Below are positions 1-64,000 of a DNA stretch of 64,000 nucleotides, in pieces. The first letter of the stretch is position 1. Each line of letters opens with the position of its first letter. Where the stretch lies: assembly GCA_040357565.1 (NCBI GenBank), contig JBDODJ010000019.1; one strand, written 5' to 3'. Position numbers and translations under genes: made by a program. Under the pieces are notes generated by a model. It did not search any database. It had not been told where the DNA came from and saw only the letters and a list, made by a program, of their open reading frames with translations. The stretch is from Cercozoa sp. M6MM (Eukaryota; Protista; Endomyxa: Ascetosporea).

Positions 1-213
1 GTCGGTGGCACTTTGCGTGCCAGGTGCACCCAGAAACATGGTCTGCATCTGCATCAAGGCACACGTGCAGACTTAAGTGGCTCGTTACATTCACGAAAGC
101 ACAAGCGTTGTACCGCCCTTCCGTCTGAGCGCATGGTTTGCACGACAGAAATCTGTGAACTCGAGCCGTCCGACGATGGCAGAGTAACGCGGTGCTGCCT
201 GCGTCACCACTGA

Positions 214-570
214 CTATGCAGACTTGGGACAGCACACGGACAAAGCCAAAAGGTACACTTCGGGCGCGTATTTGAACTTGCGGCGACTCTTCCGGCCCAT
301 ACCATCACTGCGTTCTTCTTTCTTCTCCTGTCGTTTGGCATGGTAAAAGAAGCAATCCCGACCTCGCGCACAGTAGCCTGCTCGCCAGTGTCTGGGAGCA
401 ACAAAGATTGTCTTAAACTTAGATGAAGAAAAGACAAAACGACGTACTTGCAAGGGATCGTAGATTCTTTCTTCTTCTGTTTTCTTTGTGTCGCTTGTCG
501 AAACGTTGGCTGATACGGTGGCATCTTCAAAGTCCTTGAAGTAGTAACACACTTGCGAACACCCTGACAC
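214..570 (-). CDS. Small protein or exon with a degenerate CCCH-type zinc finger (possibly a fragment)
   Basis: KFKT...HWRAGYCARGRDCFFYH resembles the KYKT-C-x8-C-x5-C-x3-H pattern, but the first Cys is missing. Gene structure is unresolved. Confidence 0.3.
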   Translation of the reverse strand: MSGCSQVCYYFKDFEDATVSANVSTSDTKKTEEERIYDPLQVRRFVFSSSKFKTIFVAPRHWRAGYCARGRDCFFYHAKRQEKKEERSDGMGRKSRRKFKYAPEVYLLALSVCCPKSA

Positions 571-650
571 CGGACGACGGTGCGCAAACCGGTGAGTAAT
601 TAGTTTTAATACTTATCATGAGCGCCGGGAAGGATACAATGGTCGCCAAA

Positions 651-790
651 CAGAAATTCACAAAACGGCGACCTTGGCATCATTGTTTAGATGCAACGAA
701 ATGCTTGAAATACTCGCAGTATTATTTAAGTTTGGTGGCTGTTCTGAGAACTGCTATGAGCGAAGCGGACTGTCAATGAGTGACTCGGGT
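651..790 (+). repeat. Dispersed repeat, copy 1 (inverted copy at about 62395-62522)
   Basis: 734-777 matches the reverse complement of 62404-62447 at 42/44. TCATTGTTTAGAT (680-692) and CAGAAATYCACAAAAC are also shared. Confidence 0.8.
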
Positions 791-2084
791 CTCGCACGCG
801 AAATAATTAGAGATTCATTCCTTGGCATGCTCAGGGTGGGCTGCGTGCTAAGTGAACATCTGTGCGGTTGTTTAGTTCTTGTGTTTCGCTAATCTAGGAA
901 GATTGGTGTTGAGAGAATAATTGTTGATCACCTCGTTTAGGGATATCCATGGGGGTTTCGGGTGGTAAGGGGGCTTCAAACCACCTCTGGCTACAAGCAT
1001 GTCAGTTGGCTTTCCTGGCCCATTTTAGTCCTGATCGTGGGAGAAACGCTTCAAAAAATGCCCCAAGATTCGACACTGTTTTGGATTTGTCCTGAAAGCC
1101 ATGACACGTTCACAACTAATGCAAGATTGAGCTGCGATTCGACGTGCCCCTACTCACTCGCCAGTACCTTCACCTTGCAGTTTTGTCTTGAGTTGGTTTG
1201 TTTTAACTGGTTTGTGTGTCAAATGCCACCCAAAACGATGCGGTTCTACCGATTTCAGTACACAGTTGTTACTGCGGCTCAATGGCCCAATCAGTAAGGG
1301 AAAGGAGAGACTAAATAAATAATTCAGTTAGATAAGTCGTCACTCAGTTGAGTCAACGTTAGAACTGAAGGTGAAATACCCCTACTGGGTCTCGAAATGA
1401 TCCCACTGGATCTCGACCGAAGGAAGACGTCCTTGGTCGTAACAATGCGTTTAAGAAAGAAAAACTCCGCCAGGCTGAAGCCGTGACGGAGCTTTCTGCT
1501 TCTCTGCAAGGACTCTGTCCACGCAAGATCAAGCCAAAACACTCTTAAACTTCTCTCCAGTCTCAAACTTGTTTGAGACATAGATAATGACCTCCGCGCG
1601 GACGGGTCAGAGCAATGACTACTGAAGATGTGCAGTATCACAGTACTCGCATGCTGCTTGACTTACTGTTCCAACAGTGAAACTTATTGTTGGTTAACAT
1701 CTTTATCAAAATCAGAATGGAAGTCTGTACTACGTAGGCAGTCTTGAATTCTTCTCTTCTCGTCGCCCATCGTCGCCGGCGCCAGCATTCAACACGTGCA
1801 CCCGGGCCTCGACTCCACCAGACGAGAAGCAAAAGTGAAAGGCTCAGTCCGCTTAATCCTATGAAGAGGGGAAGAGCTAGACTCTAATTCATGTCAGCGC
1901 ACAGTACAGCAGGACAGGCAGTACGCTCGTACTGGTCATGTGTATGAATAATAATTTCATGCTCTTATGACCCACCCCAGACTGGTGCAGGGGAACTACA
2001 TAGTTGGTTTCCTAGAAGACTCAACTAACTAATAATTTCATGCTGTCAACTTCTATAGACATATCGCATATTCGACTCGGTAAA

Positions 2085-3962
2085 CTACTTGGACTTCTTG
2101 GTATCGCGCTTCACAGCGGTGGGTGGGTTCTTGAGCAAGTTGTAGTGCTTGCGCCACGCGGCCGGCAGTGTCGGGGTAGATCGGTACGGCACGCCGAACT
2201 TGTTGGCAACACGACGGGTGATCTCGGCGATGTCCTTGTAGTGCGAGAAGTGCACACTGTCCGTGCATATATGATAAACATCAAAGAGGTGTGTAAGCAC
2301 AGTACCCCGGGAACAGGTGGTGCTCGATCTGCGTGTTGAGGCCGCCGGAGAGGTGCAGCGCGAGACGCGAGTGCGGCGCAAAGCTGAAGCTCTCCTCGCA
2401 CTGGTAGGCACCCCAGTCAGTGCTGCGCTGCGGGAGCTGCGACGGCAGCGGCTTGGGTGACTCGGTGCGCGAGGCATCGCGCTCGTCATGCACCTCATCG
2501 ATCTCGTGATTGATCACGAACTGCAGCGCAAAGAAGAGCGAGTGCGCCAGCGTCGTGAGGAACCACACGTGCCAGATCTGGCCGAAGGGCACCAGCACCA
2601 GCGGCATGATCTGGTAGCACAAGCCGAGGATACTGCAGACAATGCCCTCCTCGCGCAGACCCGGCGCATCGTATCGCATGCGGAACGTCACCTGCTTGCC
2701 CGTCACGAGTTCTGCGCACACAGTCACAAGTCCTTCAGGTGTGTACAGTCCAACTGTACTGGAGAGGTACCCTTGATGGCGTTGAGTTGCACGAGCGGCG
2801 TCATAAAGGCGTAGAGCAGCCACGAGTAGATGTGCTGGTACTTGTGGTACCAGAAGCGACGCTGGTTGGCAGCAATCGACTTGATCGGAAAGGCACTGTC
2901 AGAGTCGAACGGCCACTCGTTGCTGCAGACATAACAACTATATACACTTCAACATTCTGTACATAGACATCTATATATATATATATATATATATTATGTA
3001 TATATGATAAGGAAAGCTGAGGGTGATTGTACGTGTAGATATGGTGCGCCACGACATGCTGCAGGTCCCAGTTCGGGGGTGCCCACAGGGCAATCAGCAC
3101 GGTGCCAATGCGGTACCACCAGCGATTCACAGCTGGATTGCGTGAGAGCTATCGATACAGACAACTTGGAGATACAAACCATGGGAGAGGGGCAATATTA
3201 ACAGCAAAGGAAAAGCGTAGTACGGCAAAGTGTGAGCCGCCGTGTGTGGTCTGAACGATGGTCATGCTGCGGCCAAAGGCGTGCAACAAGGCGGCCAGGA
3301 CAGTGCTCCAGTGGAAGCCGTACACCGGTGCCAGGATGAGGATAGCCACGAGCGAGCTGAGCTGTAGCACCACGTTCAGCACGGCGTAGAGCCAGTGCAG
3401 GTTGTCACTTTTCCAGTCAATGCCCTTGTCATCAAAGTGCTGCACCACTTGCTGCTTGAGCACCGAGTAGAACCCGTTCTTGTCGAACGTGAACTTCTGG
3501 CGACCGTAGAACTCCTCCGTTTCCTCGCGGTTTGCAGTGTCGATCTTGGGCTGCTTGTCCTCGGGAGCCAGGTACTTGTTCAGCACGTCCTGCGACGGCA
3601 GGCGCAAGTGGTACGAGTGGAACAGACCCTGCAAACACACTGACACCTCGAACAACCCAAGTCAGAATCACACAGGTCAATACCGAGCAGTCGCGGCCCT
3701 TGCCGAGCCAGAGCGCGTGCAAGCCACCTGGGTGACGGTCAGCAAAAGGCGCAAAGTCGTACGCCTTGCCGTCGAGGTACCACAGGTCCGGGTCGAGCTT
3801 GCCGAACCACTTCTTCTCGACCTGCGCGCTCTTGGTGCGCAGACCGCGCGAGTAGAACTTAAAGGCCAGGGCCAGCATACCCGCCGTCAGCAGCAGAAAC
3901 GCCACGACGCGTGACGAGTCGATGCGCTCGGCCAGCAGCGACAACACTTGCGCCACGACCAT
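2085..3962 (-). CDS. Cytochrome b5-fused front-end (delta5/delta6-like) fatty acid desaturase, 5 exons
   Basis: N-terminal hydrophobic segment, b5 heme motif HPGG, and histidine boxes HGGSH, HVVAHH and QIEHH. Four GT-AG introns restore the frame. Confidence 0.92.
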
Positions 3963-4966
3963 GCTTGACAACACCCTGAAACCACAGACACAGCCGTCAG
4001 TTGCAGCACGCCAACACAAGCGAAAAAAGCAGGCACCACTAGAACAAAATGCGCCAAAATACTCGAGCTTGTTACAACAAGACGTGCCGGGAAAGCCTCG
4101 TGAACTGCGTGGACTTGTCAGCTGAGATATTGTCAAAAAGGCGTTTTCGCGGATGCGCGACACTTGGGACACTGGACTGTACATTTTGCTGTTTGCAATA
4201 GTGCGGTGATTTAAGGTCAAACACGGAAGCCCTTGGGCGCAGCACCACCAGCTAATTAATTTACTCGATTTTTCGCCAATTTCACTGTTTTCTTTCAATT
4301 TTTTATTGACGGCTGGACATCACTCAACGCAATTCAGTTAACGTTTTCAACATGCTGAGCATCGTAGGTAACTCGACGTCTCCGTCGATCACTTGCCCAC
4401 GGCTAGCGGAAGTTCTTTCCACACTTTCCACACGCAGCGGAGTTTCCTGCACGGACCGGTGTGCCTGCAATTTCCAGTACAGCCAGTCGACCAGTCAATT
4501 CCCCAGCCACAGATAAACTCAGAAAGATGCTGACCATCGGCCGAGTTGCGCTTGCAACCCTTGCACATCGATGTTCCACACGATTTGCAATTCTAGGGAG
4601 GCAGATACATACCCTGATGAACTGGCACAATTTTAATCCTAAATACGAAATACGATGGTATCGCTCGTTCCGCAGCCTGACGAATGACGGCACATGTTCG
4701 AAGTCGAGACGGGGGTTCCTTAATCTGCCCTTGCAAACAAGAAACTGCAAAGCTAGCGAGTCGAATGTTTTGATATTCAGCGCGGATGTAGGTTGGACTA
4801 TCTCGTTCGACCCTGGCGTTGTTCACTTTCAGCCCGCTGGGGAATCAAAAACTAAAATCAATCTGGAAAAACTACGACAGCTCAGCCGCGCAGCAGCATG
4901 TCTCCGTGCGTGCAACTTTAATTTAGACAGTGTTCAAGTGAGTGTAGTGTGGGCAAAGTGCAAGAA

Positions 4967-6966
4967 ATGCGGCGCGTCGTGCTGACAGGTATTGGGATGG
5001 TGACGCCTCTTGGTGCCACCGCGCGCACATCCTGGGAGACACTCTGTGCCGGCGGCAGTGGCATAGACTTTCTGGACTTTGGCGATGAGCATGTAGGATT
5101 CAAGGGAGTCCAGTAAAGTATGATGCTGATCTGTGATGCTGACTGTGGCACAGGCAGAGGTGGTGGCGCGTCTGCGGCAGAAGGTGTCGGTGGCGGCACG
5201 TGCGGCCGAGTTCGACGCCAAGCAGTTATTGTCGCTGAACGAACGACGTGGTGCGGCACGATTCGCGCTGATGGCGCAGGTGGCAGCCCGACAGGCGCTG
5301 CAGGACGCGGGTCTGCACGAGCTGAGTGCGCAGCAGTGCCGCCGGACTGGTGTCAGTATCGGCAGCGGCATGGGCGGCGTCGAGGTCGTCGAAGAGAGCG
5401 CGCACCAGCTCTTGTCAGGTCAGCGCGATGTGCGACGAATCTCGCCCTTTTACATTCCGCTTGTGCTGCCCAACACGGCTGCCGGCCTGGTGAGTATCGC
5501 GCACAACCTGCAGGGACCCAACCTCGCTCCAGCCACGGCGTGTGCCTCGTATCCCATCCTCGTGATCTTTCACCTTGCTTTGTGTTGGTGTTACTGGAGG
5601 TGCTTGCAGTGGTGCGCATGCCATCGGCGACGCACTGCGTGTGCTGCAACGTGGCGAGTGCGACATCATGTGTACCTAACCTATGATATCTACCCCTATG
5701 ATATCCCTTGTGTTTATACCCCCCCCCCCACTTGCATCGACAGTGGCTGGCGGTGCTGAAGCAGCTCTAACGCCACTCGCTTTGTACAGTGTCACTTTGT
5801 ACAGTGCCACTTTGTATAGTGTCACTTTGGTCCCTTTCTTTGCTTAGTGTGCTGTATCTGACTGACACAGGGCAGGCTTCGCGGCCTGCAAGGCCTTGTC
5901 GCCGCGTGTGCCACGCGACTCAGCGGAAGCAAGCGAACTAAGCTGTCCGTTCGACCGCAAGCGCGACGGTTTCGTGGCCGGTGAAGGCGCTGCTGTTGTT
6001 GGTAGCTGTGCTTTGTTCTAATAAGGTATATAAGTTATACGAATAAGGTGTACTCATAAGATATACTCATAAGATATACTAATAAGATATACTAATAAGA
6101 TATACTAATAAGGTATACTCATAAGGTATACTAATAAGGTATACTCATAAGGTATACTAATAAGGTATACTAGTAAGGTATACTAGTAAGGTACACTAGT
6201 AAGGTATGCTAGTAAGGTATGTTAGTAAGGTATAATAGTAAGGTATGTTAGTGAGGTATACTAGTAAGGTGTAGTAAGGTATACGAGTAAAGTATACGAG
6301 TAAGGTATGGAGGAGGTGTTAGCGCAGTGCTGGAGACACTGGAGAACTTCCAGCAGCGACGCCAGAGGGACGCGAGTGCGCGCGTGATCTGCGAAGTCGC
6401 CGGCTTTGGCGCGGCGGCCGATGCGTCGCACCTGACGTCTCCCAAAGGCGATGGCGCCGCCTTGGCCATGTCGCGTGCACTGGCTGACTCGCAAATCGAG
6501 TCGATCGATCGTGTCTATCTGAACGCTCATGCCACGTCGACTCCGACCGGCGATGTGGCTGAAGTCGCCGCTGCCAGAAGCGTTCTTCGGCAAGGCGCTT
6601 TCTGTCACACCGCACCCAGGATCGGCGAGGTCGCTGTGGCCTCCACCAAGGGTGCCACTGGACACCTCCTCGGTGCTGCTGGTGCCATGGAGGCCGCCTT
6701 CTCGGCACTCTGCCTGCAGCATCAGCTCACTGTCCCAACGCGCAATCTTGTCGAACTCGACCCCGAAATCGCCGAGCTCGCTCACGATGCTTCCTTTGAC
6801 ATGTACGGACACTCTGTAGTCTGTCTTTGTGAGGGATACACTGTCACACAGGATGGAAGGAACCGACGGTAACGCAAGGTCGTGCGAGTTCGATGTCGCC
6901 ATCAGCAACAGTTTCGGCTTTGGTGGCACCAACACCTCGCTCGTTCTGCGCCGCTTTGTGGAATGA
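4967..6966 (+). CDS. fabF: 3-oxoacyl-[ACP] synthase II (FabF / mitochondrial OXSM-like), multi-exon
   Basis: [36 protein letters not shown] (catalytic Cys), [48 protein letters not shown] introns. An additional upstream exon is possible. Confidence 0.95.
6043..6308. repeat. Intronic minisatellite, 13-bp unit (ATAAGGTATACTA variants), about 20 copies
   Basis: Directly visible tandem array inside a FabF intron. Confidence 0.95.
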
Positions 6967-7329
6967 GCCGAGCTACGTCAGAGTAATTAGTAATCACTCA
7001 TTTACGTCGCAGATCGAGATCTAGCTAAAGCACAGAAGGCCTCGTCTGGGTCCGATAGCATGAGAAGCCAAGAGAAGGAGGGAACTACTGAGATACGACT
7101 CAACTAACTGAGTAATCCGACCTTTACGTGAATAATCGAAGGGAGCTGGGCGGTTGAGAAGTGGGCGGACGGTGCAAGGCCAATTCAGGATTGGGGCATG
7201 GAGAGGAACGAACGTAAATTTACGGTAGCTAACTAACTGGACCTTGTAAAGTACGAATTGGACTTTAAGGTAAGGTGCGGCGGTCGAGCATAATTTTTTC
7301 AGGTCGTCGGCGAGAAGTAGTGACGCGAC

Positions 7330-8103
7330 TCAGAGAATCGGAATTGCGTTCTGCGATTTCGATCCAAGGAGACAAATTAGTTTCACTGAAAGCTGCGGTG
7401 AAACAGTCTGTACATTTTTTGGTGCGACGTCGAGCGAGTACACGACGTGCGTTCTTTCTCGTGACAGAAGCGCGTTTTTTGGTGCGCACACGAGAACGCT
7501 GCCGGAGCATCTCGTTCTTGCTCTTGGCCGCACGAAGATTGATCGATGCCTTCTTTTTCTTGCTTTCACCCGCGAGGCGTCGACAGGCTGCGATAGCTTC
7601 TCGACCGACTTTGCTTCAGCTAGGGGAATTTCGACTCCTTTTTTGACAGAGAGTGCTTCTTTTGCAGCGAGTGCCCCTTTGACATTTGCTGATTCCTTTA
7701 GGAGCATTTTCCGATCAGCCTTCTGCGAGTTTCAAAATTCGGCTTTCGTGGTAATTTTTGATTTACTTTTCCAAGGGGAACGTACCTTTGAGCTGTGCTT
7801 GATATCTTGACGCAAGCGATGCATCAGCGACGCGGATTGCTTTGATTGTGCAGGCAGCTCGAATTTCTCGCGCAACTTGAATTTGCCTTCAGTTTTGAGA
7901 ACAGCAGGCCGCTTTGCCTCTTGCACAGGCGCCTCCTTCTTCTGTCCCGCAACAGACATAGCGACAGGAGGTTTCACGACTTCCTTGGCAACGCTGGGCA
8001 AGTTCAAACCAACAAAGGAGCGCAACTGCTCATACAAGCCTTCGGCCGCAACAAGTCGGAGATGCATGCATCCGACAGCAAGGATCCAGATGAAACGTAG
8101 CAT
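7330..8103 (-). CDS. Hypothetical secreted Lys/Arg-rich protein (2 exons)
   Basis: Signal-peptide-like MLRFIWILAVGCMHLRLVAA. A GTACGT...CTCGCAG intron removes the TGA at 7732 and joins the two same-frame ORFs. Confidence 0.55.
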
Positions 8104-8402
8104 CTCGCGTTTCTTTGAGACTATTGCTTCAGTTGGGAACTCGAATTATTCTTCCACGAGTGTAGTTACGTTTAGGAGTCAACTGTTTCAGAGGGAACAA
8201 GGCGACTGCCTGCAAACTGAACTGAAAAAGCCGTTGGAGCGCAAGAAACGACGACTCCGAAATTCGGACTGAGGTTTCTGACACATTTATCCGAACGCGA
8301 CGGCGAAGTTCACAGTGCACGTACTATCGTAAATAATCGAGACGTTTCATCGCGTTCGCCTTTATTTCGCTTCGCTTGCAAGCGAAGTTCAATCCAACGC
8401 GA

Positions 8403-9295
8403 TCAATGGTGCGGTTTCGGTCTTGCGCGAAACGGTTCGAACACCTTGGTCAGCAGCTGCACGCAGGCACTGCGCCGCACCCTCGTGTTGGTCTGCGCAG
8501 AGTAATGAATCAATGCTGCACTAAAGTATGACTCGAATACTGTACCTGTGTAAGAGGCCGACCACCAAAGTTAGCTTCCGACGCACTGCACCCACATGCA
8601 TACGATTAAGCGGAGGTTTAATATTATAGTAAATCGGGAAAAGCACCTGCCATCATCAAGGAAGTTGTAGGTGCGACTGTCGCGATGCAACAGCGACACG
8701 ACGTAGTTGAACGCAATATCCTCGCAGTTGAGTTCTCTGCTGATGAGATCGCGGACTCGCTGCGGCAGTATCCTCATGTACATGTCCAATGCCCTGTTGA
8801 AGCGATGATATGCGATCGATGAAACTTCAGCAACTGAGGGCATAAAAAAGGCAGCATAAAAGCACCTTTTCGGCACGAAAGCAGCACTCGTTAGAGCCAA
8901 CGCGTGCACCATCTTTCCAGTGCCGTAGAGTCCACAAACTGCAGAACGAAAGAGCTGGTCTCCACTGTTCGGAATAACGGCAGAACTCTACCTTCATCAT
9001 CGTGCCTCCGCCAGCCCATCGGCCGCGTGACTGCGTTCTTCACCGGCATCTGCATGCGAGTCGTGTTTGCAGCTCGAACAACCGCCTCCATTGCACTGCA
9101 CGAGAACCACCGATCGTCGTCGGTCTGTGCACACTCGAGAGGTCCCAGTATTCATGCAACACTCAACACTAATGATACGTTGGCCACGTAGTCAACATCG
9201 CCCAACAGTGACTCGAACTGTGACACTGAGTTCGCAATCTTTCCTTCCGTGCGACGTCGTTGGAACTCGTGTTCCACGCCAAACCTGTCTCCTGC

Positions 9296-9352
<57 letters not shown>

Positions 9353-10313
9353 CAAGACCAGTTTTGGTAGGTGCCAGCACCAGCGTAGGGTGTCCCTTTA
9401 GTGTAAACACCACTGGCGACTCGGGCAACTGCTCCAGGCTGTCCTCGTTGAGACAAGTGTACTGCGAGAGAAGCGCGTCGTTAGTCGCACTTCGTTTGAA
9501 CAAGCGAAACGCTGCTGTGGCATCCATGTCCCACATCGACACCACCACTCGTTCCGTCGTTTTGCACTGCAGCCTCACAACATACACCCTTCTCCTCTGT
9601 GACATACACAGTATGCTGTCTCACTACCTTGAGCATTGCAGGCAAGGCCTTTCGCATGTACCGAGGCAGACGAGCAGAGCCTCCACGCACCAAAGCACTC
9701 ACTGTCGTGACATTATCGAAGTCGTCATTGCTGCTCTGGTGGACATCCAGCCACTCCTCTTGTATCCGTGCGTGCAACTCGGCGTGCTCTGGCTGCACAC
9801 TCGGGATGTGTGTCTCGCTGGCGTACTCTTCGTAGGAGATATCGCTGCCTTTGACACACTGTGTGCTCATTGAGAAAGGTCGCAGCGACGACAAATCTTC
9901 GCTTTCGACATGTTGTGACAGTAAAGCTGCTATCTCGTTCGCTCTGCGAAACAGTCAAGTGGAGTCAAGCCAAGCCAAGATTCGGAAAAGCTATACCTGC
10001 CAATCAGAGCACTCGATGACGTTGGTTCGTATACCGTCGGATCAGGTCGCTTGGTCACTCGCTCGTCGCGCGCGTCAGGACCAGTTGACGCACTTGGAGG
10101 TGGAGTGTGGGATGACAACGACAGGACAAGCTGCTGAATTTCCGCACGCCGTTGGCCCGCCACGAAAAAAGCGACAGCTAAAGCCGACACAAGCAGCAGC
10201 TGCATCAAGATATGCCTGTGTGCAGACATCTGATCTGACCCTTTACAGCATAGAAATTGCCCAGCTGACGTGAATTGCTTCGAGTGATCGACAACATCAT
10301 TTGGTGCTGACAT
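8403..10313 (-). CDS. Glycosyltransferase family 64 (exostosin C-terminal / EXTL2-like), type II membrane protein
   Basis: N-terminal TM (LLLVSALAVAFFVAG), DDD motif (QTDDDRW), LNCEDIAFNYVVS and RRSACV, all typical of GT64. Multi-exon. Confidence 0.8.
9303..9350. repeat. (GT)n microsatellite in intron
   Basis: Directly visible. Confidence 0.97.
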
Positions 10314-10404
10314 CCATTGCTGCCGACCGCTGTGTCAAACCAACTTAAGTAACGTAGTGCATTTTAGGCCTAGTTCCTCGTTTTATTCGTCGTGCAGGCC
10401 GGGG

Positions 10405-11177
10405 TCAGCAGGCGAAGCTCACAAGCATCTGCAGCAGCTCGGCCGTTGGACGCATGTCCTCGCTGACGCGCTCGATGTCGAGCTCGCCTGCGTTGCGCAC
10501 CTGCTTGAGGTTGAAGACGGCGCGAGCGGCGCCGAGAACCACCGAGCGCAGCGGCTCGTTGCGCGGCTCGTTGAAGAAGTCGCGGCCCTGCGTGCCGACA
10601 CGGGCGTCCAGTTCGGCCACGAGGCGGCTCAGCACTCGGTCGGCGTCCTGCGGCTGTTTCTGCTGTCGCAGAGCGCTGGCATAGATGAGCATGCAGCCCA
10701 GGTCGTCGATTCCGAGGTCGTCCACGTAGAGTTTGCCGTACTTGATCTGCACACCAGAGTGTCAGTACACAAGAGTGTGCAGGTATGAGGAGTAAGGTAC
10801 CACAGCATTCGCGTTGCCCTGCTTGTGGAAGACACGCAGCGCCAGCTTGAGCACATCGGGGTCCGAGCGTCGCTCCAGCAGTCCCTTGAGCGTGAAGGCG
10901 GCCTCCTCGAGGTCCTTGTGGTGCGCAAAGGCCACCTTGGCGTGCAGCAGCAGCGTGCGACTGTCGATACCGCGACTCAGTCGCATGGCCTGCTTCACCT
11001 CGGCGTCGGCCTCCTGCCACCGACCGGCGTTGATCTGAACCATACACACACACATATTTATATATACACACATATATATCTACACACACATATATATCTA
11101 CACACACACATATATATATACACACACATATATATATATATATACACACACATATATATTATACACATATATATTAT

Positions 11178-11212
<35 letters not shown>

Positions 11213-13059
11213 AGTACAGACATGTGTATACCAACAACTCGGCCAGGTCGGTGCGTGCGCGAAGATTCTGCGGTCGCAGCTGCGCGAAACGACGCGCTTC
11301 GGCCACGGCCTGGAGCACACAAGAGTGCCACTACCTAGAGATACATAAAAGGCGTGCGAACTGCCTACCTTGTCAATGTTGCCAGAGCGCCGGTATGCCG
11401 ACACGAGGAGCGCCGAGATGCGGCCGTAGTACTCACTTTCGAGACGGCGTTTCTCCACGGCGTCTTGCGACTGCGTCGGAGCGTTGTGCTCGCGTGCCCT
11501 GTGCATTTTGTGTTTGCACAATTCACACGCACAGAGAGTAGGCAAGCTACTCGAGCAGCACGTCAACAGCACGCGTGTACTCACGTTCCGCCATCAGCAT
11601 TCTGTCCAAATCAAAGGAGCCTCGAATTTACAACTGATGGCGACACAACAACATACTCTGCAAGCGGAAGGAAGCAACGCGAGGCCGCGCGAGGCGACGT
11701 GTGCACAGCTTCCTGCATGACCTCGATCGACTCTTTCCGTCGACCCAGCGTCTTCAACGCTTCGCCCTGTGCATTCGCACGCACGAACCATCAGTGCCAA
11801 GACAGGTACAGCAAGAACAAACAGGCACCTGCATGGACTGCAGCAGCACGACGAAATGCGAAGACTTCGCACGCTTCGCGTAGCCCACGGCCTGCTCCAG
11901 AGCGACTAGAGCGAGGTCAGCTCGCTTCAGACCGAGCCTGCAAAAAGGACCGACATATCTACACATATACAACAAATAAAGGTAGCCAAGAGTACAGGTA
12001 GTTCTGCGCGGCATTGGCGCACACTTCGCACACACTCTGCACATACTGCTGATCGATGTTGTCGGCACCAAGCTTGTCCGGGAGTGCCTGCAGGTATCCA
12101 CGTCAACTGAAGTCAAAGCAAGAGAACAGCAGCAGTTGATACCATGAGCAAGTGCGTCACAACATCGGTCGCCGTCGAAAGCGCAAAGTTGCGTGCCTCC
12201 GGGTCGAGGTCACCCACCGCCTTTCAACACAACTTGAGTTGAGAGAAACCCTCATCTCGGCAAAGGACTCAGGTGGTACCTTCTGCTTCATGGCAGCATA
12301 GAGCAGCAGTGTCTCAAGACCTTGTACGTCGACAATTCGCTCGGCAATCTCGCGGCGGTGCGACGGGTAGCCCTTTCCCACAAAGAAACGCAAAGAATGA
12401 CAGGTGAAGTTGGTTGTGTGGAAGCTACCTTGACCATGTTCATCATCTCCTTCAACGTGCTTAGTGCGAGCATGCGCACTGAAAACCACCATCGTTTAAA
12501 GACTCAAGAATGCGCGCGAGAGAGAGAAAAACCTTGCACAGGCTGCTTCTTGTCCAAACCGTCATGAACTGCAAACACGGTGCACTCACAAGCAACAACA
12601 AAAGGAGGCAACAACGAACTGATGATGTCGATGGCGTCTGTGTTGCGCGCAAGCTCGCGCAGAACCAATGGCGACGCCGACAGCTGCAGCAGCTCGACCA
12701 AGGCTGCGCGCGGATACGAGTTGACATCACTCACTCAGAAAACACGAGAAACGTCCAATCTACCAGTTCGTCGTTCACGCGGCGACACTGATCGGTCGTC
12801 GAACTTCTGCAGCAGCGTTCCTAAACACACACACACACACACACACGGCATAATTGTCCACCGGAGTCAATTGTAGCTTTTTTGAGAGACAGCAAAGTTA
12901 CGCACACGACGCGGACCGTGCACCGCAAACTCAGCTTGCATAATCTGTGAGAATACGCACATGTACACACAAGCGTACCCACTCGCAGAGCAACCAACAC
13001 ACCATCGGAAGTCCTTGCTGGGCAAAGGCACGCGCGCTGAGCATGTCCATGAGTGACAT
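10405..13059 (-). CDS. TPR-repeat protein (possibly APC7-like), multi-exon
   Basis: TPR-like helices (GEALKTLGRRKESIEVMQEAV; ARTDLAELL/INAGRWQEADAEVKQAMRL; LLLHAKVAF). GT-AG introns. The start codon and the APC7 assignment are tentative. Confidence 0.6.
11040..11212. repeat. (TA)n/(CA)n compound microsatellite in intron
   Basis: Directly visible. Confidence 0.95.
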
Positions 13060-13974
13060 CTTGACCAACTGCACACAAAGCTCTTTGAAACAACAAAAAG
13101 TAGAGAAACAACAAAGCGTACGTCTTTTTGCGACGCAACGCACCACGAAAGCGCCAGTTCCCGGCCGCTATCGGTGGCAAGGCAGTAGGCAGGGAAGCCC
13201 TGTGGCACAAACAATTCAGTCGCGAGGTTGGCAGCACAGAAGAAGCCTGAACAGAGCTACCGTGATGCCAGCGAACAAAGCAAAGCGAAAACCGTATTTC
13301 CAGATCTGCGAGCGTAGCGCTGCCTGCTCCTGCGTTGTTGTGAACAAGCATTACATCAATCGAACTGGCAGAAATTGACAATTGTTGAGCCCCACCTGAA
13401 GAGCCGTTACACGCGTGGTAGAGGCCATCCGCACAGCTTGATGCGCCACACGACGCAGTGCGAGACGCTGCATTGCTTTAACCTAAATCGGCAAAAGATA
13501 TCTTTATTTGCCTCCCAGCTGGCAAGTTTCGCAAATGCCAGACACTTTGTCGCAGTGGGTCAACAAAACCTGGCAACTACCGCGTCTCCGCACACCTGCA
13601 GTGCTCGCAGATCGTCTTCTGGTATCAAGTTAAGTGTGCGACGTACATGTCGGTTTCTTCGATTCAGGTCAGAGCCAATAGCCGAGTTTGAGTCGATATA
13701 AACGCGGTCTGCAACACGCCCTCGTGAAAGTCAATAGACAAGACACAGCTTGTGCATTCGGATTGCAAGGCCAGGAAGAGAACTTGTGGACCTAATCGTT
13801 TACGTCAGGAGGTCAGAGAACAACGCGAAAAGCAGTGAAAAGAAGAAACAGCAGAAAGAGAACAACTCGGAAAACTCGTCGGGTGAGCCTTTGTTGCCTT
13901 TACTTGAAGCTTTCTTGAGAGCCCTAAGGAGAGGACACAGTTAAGTTAAATTTTCCTGCACAGGGAACTCAAAA

Positions 13975-16900
13975 ATGATGCGATCTCGGCACGGACATGG
14001 CAGCGGCAACTTCGAGTTCGACGAGGTCGATCAGAGTACTTATAACTTTAGAACTACGACAAAAAAACAACATGAGGAGAGAAAATAAATTCGTTTTCGC
14101 AGATGCGGAACTGTACCGTGCCGATGCTCGTTCGCGATTGCGAGTTACACAGGCTGCTCGGTAAGTGCCTGCCCTCTTTCCCTGGCAAGATGTGTATCTA
14201 CCCGCACACTAAACTACTGGCGTAGGGCCGATCTGTCGGAAGAAGCGACCGAGGAGGAGTCAATGATCGTACCGTTGATTAGTACTCCGCGTGGATGCAC
14301 ACAAACACACGTGTGTTTTTGTGCAGAGCGAGGACACGTCGGACTCGCTGACGACCGAGTCTGCCGTAGGCTTTCAATAGTTTGACCCACCCTGTTTTGA
14401 CCCGAGACACTTGACCAGTCTAACAAGCTTGTTTGTGAGGGAGATACGGTGTGTGTGCAGCCAGTGGACCCGAAATTCGAGTCGCCGAACCTCACGTTCT
14501 CGCAGCTCACGGAACTCAAGCGCAGTCAGAGCATGTACACCTGCTGTCCTACCTGTACACATGGACGGTCCAAACTGACGGTCCAAATTGACGGTATTTT
14601 ACTGCAGGGTCAAGCTGGACGGCGATGTGCTGCTGGAGGGAGCGACGAAGATTGCGCCGAAACCGGCCGTTCCAGTCATGGTACTGTGTGCCTGTGTTTG
14701 CCTTGGGTTGATACCTTGGTTGGTACCTTGCGCACGTGTGTGCTGGTACCATGTCGGACTGGGATTGCATACCAAGTCGCACACTGCGCAGTCGGACGAC
14801 ACGTCATCGCCGTCGCCCAAGGTGCCCGAGGTGGTCGTGCCCGACTACCAGCGCGTCAACATCACCAAGAAACCCAAGGTCGGCGACGAGCTCAAACATG
14901 TGCAGAAACTCATCGGCGACGCCGTCAGCATGCGCGTGCGTTATGCCCCCCCCCCCCGCCCTTACCATTTACCTCCTAACCATTTACCTCCTTACCCTTT
15001 ACCTCACACTTACCCTTTATTCACTCCTGGCAGCGCAAGTACGTCGGCAAGCACCACCAGCGGCGTGCCTGGCACTCACAGGAACCCGTGGACGACCTGG
15101 CGTCGCTCAACATGTACGCACGTACTTTGGGCGGTCACCTGGAGTGGTCACTCCATGTGGTCACTCCATGTGGTCACTCCACACTCCATGTGGTAATGTG
15201 TGTTGCTGTTGCAGGCGTCGAGCCACGTACCCGCCGCGTTCGTCTCACAAGTTCGCCATGGGCAACGGCGTTGTAGGCTTTTCTTGTGTGTCTCGTGTCC
15301 GCGCGGATGATATAGAATACGAGAAAATACGATAGGTCAAAGTGTGGGACGATGACAGCGAAATTGCGGCGATTTCGGTAATTTTTCTCTTTTGAATAAA
15401 GTGATTTGTGGTATTTGTGCGTGTGCAGGCGGAGGAGTTTTTCCGCGACCTGCACCGTGTGATGCGTCTGGTGGGCAACGGTCCAGCCAAGACCTTCTGC
15501 TACCAGCGACTGCAGATCCTGGAGAGTCGGTTCCGACTGCACCGCGTGCTCAACGAGGACGTCGAGAACGCCGAGCAGCGCGTCGTGCCGCACCGTGGTA
15601 GTTTTACCCCCCTCGTCCCTACCTTTCTTACACCTACCCCTACCTCTGCCCTATTCCTATCTCTACTCTATTCCTACCCTATTCCTACCCCTGCTCTATC
15701 CCTGCCCTATTCATACCCCTACCCTGCTCTATCCCTGCCCTATTCATACCCCTACCCCTGCCCTATCCCTACCCCTGCCCTATCCCTACCCCTGCCCTAC
15801 GCGTGTCTGCAGACTTCTACAACGTGCGCAAGGTGGACAACCACGTGCACCACTCGGCGTGCATGACGCAGAAGCACCTGCTGCGCTACATCAAGAGCAT
15901 GCTGCGGCGGCAGCCCAACACTGTGGTCAAGATCGTCGACGATCCCGAGGTGTGTTACCTTGTTACCCCTGTTGCCCCTGTTGCCCCCTAGTCGACCCTG
16001 CACTTGCAGTCGCCGAGCGGCAAGCGCAGTATGACGCTGGCGGAGCTGTTCGAGTCGCTGCAGGTACCGGCAAGACAGTTCACTGACGGTGTGATCGGTG
16101 GTGTGAGTGACGGTGTGATCGGTGAGAGTGAGGGTGTGATCGGTATCATCGCTGACGGTGTAATGATGCTGGATCAGTTGGACGCCTACGACTTGTCGAT
16201 CGACACGCTGGATATGCACGCACACCAGGACACGTTCCACCGCTTCGACAAGTTCAATCAGAAGTACAACCCGATCGGCGAGTCGCTGCTGCGGTTTTAC
16301 CCCCCTACCCCCTGCCCCTACCTCCCCCTTTACCCCCCTACTCCACAGTGAGGTCTTCCTCAAGACGGACAATGACATGGGCGGACAGTTCCTGGCGGGT
16401 CTGACGCATCAGGTTGCGATGCTTTACCCCCCCCCCCCCTCTGCATCCTTACCCCCCCATCACAACAGGTATTTGACGACCATGCGGCCGCCAAGTACCA
16501 GCTGGCCGAGTAGGATGGCTTTACCCCCTCCCACACCCTCCCCTTTTAAAGCCCCCTCCTCTCAGGTACCGTCTGTCGATCTATGGCAAGCGACGCGACG
16601 AGTGGGACAAACTGGGTCGCTGGGTGGTGTCGCACAACCTGTACTCGCCCAACGTCGTGTGGCTCATCCAGGTACACTTGGACTGTACATATGGACTGTA
16701 CATATGGACTGTACATCTGGGCTTGTATGTATGAACTGTATGTATGGACTGTATGTATGGACTGTATGTATGGACTGATGTATGTGGACAGGTGCCGCGT
16801 CTGTACGAGATCTACAAGTCGCGCAACTTGATCTCGTCCTTCCAGGACATGATCGACAACATCTTCATTCCGCTGTTCGAGGTGCCTCACCGTTTACCCC

Positions 16901-18408
16901 CCCCCCCTGCCCCTACTCTTTCTTACTCCCTCCTGGAACAGGTGACGATCGACCCGAACTCGCACAAGGAGTTGCACCTGTTTCTGCGACACGTTGTCGG
17001 CTTTGATTCCGTGGTATTTCTCTTGTTGTTTTCTCGTGTTGTTGTTTTCTCTCTTGTTGTTTTCTTTGTTGTTGTTTTCTTTGTTGTTGTTTTCTTTGTT
17101 GTTGTTGTTGTTGATTGTTGTTGTTGAAAGGACGACGAGAGCATTCGCGAGTTCCACCGCGGCAAGATGCCAAAGCCGGCGGATGTAGCCTCTCCTTTTT
17201 TGTCCATGTGTGGACCTATCCTGTCCTGTTGGTCCATGTGTCCCTGTCCATTGTGTACAATGTGTACGTGTACCTGTCCAATGTGTACGTGTGTGTGGTC
17301 CAAAGTGGACACGCGAGTCGAACCCGCCGTACGCCATGTGGCTTTACTACATGTGGGCCAACCTCGAGGTGCTCAACCGACTGCGTGTGGCGCGTGGTAC
17401 ACCTTCTTACCCCCCTTCTTACCCCCCTCTTACCCCCTTACCCCCCCCCGGAATGGATACGTTCGCGGTGCGGCCACAAGCCGGCGGGGGCGGTAAGTTT
17501 TAACCCCCCCCCCCCCAACACCCCCCCCGTTTTACCTCCTGTTAATAGGCGACATTGACCATCTGGCGACGACGTTCCTTTTGGCCGATGGCATCAATCA
17601 CGGTACCAGGGGTAGAAGGGGTAGAAGGGGAAGGTGTACATGTGTACATGTATGTGTACACAGGTCTGTTGCTGAAGAAGTCGCCGGTGCTGCAGTACCT
17701 GTACTACCTGACGCAGATCGGTAGTTTTACCCCCCCCCCCTCCCCGGTCTGTGCCCTCTTACTAAATGTCTGGGACAGGAATCTCAATGTCGCCACTGAG
17801 CAACAACTTGTTGTTTGTCGAGTACGACAAGAACCCGTTCCCGCTGTACTTCCGACGCGGTCTCAACGTCACTCTGTCCACCGACGACCCTCTGATGATC
17901 CACTTCACTAAGGCACTTTACCTCACCCCCTCACCTGCTTCACTTCCCTCTTACCCCCCCCCCGGTAGGACCCTCTGGTGGAGGAGTACTCGGTGGCGTC
18001 GCAGGTGTGGAAACTCTCCTCGATCGACATGTGCGAGATCGCACGTGCCTCGGTGCTGCAGGTACCTTCCTCCCCCTAGTACCTAAGTACCTTTGTGCTT
18101 ACCAAATGACCTTGTGACGACAGAGTGGCTTTGATCATCGCATCTGTCAGCACTGGATTGGGTATACCCCCTCTTATCTCCCCCCGTTTCCTGTACTCCT
18201 TTGATGCAGACCGAACTACCTGCTGCCGGGACCTGCTGGAAACGACATGCGGCAGACCAACGTGTACACTATACCCCTACCCCATATATATATATATATA
18301 TATATATCCCTTTTTGGGTGCAGGCCGAACGTGCGACTGTCGTTCCGCCAGGAGCTGCTCGAGGAAGAGCGTGAGCTGTGCGCCACGCCGGTCGAGATGT
18401 ACCGTTGA
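13975..18408 (+). CDS. AMPD: AMP deaminase, more than 20 introns
   Basis: [77 protein letters not shown]-type motif ([21 protein letters not shown]), [11 protein letters not shown]. The start codon is tentative. Confidence 0.96.
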
Positions 18409-19043
18409 GCCACGCCAAGCATCTTCGCTTAGTGAACGCGCGTGCACGTGCGTTTGTGATACATCGAGTGCGTGATTTTAGCTCGTTCGGTTTACTAAGA
18501 AATTGACTATATGGTAGCTTCCTTCGCCTGTACCCGTAGGAAGTGAGAACTTAATCCCGCTGACAGTAACCCAAGGTGCGCTAAACCGGCTCGAGATATC
18601 TTGTTGCAGTTTCTAGGAGTGTAGCAACAAATACCAATATCTTTCTGCCAGTCATCCCCGCCCTGGGGACAAACCCGCATGACAATATTGTCATCGGGTA
18701 TTTGTCGGGCTTGTCGTGTGTGTGTGCACTGCACGTCGAATCCACCAGCAGTTGGGGTGACCGTGCCAACCCTTTCAAATCTGATGATTTGTCGACGAGA
18801 GTTCCGCAAGTTCTGCTTAAGCTTCGGGCCGTGATTTAATGACGAAATACAGTGTTTGCACTGACGGCAGAGAGTTCGTTCAAACTCGGACTGCTTCGGT
18901 GAAATGCTTCGCAGTGAGATTTTTGACCAGAAACGCCGAACAATCAGGGTCACAGACGCCAATTTAGCTCCTACTGAAGTCCAAGACTGCACTTCCAAGT
19001 CATTCCGTTGTCCCGTCCGACGCAAGAGCTCCCCAGCAAAGAA

Positions 19044-21075
19044 ATGAAGTTACTGCCGTCCCTCTTGCTTGTAGCCACGGCCGTTGAGGCGAGTTACACC
19101 GCTGCCAGTGGTTACTACTCGAACTCCAACCCGAATAGCTACGGCAAAAGCAAGGACACGGTCAGTTTGGAGTCGCTCATCCAGTCCAATAATGAGATCG
19201 AACACGACTTGCGCAGTGTTGCTGTGGTATGCGACACCTTTTGTACTGTAAAGAGTGCTGTAAACTTACTGTACGAGTGTGTTTTGAAGAGCATGGACAA
19301 AGCAGGTGCTCAGTTGAAGTCGGCGATGAAAGAGTTGTGGTTCCGTCTCAGTCGAATCGAGCAGGTCATCGACACCACAACCACGACGACGACGACGGCC
19401 ACGGTGGTGCCACCGAGTACAAGTTTGACGACAGATATTCCCGAGACTAGCGTTACTCAGACAACGACGGAACTCTGTGAGTGCACACGTGAGGGTGAGA
19501 GTGGGGAGTACATGTGTCCTGAGGACCCACAGTCCGACCTGTTACAAGGCGAGCAGTGTATCTGCGACTTCGAGTGTGAATTCGGAGTGTGCTCGCTGAT
19601 GTGCATGGTCACGCTGTCGGATGGAACAATAGTGGCTTCGATGGACGCAGCGGATCTTGTTGTACTGAACCGCTGTATAGGGGAAGGTGCCGCACCTGGA
19701 GAAGAGTGCTTCTGCAACTCCGAGTGCCTCGATGGGTTGGCTTGTATCGACAATGACGACGACCCGGCGACGCCTGGAGGCACTTGCAGGGAAGATGCGA
19801 CATCGACGACCCAGACCACGATGACATCGGCCATGTCATCGACGACCATGTCATCGACGACCACGACGGCAATGATGCTGATGCTCGGAGATACGTGTGA
19901 CCCAGCAGACGATCAATGCCCAGGTATAGCATGTACAAACTGAAGCCTCCTTAGGCTCGCAGCTCTTACGTTTGACCAAACATTTCAATGCCAGTCGACA
20001 CCACTTGCTCGCCTACTTGTGCTCGTGAAGATATGACTAGCGGTGTCGATCCAAACGTCTGCATCGACGACAATCCACTCGCAGTCGGCGATGTGTGTCG
20101 TTGCGATACCGAGTGCCCCGGTACAGGACAATTAATAATCATGCACTGCTGCAACTGTGGGTATGTTTTTGACAGTGGAATGCTCGTTTGATTGCACGAT
20201 TGACAATGGAGATCCAGCAAACGAACCCAACGTGTGTGTGGATGCTTCGGTCAAGTCTGGTAACCAGTGTCGCTGCGACTCAGAGTGCGGTACGCCAAAC
20301 TATTGCATGTAGCAGTCTCAGAAAAACAACGATCTGAGTGTTGGAACCAATAGGTGCGGGATCGATGTGCGCAAGTGACTGCACTGTCAGCGGCAATGCC
20401 ATCGGCACAATTATCTGCGCACAAATGGACAACGCTGTTTCCAGAGGCAGTGGATGCAACTGTGACTCCGAGTGCGACGCGAGTACTTCTTTTTAGTTTA
20501 ACACAGCGACAGATCTTGGTATTAATACTCTGCGATAGGCACATGTACCGACACGTGCACAATCACACTCCCGGACGAAAGCACGCTAGACCTGGGGATC
20601 AATCGCTGTGTTGCTGGAGCCGGCACCATTGACGTAGTCATGGAATGTTTTTGCAACTCGGAGTGCGCAACCGGCCAGTGTTCCGGTTCAGATGCGAATC
20701 CTTTCACAGCTCGCACGTGCACAGCACCCCTCGGAGCAACATGCAGCGTTAATGGACAATGCACCTGTACGTGTGCTCTTTGACTTACTTTCGCCTTTCA
20801 TCTTAGCGCAAGTTTGCGTGGCACAGCGAACCTGTGCTCGGGGGACGGAGTCGTCGTCTGCATGCAAGATGGTGGGGTACCCACTGGTACTGAGGTCTGC
20901 GTCGTAGCAGACGCAACGCTCTCAGCCGGCGAGCCCTGTCGCTGCGATTCCGAGTGCACGAGTGGTACAGTTTGTTTGTGCAAATATTGTTCCGTAATTC
21001 TAAGCATCCCCTTCTCATGTTCCACGAGCTGCTTCAGGTAACTGCCAGTCCGCTGGCATGCTGTGTGCTGCGTAA
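19044..21075 (+). CDS. Secreted Thr-rich / Cys-rich repeat protein, N-terminal part (signal peptide, mucin-like T runs, 7 CxC(D/N)xEC repeats)
   Basis: MKLLPSLLLVATAVEA signal peptide, poly-Thr tracts, and repeats GEQCICDFEC, GEECFCNSEC, GDVCRCDTEC, GNQCRCDSEC, GSGCNCDSEC, MECFCNSEC, GEPCRCDSEC. The frame ends at TAA 21073-21075 unless it is spliced onward. Confidence 0.75.
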
Positions 21076-21428
21076 CGACGCTCGAAGAAATACTGGTCCA
21101 AGCAAGCGATTTGCCGTTGATCAGTGAGTACACAGGGTTGGCCAGAACGCGTCCGAAGGGCACTACTGTGCCCATTCAGTTTTCAGTTAGAAATTAATTT
21201 TATAAAGCACGTCAACAAGTCTCCAAAAGAGCCCTCGCGAGGTTGAGCCAAGTCTCAAAGGACGCAAGATACTCGGTCTCTTCATGTGGCGGCTGTCAAG
21301 CGTGGGAGTGTGCCTGCACTAGTTGCGTGCTTCCAATACAGCAGGTACTCTAAATTTGCAATCAATGCAAGCTTCCTTGTCTTTTGCTTTTTCACGATAG
21401 CGAAGTCTATTGCGCGCTGTCCTATGGT

Positions 21429-22045
21429 CTCGAGGAGGAGCGCGAGCTGTGCGCCACGCCGGTCACGTTGTACCGATGGGCCTGCGTTCAGATAGTTAAC
21501 ATCCAGTTGGGCAGTTCAGTTTATTAAGAAACCAACTCTGTTCGTTAGTTCAGTTTATTAAAGAAGCCAACTATGTCCGTGAACGTAAGCGATCGTAGTA
21601 CGAAACCAACTATGTACGGCAGTTTCCCTCACCTGTACCCATGGGAAACGAGACATTGACGTGACAGCTCTTGGGGCCGTCACTACTTACTTTGTTTCCT
21701 ATAAGACTTAACTAACTAAGTTTAACTGGTCCCGGGTGACATCCATTGGTAACCCAAGGTGCGCTAAACCAGCTCTAGGTAAAATCTAGTTAGAACAAGC
21801 AGCGAAGGGTTGTAGTATTACTACCCCCCCCCCCAGTGTCATACTGGCGACAAACCAGCATGACAACATTGTCGTCGTGTAAACTTATTAGTCGAAGTTG
21901 TCGTGATCGAGGTCGAATCTGCCTGCAGTTGGGGGGTGACCGTGTCAACCCTAGTCGACTCTTGTGACGTGTCGACGAGATTTTAGCTAGTTTGCTTCAG
22001 GCCGTGGTTTAATGGCGAAATACAGTGTTTTTGCACCGATAGCAG
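21429..22045 (+). repeat. Diverged duplicate of 18358-18870 (AMPD last codons plus downstream intergenic region)
   Basis: Collinear blocks: [12 protein letters not shown] codons, GTAACCCAAGGTGCGCTAAACC, GCATGACAAYATTGTC, GCAGTTGGGG..TGACCGTG, GGCCGTGRTTTAATGRCGAAATACAGTGTTT. Confidence 0.9.
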
Positions 22046-22067
22046 CTTCAGTATCAATCACACATAG

Positions 22068-24441
22068 TCGTGCTCGATGGACTGCACACGCGACAACGGA
22101 ATACTTGACCCAGGCACTGAGTTCTGCGTCGTTCCTGACAACTCAATAGTCGTGGCAGGTGACTCCTGCAGTTGCGATTCCGAGTGCGGCAGCGACGGTA
22201 CCCTCTGCCTGCCACCCTTGATATAAGTCACTGACGAGTGTGTGTTTTTTGCTTGTAATAGGTGTTTGAGCGACTGCATCCTTAGCGGAACACCCACGTT
22301 GACGAACATTTGCACCCATCTAAACATCGCACTTCTCCAAGGCGACCCTTGCCTCTGCGATTCCGAGTGCAACACAGGTACAGTACCTTCTCTCCACTAT
22401 ACCTTGTACACTGGCGCCTGTGCTGAGTAGCTGCCGGCTGCTCCAATGCCGCGTGTGAAGATGGCGTCTCAACTTCGCTTGGCGTCCTTAACATCTGTGT
22501 TGAAGAGAACCTCGCTGCTCACGATACGTGTTTTTGCAACTCGGAGTGCGCCAGTCCTCTGCTTTGCATAGGTGGTGCGTGCACACTGCCACTCGGTGCA
22601 GTCTGCACTTTGCCCGATCCATGTTTTGGTACGCTGGAACTTGTGTCCGGTATACGATGTTGCTTCGCTTCAGAGCTTTTGTGATCGAGCAGCTGCTTGT
22701 TCGGTTGGATGCCTGGTCACGTTGGAGAATGGCGACGTAGTGCCACTCGAAGGGGGTACTGCTGAGGTCTGCATCGCCGCCGATGACAGCATTATTGTGG
22801 CCGGTGAAAGTTGTCGCTGCAACTCGGAGTGCGCTGGTTCTTTCCAGTGTATTGGCGTCGACGACGTCGTTGGCACCTCTCGCGTGTGTGCCCTGCCGCT
22901 TGGAGCGGATTGTACGACGACACCAGGGGCTTGTCTCGGTACTCTTGCTGCTGATACTGCCTTTGCCTACACACTGGGTTGCGTAAATTTGTAGTTCCGG
23001 CGAGTTCGTCCTGTTGGTTTGGTTGGCAACGTGTGCACCCTAGCACCTGGCTCAGTTAGCAACGGCTCACCCTGCCGCTGCGATTCCGAGTGCTTAGCAG
23101 GTAGCTCCTGCGTCGGTGGTTTCTGTGCTCCCGACGCGACGTTTATTGGTGAGGATTGCACGGGCCGCGTCTGTGCTGGTGGTAAATTTCCGTCGACCTT
23201 TTATCCTTGCAAAAGCTATACTTTATGTCATGGACACTAGAATTGGTGTGCGAGACTGGTAGAACGCCTCCAATGTGCGTGCTGCAACTGGGAGTCACCG
23301 GTCTCTCTTGCGGTACGCGTTTCGAGTGTCCCAACGGCGCTCTGTGCATCGCTGGCAACTGCGTGCAACAAACTGGCGGCGACTGCGACGACGGTTTCGG
23401 TGGAGCAGACCACACACGCTGCTTTGGCGCATGCGGAGGCAGTCTTGCGTGCTTGCCAACGTTTGCCTCCGAGGGCGGACTCTGCGGTCGCGAAGAGCAT
23501 GAACTCGCTTTTGGCGGTGGTTCGAGCACCGAGTGCACCAGCACAACGATCGAACTGGCGTGTGCAAACTCAGGTAAAACAACGAACAAATCTGGCTGAA
23601 AGATGAAGTAAATTTACAAGTTCGAAAGTTCTTCTTTTGCTATAGGCCTAACTGTCGGTAGCCCTGTCGACCCGTTTGGGCCACTTGTGTGCTTGAGAAG
23701 GGACAACGAACCTTGCACTTCGAACAGTCAATGTGCTTCTGGTCTCTGCGATGGAACAAGCAATTGTGCGGCCACGCCCTACAGTCAAGAGGTGCGACGA
23801 CAGACGATAGGGTACGCCGATGACTACTGTGATTTAGGTGTCCCATGTGCCGGCGGGGTCGCTTGCAACATCGTCACTACTCCCATTTTTACCGCCACCT
23901 GTGACTTCTCTGCTTCGGGAGACGCGTGCTCTCCCGACTTTTCGCTCCTGGAGTGTTCAATGGAGGGCTTCTTCTTGCTGAACAACGTCTACACTGCCTG
24001 GTGTGGCGCATTCACACCGGGCGTGTGTCCCTGTCCATGCAGTCGCGAGACATGGCCGATACACATGCCAAGCTGTCCACCCAACGCTTTTCAACCTACC
24101 GGAAGTCCTTGTATCTGCGACAACCAGTGCGGTGGTATTGCACCCTTTCCCCTATACGTCAATTCCTGCTAGTGGCTGAGATTTCGCTTGAATATGCACA
24201 GGTTTATTCTGCTCGAACGAGTGCACGATCGACGCCCGCTCTCCGACACCATCGCCGCTTGGTCCCAACATTTGCGTCCTACCTGCCGGCGTCCTCCCTT
24301 CGACTGCTCCGTGCAACTGCGATTCCGAGTGCGAGAGTGGTAAGATACAGCCAGCAGTACCATCAGCAGTGTCTCAGGCTGTGAAACGGTATGTGTTTTA
24401 ATTGACTAGGTGCGTGTCTCGGCGGAACTCTTTGTCTCTGA
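22068..24441 (+). CDS. Cys-rich repeat protein, C-terminal part (7 further CxC(D/N)SEC-type repeats)
   Basis: GDSCSCDSEC, GDPCLCDSEC, DTCFCNSEC, GESCRCNSEC, GSPCRCDSEC, GSPCICDNQC, APCNCDSEC. GT-AG introns. Ends GACLGGTLCL*. It may belong to the same gene as 19044-21075. Confidence 0.7.
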
Positions 24442-25031
24442 CCTTCACATACCGGCCGTCACGGCCGCCTATTTTGCGAAACTTGCGTTGTTACAAAGTA
24501 GTACCGTTGCATCGGAGTAGTACTGACAAACGTGCTTAACGATCGTTGCATCAAAGCAGGCGGTTGACTCCCGCTACTGCGACTTAGGCTGCACTTTTGG
24601 CAGGCAGCCGATCCACTCGGCTTGCGCCGAGTTGACGACTGCTCGCGACCGTTCGCCGTACTTCTTCGACCTCGATGTGTTGGACCCGTGACTGTTGGGT
24701 CAGGACGACCGAATGCAAGCGGCGCTGAATATGCTGCAGACTCTGACGACCCGAAGCGCAAGTGAAAAAAAAAACACGATTTCCCATAGTTCGTTTCCGG
24801 AGTTAGCTGGCCCAAACCACAGTTGTTGTGGCAACTTTTACAGGAATGTCTGTCGGCGGGCCTTGACCCATGACATGACTTTATTGCCGGTTGTGGAATA
24901 ACCTAAATCTAATGCACTGATCTATAGTGATCATAACGCGGAGAAATACTGTAGTTGTTTTGTCGATCTCAATTATTGTATCGCTGTTTTGGGTGATCTA
25001 TATGATCGGATCGTTGTTTCTGAGTGATCAA

Positions 25032-25247
25032 CTATGGCGTGGGTGATCTCAGTTGATTGGTAACTGCGCCTACGTCATAGTTGATCTGTACGGGGTGGAA
25101 GTGAGCTGCGCTGCCAGTGTTGTGAACTGTGCCGACCCGCACATTTATTTGCACCCCGCGCTTTATAGCGTAGATTAGTGCAGCAGCACAAACAATTAAA
25201 GCTATCACCATTATTGCCTTTGTTCGAGTGGAGTGTATATTAGCCAT
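25032..25247 (-). CDS. Small intronless single-TM hypothetical protein in an AT-rich, GATC-dense block
   Basis: 71-aa ORF with a hydrophobic stretch, IMVIALIVCAAALIYAI. No recognisable homology. Confidence 0.3.
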   Translation of the reverse strand: MANIHSTRTKAIMVIALIVCAAALIYAIKRGVQINVRVGTVHNTGSAAHFHPVQINYDVGAVTNQLRSPTP

Positions 25248-25663
25248 GTCTTTTCGTACTGGGCGGATTCAATTAAAGGGCTCCCTGCTGAAACTGATCA
25301 TTCAATGAAAAATGATCATTTTGCTTTCGCCCTCTGATCATTTTCCGATTTTTCGTGATCACTCATGTGACTACCAAAGGACTCCTCTTAAACCCAGCGC
25401 CTGGCGAGAAAGTGAATAGTAGGTGTGAGCGTGGCAGCGCAGGGCATAAAAATGAAGCAGATAAAATTATTTTGCAGGCTTGCCCAAACCTTTGCTCGGC
25501 TGGGGAGCGTATTGTGGGTAGTGTATTGTGCAGCACAATGCACTTATTTAGATACAGTTAAATCCGAGGTTATCATATATCGTAGAGAAACCAACCGAAC
25601 CGAACGAACTAACTGCCGTCCAGACGCGGGCGAATCGATCGGGCGAATCGATCGGGCTCTCCG

Positions 25664-28600
25664 CTAATCGTAATCCGAGTCGGCGTCGCTGTCATCGCCA
25701 GTCGCAGAGGCGTCGTCGGAACTAGCCGAGGTGGCCTCCTCTTCCTCAGAATCGTCGTGGCCCGATTCGCCCTCCTCCGACGACTCGGCATCCTCCGACG
25801 GTTCAACCGTCACCTTAACTAGATCGGCATCAGCGTCGCTTCCAGTGACAGGAGGATCATCGGCACCGTCATCGGCACCGTCAGCAACCTCCTTGTCGCC
25901 ATCACCTTCCTCTTGATCGCTGTCACTGTGACTGGAGTCACTTGAGTCCTCACCGTCGCTGGAGTCATCATCGTCGTCGCGCATCTTCTCCTCCGCCTCT
26001 GCCTGCGCGTTCTGCCGCAGCAGCGCGTGCGCCGTGCCGTGGCCCGACTCGGCTACTTACGAAGAAAATACAGGTGGGAGATAGAAGAGGAGAGTTTGAA
26101 CTACCCTTGCGCAACTCTGCGTGCTCTTCTTCACATCTGAGGACACGTGGACATTAAGGGAGTCGGGGTGGGGGATACGAAACTAGAGATACCGCTTGAG
26201 CCATTTCTCCAAGTCCTGTCGCACTTCCGCATGTCTAGGAGGGTACAGGGTTAAGTAGGTAGCTTGTAAGGGGGTAAAAGCAAGGTACTTCTCGGCATCA
26301 ACAAAGGTGCGCTGGAACAATCGCTCGCGCAGCTGGCGAAAATGCTCCAACACCTTGTCATCACCTATTCATGGGGGGGGGGGGTACAGGAGGGGTAAAG
26401 GAAGGGGGGGGGGTTAAGGGAATAGAACAAACCCAGGTGCATCTTGTACACGGGCAGTCGCGCAATGAGCGTGCCAACCGACTTTTCTCCGTACTCCAAC
26501 TGTCACACACACACACACAAGTGTCATCTACTACCTCACGCCCACGCACGTGTTCACAGTACCTTGGCCAGACAGTAGGCAAGGTTGCGCGCCTGCGCCT
26601 CGTCGCCTGCTATCCCAACCCACATAGATCTTACCCCCCCCCCCTCCTGCCCCCACCAGACAACGCACCAATCGCCGATTTGAACCGATGGCACAACTTG
26701 TCCACGAGTGACTACAAAGGCACAGCACCCTTAATAAAAAGCACAGCCTTAACAAAACAAATATTACATCGACATTGCGTTCCTTTTTGACAAAGTGCAG
26801 CAGGAAGCCCAGCACAGTTTCGAACATGTCACGTGTCACTACACTCAGTCCAGTCAGTCGGTCAGCAGTCCAGTCAGACAGTTGATACCATCAGGACGAC
26901 CAGATAGACGTGAGATCGTGTCCGGTACGACATTGTACACCTGTCCATGTGCAGCCTTAAACAAAACCACAGCCTTAACGAAAGCTGTACCGTGTTGCGC
27001 GCGCGACTTTTGGCGGCCAGTCGGTTGAAGAAGTCGCGCACCTTCGCAAAAGTAAAGGACAGGTAACGGAGGGCACAAGGATGGAGTGGAAGGCAACAAG
27101 AGAACGCACATGTGCGCGCACATGCGGCGACTCGTCGCACAACAACAAGGCGATTTCGGCCACTGAGTCCTGTCGGGGGGGGGGGGGGTAAGGGCTTAAA
27201 AAAGACGAAGTAAACATGTGTTTACCTTGACTTTGAGCATGTCATTCAGCAGCAGGTGCGACAGGACCTGTCCGCGTGGACATATGACCAGTGACCAGTG
27301 ACCATATGACCAGTGACCAAACGGAAAAACAATCCTACCACGAGTGCGTGTTGACGTACACGAAGCTTCTTTGAGTGCAGTTGCTCATACAGTCTGTCGG
27401 GGGGGGGGGGTGTAGAAGGGGGGGTAAAACATCAACAGAAGCTATACCGCCGTGAGTACGGTTCGAACAGATTCGGAAAACGGAAGGCGATGTCGCCCAG
27501 TGCAATCTACAGCAAGTAAAACTCGGGGGGGGGGGGGGTAAAAGATCTAAAACTGCCAACCAGCAGCTGCACGGCGAGTTCCGTAGCAGGTGCGAAATCC
27601 GCCAGTTGTGACCTGCCACACATCATAAAAACAACACACAGAAACAACAACAACAAGAAACGCACGCCTCGGCAGTGTTGGCACTGTCAGCGTCGGTGTC
27701 GAGGTCGATTTCGTCCACCATTTGTTGCGTCGACATCGGCTCGTGTTTCGGCTCGTGATTCGACTTGAGACTCGGCTCGAGTTTCGGCTCGTGTTTGGAC
27801 TCGCGTTTGGCGGCCAGAGAGTCGTGCCGGTGACTGCCGGTGCCGCACAGCACCGTGAACAGCAGCTGCAAATGTTCCTCGCAGTACTGTCGCGACACGC
27901 ACCTACCAGTCATGAGTCACACATCAGTCACTCGGGTCAGTCAGTATCACTCGGGCCAGTCAGTATCACATGGTCAGTCAGTATCACATGGGTCAGTCAG
28001 TATCACATGGGTCAGTCAGTATCACATGGGTCACATCTGTGTGGTCACTTACATGAAACGAGCCAGTGCGACCGTTGCCGTGTTGAACACAGTCTGGTGT
28101 GCACCTGTCAGCTACAGGGAGGGGGTAAGGAAGAGGACAAGGGGGGGGGGGGGGTAAAACTACAGTAGGACGCTGCGCTAGGTAGGCCACGAGACGGCCC
28201 ATCTGCGCCAGCAGCGACTGCACATGGGGGGTAGGGGTAAAGAAAGATGCTAGGGAGTTGGGGGTAAAGATGCCAGGGAGTTGGGGTAAAGAAGGAAGAG
28301 TACAGCAGCAGCGCCACTAGTGTCCAGCAATGCCTGCTCGGCACTCTCACGCAGTTGTTCCTGTCCACACAGACCAGGTTTGTCCCGTCCAAAATGTACC
28401 ATTCAAAATGGACCGGAGTGCAGTCCATTTGTACCAGTGCAAAGAGAGTGCCCGAGGCTGTGTTGCCCGCGGCGGCCTGCAACTCGTCATCGCCGTCATT
28501 CTGCTCACCCAGTCAGTCAGTCAATTAGTTCAGTCAGTCAGTCAGTCACCGTCACTCACTCAGTCATAAACCGTCCCATCGGTTCCAGAGATCAATCAGT

Positions 28601-31545
28601 ATGCCACCTCCTGCGACGCCGTCGTCGCGGTCTTGGAGGTGTCCACCTGCGCCTTCAGCAGCGTCTCCAGACCCTCCGCGTGGACCTACACCCGTCCAAA
28701 CAGACCGTTCAAATGAACCGTCCAAAATGTACACCTTCATATGTCTGTGGTTAAGGGTACGACAAGTCGGATGGCGAGCTCGCCGCCAAAGAAGAGCAGC
28801 TCGGGCAGTTTCACCGCCAACCCGTCCTTCTGATCGTCGTCACCGTCGCTGTGATCATCGGTGTGACCGTCCTCACCGTCTCCGTGGTCGCTGTGACCGT
28901 CGCTATGATCATCTACTGCAACTGGAGGAAAGTCGATCATGCCGGCCACGCTGCCCATCAACGAGTCGCCGTCGTCTGCACATCATATTCTTCTTGCCTC
29001 CTTTACCCCCCCCACACAGAATAGCACCCATGTAGTCATCGTCAACCGATCGTGTCACCGAGCGCAGCAGTCCTACCATCTCAAAAATTAATTGTGTAGC
29101 TGATGACTCCAAAAGGTATGGCTACAGCGTGACCTACCTCGCAGCACAGCCTCACCGAAACGCAGTGGCGACGGGTGCGCCTCGAAGGCTACCTGCAGTG
29201 CTACTTGTGCCTACACAAGTCAACTCAAGTCAGATCGGTGGACACGTGTCATACAGGTGGATCAGTTGGCACGGTCACTTGGCACGGTCAGTTGGCACGG
29301 TCAGTTGGCACGTGTGTATCATTTGGTACCAATGCCGGCCATTGCGCCACTGAGACGCGATCGCTCAACAAGAGTGCGCGCACCGTGCAGAACACTCCGC
29401 GCAATAACCCTCGCATCGCCTGATAAATACATATATATACACACATATATATGTATATATAATATAGGGATATCAGTTAGTAAAATGGCACCGCGGGCGA
29501 CTCTGCGAGCTCCAGCGACGGCACCACAAGCTGCTCCGGGTCACCAAGTGCGGCATGCCGACTCAGCTGGTCCGTGCCGGCCTCAGCGAGCTTGATCCAC
29601 TGGTCGCAAACTCGCGGCGGTGCGTGTTGCATCCACTGCAGTGCACATTCAATCAATAAATAAAGATATATATATATATATACCTATATCTTGATATATC
29701 TATATGATTTATATTTAAGATAGGGAGGGAAAAGAGTACAGAGAGACACTCGCGCAGCAGCACAACGTCGACGTCGAGATTGCCGGCGGCGTCGTTCTCC
29801 TCGTTGTCAAAATCGCTCAACTGCAGCAGCACCTTGAGCACCGGCAACACCGACTGGGCTATCACTCGACGGATGTCCCTGTACAGTTCGGTACAAATCG
29901 GAACCAACACAAATCGATAAATCCAACCGTACTGAATGCGCTCGGCAATTTCTTTATCGAGATCTTTCGGCTAAAAGACACAACTTTAAAGATGCAAAAC
30001 AGACTGAAAGAAGCAAAGATTACCAGAGTGACAACAGCTTTGATAATGAAGTTCAGCACACGCGCTGCACGACGTCTATTGCACACACGAATCAGCAGAG
30101 ATTACGCCAAGCTAAAACACGAAAAGGTACCGCTCCTGGATCGGAACATCGTCGTGTGTGCACACAGCGAACAGAACTTGCACACTGCCCGAGTTCAGTT
30201 TGCCTTGCTGCACGAGCTTTCCGAGAATCTCTTCGACACATGCGAGGTCTGCGATTCTGATGAAACAACAGACACATGCAAATTAGTCGCAAAAAGACAA
30301 TAATGCAGAAGAAAACTACGTCGGAACTCGCGCGAACTGAAGCAATCGCTTTGCTTTCAACTGCACACAGAAACAATCCCACAGACACCGACCAGGCTCC
30401 AAATAAACTTGCTAGCACTAAACACCTTGTCAGTGTTGAGAACAGCGCGATCTTGGGCCCGCACGTTATCCATGTCCTCCTAAAATCCGAAAAAGATAAT
30501 TTTGGCATGTCACGATACAACACTGGGTATGAGCTTACATCGACGGGACGAATCTCATCTGACAAGAACAAAGCCGCAACGGCATCCAAAACTGCTTGCT
30601 GCACCTGTTCCGTGTCAACAGATTTATTGTTTGGGTGTCCGGAATTTGTTTGCTGTATTTTCTCGGCACCTTCGGAGCTTCTGCGCGGAAGACGAGTGCC
30701 AAAGAGTGTCTCAAACCGTGATCCGCAGCCTGAGAGAAGAATACAGATAATATAAACAGAAGATCACTGGAAATACAACGTACGCTAAGCTGGAACTGCT
30801 TGGCGCCACAGAACACCTTGACAGCACCTGCATGAGGGCACATCGGGTGAAAGATCGCTTCAGCAAGGCAAGAAAAAAAGCAAACCAGTTGCGTCGCCGA
30901 TCGAAGGCGACAGAAGCAGCCAACGCACAGAATTTCGCAGAGCATCGTCCATCTAAGCAAGCGCTTGAGAAACTCTGAGAAGGAACGGACAAAAGCCGAA
31001 CGGTACACAGTGAGCGAATTTCGAGTGTGCTTGGACATTCTGGATCTACCAAGAAAAAATCGTCGAAAAAACAACTGTGCTTTGCAAAGCACATCTTACT
31101 CGTTTACGCAATTCGACAGCCTTCTTGTGTTCTTCCGGAGTGGCAATGCGCTTCAACTCCTCATTGTAGGCAACTCTGTCCGAAGAAAGCACGGCGTGAT
31201 TGCATGTGAGTGTGAATAAAGTAAGCTCACTGTTGCTCAGGCATGTCCGAATCGTCGACCTTGTCGGGGTCACTCTCCTGCTGCAGGACAGCACCGACGG
31301 CGGCGCGATCGGCACGGTAACGTCGTCGCTGCAGCATGCGCACCAAGTGACCGAAAGCTTCGCGCAGCCTGCTCAGCTTGCTGTCCACTTCGTCCAGTCG
31401 CATCGACGGACCAAACGGGTTGTTCCTGCACAGTAGTAGATCTGTTGGTATCGATCCATGTCCATGCAAAGAATGAGACGTACTCAAGCAACGCTAGCAG
31501 CAGCGTCAAGGCACGTGCGCGCACGTTGGCACTGAAAAACACCAG

Positions 31546-31596
<51 letters not shown>

Positions 31597-34500
31597 CAGT
31601 GTCTTGCTCTAGTTCAGCACACCTGGAGTCGCGCAGTCGACCACAACAGACGGTAGAAATTCTGACACACAGAACACAGCACATGACGAAAGAGGAAGGC
31701 AGACAGGTGAGTGTACGACAAGTAGACGCTAAGTTTGGTCGGTCCCAGTGGGTGCATCATATGCTTTCCCGCAAGGTCCTAATATACAGAGAGCACAATA
31801 TACAGAGAGTACAATCTACAGAGAGTACTAAAGCAAGTAACAAAAGAACTACCTCGAACATCGCGAGTAGTTTTGCGCGCACAAGGGAGTGAGAGTCCAG
31901 AGACCGCGGCATCATGTAATTCTATACCCGCACAGATTACTCTAAGCAATATCTGCCTTCGAAAGGAACACACCACGAGGAAGTCTTCGACATCACTAAC
32001 GTTGCTGTCGATCGAGCGCGTTGTCTGAACATCGTAGGTTCGAAGGTCACTCCATATCGACAAGTGCATATGTGCGTGTGTGTTACATCAGCAGTGTCGA
32101 TTATCTGAGGCTCATCGCCGCCAGAGAGTTGCCGCTGCCGGCGCATCTGTTCCTGCTCTCACATAGTTCCCTAGACACACCAGTGCTTTCACATCAAAAA
32201 ACGCACCCGCTCGGTGCTTGATAACTGTGACCGACGTTGTTGCTTGATGACACTGAACACACACACGTGTCCATGTTCAGGACACATAAGGAAAGTGCAA
32301 GTCACAAACACAGGTGTCGCACAAGTTGCGCAAAGCACTCCTACGCCAAACCAGTGTAGTAACATAGAGTAGTAACACAGAGTAGTAACACAGAGTAGTA
32401 ACACAGAGTAGCAACACAGAGTAGCAACACAGAGTAGCAACACAGAGTAGCAACACAGGGAAGAAGGTACCAATGCGCCAACACGTGCCATGTGATTGAC
32501 CGCGTCCAACAGTTGCTGCAGCGCGCGCACGTGGCCGTGCATCACGAGCAGCGCCGCTGTTTCGTGCGACTCCGCGAACTTCTCCAGGAAGGCTCGCACC
32601 GCCTCGCCACAGCGACGGTGCTTCACGCTGCGTCCCTACACAAGACACAGGTATTAACCTTCCCCCTCTCCAACCCAATCCCAGAAACGACATACTGACT
32701 CGCGCATGACGGCGCGGCAAGTCTCGAACTTCTCCTCCGTCAGCACGCACACAAAGGCCTCCACCTGTCAAAATGGACCCAAGTACAAATGGACGGTTCA
32801 AAATGGACGGTTCAAATGGACGGTTCAAATGGACCGCTGGAACTGCAACGTACCAACGCCGCAGCGGCCGACGAGGACGTGGTCTGCTGGTCAAACTGAA
32901 GTGCCGCGTTCTCCTTGTCCTATAGTATCCGGTACTTTTCAACATGGACAGGAACACAAGGAGGTCCATTTGGTCCCCCTCGGGACACAGGAGGCCCATA
33001 TGGACAGGACAAACGTACGGCAGTATCGAACTCGGCGGCAGCGGCGTCAATCACCTGCGGCAGCACCTCGCCCGCCACGCGACCGACGCGCAGCACCGAC
33101 ATGCACACTGCGCCGCACTCTTAACAAAAACTACTTCCTTAAGGCAGTCCAACACAACGGTACACGTGTCAACGGCGAGACGACGTTCTGAAATTTGCTC
33201 GTCGTCGCCCAGTCCAGAGTTTAGTCGGAACACTGTAACTGTGGGGGAGGGGTTAAGCAGGCAGGGGTGAGGGTAAAAACACAGTACCAGCCCAGACCCG
33301 CATGAGCGAATGAAAGACCTCCTTGGGCAGAATCCTGGGGGAGAGGGGGGTAAGAGTAGGGGTAAAAGGCATGACGTTCAGAAAGCAATACTTGAGAAAA
33401 CGCGTCGTCGTGGCGTTGACATTGACGGCATCGGCATCCTCTCGTTCCTTCTGTGTGTGTGTGTGTGCGTGTGTATACATATATATATATATATATATAT
33501 AGTTATATATACAGTAAATACGAACAGTCCATTGTGCAGAAGGGTAAGTGTACCAGTTCGCCGGACGGATCGGACACCTCAATGACACGACCCACGGCAG
33601 TGCACAGGAAGTTCTTCTACAGTGTCCAGATAACCTTTAGAGTCTCGGTACAAATAGACTGCCATCCTGTACCAGATCCGAGTCGACGAGACCGTTGTTC
33701 CAGAGTTTCTTCACTGACGGATCGCGTAGCATGTCGCCCACTGCGTTTTTTGTATTTTTCGTATTTTAAAACGTCCGGGCGGACGCAAAAATTCAACAGA
33801 AAACGTACAAGCATCCAGCACGCGCAGGCGCAGCGGATCGGCGCTCCAGTGTTCCACCGCTTCCTCTGAGTTACGGATCGACAGTAAGACAAACAAGATA
33901 GTTCAAACAAGATAGTTCAAACAAGGTAGTTCAAACAAGGTAGTTCAAACAAGATAGTTCAAACAAGGTAGTTCAAAGAGAAAGGTAAAGGCTACGATTG
34001 TTGCCCTTGCGTCGCTTGCGTGTCGTCTTCTTCTGACCTTGTCCTGAGGGAGCAAGAGTAAAGGGGGTGGGGGAGGGGGGGTAATGCAATATACCAACAG
34101 CGAGACACTGCGCTTGAACGACCCATTGCGTCTACGGGGGGAGGGGGTAAGGGGGTATAGGGGGGTAAGGAGGGGCAAGAATCGGTACGCAGAGCGCGCA
34201 GAGCTGGCGCACAGCGTTGCGCGCGTGCAGCAGTTCCGCGCGGACGGTGACATCGCGCGAAGTGAGCAGTCGACTCAGTGGACGGCACACTTCCTGGCAC
34301 GCCAGCAGCAGTGTCTGCACACAAACAACCTTGTTCAGGAGGTAGTAGCATACACACAGTGTCAGACAGTACCTTAGCAACATCGTTTCGCACCGTGCCT
34401 TGCACGTTCTCCATGTCTACGGAGTCAGTACTTATCTACCCCTTCAACCATCTACTTTCCAGGTTACCCTGCACGAAGCACGCGAGAGGCTCAAAGACGG

Positions 34501-34843
34501 TCTGTGTGAATTCGCTGGCAGAGCGCTCTTGTTCCGCAGCCTCACCCAACCGCTTTTCGATTTCGCCCAGAACGTTGCGCTGCACGGCGTCGTCGTTCTT
34601 GCCGCCCTAACCACACATAGCGACATATTTCTTGCGCGCGAGTTTTAATGAAGGCAAGTACTTTGGTAGGCCGCTGCGACTTGCTCATGCTCACGCGCAA
34701 CACGCCGTTACAGCCGGCATCTGCAAAACAAACCATGTGGGAACAAATTTTGGTCTCCAAACGCAAGAGGTACCATCATCATTGGCCCGCCGAAATAGGT
34801 CATCGAATCTCCCAGGGAGCACGAGATCCTCCACGTCGTCCAT
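25664..34843 (-). CDS. NCAPD2: Condensin complex subunit 1 (CAP-D2/Ycs4), many exons
   Basis: Cnd1 motifs after splicing: CVSRQYCEEHLQLLFTVL, IALGDIAFRFPNLFEPY, LSHLLLNDMLKVK, VAEIALLLCD, LVDKLCHRF. Also NPF and VRARAL in the HEAT region, N-terminus MDDVEDLVLP, and an acidic C-terminal tail. Confidence 0.88.
32358..32458. repeat. Intronic minisatellite, 13-bp unit AG(T/C)AACACAGAGT, about 8 copies
   Basis: Directly visible. Confidence 0.95.
33890..33977. repeat. Intronic minisatellite, 14-bp unit CAAACAAG(A/G)TAGTT, about 6 copies
   Basis: Directly visible. Confidence 0.95.
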
Positions 34844-35080
34844 GCGTCAGCTGCGGTAGTGGCACGCACCTGCACTAAACTTGACGCCGTTGGCACTCTC
34901 CCAAATCTGATCACTGAAAGTACGCAATGTACGGTACGTTTCGACTAAATGTGCGCTCTTTATCAGTAATCCACTACCTCCACGTAGATCGCCTCTAATA
35001 AGTGATTGGTAGTGTGTTAGTTCTGTTAAAACTAAATAGGACGTAGAACGACAGATTTGCGCTTTGGGACATGCTTGGGA

Positions 35081-36187
35081 TCAGTTGATGCAGGATGGCC
35101 GGGTGAACTGTGCGGGGTTTCGCACAGTGGCGTCTTGCGGGTTGTGCAATCGCAGACGCTCCTGAATCGGAGTGCGGCACGTGGGACACTGCTCCATCGT
35201 GGCGGCACACTCGATGCAGGTGCACGCGTGGCCTGAAGAACACAGAAACACCAGGAAATCAGTTCAGCCCAGTCAAAACAAAAAACAAAACTGGACAAAG
35301 TCAACACGCACCACAAGGCAACAGAGCGCAGTTTTGCGGCAGATCCCAGCACACAACACACTCAGTGTCGGCGTCGTCATAGTTAGCGAGTTTCCTGCGT
35401 GCCTGAGTCAGGCAAAAAAACAGCGTTTCTTGGCGCAGAAGAAAAAAACGGGTTACCTCGCGAGTGCACTGCTGTTGCTCATGCAGTTGCTGTCGCAAAC
35501 ATCGGAGCACTGCTTGTCTCAGGTGCGATCGAAGAAGTGCCCAGCCGTGCTTCTGGTCAGTGGAGTCAGTGGCAGGCGACAGTGGAGGCACTTGCCCATG
35601 CTCACTCGTGCTGGGCGACATCGACTCACTGCAGGGACATTGATTGGAAGAACGGAACAATAATTTCATTGGAGAGGCTACGGTGACAAAGGCGTCACAG
35701 GATCGCACGTGTTGACGGTCCAATGGCACGTGTCACTGGACTCGGCGACATCAGTGACACCGACAGAGCCACCGTCGGTGACACTCAGCACGCGCTTGAG
35801 TGCTGCGTTGCGCAGCACAATCACAGAACTCTCCGTGTCGCCGTGATTGCGCACACTCACCTGCCACGTCAAGAATCGACTCGAAAAAGGATCCACCACT
35901 GTTTTTCGCACGGCCAGCGAACCGTCTGCCTCGGCACCGAGGTAACTGCACTCACAAACAACGCCACCTCAGAGATCATATCTTTCTCTCTTGGGCACAC
36001 ACGCATACCGACTCTTGCTGACACTGAGAGCGACCTGGTTTTCGTCTTTCGTGTGCACCTGGAAAACACTAACACCGCTCGGCGTCGACAGCTTCACACC
36101 TTTGCAGGTCTGCACAAGAAGTTGATACAACTCATCAAAGTCATTTCGACCACCAAAACAACGGCACCAGATTGGCGCTGCATCCAT
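35081..36187 (-). CDS. RING-HC (C3HC4, IAP/MDM-like) E3 ligase-type protein, multi-exon
   Basis: Spliced ECVVCWDLPQNCALLPCG|H..TCIECAATMEQCPTCRTPI. The upstream beta-strand-rich region may be fascin/beta-trefoil-like. Confidence 0.8.
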
Positions 36188-36974
36188 CTTCAAGGCTCAG
36201 CACGCTCATAATTCAAAATTAAGTGCGGTTTAAACCCGCAAGAACAATCTGGGTGTCGAGATCTGCTACAGTAACGACCAGCGGACGTTTTTGGACCAAG
36301 CTGTCCGCGCGGAGCGCCGGAATCAGCAAATACAACAAATCAACAACCTAACACACAACAATTGTTTCTTCACTTGTTTTCTGACATGTGCGAGTGACAG
36401 ATCGTCACAATATCATGCAGTCGCGGTAATGCCTTTTGCAAATTTTCTGGGCACAAGCCTTTTTTCGCACAAGCCCGCCGGGCCTTTTTGGCATCCAGTG
36501 ATGACAACCTTTCAGTTCTGCTTCTGAAGAAGAATGAGCGATAAACTTACCTACATTCTGAGGGCATTTTGCTTGGACGAACGCTTTTGCGTTTGTGCTT
36601 GTTTTTTCTCATGTCGCTTCATGGGCAGGTGTGAGAGTGCCGTTGGACGGACAAGCTGAAGTCAGCCAAAAGGTATCTCATCCCACAGATGTCTAGTCCT
36701 TTTGCGTGCGATGAAGACAAGACAATACACAGACCTGTTCTGAAATACCAACTTTCGTGTTGAATGTATTTGCACCATCATCAGAGCACTTCCTTTTTGT
36801 GCATCTGATTGATGTGTTGCTGCATACGTACGCAATTATATCTTCTGTTCTGTTCTCAGGCCGACTAGCGGATCCGGGCATCCCAGACAGCCAGTCGATT
36901 TGCGAGGTAAATATACATAAACTTCAGCTCAGACCTTTTCCCTCGCCTCTGTGGTTTGAGGGCCCTTTTTGTGG

Positions 36975-37282
36975 ATGATGAAAAACTGTACACCTCTTCC
37001 GAACATTCCAAACAGTTGAAGACACTCATCTTCTTTCCCCTGACACAATTTGGCTTTTTGGGGCGTGGAATTTCTCAAAAAAACTCCAATTATTCTGTTG
37101 CTCTCATAGCCGTGGTCAAAGTCAAGCAGACGTGGACGAGCCTTCCTCGTCGCCAAAGTGGTTAGTCTGCTTTCTTTTGGGCTTTCGCGTGCATGCTTTT
37201 TGGAATTTTGAATGATGAAAAACTGTACACCTCTTCCGAACATTCCAAACAATTGAAGACACTCATCTTCTTTCCCCTGACA
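36975..37282. repeat. 71-bp direct repeat pair (36975-37045 and 37212-37282)
   Basis: 70/71 identical. The minus strand reads VRGKKMSVFNCLECSEEVYSFSS. Confidence 0.92.
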
Positions 37283-38047
37283 GTTTCCAAACAAATTGCA
37301 CATGACTAATTGTTTCGTCCGTCAAGACTAACTTGCCTGTTTGTGCAGAAAGCCAACTTTAAACGGCAGCCGGGCATCGACACAAATGATCAGGGTAACA
37401 ATACTTTTAAACACTCCATCTGTATGATGAGCCGAAAGCGAAAGATTCCTGTATGATGAGCCGCCCCGTGGGATTCCAAACCCCACAATGGGGCGGCATT
37501 CATTTCCCCGTCTCATGTGTTTCTGAGGATGTGTAATGTGTTTTCTGACTTGGAATTTCCCTTCTGCTGACGCACAGCATTCTTTGTTTGCTGCGCACAA
37601 GCCAAACTATATTCTGTGTTTCCTGCACAGTCTCCGGAATCCCATCATCAAAACCGTCGCGCCTCGCTTCGCTTTCGGTCAATTGCGAAAACGGACTCCG
37701 ATCGCCAAGCGCGTCAACCCTGACGCTACACAACACACAAACACGTGGCCTTTGCCACGCTCATCACACCTGTGCTATCTGGGGCATAATAGCATGCTTT
37801 CAACACTTGTTAGTCTACATTTGCCGCTGTCTTTCAGAAATTGGCCTTGGTAGTGTAAAAGAGAGTAAAAGAAAGGCTCTGTGCTGGAGTAGAGAGCCTT
37901 TTCAGGAAAGGAGCAAAATCTTGCTCTTCGAGGTCAGGCAGACATTCTCAAAATCCTTAATGAATATCTTTCTCCCGCGCGGAGCACCAGAACTCAGACA
38001 GATCTGACTGGCCGGATGGAAAATACCGTTTCGTAACCCTACTAAAT

Positions 38048-40011
38048 TTACATTTCACTCAGGGATCCGTTCTCCTGATCCGCCGATTCAGACGCCGGTG
38101 TCGGCTGCTCTGGCCTCTGTTCGATCCGAACGAGCAAGGACTCGAGCGGCGCGCTGCCGGCCGGCATAACGCGAAACGAATCCGTTCGAACGCCAAGATC
38201 GAGGTGTTTCGGCAAGACCTGTTCGCTGTCGAATACGACGTGCAGCAGACTGGACACAGCGCTCGAGACGAGCTCACCGAGGAAACGGCTGCCCATGAGT
38301 TCACCGGCGGCCGCGGCAAAAAGGCCATTGTCCCGGCTGACGCCCTAGAGAAAAAACAAGAATTAAAAAAAAGGAGCTAAAGAAAAATGGCCTAGTACCA
38401 CAAAGGAATGAATGAGATCGCTGACTTCGACAGGAACCACACCTTCACCATAGACATCATCGCACACACGCAGCAGCACTGTGCAAGTGTCCTGTTCGAC
38501 ACGCGTCGTCACTCGTCGCACGAGCTGCAACAGCATGTCTTGTACCAATGCATGCTCGGCCACGTCACGAGCGCCACCGCGTGCCCACATGTTGAACGTC
38601 GTTTTCACCTCAGTGATACCTACAGTCGACATACAAAGGATGGCATACAAATGATGGAACACACAGGTAACAGTGTCGATGAAAATCACTGGCGTACCAG
38701 AGAGAACAAACACCCACATCAGTGCGTGCAATTCCTGTATCGGTTTCGAGGTCACGACGGCAAGCTGATCCCGCTTAAGTAAGCCGGGCAGCAGGAGCCT
38801 CTGCAGACACGACAGGTCCAGTTGGGCGCTCCGCTGTGACAAGACCGGCGGTATCGCACCGAGCACTTGCGCCAGGTCATGAAGCGAGTAACGCAATCGA
38901 TCCGAGTAGCGGAAGTTGCACCGTGACGAATCGTCGAGGATCCACAGTCTAACAGGCGTCAACTTCACGACACCTGCGCGACCAAAACATAATCTAGAGT
39001 AACACCAACACACAAGAAAATAAACTGGATCCTTGAGTGAACAGCATTATACGCGACACGAGTCGAAGCACGCGCAGCGCACGATCGACGTCAGCTTGCG
39101 AGGCATCGGCACACTGCGACATGATGGCTTTCGACAATTCTGGGAGCGAACTCAACAAGGCGTTAGATCTTCCCTTGCCTTCTTCTGCGCATACCACCTA
39201 ATACCAATGTACTGTGTGTCTCTCCAAAATGTGCAATTCTGCTCTACCAAGAAAGGGCAGTAAATGCGCCCAATCGGACAGCGGTTGCGATCGCACACTT
39301 AAGAGGACTCGCTGGATGTTGATGGTGTCTTCCGTGTACCTCCTCATCACCGCGGCCAGTGAACCTCCGAGAGATAGACGGTGCGCGCACTGGCGACTCA
39401 CAAAGTAGTCAAAGTCAAAGTACTCCACCACCTCGTGCCCCACCAACAGGCCTGCATGCTCGGCCATTATCACAGACACATTTACCGTTTCAGTGTCCAC
39501 GAAAAGACATACTCACGTGCGAAAGGAGCTGTGTTGCGACCGGCCAGGGAGTCATCGCGCGCACAGATTGCCTCCAGCAGGCTCGAGTAGTACATGCGTC
39601 TGTCCTGACCGAGAAGGACTGCCCGCATGTCGTTGAACAAGTCTGCCTTGACACCACAGGAACATGAACGGAGAAATCAAAGAACAAAAGTATAAAAAAA
39701 AACCAGCTACCGCAATAATCTGGTGTCTCCACGCTGAGTGACGGTGTCACAAGCACACACGGCAGCCACTCTTGCACTGGTGCGATGCCACCTCTCCGTC
39801 GCACCATGTCGATGGCACACATCACACGCTTGCGCACAAAAGCCGCCAGTTTGTTCCACACACCACCAACGAACTTTATCGTCGCACAGTCAGTCTCACC
39901 CGATAACGCAAACATACAGGACAAGGTGACTTTTCAATGAACTCCCAACACGTGCTCGATTTCTGTAAACAACTGCACGAATCAGAGAGAGAGAGAGAGA
40001 AAGGGAGATAA

Positions 40012-40063
<52 letters not shown>

Positions 40064-40185
40064 NNNNNNNNNNNNNNNNNNNNNNNNNNNNNNNNNNNNN
40101 NNNNNNNNNNNNNNNNNNNNNNNNNNNNNNNNNNNNNNNNNNNNNNNNNNNNNNNNNNNNNNNNNNNNNNNNNNNNNNNNNNNNN

Positions 40186-40274
<89 letters not shown>

Positions 40275-40284
40275 NNNNNNNNNN

Positions 40285-40336
<52 letters not shown>

Positions 40337-40388
40337 GCACCAAGTTCGGTGACAGTGTGAACTCAAAGTGCATGTCAAATTCCTCCAA
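38048..40388 (-). CDS. Hypothetical protein, multi-exon (5' end uncertain, spans the gap/microsatellite)
   Basis: A chain of coding-like minus-strand segments separated by GT..AG, pyrimidine-rich introns. No motif recognised. Confidence 0.5.
40013..40336. repeat. Long (GT)n microsatellite containing assembly gaps (N at 40064-40185 and 40275-40284)
   Basis: Directly visible. Confidence 0.97.
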
Positions 40389-41205
40389 CCAGTCACAAAA
40401 TCCGGTTCACAAGCATCTGAACGAAAACTAAATTGTATACTTTACCAGGACATGATTTTGAGGATTAAACAACAGTTATACCGGACAAAGGGTCATAAAG
40501 TTGAGCCTCGCACCACAAGAGGTACATTAACGCGTTAGAGATGGCATGCTTCAACTGTTCACACCCAATAGGTATAAATGACGACAGAACGAAAAGCCTA
40601 TATTGATACCTATTGGGTGAAGTTGCCGCTTGTCGAAGTGCGCGCAAAGCGAAGCTCTAACCCAAGCACAACAGGAGACAGCTTGAGAAAGGGGTAAGAT
40701 CAATCGCTGATAGTACTGTAGAGCATGGGTACTGTGATGTCCTTGGAGTGCTCAGTCGATGTCTGCACTTCCAACATGCGATCCGGGCCCTTTTACTGCA
40801 TAACAGCAAAAGGCATCGGGATTCAGTCTATTGAGGGGCGCTCAAGTGGAAGAAGTGAAGGAATTGGGCGCACCAAAAGCTTCTGTTAGCACCGAAATGC
40901 ATGTTTCGACGCCAGGATTTTTCGTGCCCATCTCGCCTCCAATTGTTGTGCACCAAAAAAGGCAACAGAACAATTGTGCAACGCGGTCAATTCTAGTGCG
41001 AGTTGGTAGTTTGTGGTCAGAAGTCTACGGATACAGTACTGGAGCACAGATACAGGAGGATAAAGAGCAATCGTAGTTCGGTTGAACTGATCATTGATGG
41101 GATGATGACTGTGCTGTAGCCAGCAGCCATTACTTTTGTCTTTTCTCCTTCTGGGCTTGAGTTTTAACTTGCGGAAGGTTGACGCGGCAGAAGTTTGAGT
41201 CTAGC

Positions 41206-42222
41206 ATGCCCGACCCTTTCTTGGTACACTCTTCTGGTTTTGTCTGATGATCCGGGATGCTGTTGTTGTGTCGTCGCCAGGGAGAGATCCGGATGTTCGC
41301 CGGCACCTTTGCGCCAAGAGGCTACGCGTTTTGCCATGGACAGCTTCTGGCCATTTCCGAAAACACGGTCTGCGCAGAGTCTTAAAAATAAACTTTGTCT
41401 GTCTCAGAGATGTAGATGTTAAGGTTTGTTCGGTTGTGCAGGCGCTTTTCAGTCTGCTCGGAGCAGCGTACGGAGGAGACGGTCGCACCACGTTTGCTCT
41501 CCCGGACCTGCGCTCCCGTGTTCCTGTTGGCGCAGGGAAAGGACTCGGACTTACTGGTATACTTCCTCTCAATTGTCGAGTGGTGTATGTACAACTATGG
41601 AGAGTCATCAATGCGTGTTGCCTTTGAACAGAGGTAACCCTCGGAGCCAAGTACGGTGTCGAAAAGTCGATCGCGCAAGTGCAGCTCACTTCAAGTCAAA
41701 CCCTGGAATTCGACGTGTCAGCTACTGCGCCGCCCTCCCTGCCGCAGGTCGATGTCGCCACCTCGAGTTCCAACCCGCAAAGTATGTTCTCGTTTTGTCA
41801 CCTTTTCTAGCGCTGTGTGATTTACCTGGTGCATTGGGGAAGCAGGCAGCTTCGCACCCGGTCGCATTCCTCTCCAACCTGAACTACGTTTCACCGACCC
41901 GTACACTTGACATTCAGTTTTTTGCATTGCTTGATTCTTTTTTGCTGCCATCCGACAGTGCTGATGCGGGGGGTACCGAAAAGATGGATATCAACGCGTT
42001 CCTTGGTGCCAATCTGGCAACCACCGGCAGCACCGAGACAGTGCAGGTACGTTCTTCTGTCCTCTGTACCCAAATTAGGTCATCTTGGTTCTTAATTTAC
42101 TACATTTTTAGGTGCCGCTAACAGTGTCGGCACAGAGTGATGTCTCCGTCGACACACACCAGCCCTCTCTCGGCATCTCGTACATCATTGCGCTCCAGGG
42201 CGTTTTCCCTTCGCGTAGCTAA
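41206..42222 (+). CDS. Phage tail-collar domain protein (bacterial MdpB / 'microcystin-dependent protein'-like), 7 exons, about 207 aa
   Basis: Exons 41206-41223, 41281-41367, 41442-41556, 41632-41781, 41846-41900, 41959-42046 and 42112-42222 (624 nt) give MPDPFLGEIRMFAGTFAPRGYAFCHGQLLAISENTALFSLLGAAYGGDGRTTFALPDLRSRVPVGAG...QPSLGISYIIALQGVFPSRS*. Confidence 0.93.
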
Positions 42223-42320
42223 CCGGTGTCACCATTTGCCCATTGCCTGCCTGTCGAGCCTGAACTCTGTGCAGTTCAAACTAAACGAAAGAGAGTTAGT
42301 TTAGTCGAGTCTTGTATGCT

Positions 42321-42847
42321 TGTTACTGTCAACATCAAACAACCTACTCGGCTGACTACATGCTCCGCGTGGAAGCTAAATTCACCAGTCATGCCAAATA
42401 AGAATTGAAGTGTTTTGCTAAGGTCGAGAGCTGGTAGCCTAACAATTGAGTGCTGCCTAGCTTGGCATACCCTGTGTTTGGTAGAGTGGCGAGCAGCTTG
42501 AAACTGCTGCAAGAATTGAATAAAGGCCCTCTTTCCAATACCAGGTACCTCAAGGGATACTGTGCTTGTTGACACCAAGCAATTGACTTGCTCTAGCTTG
42601 AGCAGGGCAAGAGGGTTTTTTTCTTTTGTTCATCATCGAACAAACCTCTCAACACTCTCAACTGTAACGACGGCACTACCTGGGGTAACCTTCTCTCTTC
42701 TGATATCTTTCGGTTTATTGAGACGTCGAACGAACACTAAATTAAACGACCTTACATTCTTACTTCTCTTTAGTCGTTGTATTCACTAAAATTGACAATC
42801 TCACAATCAACATGTTACTGTCAACATCAAACAACCTACTCGGCTGA
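42321..42847. repeat. 35-bp perfect direct repeats (42321-42355 and 42813-42847) flanking a segment of about 457 bp
   Basis: TGTTACTGTCAACATCAAACAACCTACTCGGCTGA occurs twice. Confidence 0.9.
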
Positions 42848-42906
42848 TTACGTAACAGGAACTATTAACGCAACGAAATGAAACAAAAAGAATGGAATCC
42901 GATCGA

Positions 42907-43791
42907 CTAGGGCATGAGCAAATCGTAGTCGTCGAGCTTGTCGTGGTATTTGCGGATATGTCTCTGGATCTTGGAACCATCGACCCAGGTGACGTAGTCC
43001 TCAAGGTCGCGTGTCACCAAAAACGCCGGGTCTGACACGACCTCGGTGCCGACTCGAACGTGGCCTAACACACCCAAGAATACCAAGAAATATTATGTAT
43101 GAACAAAGACAAGGCACCTTGCTGAATGTACGTGGTGGCCTGCTTGATAGACTCGGCCATGTGCAATCGCACCAGCACCACCGGTAAGCGTCGTCGGCAC
43201 ACGGCGGCCACCGTGAGCTTGTCGATCTGCGACAGCGAAGTCGTCGCATTGATCAGACCCATGCGGTGCAGCTTTTCCAGCAACTGCTTTGTCGTACGCA
43301 TTCGGAAGGGATCGCGCGGGTGCAGTTTCGTCAGCATCGCTACGGGTGCAGTAAAGTGCCAGGAATACACAAGGATTTTTTATAGCCTCAATATCGACCC
43401 AACTTTAACTTGATAACAAAAGCGAAAACGAAGAGAAACGATAAGAAAGCAGCAGGAATCTAGTGAAAGTACCGGAAAGCTTGCGAACACGACCGACGAT
43501 ACGGTTGTAACGCACGTATTCCTCGCGCTGGTCTATGCGGTAGCGTCGCATCACTGCGCTTTGCCGCTCGTCGTCGGACGACTTCCATCGCACAAAGTCG
43601 ACCTTCTGCTCACGAACAGGAAAAACATACAACAGAACAGTCAAAGACAAATAACGCAGCATACCTTGAGCAGCTTCTTCTCATGGAATTTCAGTTTCCT
43701 GCACAGAAAAAAGTGATTTTATTGTGGTCCAGATCGAACACAGCGCGAATCTCGATAATCGCCCTCAGAGGCGAGCGCAGTAGTACCTCAT
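42907..43791 (-). CDS. IMP3: U3 snoRNP protein IMP3
   Basis: [76 protein letters not shown]. 5 exons. Confidence 0.96.
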
Positions 43792-43972
43792 TGTAATTCC
43801 GCACTACTCGCGACACAAGCACGGTCTCTCAGCGAGAAGACAGCGATTTTCTGTGTAGTGTCGGCGCTCAGAAGTTTACGCCACTATCGACTAACTTGAG
43901 TGTGTGCAAGCGTGACCTGGCTAGTTTGTTTTTAAAGCAAACGCATTTGGCACAGCCGCCACTGTAGCTGGA
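43792..43972. promoter_or_regulatory. Probable bidirectional promoter between IMP3 and TTI1
   Basis: The inferred start codons are head-to-head and only about 180 bp apart. Confidence 0.55.
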
Positions 43973-46900
43973 ATGCTGCACCCGAGCTTTTTGCTTGCGC
44001 TGGATGGTATTTTTGTTTTTTTGTTATACGCTCGTAAGTTGTTACTGTTTTGTTTGCAGACCTGAGGAATGCGAGCTTTCAAACGCGTGATGAGCATGAA
44101 CAAAAGCGGCTGCTGGATGACACATCAAACGCACTGCGTTTGTGCTCGTTGACCGACGTGAGCGTGTTTCGCTTCACTTTCGATCTTGTCGTGAGATTGG
44201 GCTTGGCAACAGCAACAAATTCGGTATCTTTGATTCCGAGGATTTCCATTTTGAGAGTCCATTTTGAAAGCACGTTGAGAGTTCCATTTTGAAAGCACGC
44301 TCTTTGTTGCAGGAAGGAGAAAGACGCTTCGTGAGGACGGAGCCGGTTCGAGTGGCAACGATCCGGCTGCTGCAGGCTTTGTTTGATGCTGCGCAACGTG
44401 GTTCGCTTCTCGTCCAGACATCAAGGCAACTGCAGCGACCGCCCGAAGTGATCGGCGAGTTTCACGATGTTTTGAAGCAACTTGGCGCACCAAAGTTCCG
44501 TGCTTCGCTGGGACACATGATTTTCTTGCTGTTGCGCATCGCTTGTCGCGAAACTGATGATGGTACTCTCTGTCTCAAAGTTTCGCAACGCAAGCGTATA
44601 CTCCTGACGAAAATCACAGTGAAAGCTGATGCGAAATCGACTCAAGTGGCCGCTTTGCGATGTTTGCGCACGACCTTTGAATCGTTGCAGTTCGTGAGCA
44701 GCATTGCTTCCGAGGTCGCCGATGTCGTTGCGCACTGTACTTTGACTCGAATTAAAGTGCCTTCTTGAGAGGTCCGATTTGCTCGACACAGTTCTTCCTG
44801 GCGTGGTTGCACACACTGCAACGATTGCTTCGAAGCGAGATTTGCAATCGTAGCTGATCCCTTTCCAAGCATGGAGCTTTCACATCGTGTGCCTGTGCAG
44901 AGGAAGTGCTGTGTTCGCGGCTGCAGTGTCCTTGTTCGCCCAAGTTACGGTTATGTGCTTTAACGACACCGTGTTGAAGCACGAAGCGCAAGAGAGTGTC
45001 GACAACGCTGATGCTGCGACGAAGCTGCAAAACCTACTTCAGAAACATGAAGCTCAAAGCGAAATCGATAGCGAAATCGATAGCGAAATTGAAAGCAAGC
45101 AATCGAAGCAAGTTTCCGAACACCAAGTTCGCACGGAGCACTGGCAGGCTGAAGCACGAAAGCACGTCGCCAACCTCATTTCGACAGGTGTTTTTGCTCC
45201 GGCAACGGTTTCGTTCGCACGTCGCTCTTCTCGCTTCTGTCTTGCGTTGATCGAAGCTGCGCACCGCTTGCTCACCAAGTGCCGCGACTTCTTTGCCGAA
45301 ACGAGCGAGGCGATGGTGTGTACGCGCACCCGACTCTTGCAGACGGTTCTCACGATGACGCAGCACGAGCTTCCGCAGGTTTCGCAATCAGCCGCTGCAG
45401 TTTCGGCGAGTCTGCGTGCGATGGTCGAAGTCGACAGCGGCTTTCACTCGACGCTCATCGAGCTGCTGCGAAAGCAACTCACTCGTTTGCCGGAACTCCT
45501 CGTGGAAGCTGACTCAACTCGAAAGGTTGCGACGCTCCGTCGTGCGCGTACTCTCTTGGTGCTTTTTCTTTGGACTGTTGGTTTTCGTTTATGTCCCGGG
45601 GTGCTTTACAGTGCTTTCTGGCCGAGTTCAAGAACGAAATGCTCGAGGCGATGCTCTTGTGCGACGAGGTGCTTCTAGCTTTGACAGAGATTGCGCGTGT
45701 GAGCAAGCAGCCGGGTCAAGTGCTCGAGTCGGTAGCTTTGCGCGAAGCTTCGGTCGGAAGCGCGACTGTCCAAAGCAGCGACATTGTCGTGAGTGGCGGC
45801 GAAACGAAAGAGCGCGTGGTCGAGTTCTTCTTGGTGCCACTCGTCGTGTGCGATGACAGTTCCTCGCGCTTCGAGTTGTGCGCTTTGCTCCACAATTTCG
45901 GCGTCGCTTTTGAGTCGAGTGCTTTGAGCGAAAGCGACGAAGCGAATCGAGTGGCGACGTGTGTCATCGGACTCGCAGTGAACGAGATTTGCGATGCGTC
46001 GTCGCAGCTCACTTCGAGCGAGAGTGAAACAACACTCGAGCAGCGTTTGTGTGCGATGCTTTTCGTCGCTTCGAAACTGTGCGTCGCGAGTCGGCAGCAC
46101 GAGTCGGCTGAAGAAGCGATGCGCGAGGTTTTGCTGGGTGTGTTGCCAACTCTGCGAAAGCTTCGGTCGGAACAAGGCGTCGCTTTGGCACTTCGACTGC
46201 TGGCTTCGCTCGCTGCGGGTGCGCCGCGACGTCGCTTGTTTCGCTTCGTGCGCGTGCTTTCTCTCTCTCTTGTTCTGTTTTCTTTCCAAAGTAAGTGTGA
46301 CTATGTGGAACAGTTGAATTTGTTCGAAATGCTCATCTTTGTTGGTTCGCCTGTTCGGCACGTCGCTTTGGCAGCGGTCTCGTCACTCACGCTGCTGGCG
46401 TACTGTGTTTGATTGTTCCGATTGTTTTTGTCTTTTCCGACGCAGTGTGTGCAGTTGGCACTGCCAAGTGGCCTCACTGCCGGCACTGGTGGCACAGTGC
46501 GCCGATGTGCTGGTCGATGACGTCGAACGACAGCTGCGACGCGGAATTCAGCAGCAGCAGGACACTCGAGCTGATACACATGCCTGTGCACGCATGTTGG
46601 ATGCCATTCTCGTTCTAATTAAGGGTGCACTTTCACTTCCCTCTCTATTGTGAAGCATATGAAAGTACACGACTGTTCCGCAGACCAAGAAGAGAGTCGA
46701 CTGGTGCAGTCGATGCTGCCGGCGATGCGTGTGTTGCTGCAGACGCTTGATCTCGCTCTGTCGCCACGCGCACAGCGACAGCTCCTGGCAGACACGGTTG
46801 TTCTCGTTGCACAGGCCACGCGACGTTATGGCTTTGGGTACGTGCTCTTCTCTCCTTATATCATGTGGTATGTGTTATCTCTATCTGCCCATGCGCAGCG

Positions 46901-48923
46901 CCGAGTTGGAAACCACGCTGCAACACCTGGCCACGCAGGTCGACAGTGTGCCTGTGTACCTGCGACTACTGACACGGATGCTACATGCACTGCGGCGTCA
47001 CGTGGCACCTGACACCGTTAGCCATAATGATGCAGTTCCCTTACTGAACGATGTCGCTGCCGAAGATGAAGAACTGCCGCACTTGGTAGTCACTCATGTC
47101 GAGACTGCCAACAACGACGCAGCTTGCAATTTCGACAAAGTCCTCGATGAAGCTGTTTCTGCTTTGGTACAGATAAGTTTGTTTGTGTCTGTATTAGCTA
47201 AATGTCTATATAAACTAAATGCATACTTAGGACACAAGCCAAATGGAGCAGTTCGAGGTTTCGACTGAAGAACTCGAGCGATTCAAGCAAGAACAAGCCG
47301 AAACAAACGATCATAGCATTGATCACACCAATGAGCCTGACGATGAGGATCGAGATGTATCAGTTGCTCTGTATAAACTCAAAGCTTCGCATTCTTTTTT
47401 GTGCTCGCAGCCCATTCCAGAGGAACAAATCGCTCTCGATATCGTTGAACGCACAAGACATGCCCTTGCTGACGGCGACAGTGGTATCATCACTTCGTGC
47501 TCTTTGTGCGCTTTTGTTTTACATTGTGAAAAATAGTTGGAGCGACTGAACGTCTGCTGGTCCAGCAAGACGCCAGTACACTGCAGCGACTTCTTGGCCG
47601 GACCGCCACGGCAGACGATGCTCATCACGTATACCAACGCCATGTTTATTAAAACAAAATGCTATCGTATCCAGGTGACGACCTTGGCGGACAATGTGGC
47701 GCGTGAGAGATCGCTGCGTCGACGAAAGGCTGCTTTGAACGCTCTTGGCGCTGCGCTAAGATTACTCGCTGTTTGTGGTACTGTGCTTTATTTATTATAG
47801 GCCAGACAATTATAGGCCAGACAATCTAAAAATCCTTCTGTTAAGGCCAACACGAGCACTTGCTACCGGCAGTGGCGGACGTGTGGCCTCTTTTGGTCGA
47901 CATTCTTGGTACTTGGACTGGGAACTTTAGTTAAGGGCTAGTAAGATTGACCTATTCTGACAGACAATGATGCACTGACGCTGCAGAGACGGAGGCCAAC
48001 AAGTGCCCTGTCTTTCACTGATTTCCTGACTTTAGTCGTGCTAGGATTAACTTGTGCGTGCCAGTAGAGGAGGACAAGCAGGAACAGTTGCGAGCACGCG
48101 CTGTTTCGCTATCTGCTTTGGGTACAATTCAACTTGGGTTTCTTTCCAGGCTTGCTTGACGTTGTCTTCTCTGTGTAGGTGCTTTTTCGGTGCTCGACGT
48201 TGCTGCTTCACTTGCTGGTATGATTGATTCTCATTGTACTTTGTTGTCCCGAGCCTATCTTTTGTGGTAGGCGACTTTTTGGCGCGGAGATTTGCCACAC
48301 AGCTTCTACCAGTGCTGCGGCGTCTGTTGACTGCCTTGTCGCAACACGTCGCAGTCCAACGTAACTTCTCCCCTTTAGTTTAAGTCTTTGTTTTACATTG
48401 ACAAAACACAGCGGAAGAAGTGCACGAACGACTGCTGAATTTGCTATTGCGTTTCGTGCGACGATGCTGCCACGTTCCACACCTGCTTAATGGGTACACT
48501 TGCTTTGTTTTATTAAACCGGAAAACACCGTTAATATTAACCACAGCTGCGTGCATGACGTGATTTTCATGTTGCTACCTCTCCTCGACAATGCCTTGGT
48601 ATCATCTAGTTTTGCTAGAGAACTGAACATCGATATGTGAGTTTGCGCAGCCTGAAACAGTCCAGCAAAATGCTGCACGTGCCTGCGCGCAGGTGGCCAA
48701 GCATGACGCCGACGCTATCTGGGCGTGCTGCGAGTTGCTCCACCAACAGTTAGGCAACGTGTTGGGTACGTCAGTCATTCCTGTCTGCCTTGTACCACAC
48801 ACGGTCTTGTGTTTTTGTTTTTCAACAGAGCCCGAGCTATCACAGCTTCAAGCCGAAGCGACGACCTTGCGCGGCGACATACCCATGCACACGTCGGTGC
48901 TTACGAAAGCAAGACGGTCGTAG
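43973..48923 (+). CDS. TTI1: TELO2-interacting protein 1 (TTT complex), HEAT repeats, multi-exon
   Basis: Motifs in TTI1 order: VLPGVV, VRTEHWQAEA, LLTKC, LTRLP...KVATL, QIALDIVERTRHAL, LLPAVADVWP, GDFLARRF..LLP, DADAIW. Confidence 0.82.
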
Positions 48924-49606
48924 ATACGCGCTGCACGTGCGATGTAATGCTATCTGAAGGACGGAGGGTACAGGGAGCGCATTTAGTCTATCCTCTAGTC
49001 TATCCTCTCTAGTTCTAGAACTATCAGAACTGTCGCACCGCACATACCCTTCGCTTCATCATAGAGCTACAGCACATGCCCTCTTCAGTTCTAGAACTGC
49101 AGTGCGTATTGAACATGCTCTTGTGGCCTCGTACTCCTAATTGTCTGTGTCTCGCGTCTGACTGTGGGAGTTCTAGGGTCACAGGAAGCCCCCGCACGCA
49201 TTGTTGTTTTGCACCTCCACGGGATTGATGTTTAGAAAAATCAATCAAACACGCGATAGTTCTTGAACCAGGTGCCCAAGCGAAATAATGATTCTGGTCG
49301 CCTGGACGTGCTAAAGCTTGCACAAACAACTGAAGCGCTGTAACACACGCAGTGTGGCGATCTAAAAGCGACCCAACTCTCTATCTTTGGACGGTACAAA
49401 AGCCACAGCAAAACGGCTGGCTACAACAGCAAGGTCGGGTCGCGGCATCCTAAGGCGCAGTTGTGTAAATCGCTGGCGTGATTGTGCTGTGGTACAGTGC
49501 TTACAGCATATGAGCATGCAGAGTTGTGCAAGCTGTGGCTTTTTTCTCTGTTGTTTTGTAAGTGTGCTCGGTGTGTGCAGACAGAGCGGGAACAGCGTCT
49601 CTCACC

Positions 49607-50551
49607 ATGGGCAACTTCTTCATCAGCGCGATGGAAACCGTCGCCAAGAACACGCAGGTGCAGCTTTTTTTGCTTTTTGTGTGTAGTGCCGAGCATCGAT
49701 GTTTGTTGTGCTTTGTGGCGTTTGTGCAGAGCGGCTTCCTTAAGGCCGTGGCGATGCGCACGATGGCGCCGCAGCAGTCGCTGCAGGACCTGCGCAAGGC
49801 CATCTGGGTAGCTCAAATTAGCTGCCTCTTCGACCCGAGTGATATCGCAAGCTTGTCATGTCCTTGCAGATCTCGCGTTTCGAGTACTGGTCGCGCCGAA
49901 TGCGTGACCGACCGGTCATTCGCAACACGGTGCGTTTTTCTCGCCCTGTTTTCGCGATATGTTCTCGCGATATGTTCTCGCGATAGACGCTGATTATTTT
50001 GGTGCCGTGCAGGCCAAGCTGGAGTGGCAGCTCATCAAGAAGAACATCATCAAGAACCCGGAGCAGTGGACGCTGAACAACGCGTGGTGGGCCACCGTCG
50101 CCGGCTTCTATCTTTTCGTGCAGTTCCGCATTGGTGAGGCGCTCGGTCGCGGCAACATCTGGGGCTACGAGGTCGAGGGCTACAACAACCGCGGTCTCTA
50201 CCATGCATCGACCAACTACCACGTCGTCGGCCTGCAACCGCACCTGGTAGCCTCATGTGCCCCGTTGTGCTTTGTTTCACTTTTCCCCTCTTTGACTCCT
50301 TCCCTTTGCAGCCGTTCGCGCCCTTCATGAGCGGCGACGATCAGCTCGCCAAGATCCCGGAACTCACGGGTGAGCAGGCCGCGCGCTTCGCCTCGCGCTC
50401 CAAGCCGCGTGCTCCTGCTGCCCCGGCTGCTCCGGCCGCTGCCAAGCCGAGCGCTGCTGTTCAGGCTGCCCCTGCTGCTGCCCCGGCTGCTGCTGCCCCG
50501 GCCGACGATGGCCTGACGGGCCTCGTCAGCTCATTTGGCATCCAGCTTTAA
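49607..50551 (+). CDS. Mitochondrial ATP synthase subunit g-like protein with an Ala/Pro-rich C-terminal extension
   Basis: FRIGEALGRGNIWGYEV matches the subunit g F-x-x-G-E-x-x-G-R-x4-G-Y motif. Strongly GC3-biased codons. 5 exons. Confidence 0.75.
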
Positions 50552-50748
50552 GTCGACACTGTTGGTTGCTCTGAGTCGCTCGCCACTTAGTCGTACTAGT
50601 GGTATTGAATGCTTGAGCGTCAGGTAGCCTAGCGTCAGGTATCGATGGCAATTAGATTCTGCCCGCCGTCGCGTCAATCAACTGTAGCTAAACGTACGGT
50701 ACTCGACCGCCCACAGTATCCGATCGTACAGTATGTGAACGATAACGC

Positions 50749-52396
50749 TCAATCAGTTACACCGTCGAGACGCCCATTGCACACACATCTCTGCGCACGT
50801 GAGCGGTGTAGTTTCACCATAAGAAAGCAACGCAACAGGAACAGAAACAGTAGTTCTAACTGAAGTTGAAGGTGTGGTACGAAATCCAAGATAGGCTGGA
50901 AGGTGCGAAGAAAGTCGTATCCGAGCAGTGTACCACGCTTCCTCACTGCACAGTCGAGAAGACCGCGGCAATGTGCGAAATCGGCGCGCAGCTGCACCCG
51001 CGGTCGTTTGACTACGCTGCCGTTGCCGACTCGCACTTGGAAGAAGGTGTTGCCTCCCTCGCTGCAGCATCTTAATTGGTGACAACACAGCTGTTGTTGG
51101 AACAAGAAGGAAGTACACGACAGCGTTGGAAGATATCGCGCTCACGTGAGCGCCAGTGTCGATGAGAACGTTTTCGAACCATTTCGATCGCATACCCGAG
51201 TGTTTAACCACGCGATTTCCGGACAGACGCAACGAGACACTCGGGCGTCGCCTGTTCGATGAAAGCAGGCTTAAGCTCGTTTTCGCTTTCGCTTGGAGTT
51301 TCGCTTCGATTAACTCGGTACACTGACACATTCGAACAGTCGGAGACACGTCTTTCGTGGGCGTTGGCACCAACTGCGCAATGTGAAACTGACCCCGAAG
51401 GAAGTTGAAGTGCGAAAGAGCAAGGAATACCACAATCCCGGCACGTTGTAAGGCGTCAACACCGACCCGCGTGGTAGCTTGGATTGATTTGACCTGAGTG
51501 GAACGGCAGCACACCGGCATGTTGCGTAGGTGCACGATGTGGGAACTGGCAGCGCAGTGGAGGTACATGTCGACGCATACCAAATCGAGCTCAATGCGCT
51601 CATCACTACCGACACGCATCGTCTTTTTCCCGATTGAAGGCAACTGGAGTCGCTCGCGCACTTCGTTTGATATCAGTGTGATTCGTGAGCCGGTGTCAAC
51701 GCGGGCTATCGGGTCAATGACGCAATCAGCCGCAAAGGGAACGTTGCACACTTCCAGTACATCTCGAAATGCGGCTGCTCGCGAGGATTGACGCATTCCT
51801 TTTTCCCTTCGAGTTCGTTGGGAAATCGAATTACGACCACGGACGGCTTGGGATTCACAGCAAGCCTTGAGACTTACAGAGGGTGGAACAGCAGAGTCTT
51901 GGGGTTCGCAGCAGGGAACACGCGAAACAAGCTCGCGCAAGCACTTTCCGAACTGCAGTTTCCGTTTCAGACGGAAAATTTGCTCGTCGCGCGATTTTCG
52001 CTGCGAAAGCAGCAAGTCGTGCACTTGAAGCGAATCTTGCTCGCCGCAGTCAGCACTGGCGGGAGCGATAGCAACCGAAAGTTGCACAAAGTGCGCATTC
52101 TTGCTACAGCAGTACCCGATAAGACAGGTGCGACCTGTCGTCGCGTTAGTGGGCAACTCGAATGGCTTCGAAACAGACTCTTCGTCGCTAGACGACCGGG
52201 GGCTCAACAACACTTGTTCTGATTCCTCTTTGTCGGGTCGGACGGCCTCGCTTTCCCCGACTAAATTTTGTTTTAAAGGTGAACCCCCGACTTTCGTTTT
52301 CGGCAAAGTCGGCAAAGAAGGCGCAAATCCACCTCGTAGGCCCACACGATATCTGGGGTCTATGTCGAAGCCGACTAGCTGATATAAGCTTGACAT
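50749..52396 (-). CDS. Protein with two tandem retropepsin-like (clan AA) aspartic protease domains
   Basis: Domain 1: RVDTGSRITLIS...VGVDAL. Domain 2: LIDTGAHVSAIS, then after a 31-nt GT-AG intron (51091-51121) VRVGNG...LLGYDFL. Confidence 0.8.
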
Positions 52397-52757
52397 TGCC
52401 TGTCAAAACAGCAGCTTCAGGTTCAGTAGCAGCGAAGTTGGAGTCGAACCGTCAAGCTCCTCGCGCTAAAATTGTCGAAGCCGTTCCGGTGTAGCAGCTC
52501 GCTGCGCTAAGCTTGATTGATTTAGCTGTCGTGCACTGAAGCGATGCATTTAAAGTCCGCATAGAAAATTTGTTAAATTTCGGGTGTGACTGTGGTGTGA
52601 CTGTGGTGTGATGGTGGTGCATTTGCGATTTATCTGAGATGTGCGTCTCAGATCCGCATCTAGCAACGCGCGTCAGACGCGAATCTGACGGTGTGCACCG
52701 AAAAGTACACCAGGCGCGGATTATCGAAAATGACAGAATTGAGAAATTAAAATTAAT

Positions 52758-54500
52758 TTAAAAAACAGCAGGAGAGATCAGTGCCTTCTTAGTTGCCGCG
52801 GGAGACCACTCATCGCAATCCGTTACGAGCACCCTGCTGGGGAAAGCGAATATAAAGTTATCGGTACCAGCTCGTGCTTGAGCCGGCACGTTACCGCCCT
52901 TTTGAGCTGGCCTGTCACCGTGCAGCACGACTTTCATGGTGGCATTGTCACGGAGCATGTGCTGCAAAAATGTGAGTTACAAAGAAAGGAAAGCGCTAAA
53001 TCAGACTGAACCTGGTTGAAAAAAGCATTGCAGTCCTTGCCCATGCGCTCGGCAACACGAGCGGCTGCGGTGCCGTTTGGCTGCTTCTTGTCGTGCTTGG
53101 AAAATACCCCGCTGTAAAATGCGCAAAGGTTGAACAAGACATTTAGAACAGTAAGGGAACAGCTTGCGCTTATAAAGTACCCCGGAATGGTCTTTGCACC
53201 AAAAGCTTGCACGAGACTTTCGAGGTTGAAGCCAAGGTCGTCGTGTTTACAACGTGCGATTTCGCGGTAGTTCTTGCTGAAGTCGATACACAACAGTTTA
53301 ATAAATCCAACTGCAACACTGGTAGATTCTTACCGGGCGAACACGTACAGGTGCACAAAAAACTGGTGAATTCGGCGGGTTGAAGCCGACGCGTCACACA
53401 ATGGGTCGGAGCTGCGCCACACATCCGTCATAGTATGCACATTGTTTCTAGTTGCAGCTTACAGGTGCGCCAACACGTCTTGGATTTCGGTTAGATTGGC
53501 CGGCACGAAAAAAGGTCTGTATGTCCGCTCCCTTGGCCGATTGCGTCGACTGGGAACACTCGCACCTCCGGTAAAGACAAAATACGTTCTGGCTCGTCGT
53601 CGTCGTCATGGTCGGGGACGGTAATCGTCGTCGTCGCGGTCGCGGTGTCGCAAGCTGTGTGCAAAGGGGAGAATTGAGACAGCGCATGTAGCAACAGTGT
53701 AAACGAGGCCATGAGAGCAAAGGCAGACAAATATTACCAAGAATGCGCTGCGGCTCGTCGTCTAAATCGTCCAGGTCGTCCAGGTCGTCCAGATCGTTGA
53801 AGGGGTTGTCCTCGACTCTCTCTTGCTCTGGTGTATTCATACTCAGTGTCTCAAGGGATGGCGTAAATTTACCGTTGTCACTTTCGAGTTCAGTGTCTCT
53901 GCCAGTGTCGACTCGCAAAGTTTCCTCTGCGTCGGGCTTCGAGGTGTAATCGAATAGAAACCGTGAAGAAATAGGAGGTGCTGCAGTACCGCGAGCGGCT
54001 TCTGTGCGACAGACACGTCAGCATCGTTGGTCTTGCGGCGTCGCTTCGACTGTGCAATCAACAATCCGACTTCTTGATCCCAAAAGCCAAAAAAGTGTAA
54101 GAAAAAAGAACTGCTGGGCCAGGCGCCTTCGCCTTCGCTGCTGCAGGCGCCTCCTTCGCCTTCGCTTTCTGTCGCAGAGCAGCAAAATACTCTTCACCGT
54201 TCATTCGCTGCATTGAAAGCGTCTCCGAGATGTCGCATAGCGACGTTGAAGTCGTGTTGCGATTCGACGACCGCCGCAACACGATTTTCCCTTTGGAGAG
54301 AAGAAGCAAAGCAACTGAATCAGCTAGTCTGCAAAGTGAGCACCAATTTACGGTTCTGCAGCTGCCGTGCAGGCATCTCCAACACTGAGTTATAGGCTAA
54401 ACCTCGCCTTTGCTCGCAAACGACATCCCTGTGCCTGACCACCTTGTCTGCTTCCTCGTCCACGCGTTTCGAAGCTGTAGCCGTTCCACGCACTAAAACA
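52758..54500 (-). CDS. Hypothetical multi-exon protein with basic and acidic low-complexity tracts
   Basis: Coding-like segments (KRRRK, DLDDLDDLDD, DDDDE) separated by GT..AG introns. Boundaries are approximate. Confidence 0.45.
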
Positions 54501-55063
54501 TCTCCTCCTGATTAGAATTTACAACGTTGACACACTTAACTGTGCTCTTTTCTCAGTGTAGCTTATGTTTCTAGTTTGTGATAGCAGATTTTTGAGTTCT
54601 CGTGCGCGGATTTGAGGAGCATCAACAGAAGAAGGTCTTAAATGGAGACGCTATATACCTTGCCTTAAAACTGTTTAAACAATCGAATAAATTGAAGGAC
54701 AGCTAAGCGGGCCGGGCCTAGCCTGTCGAACCTCACGATCGCAATCCGCTTCGCGAGCATTGCCGCTCTTCCACAACCACCCGAACCAACGATGTAGCAT
54801 GACTCTCACGCCCACAGCAACCAACTACACCCACAACCCAGGGGACAAGGGCTGCTATTATATTTCCAGCGCAATCTCCGGACTTGGAGAGCGCGGTGAC
54901 GTGCACCGAAACTCCGAGTGTCTAGATCCGGGCGCGCGTAGTACGGTGTGATCAACCATAGAGCGGTATGTTTATGTAGTAATTTACAATGTTTGCCGTT
55001 GGCAAACCGACTAGCCTACAACCAGCCTGATGTGAGCGAGTCGAGCATTCGCTACAGCCGTAC

Positions 55064-56579
55064 TCAGTCTCGGCGCTTCGGAAGAGCACCGATGTACTCG
55101 CCATAACCACCATCGCGCCTGTCAACAACGTCGGCGACCTTCTTGAGATGATCGATGCAGTTGCGGATCGTCTCCAGTGGAAGCTACATTCACAGCAAGC
55201 AAAGTCAAAAAATAAAAAGAAAACGGGCTACGTAATTTACTGCATGAAGTTCGCTCTTGATGGCTTTGAGGAGAGCATCTCGCGAGACGTAGGTTTGCCG
55301 AGTCACAACGTTCTTCATCTACCACGGCTAAAAATAAACGAGAAGATGAGAGTGGGAGTCTAAATTTACGCCAACTGTACCAGAGCCCAGATCAACTCAA
55401 TCGGATTGAAGTCCGGACTGTACGGTGTGTTCTGAATCCATCGGCCCTGCACATGAATACAACAGCCGCTGCACTCAACAACAAGGACGAAAGAGGAAAA
55501 GTACTGGGTAATGATCCTCGAGACATGCAACGGCGAGTGTCGCGCGATGCGCTGCCGCACCATCCTGCATAAAAACAAGCAGGTGACGGATCTCACCGTG
55601 ATTCCCGTTGACCCAGTAGTCATGCAATGTCTCGACGTATGCTTGTGCTACGCGTCAGACACAACATGCACCGAGAGGAAGCACCGGTAAGAAAACTCAC
55701 TGTCGACGTTCTCGCCCTTGTCGAAAAAGCGCACGTGCACCAGTCCGAGCTGCACTCAATTTCGTGACCCAGAATGACGCATAAAGGTAACACAGAGTAA
55801 AATTAGATACCTGCCAGTTGATCGCAGCCCACACGTGCACCGAGTGGGCCCCACGAATGCGACGACGATCATCGCGTAAATCGCAGCGACGACGCCAAAG
55901 CCATCGCTTGGCTTTATCGCCACCTACACGATGACTGTGGGTTCAAGACAACGATAAATATACAAACCCAGGAAAAGAACTGTCAGTGGGCCTTACCCTG
56001 GTTACGATGCTTTCGTCAGACCAGACGACCCACTCGTGCCAGTTCGGATTGAGCCGCCACATACGCTTCATCCACCGAGCAAATGTGCGGCGCAGCTTGC
56101 GCGACGCCAAGCTCAACGGAGGGCGTGCCTGAACAAAGGGGTCGAGTGGCACAGAAAAGCTCAAGAGCACCTACTGCGTCAGCGAAGGCGGCAAGGGAAC
56201 GGCGGGCAGCAAACGCACGAATCGTCATTTCAGACACTTTAATACCGTGCTCGCTACACAAAAAAGGGTAAACGGGTCAGGTAACGCGACAAAGGTAAGG
56301 GATACAGAGTCACAAATGGGTGGCACAGGACAAAAGGGTACAAGGTATAAACGGGATGATGAGAAGGCTTCATACGCATCCATAAATTCGCGTGCCGTTT
56401 TCAGCGAGGAGCCACGTCGCTGCAGAAACAGTGTCAGCGACCGCTACACTCACCCATAACTGTGTTGTATGGACATCCGCCACAAAGCCACGCGAGAACA
56501 AACTCACCGCAACGCCTGCCGGCGCCGCCACAACCTTGCCAACTTCATTAACGCTTAGTTTAGCAGCTTAGCTCTTCAT
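55064..56579 (-). mobile_element. IS630/Tc1-mariner DDE transposase gene, intron-rich, probably pseudogenised
   Basis: Spliced motifs VSEMTIR, WVVWSDES, VHVWAAI, FMQDGAAAH, PYSPDFNPIELIWALMK and C-terminal RDGGY. In-frame TAA at codon 4 and a phase mismatch after WSDESIVTR. Confidence 0.88.
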
Positions 56580-57139
56580 ACTCAGCCTCAACCTTGCTTG
56601 GTGGTGGGACACACCACAGGGCCACACCATTGAACACGCCTGGTGCGTTTGTGACTCGAATTCAAACATTTTAGTCCGACATGGCAAAGATCCGCACCCA
56701 GCCACACCACAAACGCGCCAGGTGTGGGCCATTGATCAAAGATCATCCACACCTGGTGCGTTTTCGGTGTGGATCAACAGATCTGGGCTTGACATGAGAT
56801 CAGTGGCGATCGCCCAACTTGCTCGAAACTGATTTCGAACTGAAAAAAAAACTGATAAAAACTGATTTTCTCGGTGTGTCGGCTTTTACGGGAGAATCTG
56901 AGCCACATCTGAGGGCTTAGGTGCACAATCTAACGCGTTGCTATGCTCCTTTCGGCTGCTAAGCCTCATATGAAGCTCCTGATTTTCTGGGTCGGATTGG
57001 AGGTATTTTCTATGCGGACTTTATCGGCCTCCAAAGTCAAAGGTTGAAGGCAGCGTTTTCCCATTGGTGTGATCGAAACCTCCTGCTGTTGCCCCGCTTA
57101 AACATAAGGTGGCGATTTCCTTTGAAATGCTACCTGACA

Positions 57140-60100
57140 ATGCATGGGGAGATCTTATGGACGATTTTTTGGCTTTTGCTGGTGGGCGTACGGTCACAAA
57201 CCCCGCCCGGCAAAGACCTGTTCGAGCCCTGTGCCTTCGACATGGAGTGCAAGGCCGGCTTGGTTTGCGAGTCTAACAGCACAGCTCTAGTACATACCTC
57301 TCCGCGTTTTTCTATTTCATCACTCCTGGGTGCACTTCGTACAGGTTTGCAGCTTACTTCCTTGCTCCATAAACGGAGATTGCGGGACCTTCACCCGTCG
57401 ATGCTTGCCATCAGTGAAATTGTGCTCGGCATTTGAGTCGTGCCTTATCGACGCGGACTGCACGAATAACTTTCGTGGGTTGTGCACGTACCTGTAGTCA
57501 AATTAAAGCTGGATATTGTCTTTGTAAATTTATCTCAGGATGCACCTCTGAGGGGTTCACATGCAAAGAGACGGGAAACTGCGATACCGATGCAGACTGT
57601 ACAGACTCGATTTTGTTTTCATCGCCTCAAGAAAAAAGGGTAACGCAAATTGGATTAGGTCTATCTACTACGAGAATGTTTAATGACAGACCTTCCTTTC
57701 TCAATTCGACGTGCAAATCGCACCTTCAATGCTTCTTGAGTATCTCTCTCAAAACGACACCGCGCTGTGCGTGAGCAAAACGTGCCTCTTCCCAGGCATG
57801 GTTGACTCACGTCGCATGGACCAGACACTTAATTTGAGGCCGTAACGTCCAAGCCCTTCTTTTCATAATGTAAATATAACAGAAATACACAGTGATGTAA
57901 ATTTATTGCAGCACCGCAGATGCAACGTCAGGACTGTCGTTGCGAGCGTTGTCCAGTGCGGTCCCCGGCGAGGAATACGACACCCTCTCTGGTTTAATGG
58001 TAGTTTCTGAGTCGCTCATGATTCATGAACCAGGAACGATTTGGGCGGGTTTGTGCAGCTCCAGCGCTCTCTGATCGGGGCGGCGTGGTTTAATGCGCAG
58101 ACGACAAGTGTTACTACTCTAAACCGAGTGTTTTCCTCGGTCAAGTATGGAGACGGGCCCGAACTAGCTCCTCGTAATTTACTTTTTCAGGCCAGCCAAA
58201 TGAATTCATGGGAACTGGGAAATGGCTGGGATAGGCTCTCGGTTTACCGCCGAAATTGAAGCGGTCGCGCGGCTATTTTTTGCAGATGAAATCCGGTTTG
58301 CTCCTGAGCCCGCTGGAGGTACAACACTGCTTCCCTCTGCGTGAGTGCGAGTGTTTCATATCGCAGACGCTCGGCTTCGCGCGCGTCGTTTTTCGGGCTT
58401 TGCTTGTCTCAGCATCCTACGTCAGATCAATAACGCAACACAGAACGTATCAGAGGTATTTAATCTCGAGGAGCAGCGCGTAGGCGGTTCTATCGCAAGC
58501 TGCATGAGAGTGGATCGAACGTATGCCTCTCCGCCTCTGCTATCGATGCCATGGAACCCCTGTTAATGAGTACCTTTCTTGACAGCACGCGGTTTCTTGG
58601 TTCGAGTGAAGATCGCTTTCCTCCACTGACGCCGATTTTTGTTCCTGCTGACATGTGCGCTGCGCGTGTGCTGTGGAACGGAGATGAAGGCTTCCTTCGA
58701 AACCGGAGCTTTGTTTCTGGCCCTCCTCCGGCGGAAGAAACAGCAGGAATTGTGACCAACAATACCGAGGAGTACTCCGAGATGATTGTCAATGCGTGCG
58801 CTTTTACGCAGAGTCGCGCCCCCACCGATCCGACGCGACAGAGTCCAACTCAAGGCACCTTCGATCAACAATGGGTGGCTTCTGACAAACAAGACTCTCT
58901 TCGAGTTCTGTACCGTGCACGTCCAGTGCGATTTGGGGCAGTGGTAGTGGATCCGCGTGGACCCCTTCATCAACGAGAACGTGTGTCCCCGCTCGTGATC
59001 CTCCAAAGGCCAGTTCCCGGTGAAGCGAATCTTGTGTCGGAGTCCTTCGTCCAGGTCATTCGCCTTGTTCCTTGTTCAATTCAATTGACTTGAATACTGT
59101 AATGTAGTGTATCTATACTTCGACTGCTACTGTTTAATAGAACGATCTGTCGAGCGAGCTGAAAGTGCACCAGCAGACAAACGCAACAACAGTGCAACTT
59201 CTCGTTTCCTTTGATCGACCGCTGCCGCCACCAGTCTTTGACTCAGCCTTGTCGCCAATGCTGCAAGACGAGTTGTACGACCCGATGACCGAGACTGTCC
59301 GTCACTTTCCTGTAGCAGAGGAAAGGCCTGGACCTAATGGTGCAACGCCACCGATCGTGTACCTACGTCTCAGCGTGGATGGCACCTGCATCTCGCCCAT
59401 AGTTGATCGTGATCTACCATGCCAACGAGTCGACTATGCCTATCGTTCACGTGCACAACTAGGCGCATGGAAGTCCCCGGTATAGTTACTTGTTTTCTGC
59501 TCCTTCTCCACTGATGTCATTGAACAGGCCAGCAACACCACAAGGAGCACTCTTCCTGATGACGTGTCTCCTGGTGTCTTGAAACAACAACGAATGTCTC
59601 CAGAGCAGCTGCTGCGACGCGGACTGGCCCAGTTACCGAGGGAGCGCGAAGAAATGCGACGCCTCTGTGTGGCACAAGTTCCCGTTGAGCGCCTTCTCGA
59701 GTCCGACTCGATCTGTGTCTATTGGAACGACACCAAATTCGTCCAGCGAGTCGATCTGCTCACCATCACAGGGGTGCGTCAGCCTTTGTAGAGTCCTCAC
59801 AACAACGCTCGGTAGCGTCATCCTGTTTCACATTGTAGACACCGCCGAACGATTTTAAATCCATCAGTGGACGCATTCGATTCAGCGGTCCCGCGATGTC
59901 CGTGTAACACCCCACCTGTCCTGCATTTTACGACGACTATCTTACACGTGTTACTGATATTGTAGGTACGAAGTACCAGTTCGTGTTCGAGCCATGTCAA
60001 CGCGTTTTGTTGAAGCTGTACGCCCTTCTTCTCCTTTATATAAATTTAGAATACATCACTTCACTACGTTGCTCGCAGTGTAAGACACTTGAAACCCAGT

Positions 60101-62121
60101 GCTCCCGCGGGCAGGTGCGCGTCTTTGTCGATCCGACAAAGAACACGCTGCGAGGCGATCCTCAGATCGACGATTCTGCTCTAAGGTATCAACAAGCTAA
60201 ACAGAAGTGTACAGACTGTTTTGACTTGACGATTTACCAGATTTGAGTGTCGTCGCGTTCCTCAAAATGTGGGGGGAACTTGCTTCCTCGCAGATGCCGA
60301 TCGGTCCAGTACCACTTCTTTCTGTAGTCGGCGTATCACTCTTACAGCTCCCACTGTAGGAGACGTGAACCGCGTGGGACGCTGCAGCGGCACTGGTCAC
60401 TGCGTGCACCGTTCGTTCATACTTCGTGCACAACTAGCGTCAAGTCATGAATGCATGGAAGTTATCAACGACCTCACGTTGACAGGTGGTACAGCATCAG
60501 ATCCGGAAGTACAGCGACCATTTCCTCTAGTCGATACAATGGGCACGGTTTCTTTGCACGAAACTCCGAGCGACAGCAGCGACGCCGTAGTCCTGCCACC
60601 ACTCGCTGCTCAGAGCAGCAGGCGCTCGGCAAGCATGCTAGGCGAGTTGCTGTGGCTGCGAGCGCAGAAGAGAGTGCTGTACTGGTACAGCTTCACTTAC
60701 TGTGTTTTAGATAACACTTCATTGAGGTCGGTATAATTCAATAGTCAACGCACGTTCCACTTCACGTTGGTGCAACTCGCGGATCCGCGGTGCTCGGACG
60801 ATGGCAGTGTGCTGCAGTTCAAATGGGCTGTACTCCCTGCATTCAACCGGAGTCGGAGTGCTCGTCTGCTGAGCGAACTGTGCGCGCTAAACATCGCATT
60901 CTCCTTACAGGCTGCGGCTTTGTCCGCGAGGTAGCTTTGCTCGAGACTGCTGTTTTTATTGTCAATGATGAGCATACTTGAACGAAGGAGCGAACCTGCT
61001 TCAAACTTCGCCGCGCAAATACTTCGCACAGACACTCGAACCGCGTTTTCACGCATGAGTTTGGTACAAAAAACGTACGACAGGCATTCCTTCACTTGTT
61101 GTTGTTGCTTTAGGAACAACTGTTCGGAGGAGCAGCCCAAGTTCCTTTCAACCAGACGGTGGCCAATGTGACAACCGAAGCTCCGCCATCATTCGATGCG
61201 GTGGTTGATGATGCTGTCTTTCGAGCAGTGGCGGTGCGAGGCGAATCGATTTCACCAGGCTCCAATCAAGGCGTACCTCAGACTGAGTCGGCACTGTCGC
61301 TGGAAGAGTTCTCACAGCAGATGCTTGAAACTCACGAACGCACACTCGACATTGTGCTTAGTGCAAGGGGTACATTCTTCAATTTTGTTGAGACTGCATT
61401 GAATAAGTGGGCTACCTTTGTAGGTATCGCCGTGGAAACCAACATTGCATTTGCTTGCGATCGAGAGGAATTGCAAGCGTTGGTGCAAGACGCGTCCGAG
61501 CGATTGTTCCAGGAGGCGCTGTTTGAAGTGATTTGTACGCGTGTTTTCGGGTACATCTAACCAATATCGTTGTCTGATCAGTTTCAAGCGCTGTTTGAGT
61601 CCAGTGTTGAAAGACGCGTGCAAGTGGGCGACAGTTGCGCGCTGCAGTGCAATTCGCAAGTGGGATACCGAAGACACCTCCAGTACGAGAGTTTAGTAGG
61701 TAGTTTCATAGCATTAGTCATCACTGTGTTTGAAACAGACGAGCGGACTGCGTCTTTGACCGAGACAAGAACATGCCACGATGGCAGCTGCGAGGTGCGC
61801 CCTCATTGTCCATTTCTGCTGAAAACATGCAGCTCTTTCTTACTCGACTGGCTGCCCGCATTCAGGTACAGTATATTTGTGGTTGGCAGCAACAACTTGA
61901 AGAAAAATCAAAGCCAGGAAACCTCTTGACTCTTTTGTTTCTCTTTTGCTCAGTGCAAACCGGACAAGAGCCAGCTAGTTCGTATCGTCTTCTCTGTGTT
62001 TCTGTCCCTGGGAGTAGCCGGACTGTGTGCGTCTCTGTGGCTTACGCTGCGACACCGCCACCTCAAGATTCAAACGCAATCAACCGAGTCTGCTGCAAAT
62101 TCTCAGGTTTGTGCAGATTAA
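57140..62121 (+). CDS. Large type I membrane/surface protein with Cys-rich N- and C-terminal regions, multi-exon
   Basis: Signal peptide MHGEILWTIFWLLLVGVRS and CxxDxxC repeats (CAFDMEC, CLIDADC, CDTDADC). The last exon encodes a TM (IVFSVFLSLGVAGLCASLWL) followed by a basic stop-transfer RHRHLK. Continuity as one gene is inferred. Confidence 0.65.
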
Positions 62122-62394
62122 CGGTACAGTATTGTAGATTTACATGCGTTCGATAATGTCTGATGACCAGTTTGCTGGACGAAGAGAACTGCATTAAATT
62201 CCATTTCGTACCTGTATTTAATGCTCGTCCTCAGAACTCGTGCTCTGCTCACCAGTGCCGGGAGTAGCAGAGTGTCGTACGGAGAGTCGTGAGTCCGACT
62301 CTGCTCGCGCTCGTGTAAATCGATGGCATTGCTCGAGTAGCAGGAGGTGAACATCTTCAGAACATCTTCAGCTTTAGAAAATACAAAACGTCCT

Positions 62395-62522
62395 GAGGCA
62401 CGTATTGACAGTACGCTTCGCTCATAGCAGTTCTCAGAGCAGCCACCGCAAGTACACAATACTTTGAGTATGCCTTTGTATCTAAACAATGACGCTAGAG
62501 TAGCTGTTTTGTGGATTTCTGT
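62395..62522 (-). repeat. Dispersed repeat, copy 2 (see 651-790)
   Basis: 42/44 core identity plus flanking blocks, in inverted orientation. Confidence 0.8.
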
Positions 62523-63138
62523 TCTGCGCTTTTATTGCCGTCGAGTTCCGGATTCTGCATGATCAGCTTCGACTGGGTAGAGAGCAAGCGCGGGGAGTGC
62601 TGTGAAACTCGACCGAAACTGAAATTCTACGCTCTTGTAAACCGTATCCGGACCCCGGGCGTTCGTTTCAGTTCAGATGTGGCGCACTCGATTGAGCGCG
62701 TCTGGTCGTGGGGTAGGTGACTCGGAACTGCCGCAGCGCAGAGTCCATCAGCGGCGCGCACCGCCACCCTGACTCAGAGTGTCGGACTGACTTGAAGTCT
62801 CGGCTTGCGAGCACGGACAGTGGCACACGCGCACACTCCTGCTCCGATACAGCGCAGTACCGTAGATACTGTGATAAGATACGGTAATTCGGGAATGTGA
62901 AAATGCATTTGCATGCCCCTGGGAGGGAATCAATTAACGTGTGTCTCTTTTCGGACCGAGCACGACAGGAACGGAACGAAAGCGAACAATCAAGCTGGCA
63001 ACTACGCACGCGATGGGAAGGCAGTCTCCAAGCAACCCGAGGACCGATTAGACATTGGATACACCGTGTGTTCCCTCCCAAGGGCGTTGTTGAGTGTGTG
63101 TTTGTGCGTGTGTGCAATAAATCGGAGGAGAATGAGAC

Positions 63139-64000
63139 TCACAGAGCAGCCTGCGGCGTCGACGGGCGCAATGGACGCGGCTCGGCGTGCATGAACACCT
63201 GTGCCACCAAGCCAGTTAAAGTTACGTCAAGAAACCACATCCCTGTTTTCAATCTCAATAGGACTCGTACCTCAACGATAGATCGGACGGGCGCATTGTC
63301 GAACGCGATCTTGTACACCTGCGACATGAACGGGAAGTCCGTCACAGCGTCCTGCGCCGTGAGCACCTGCATCACTTCCTGCACACCAAAACAGACACAT
63401 AGTTCAACACAACCTACAATAAAATGAGCTGAGGTGTTCAGCCAGTTGTGTAGCCAGTTTGTACCTTAGCAGTGCCTGTGCCCTGCAACTTCTGGCCCTT
63501 GAGCAAATCGGCCTCAATTTGCTGCCATGACGGCGTGGCACCTGTCAGATATTGTATTTTCAACTTCAAGTTGGCGGGTGTTTTGGTGCTGTAACATACC
63601 CTGCTTGGTCTGCTCGGCGAAAGCCATGGCACAGCGGTGGTTGCGACCGGCGAGACACGTCGTAATCAGATCGGCCATACCTGCGGATTCCCAGAACGTC
63701 TGCTCCTGACAGTTGCCTGCGTTCCCACACAAAAACAAGAGATGACAGCAAACCAAACCAGTGTCTGTTGGTACCAAGGAAGCGCTGCGCGAACTTGCGA
63801 ATCTCCGAGAAGCCGATGCGCATGAGCGAAGCGCGCGTGTTGGAGCCGAAACCAAGGCCATCAGCAAAGCCAACACCCAGGGCGACAACGTTCTTCAAGG
63901 CACCGCAGACTTCGACACCGGCCACGTCGGGCACAGCTAACAAACACAGCATATCATTTTACCAAAAATAGACTGGGTTGAGAGACAGTACCATCCACGC
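63139..64000 (-). CDS. GPD1: Glycerol-3-phosphate dehydrogenase [NAD+], 3' portion (5' end beyond the window)
   Basis: [55 protein letters not shown]. Confidence 0.95.

What the first reader, a model, noticed from the sequence alone, without database searches (positions are those of the whole stretch)
41206..42222. Intact, intron-containing bacterial/phage tail-collar gene in a eukaryotic chromosome
Seen: six GT-AG introns splice to an uninterrupted 207-aa ORF that the ORF track misses. It carries the full stand-alone architecture, from N-terminal PFLGEIRMFAGTFAPRGYAFCHGQLL...ALFSLLG..YGGDGRTTFALPDLR.RVPVG to C-terminal QP.L.I.YIIALQGVFPSR. Established: this is the phage tail-collar (PF07484) / MdpB-type family, which is prokaryotic and forms trimeric tail-fibre-like proteins. 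Inference: an old horizontal transfer that was domesticated, because it has host-style introns and sits beside IMP3/TTI1, which argues against contamination. It has no signal peptide and no phage neighbours. Its role in a protist, for example binding bacterial surfaces or forming a fibre, is not known to me.
Basis: partly seen in the sequence, partly recalled or inferred. Interest (0 to 1): 0.85.

Follow-up and report, generated by a model that had tools for sequence, protein, structure and literature searches.

The report
Intron-bearing tail-collar gene family in an amoeba
A marine amoeba (Lemnamoeba sinaloensis, strain M6MM) carries five intact, intron-filled copies of a bacterial "phage tail-collar" gene, which is a clear case of an old gene transfer kept by selection, although what the protein does in the amoeba is untested.

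Summary
Seven exons at 41206-42222 (+), joined by six GT-AG introns of 57-75 nt, give a 207-aa open frame. It is identical to the public protein MHM6MM_001350 ("hypothetical protein", Cercozoa sp. M6MM = Lemnamoeba sinaloensis). It has a full Pfam Collar domain (PF07484, E 1e-27) and the stand-alone bacterial MdpB-type layout.

New here:
- The genome holds five intact paralogues (204-208 aa, 53-76% identical). All have the same six introns in the same phases. dN/dS is 0.13-0.35 with saturated dS.
- The five copies form one clade (bootstrap 100) nested among bacterial sequences. The best named bacteria are 38-46% identical and come from many phyla.
- No close relative turned up in viral or metagenome contigs.
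- All five copies lack the HxH metal motif that 72 of 80 bacterial relatives keep. They also lack a signal peptide.
- A homotrimer is predicted: score 0.89, against 0.25 for the best control.

The family is not purely prokaryotic. Virophages carry it, and Plasmodiophora brassicae, another rhizarian, has two secreted Collar proteins listed in a paper's tables. Whether those share this transfer could not be tested.

First readers of this scan had already noted the paralogues on other pieces of this genome.

Verdict: real and moderately interesting, a new variant of a known kind.

The parts
41206..42222 (+). Whole coding span of the tail-collar gene (7 exons, 6 introns; public locus tag MHM6MM_001350)
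41206..41223 (+). Exon 1 (18 nt, MPDPFL). The start codon is homologous to the bacterial start, since two bacterial-type relatives begin MPDPFLGEI. It is the first ATG after an in-frame stop 15 codons upstream.
41224..41280 (+). Intron 1 (57 nt, GT..AG, phase 0)
41281..41367 (+). Exon 2 (87 nt): first half of the Collar domain, Pfam positions 1-29
41368..41441 (+). Intron 2 (74 nt, GT..AG, phase 0). It splits the Collar domain between profile positions 29 and 30 in all five paralogues.
41442..41556 (+). Exon 3 (115 nt): second half of the Collar domain (Pfam positions 30-57, ending at 41525) plus the GAGKGLGLT linker
41557..41631 (+). Intron 3 (75 nt, GT..AG, phase 1)
41632..41781 (+). Exon 4 (150 nt): start of the middle region. 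The place of the bacterial HxH motif reads SSQT here.
41782..41845 (+). Intron 4 (64 nt, GT..AG, phase 1)
41846..41900 (+). Exon 5 (55 nt): carries the lineage-specific motif F-x-PGRI-x-L, conserved in all five copies
41901..41958 (+). Intron 5 (58 nt, GT..AG, phase 2)
41959..42046 (+). Exon 6 (88 nt): the most variable part among the paralogues (41-43% identity)
42047..42111 (+). Intron 6 (65 nt, GT..AG, phase 0)
42112..42222 (+). Exon 7 (108 nt plus TAA): C-terminal strand with HQPSLGISYIIALQGVFPSRS. In the trimer model it packs against the collar of the neighbouring chain.
43065..43370 (-). Neighbouring IMP3-type ORF (S4 domain). This eukaryotic context is not part of the gene.
44887..45678 (+). 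Neighbouring TTI1-type ORF (weak match to the TTI1 N-terminal TPR domain). This eukaryotic context is not part of the gene.

Best explanation
This is one of five nuclear genes of the amoeba Lemnamoeba sinaloensis (Cercozoa sp. M6MM). They descend from a single bacterial-type, stand-alone tail-collar gene (the MdpB or 'phage tail protein' type, about 170-210 aa). An ancestor of the amoeba took the gene up. It then gained six spliceosomal introns, reaching the intron density usual for this host, and was duplicated four times afterwards. All copies have been kept under purifying selection. These steps are shown. It is predicted, not shown, that the product forms an intertwined trimer. In that model the N-terminal collar (residues 7-63) and the C-terminal strand (about 187-207) of neighbouring chains lock together, and the middle 110 residues project as a knob, as in the tips of T4 gp12 and gp37. 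The lineage has lost the HxH metal site and has no signal peptide or membrane anchor. The function is inferred, at about 35% odds. The knob would bind a surface sugar polymer such as bacterial lipopolysaccharide, and the protein would serve a bacteria-eating amoeba as a lectin-like recognition or agglutination factor. It could act inside the cell, or outside after export without a signal peptide.
For: - The gene model is identical to the public protein. The model built here for the C2 paralogue is likewise identical to MHM6MM_000270.
- The Collar domain is complete.
- There are five loci and no more in the 23.6-Mb assembly.
- All 30 introns are GT-AG, at the same positions and phases, and exon lengths are nearly identical.
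- The copies are 53-76% identical. dN/dS is 0.13-0.35 with dS mostly above 1, and every region is below 0.3.
- The five copies form one clade (ultrafast bootstrap 100, SH-aLRT 96) inside bacterial sequences. The sister is an unnamed uninterrupted ORF, P0050 (99/94).
- The best full-length bacterial matches are 44-48% identical. Named genomes match at 38-46%.
- The bacterial relatives looked at sit among ordinary chromosomal genes, not in prophages.
- GC3 is like that of the host genes. The host averages 10 introns per 1182-nt CDS.
- Homotrimer model: score 0.89, best control 0.25; the mark was reached by 21 of 30 proteins solved as pairs of one chain and 0 of 23 solved as single chains; the runs agree in at least 84% of contacts; pLDDT is at least 75.
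- The collar matches T4 gp12 in the PDB, E 9e-5.
- Virophage homologues form a trimer that binds lipopolysaccharide (PMC12724248).
- The amoeba is cultured with bacteria.
Against: - Expression rests on a published annotation that was trained and filtered with transcriptome reads.
- The donor cannot be named.
- The trimer score may come from the model's memory of solved gp12 and gp37 trimers.
- AF2 monomer models were poor (pLDDT 47 and 52), so no fold search was possible.
- Loss of the HxH site and the absence of a signal peptide fit poorly with an extracellular fibre-tip role.
- Nothing here tests sugar binding.
- Plasmodiophora brassicae also has Collar proteins, so the transfer may be much older than this lineage or may have happened more than once.
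Confidence: 0.8

Rival explanations
1. The transfer is far older than Lemnamoeba. A single acquisition early in Rhizaria would be shared with the two secreted Collar proteins of Plasmodiophora brassicae. The M6MM copies would then be a derived branch that lost the signal peptide and the HxH site.
For: P. brassicae has two Collar proteins of 191 and 193 aa, two gene numbers apart (PBRA_005692 and PBRA_005694). Each has a signal peptide followed by a DPFLG- or TPYLG-type start. The M6MM genes already have host-level intron density and saturated dS between copies, so they are old.
Against: The readable part of the P. brassicae sequences keeps the canonical bacterial MPSHSH / MPAHTH motif and shows none of the M6MM-specific motifs (read by eye). 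The search with residues 72-207 found only M6MM proteins among 5.8 billion, though that search needs shared 5-residue words. No tool could take the P. brassicae sequences, so no tree was made.
Confidence: 0.25
2. The gene reached the amoeba through a eukaryotic virus (a virophage, polinton-like virus or giant virus) that integrated into the genome, not directly from a bacterium.
For: Virophages of one aquatic lineage carry three consecutive stand-alone PF07484 genes. Organic Lake virophage and its giant-virus host have them too. Some viral contigs show triplets of full-length copies.
Against: In trees that include 23 copies from viral contigs, none falls near the M6MM clade, whose nearest rows are P0050, P0161 and P0169. 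Most viral matches share only the collar. No virophage or polinton genes flank the gene in the window. The named virophage proteins themselves were not in the tree.
Confidence: 0.12
3. Bacterial contamination or a chimeric assembly: the gene is not really in the amoeba's genome.
For: The culture holds bacteria, and the assembly needed decontamination.
Against: The gene has six spliceosomal introns, and the same six occur in four diverged paralogues on other contigs. It lies mid-contig between IMP3 and TTI1 on a 134-kb contig. Its best bacterial identity is only about 46%.
Confidence: 0.01
4. The copies are decaying relics with no function.
For: They have lost the conserved HxH motif. There is no direct evidence of expression.
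Against: All five copies have open frames, all 30 splice sites are intact, and dN/dS is 0.13-0.35 at saturated dS. New motifs are conserved across the five copies.
Confidence: 0.03

Closest known systems
Bacterial stand-alone tail-collar proteins (annotated 'microcystin-dependent protein MdpB', 'phage tail protein' or 'tail fiber protein'; for example in Nonlabens, Polaribacter, Algibacter, Tenacibaculum, Rheinheimera, Marinicella)
   Same: Same single-domain layout. The collar begins at residue 7 after an M-x-DPF-x-GEI start. Length is about 170-210 aa. The C-terminal motif is QP-x-LG-x-NYIIALQG-x-FPSR. Identity is 44-48% over the full length.
   Different: The M6MM genes have six introns each and lack the HxH motif, which is present in 72 of 80 bacterial relatives. 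None has a signal peptide, whereas many bacterial ones do. They lie on five different contigs, whereas 46 of 80 bacterial loci have 2-6 tandem copies.
T4 short tail fibre gp12 (PDB 1OCY, 1PDI, 5IV5) and the gp37 tip
   Same: The collar domain aligns: residues 6-77 against gp12, E 9e-5. A trimer is predicted in which the C-terminal strand returns to the collar.
   Different: gp12 and gp37 are long virion fibres with metal-binding His motifs. Here there is only the tip module, no His motif and no virion genes nearby.
Virophage tripartite tail proteins (Dishui Lake virophage 2; Organic Lake virophage OLV18/19)
   Same: Short stand-alone PF07484 proteins. They are reported to form a trimer that binds cyanobacterial lipopolysaccharide (PMC12724248; PMC3671162).
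   Different: They are encoded by a virus as three adjacent genes that form a heterotrimer. They were not placed in the tree, and the viral-contig copies that were included are not close to the M6MM clade.
Plasmodiophora brassicae Pb4_109753 / Pb4_109755 (CEO97088.1, CEO97090.1)
   Same: They come from another rhizarian and are 191-193 aa proteins with a Pfam Collar domain near the N-terminus (PMC9530463).
   Different: They have signal peptides and keep the HxH motif. They were listed as candidate secreted effectors. Their relation to the M6MM family is untested, because the sequences could not be given to the tools.

Membership tests
Pfam PF07484 (Phage Tail Collar Domain) | Match to the whole profile above the gathering score | tested here: met
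   P0004 scores 95.8 bits against a cut-off of 24, covers profile positions 1-57 of 57, and has E 1.4e-27. Exons 2 and 3 each pass the cut-off on their own.
Stand-alone MdpB-type tail-collar protein | Collar at the extreme N-terminus of a protein of about 170-210 aa that ends in the QP-x-LG-x-(N/S)YIIA-x-x-G-x-(F/Y)P motif | tested here: met
   Alignments A1 and A3 with 35 and 86 relatives show that P189, I197, G201 and P204 are invariant.
Stand-alone MdpB-type tail-collar protein | HxH motif about 30 residues after the collar (one His is at least 90% conserved in A3; the motif is present in 72 of 80 genome relatives) | tested here: not met
   All five M6MM copies read S-S-x-Q there.
Stand-alone MdpB-type tail-collar protein | Tandem clusters of two or three paralogous genes | tested here: inconclusive
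   46 of 80 bacterial loci have 2-6 copies within 6 kb. The five M6MM copies lie on five contigs, three of them only 5-16 kb long, so adjacency in the real chromosomes is not excluded.
Phage or virophage tail fibre (virion part) | Encoded among virion or tail-assembly genes | tested here: not met
   The neighbours are IMP3- and TTI1-type host genes.
Phage or virophage tail fibre (virion part) | Trimeric assembly | tested here: inconclusive
   Prediction only. The score is 0.89 against a best control of 0.25. The mark was reached by 21 of 30 proteins solved as pairs of one chain and 0 of 23 solved as single chains. The pass may come from memory of solved relatives.
T4 gp12 receptor-binding tip | Metal ion held by His residues on the three-fold axis (from my own knowledge of 1OCY) | tested here: not met
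   There is no HxH motif in any copy. Similarity to gp12 is limited to residues 6-77.
Horizontally acquired gene in a eukaryote | Nested within prokaryotic diversity in a tree | tested here: met
   The M6MM clade (100/96) lies inside bacterial rows. The root is not inferred.
Horizontally acquired gene in a eukaryote | Physically part of the eukaryotic genome (introns, host neighbours) | tested here: met
Horizontally acquired gene in a eukaryote | Patchy or absent in other eukaryotes | tested here: inconclusive
   No close relative was found among 5.8 billion proteins for residues 72-207, or in metagenome contigs. However, P. brassicae has members, and no eukaryotic genome collection could be searched.

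The most novel reading that the evidence does not exclude
The five paralogues assemble into homo- and mixed trimers. Together these would give the amoeba a small combinatorial set of knobs that bind bacterial surfaces, built from a phage-type receptor-binding module. On this reading the module entered Rhizaria once, long ago, and the same stock became secreted host-directed proteins in Plasmodiophora.
Probability: 0.12. Interest if true: 0.75.

Novelty: new variant of a known kind. Interest (0 to 1): 0.45.

Why it matters
The protein fold is best known as the receptor-binding tip of phage tail fibres. Here it has been taken into a eukaryotic nuclear genome, fully intronised, expanded to five copies and kept by selection while losing its metal site. 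That gives a clean, datable example of how a foreign gene is naturalised in an intron-rich protist. It also suggests a testable link between phage-type sugar recognition and how an amoeba handles bacteria. Together with the unremarked Collar proteins of Plasmodiophora, it raises the question of whether this module is an old rhizarian acquisition. It is not a new kind of system, and the public annotation already holds the gene model.

Tried and rejected
No runs were obtained, so read laying could not be used and splice junctions were not checked against reads.
The contigs of P0004, P0050, P0161 and P0169 were therefore not seen.
- The search of protein representatives returned a top-150 list filled with multi-copy Collar proteins. 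It was of no use for finding eukaryotic kin.
- The AF2 monomer models were poor (pLDDT 47 with 36 rows, 52 with 87 rows), so no fold search was run.
- The Atlas searches gave only bacterial or weak viral look-alikes.
- The metagenome scan with M6MM-specific peptide patterns gave only uninterrupted matches at 37-45% identity, or collar-only matches.
It was redone with coordinates only.
- Joined step left out: my own spliced models were never sent to a search tool. Exons were searched by reference. Full-length searches used the public records P0004 and P0381, which earlier searches returned and which scripts showed to be identical to two of the joins. The three paralogue models without a public record (C625, C298, C966) were used only inside local scripts for alignment, dN/dS and trees.
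- The P. brassicae sequences are printed in a paper's supplement but have no reference. They were left out of all tools and only read by eye.
- Rejected readings: contamination, pseudogene and prophage remnant.

Full report
**What is there.** Reading window 40900-42500 and fixing the splice sites by coordinate gives seven exons. They are 41206-41223, 41281-41367, 41442-41556, 41632-41781, 41846-41900, 41959-42046 and 42112-42222. Together they make 624 nt, which is 207 codons plus TAA. All six introns are GT..AG and 57-75 nt long. Exon GC is 59% and intron GC is 35-51%. No single ORF longer than 126 aa in the correct frame covers the gene, which is why an ORF list misses it. Taken alone and by reference, exon 2 matches Pfam Collar (PF07484) positions 1-29 (E 1.2e-10) and exon 3 matches positions 30-57 (E 2.9e-12). 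So an intron splits the domain exactly in the middle.

**Identity of the gene and the organism.** A search with the mechanical ORF that contains exon 3 (scored on that part only) returned a 207-aa NCBI protein. It is named "MAG: hypothetical protein MHM6MM_001350 [Cercozoa sp. M6MM]" and lies on a 134-kb contig. A script showed it to be identical to the join of my seven exons.
- The organism is an amphizoic marine amoeba from fish gills. It was placed in Apofilosa (Rhizaria) and recently named Lemnamoeba sinaloensis.
- The draft assembly is 23.67 Mb, and a chromosome-level assembly of 27 Mb exists (PMC11069148 and PMC13746701).
- Neither paper mentions tail-collar genes, and neither discusses transfer of this gene.
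- The published annotation was trained and filtered with transcriptome reads. That is the only, and indirect, evidence of expression that I have.

**On the joined model.** I searched the spliced model exon by exon, by reference. I did not send my own join to any search tool. All full-length searches used the public record P0004 (and P0381), which the tools returned.

**Context.** Downstream on the minus strand lies an IMP3-type ORF (S4 domain). Beyond it on the plus strand is a TTI1-type ORF (weak TTI1 N-terminal TPR match). There are no phage genes nearby. The ATG at 41206 is the first in frame after a stop 15 codons upstream. The N-terminus has no hydrophobic signal, and no membrane span exists anywhere in the protein. 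The first six residues, MPDPFL, are the same as the start of two bacterial-type relatives. Intron 1 therefore sits inside the ancestral coding sequence.

**A family of five.** A six-frame search of the amoeba's own assembly with the Pfam model, and then with P0004, finds five loci and no more: C19 (this window), C625, C2, C298 and C966. I built models by coordinates only.
- All five are intact, at 204-208 aa.
- Exon lengths are almost the same: 12 or 18, 87, 115, 150-156, 55, 88-91 and 105-111 nt.
- The six introns sit at the same positions and phases in every copy, and all 30 are GT..AG. The intron sequences themselves are unrelated and range from 53 to 238 nt.
- My model for C2 is identical to a second public protein, MHM6MM_000270.
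- Protein identity among the copies is 53-76%.
- Pairwise dN/dS is 0.13-0.35, with dS mostly above 1. The collar, the middle and the C-terminus each stay below 0.3.
- GC3 is 0.56-0.83, like the neighbouring host ORFs at 0.59-0.70.
- Six introns in 624 nt matches the host average of 10 introns per 1182-nt CDS.

So the introns were gained before the duplications, the duplications are old, and every copy is under constraint.

**Where it came from.** Full-length relatives are overwhelmingly bacterial.
- The best single-domain hits are 44-48% identical over 99% of the length. They include Nonlabens, Polaribacter and Algibacter.
- Among one genome per bacterial species, the best are 38-46% identical. 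They are spread over Bacteroidota, Pseudomonadota, Verrucomicrobiota, Acidobacteriota, Chloroflexota and others, and many are marine.
- 46 of these 80 loci hold 2-6 tandem copies.
- Two bacterial loci that I inspected have ordinary chromosomal neighbours: a giant adhesin, an acetyltransferase, Trk potassium transport genes and a T9SS-sorted protein. No phage genes are present.
- In viral contigs, most matches share only the collar as part of longer fibres. A few short contigs hold triplets of stand-alone copies.
- In maximum-likelihood trees the five amoeba copies are one clade: SH-aLRT 96-97 in two quick trees, and ultrafast bootstrap 100 / SH-aLRT 96 in the careful tree. The sister is P0050, an unnamed uninterrupted 213-aa ORF from a public sequencing run (99/94). 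Next come P0161 and P0169 (97/86). All of this lies inside bacterial rows, and no viral-contig copy is near.

**Is it elsewhere in eukaryotes?**
- Residues 72-207 of P0004 found only P0004 and its paralogue among 5.8 billion proteins. That search needs shared 5-residue words.
- A metagenome scan with M6MM-specific peptide patterns found nothing interrupted by introns and nothing above 45% full-length identity.
- The Atlas shows only bacterial clusters.
- The literature search changed the picture. Plasmodiophora brassicae, a distant rhizarian, has two proteins with a Pfam Collar domain, Pb4_109753 (193 aa, CEO97088.1, PBRA_005692) and Pb4_109755 (191 aa, CEO97090.1, PBRA_005694). They were listed among candidate secreted effectors and not discussed further (PMC9530463).
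- Read by eye, the printed parts show a signal peptide, a bacterial-type start and an intact HxH motif. They show none of the M6MM-specific motifs.
Whether they share the amoeba's transfer is open.
- Virophages and their giant-virus hosts also carry stand-alone Collar proteins. In one virophage, three adjacent ones form a heterotrimer that binds cyanobacterial lipopolysaccharide (PMC12724248, PMC3671162).
- The family is therefore not strictly prokaryotic, and a viral route is a live, if weaker, rival.

**What the protein looks like.**
- The Collar domain covers residues 7-63.
- By sequence, the nearest solved structure is the T4 short tail fibre gp12, matched over residues 6-77 only (E 9e-5).
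- Bacterial relatives keep an HxH motif about 30 residues after the collar (72 of 80; one His is at least 90% conserved). All five amoeba copies read S-S-x-Q there.
- In exchange, the five share motifs of their own, such as PATA-x-P-x-(F/L), NP-x-x-x-F-x-PGRI-x-L (exon 5) and HQPSLG.
- AF2 monomer models were poor, with pLDDT 47 and 52. That is expected for an obligate intertwined trimer, and I ran no fold search on them.
- A three-copy prediction passed its controls. The score is 0.89 against a best control of 0.25. The mark was reached by 21 of 30 proteins solved as pairs of one chain and by 0 of 23 solved as single chains. The runs agree in at least 84% of contacts, and pLDDT is at least 75.
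- The tightest contacts in that model are between residues 58-65 of one chain and 189-195 of the next. This is the collar topology of gp12 and gp37.
- The pass may reflect memory of solved relatives. It supports likeness to those trimers, not binding in the cell.

**Most likely working.**
- Shown: a bacterial-type gene that has been naturalised, expanded and constrained.
- Predicted: a trimeric collar-plus-knob protein.
- Inferred, at about one chance in three: the knob binds a surface sugar polymer, most plausibly of the bacteria the amoeba eats, by analogy with gp12, gp37 and the virophage proteins.
- Two features argue that it does not work exactly like the bacterial or phage forms, namely the missing signal peptide and the lost metal site. 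It may act in the cytosol, or reach phagosomes or the surface by another route.

**Verdict.** The gene model is already public as a hypothetical protein. First readers of this scan had also noted the paralogues on other pieces of the same genome. New in this report are the five-copy family with shared introns, the evidence for selection, the single origin inside bacterial diversity, the motif loss, the trimer prediction and the link to Plasmodiophora. I rate it a new variant of a known kind, of moderate interest.

Noticed in passing
window 42321-42359 and 42813-42851: A 39-nt direct repeat (97% identical), 492 bp apart, in the spacer between the tail-collar gene and IMP3. It could mark a small insertion with duplicated ends. 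Another first-stage note (s1-799252) also records it.
   Followed up: partly
window about 39900-40400: A long (CA)n/(TG)n microsatellite with runs of N. This fits the published remark that contigs of this draft break at simple-sequence repeats.
   Followed up: no
L019 5491-7054 (Marinicella sp. W31); L091, L092, L093 (viral contigs): Stand-alone Collar genes often come as three adjacent paralogues in bacteria and on short 'viral' contigs, as in the virophage triplets reported to form heterotrimers. 46 of 80 bacterial loci have 2-6 copies within 6 kb.
   Followed up: partly
window 41846-41900 (exon 5) and the same exon in L002, L003, L004, L008: Exon 5 encodes a motif (F-x-PGRI-x-L ... F-x-D) that is among the best conserved parts of the five copies. 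It falls where bacterial relatives show a gap in the alignment, so it may be a lineage-specific addition.
   Followed up: no
P0001, P0002, P0003, P0005, P0012: Proteins of about 211 aa from metagenomes carry two Collar domains in tandem and no long middle region. This is a different, compact architecture of the family.
   Followed up: no
L002 (G000 C625) upstream of the paralogue's ATG: The frame stays open for 216 codons upstream of the start codon of the C625 copy, whose GC3 is 0.83. This may be chance in GC-rich sequence, or an overlapping or upstream gene.
   Followed up: no
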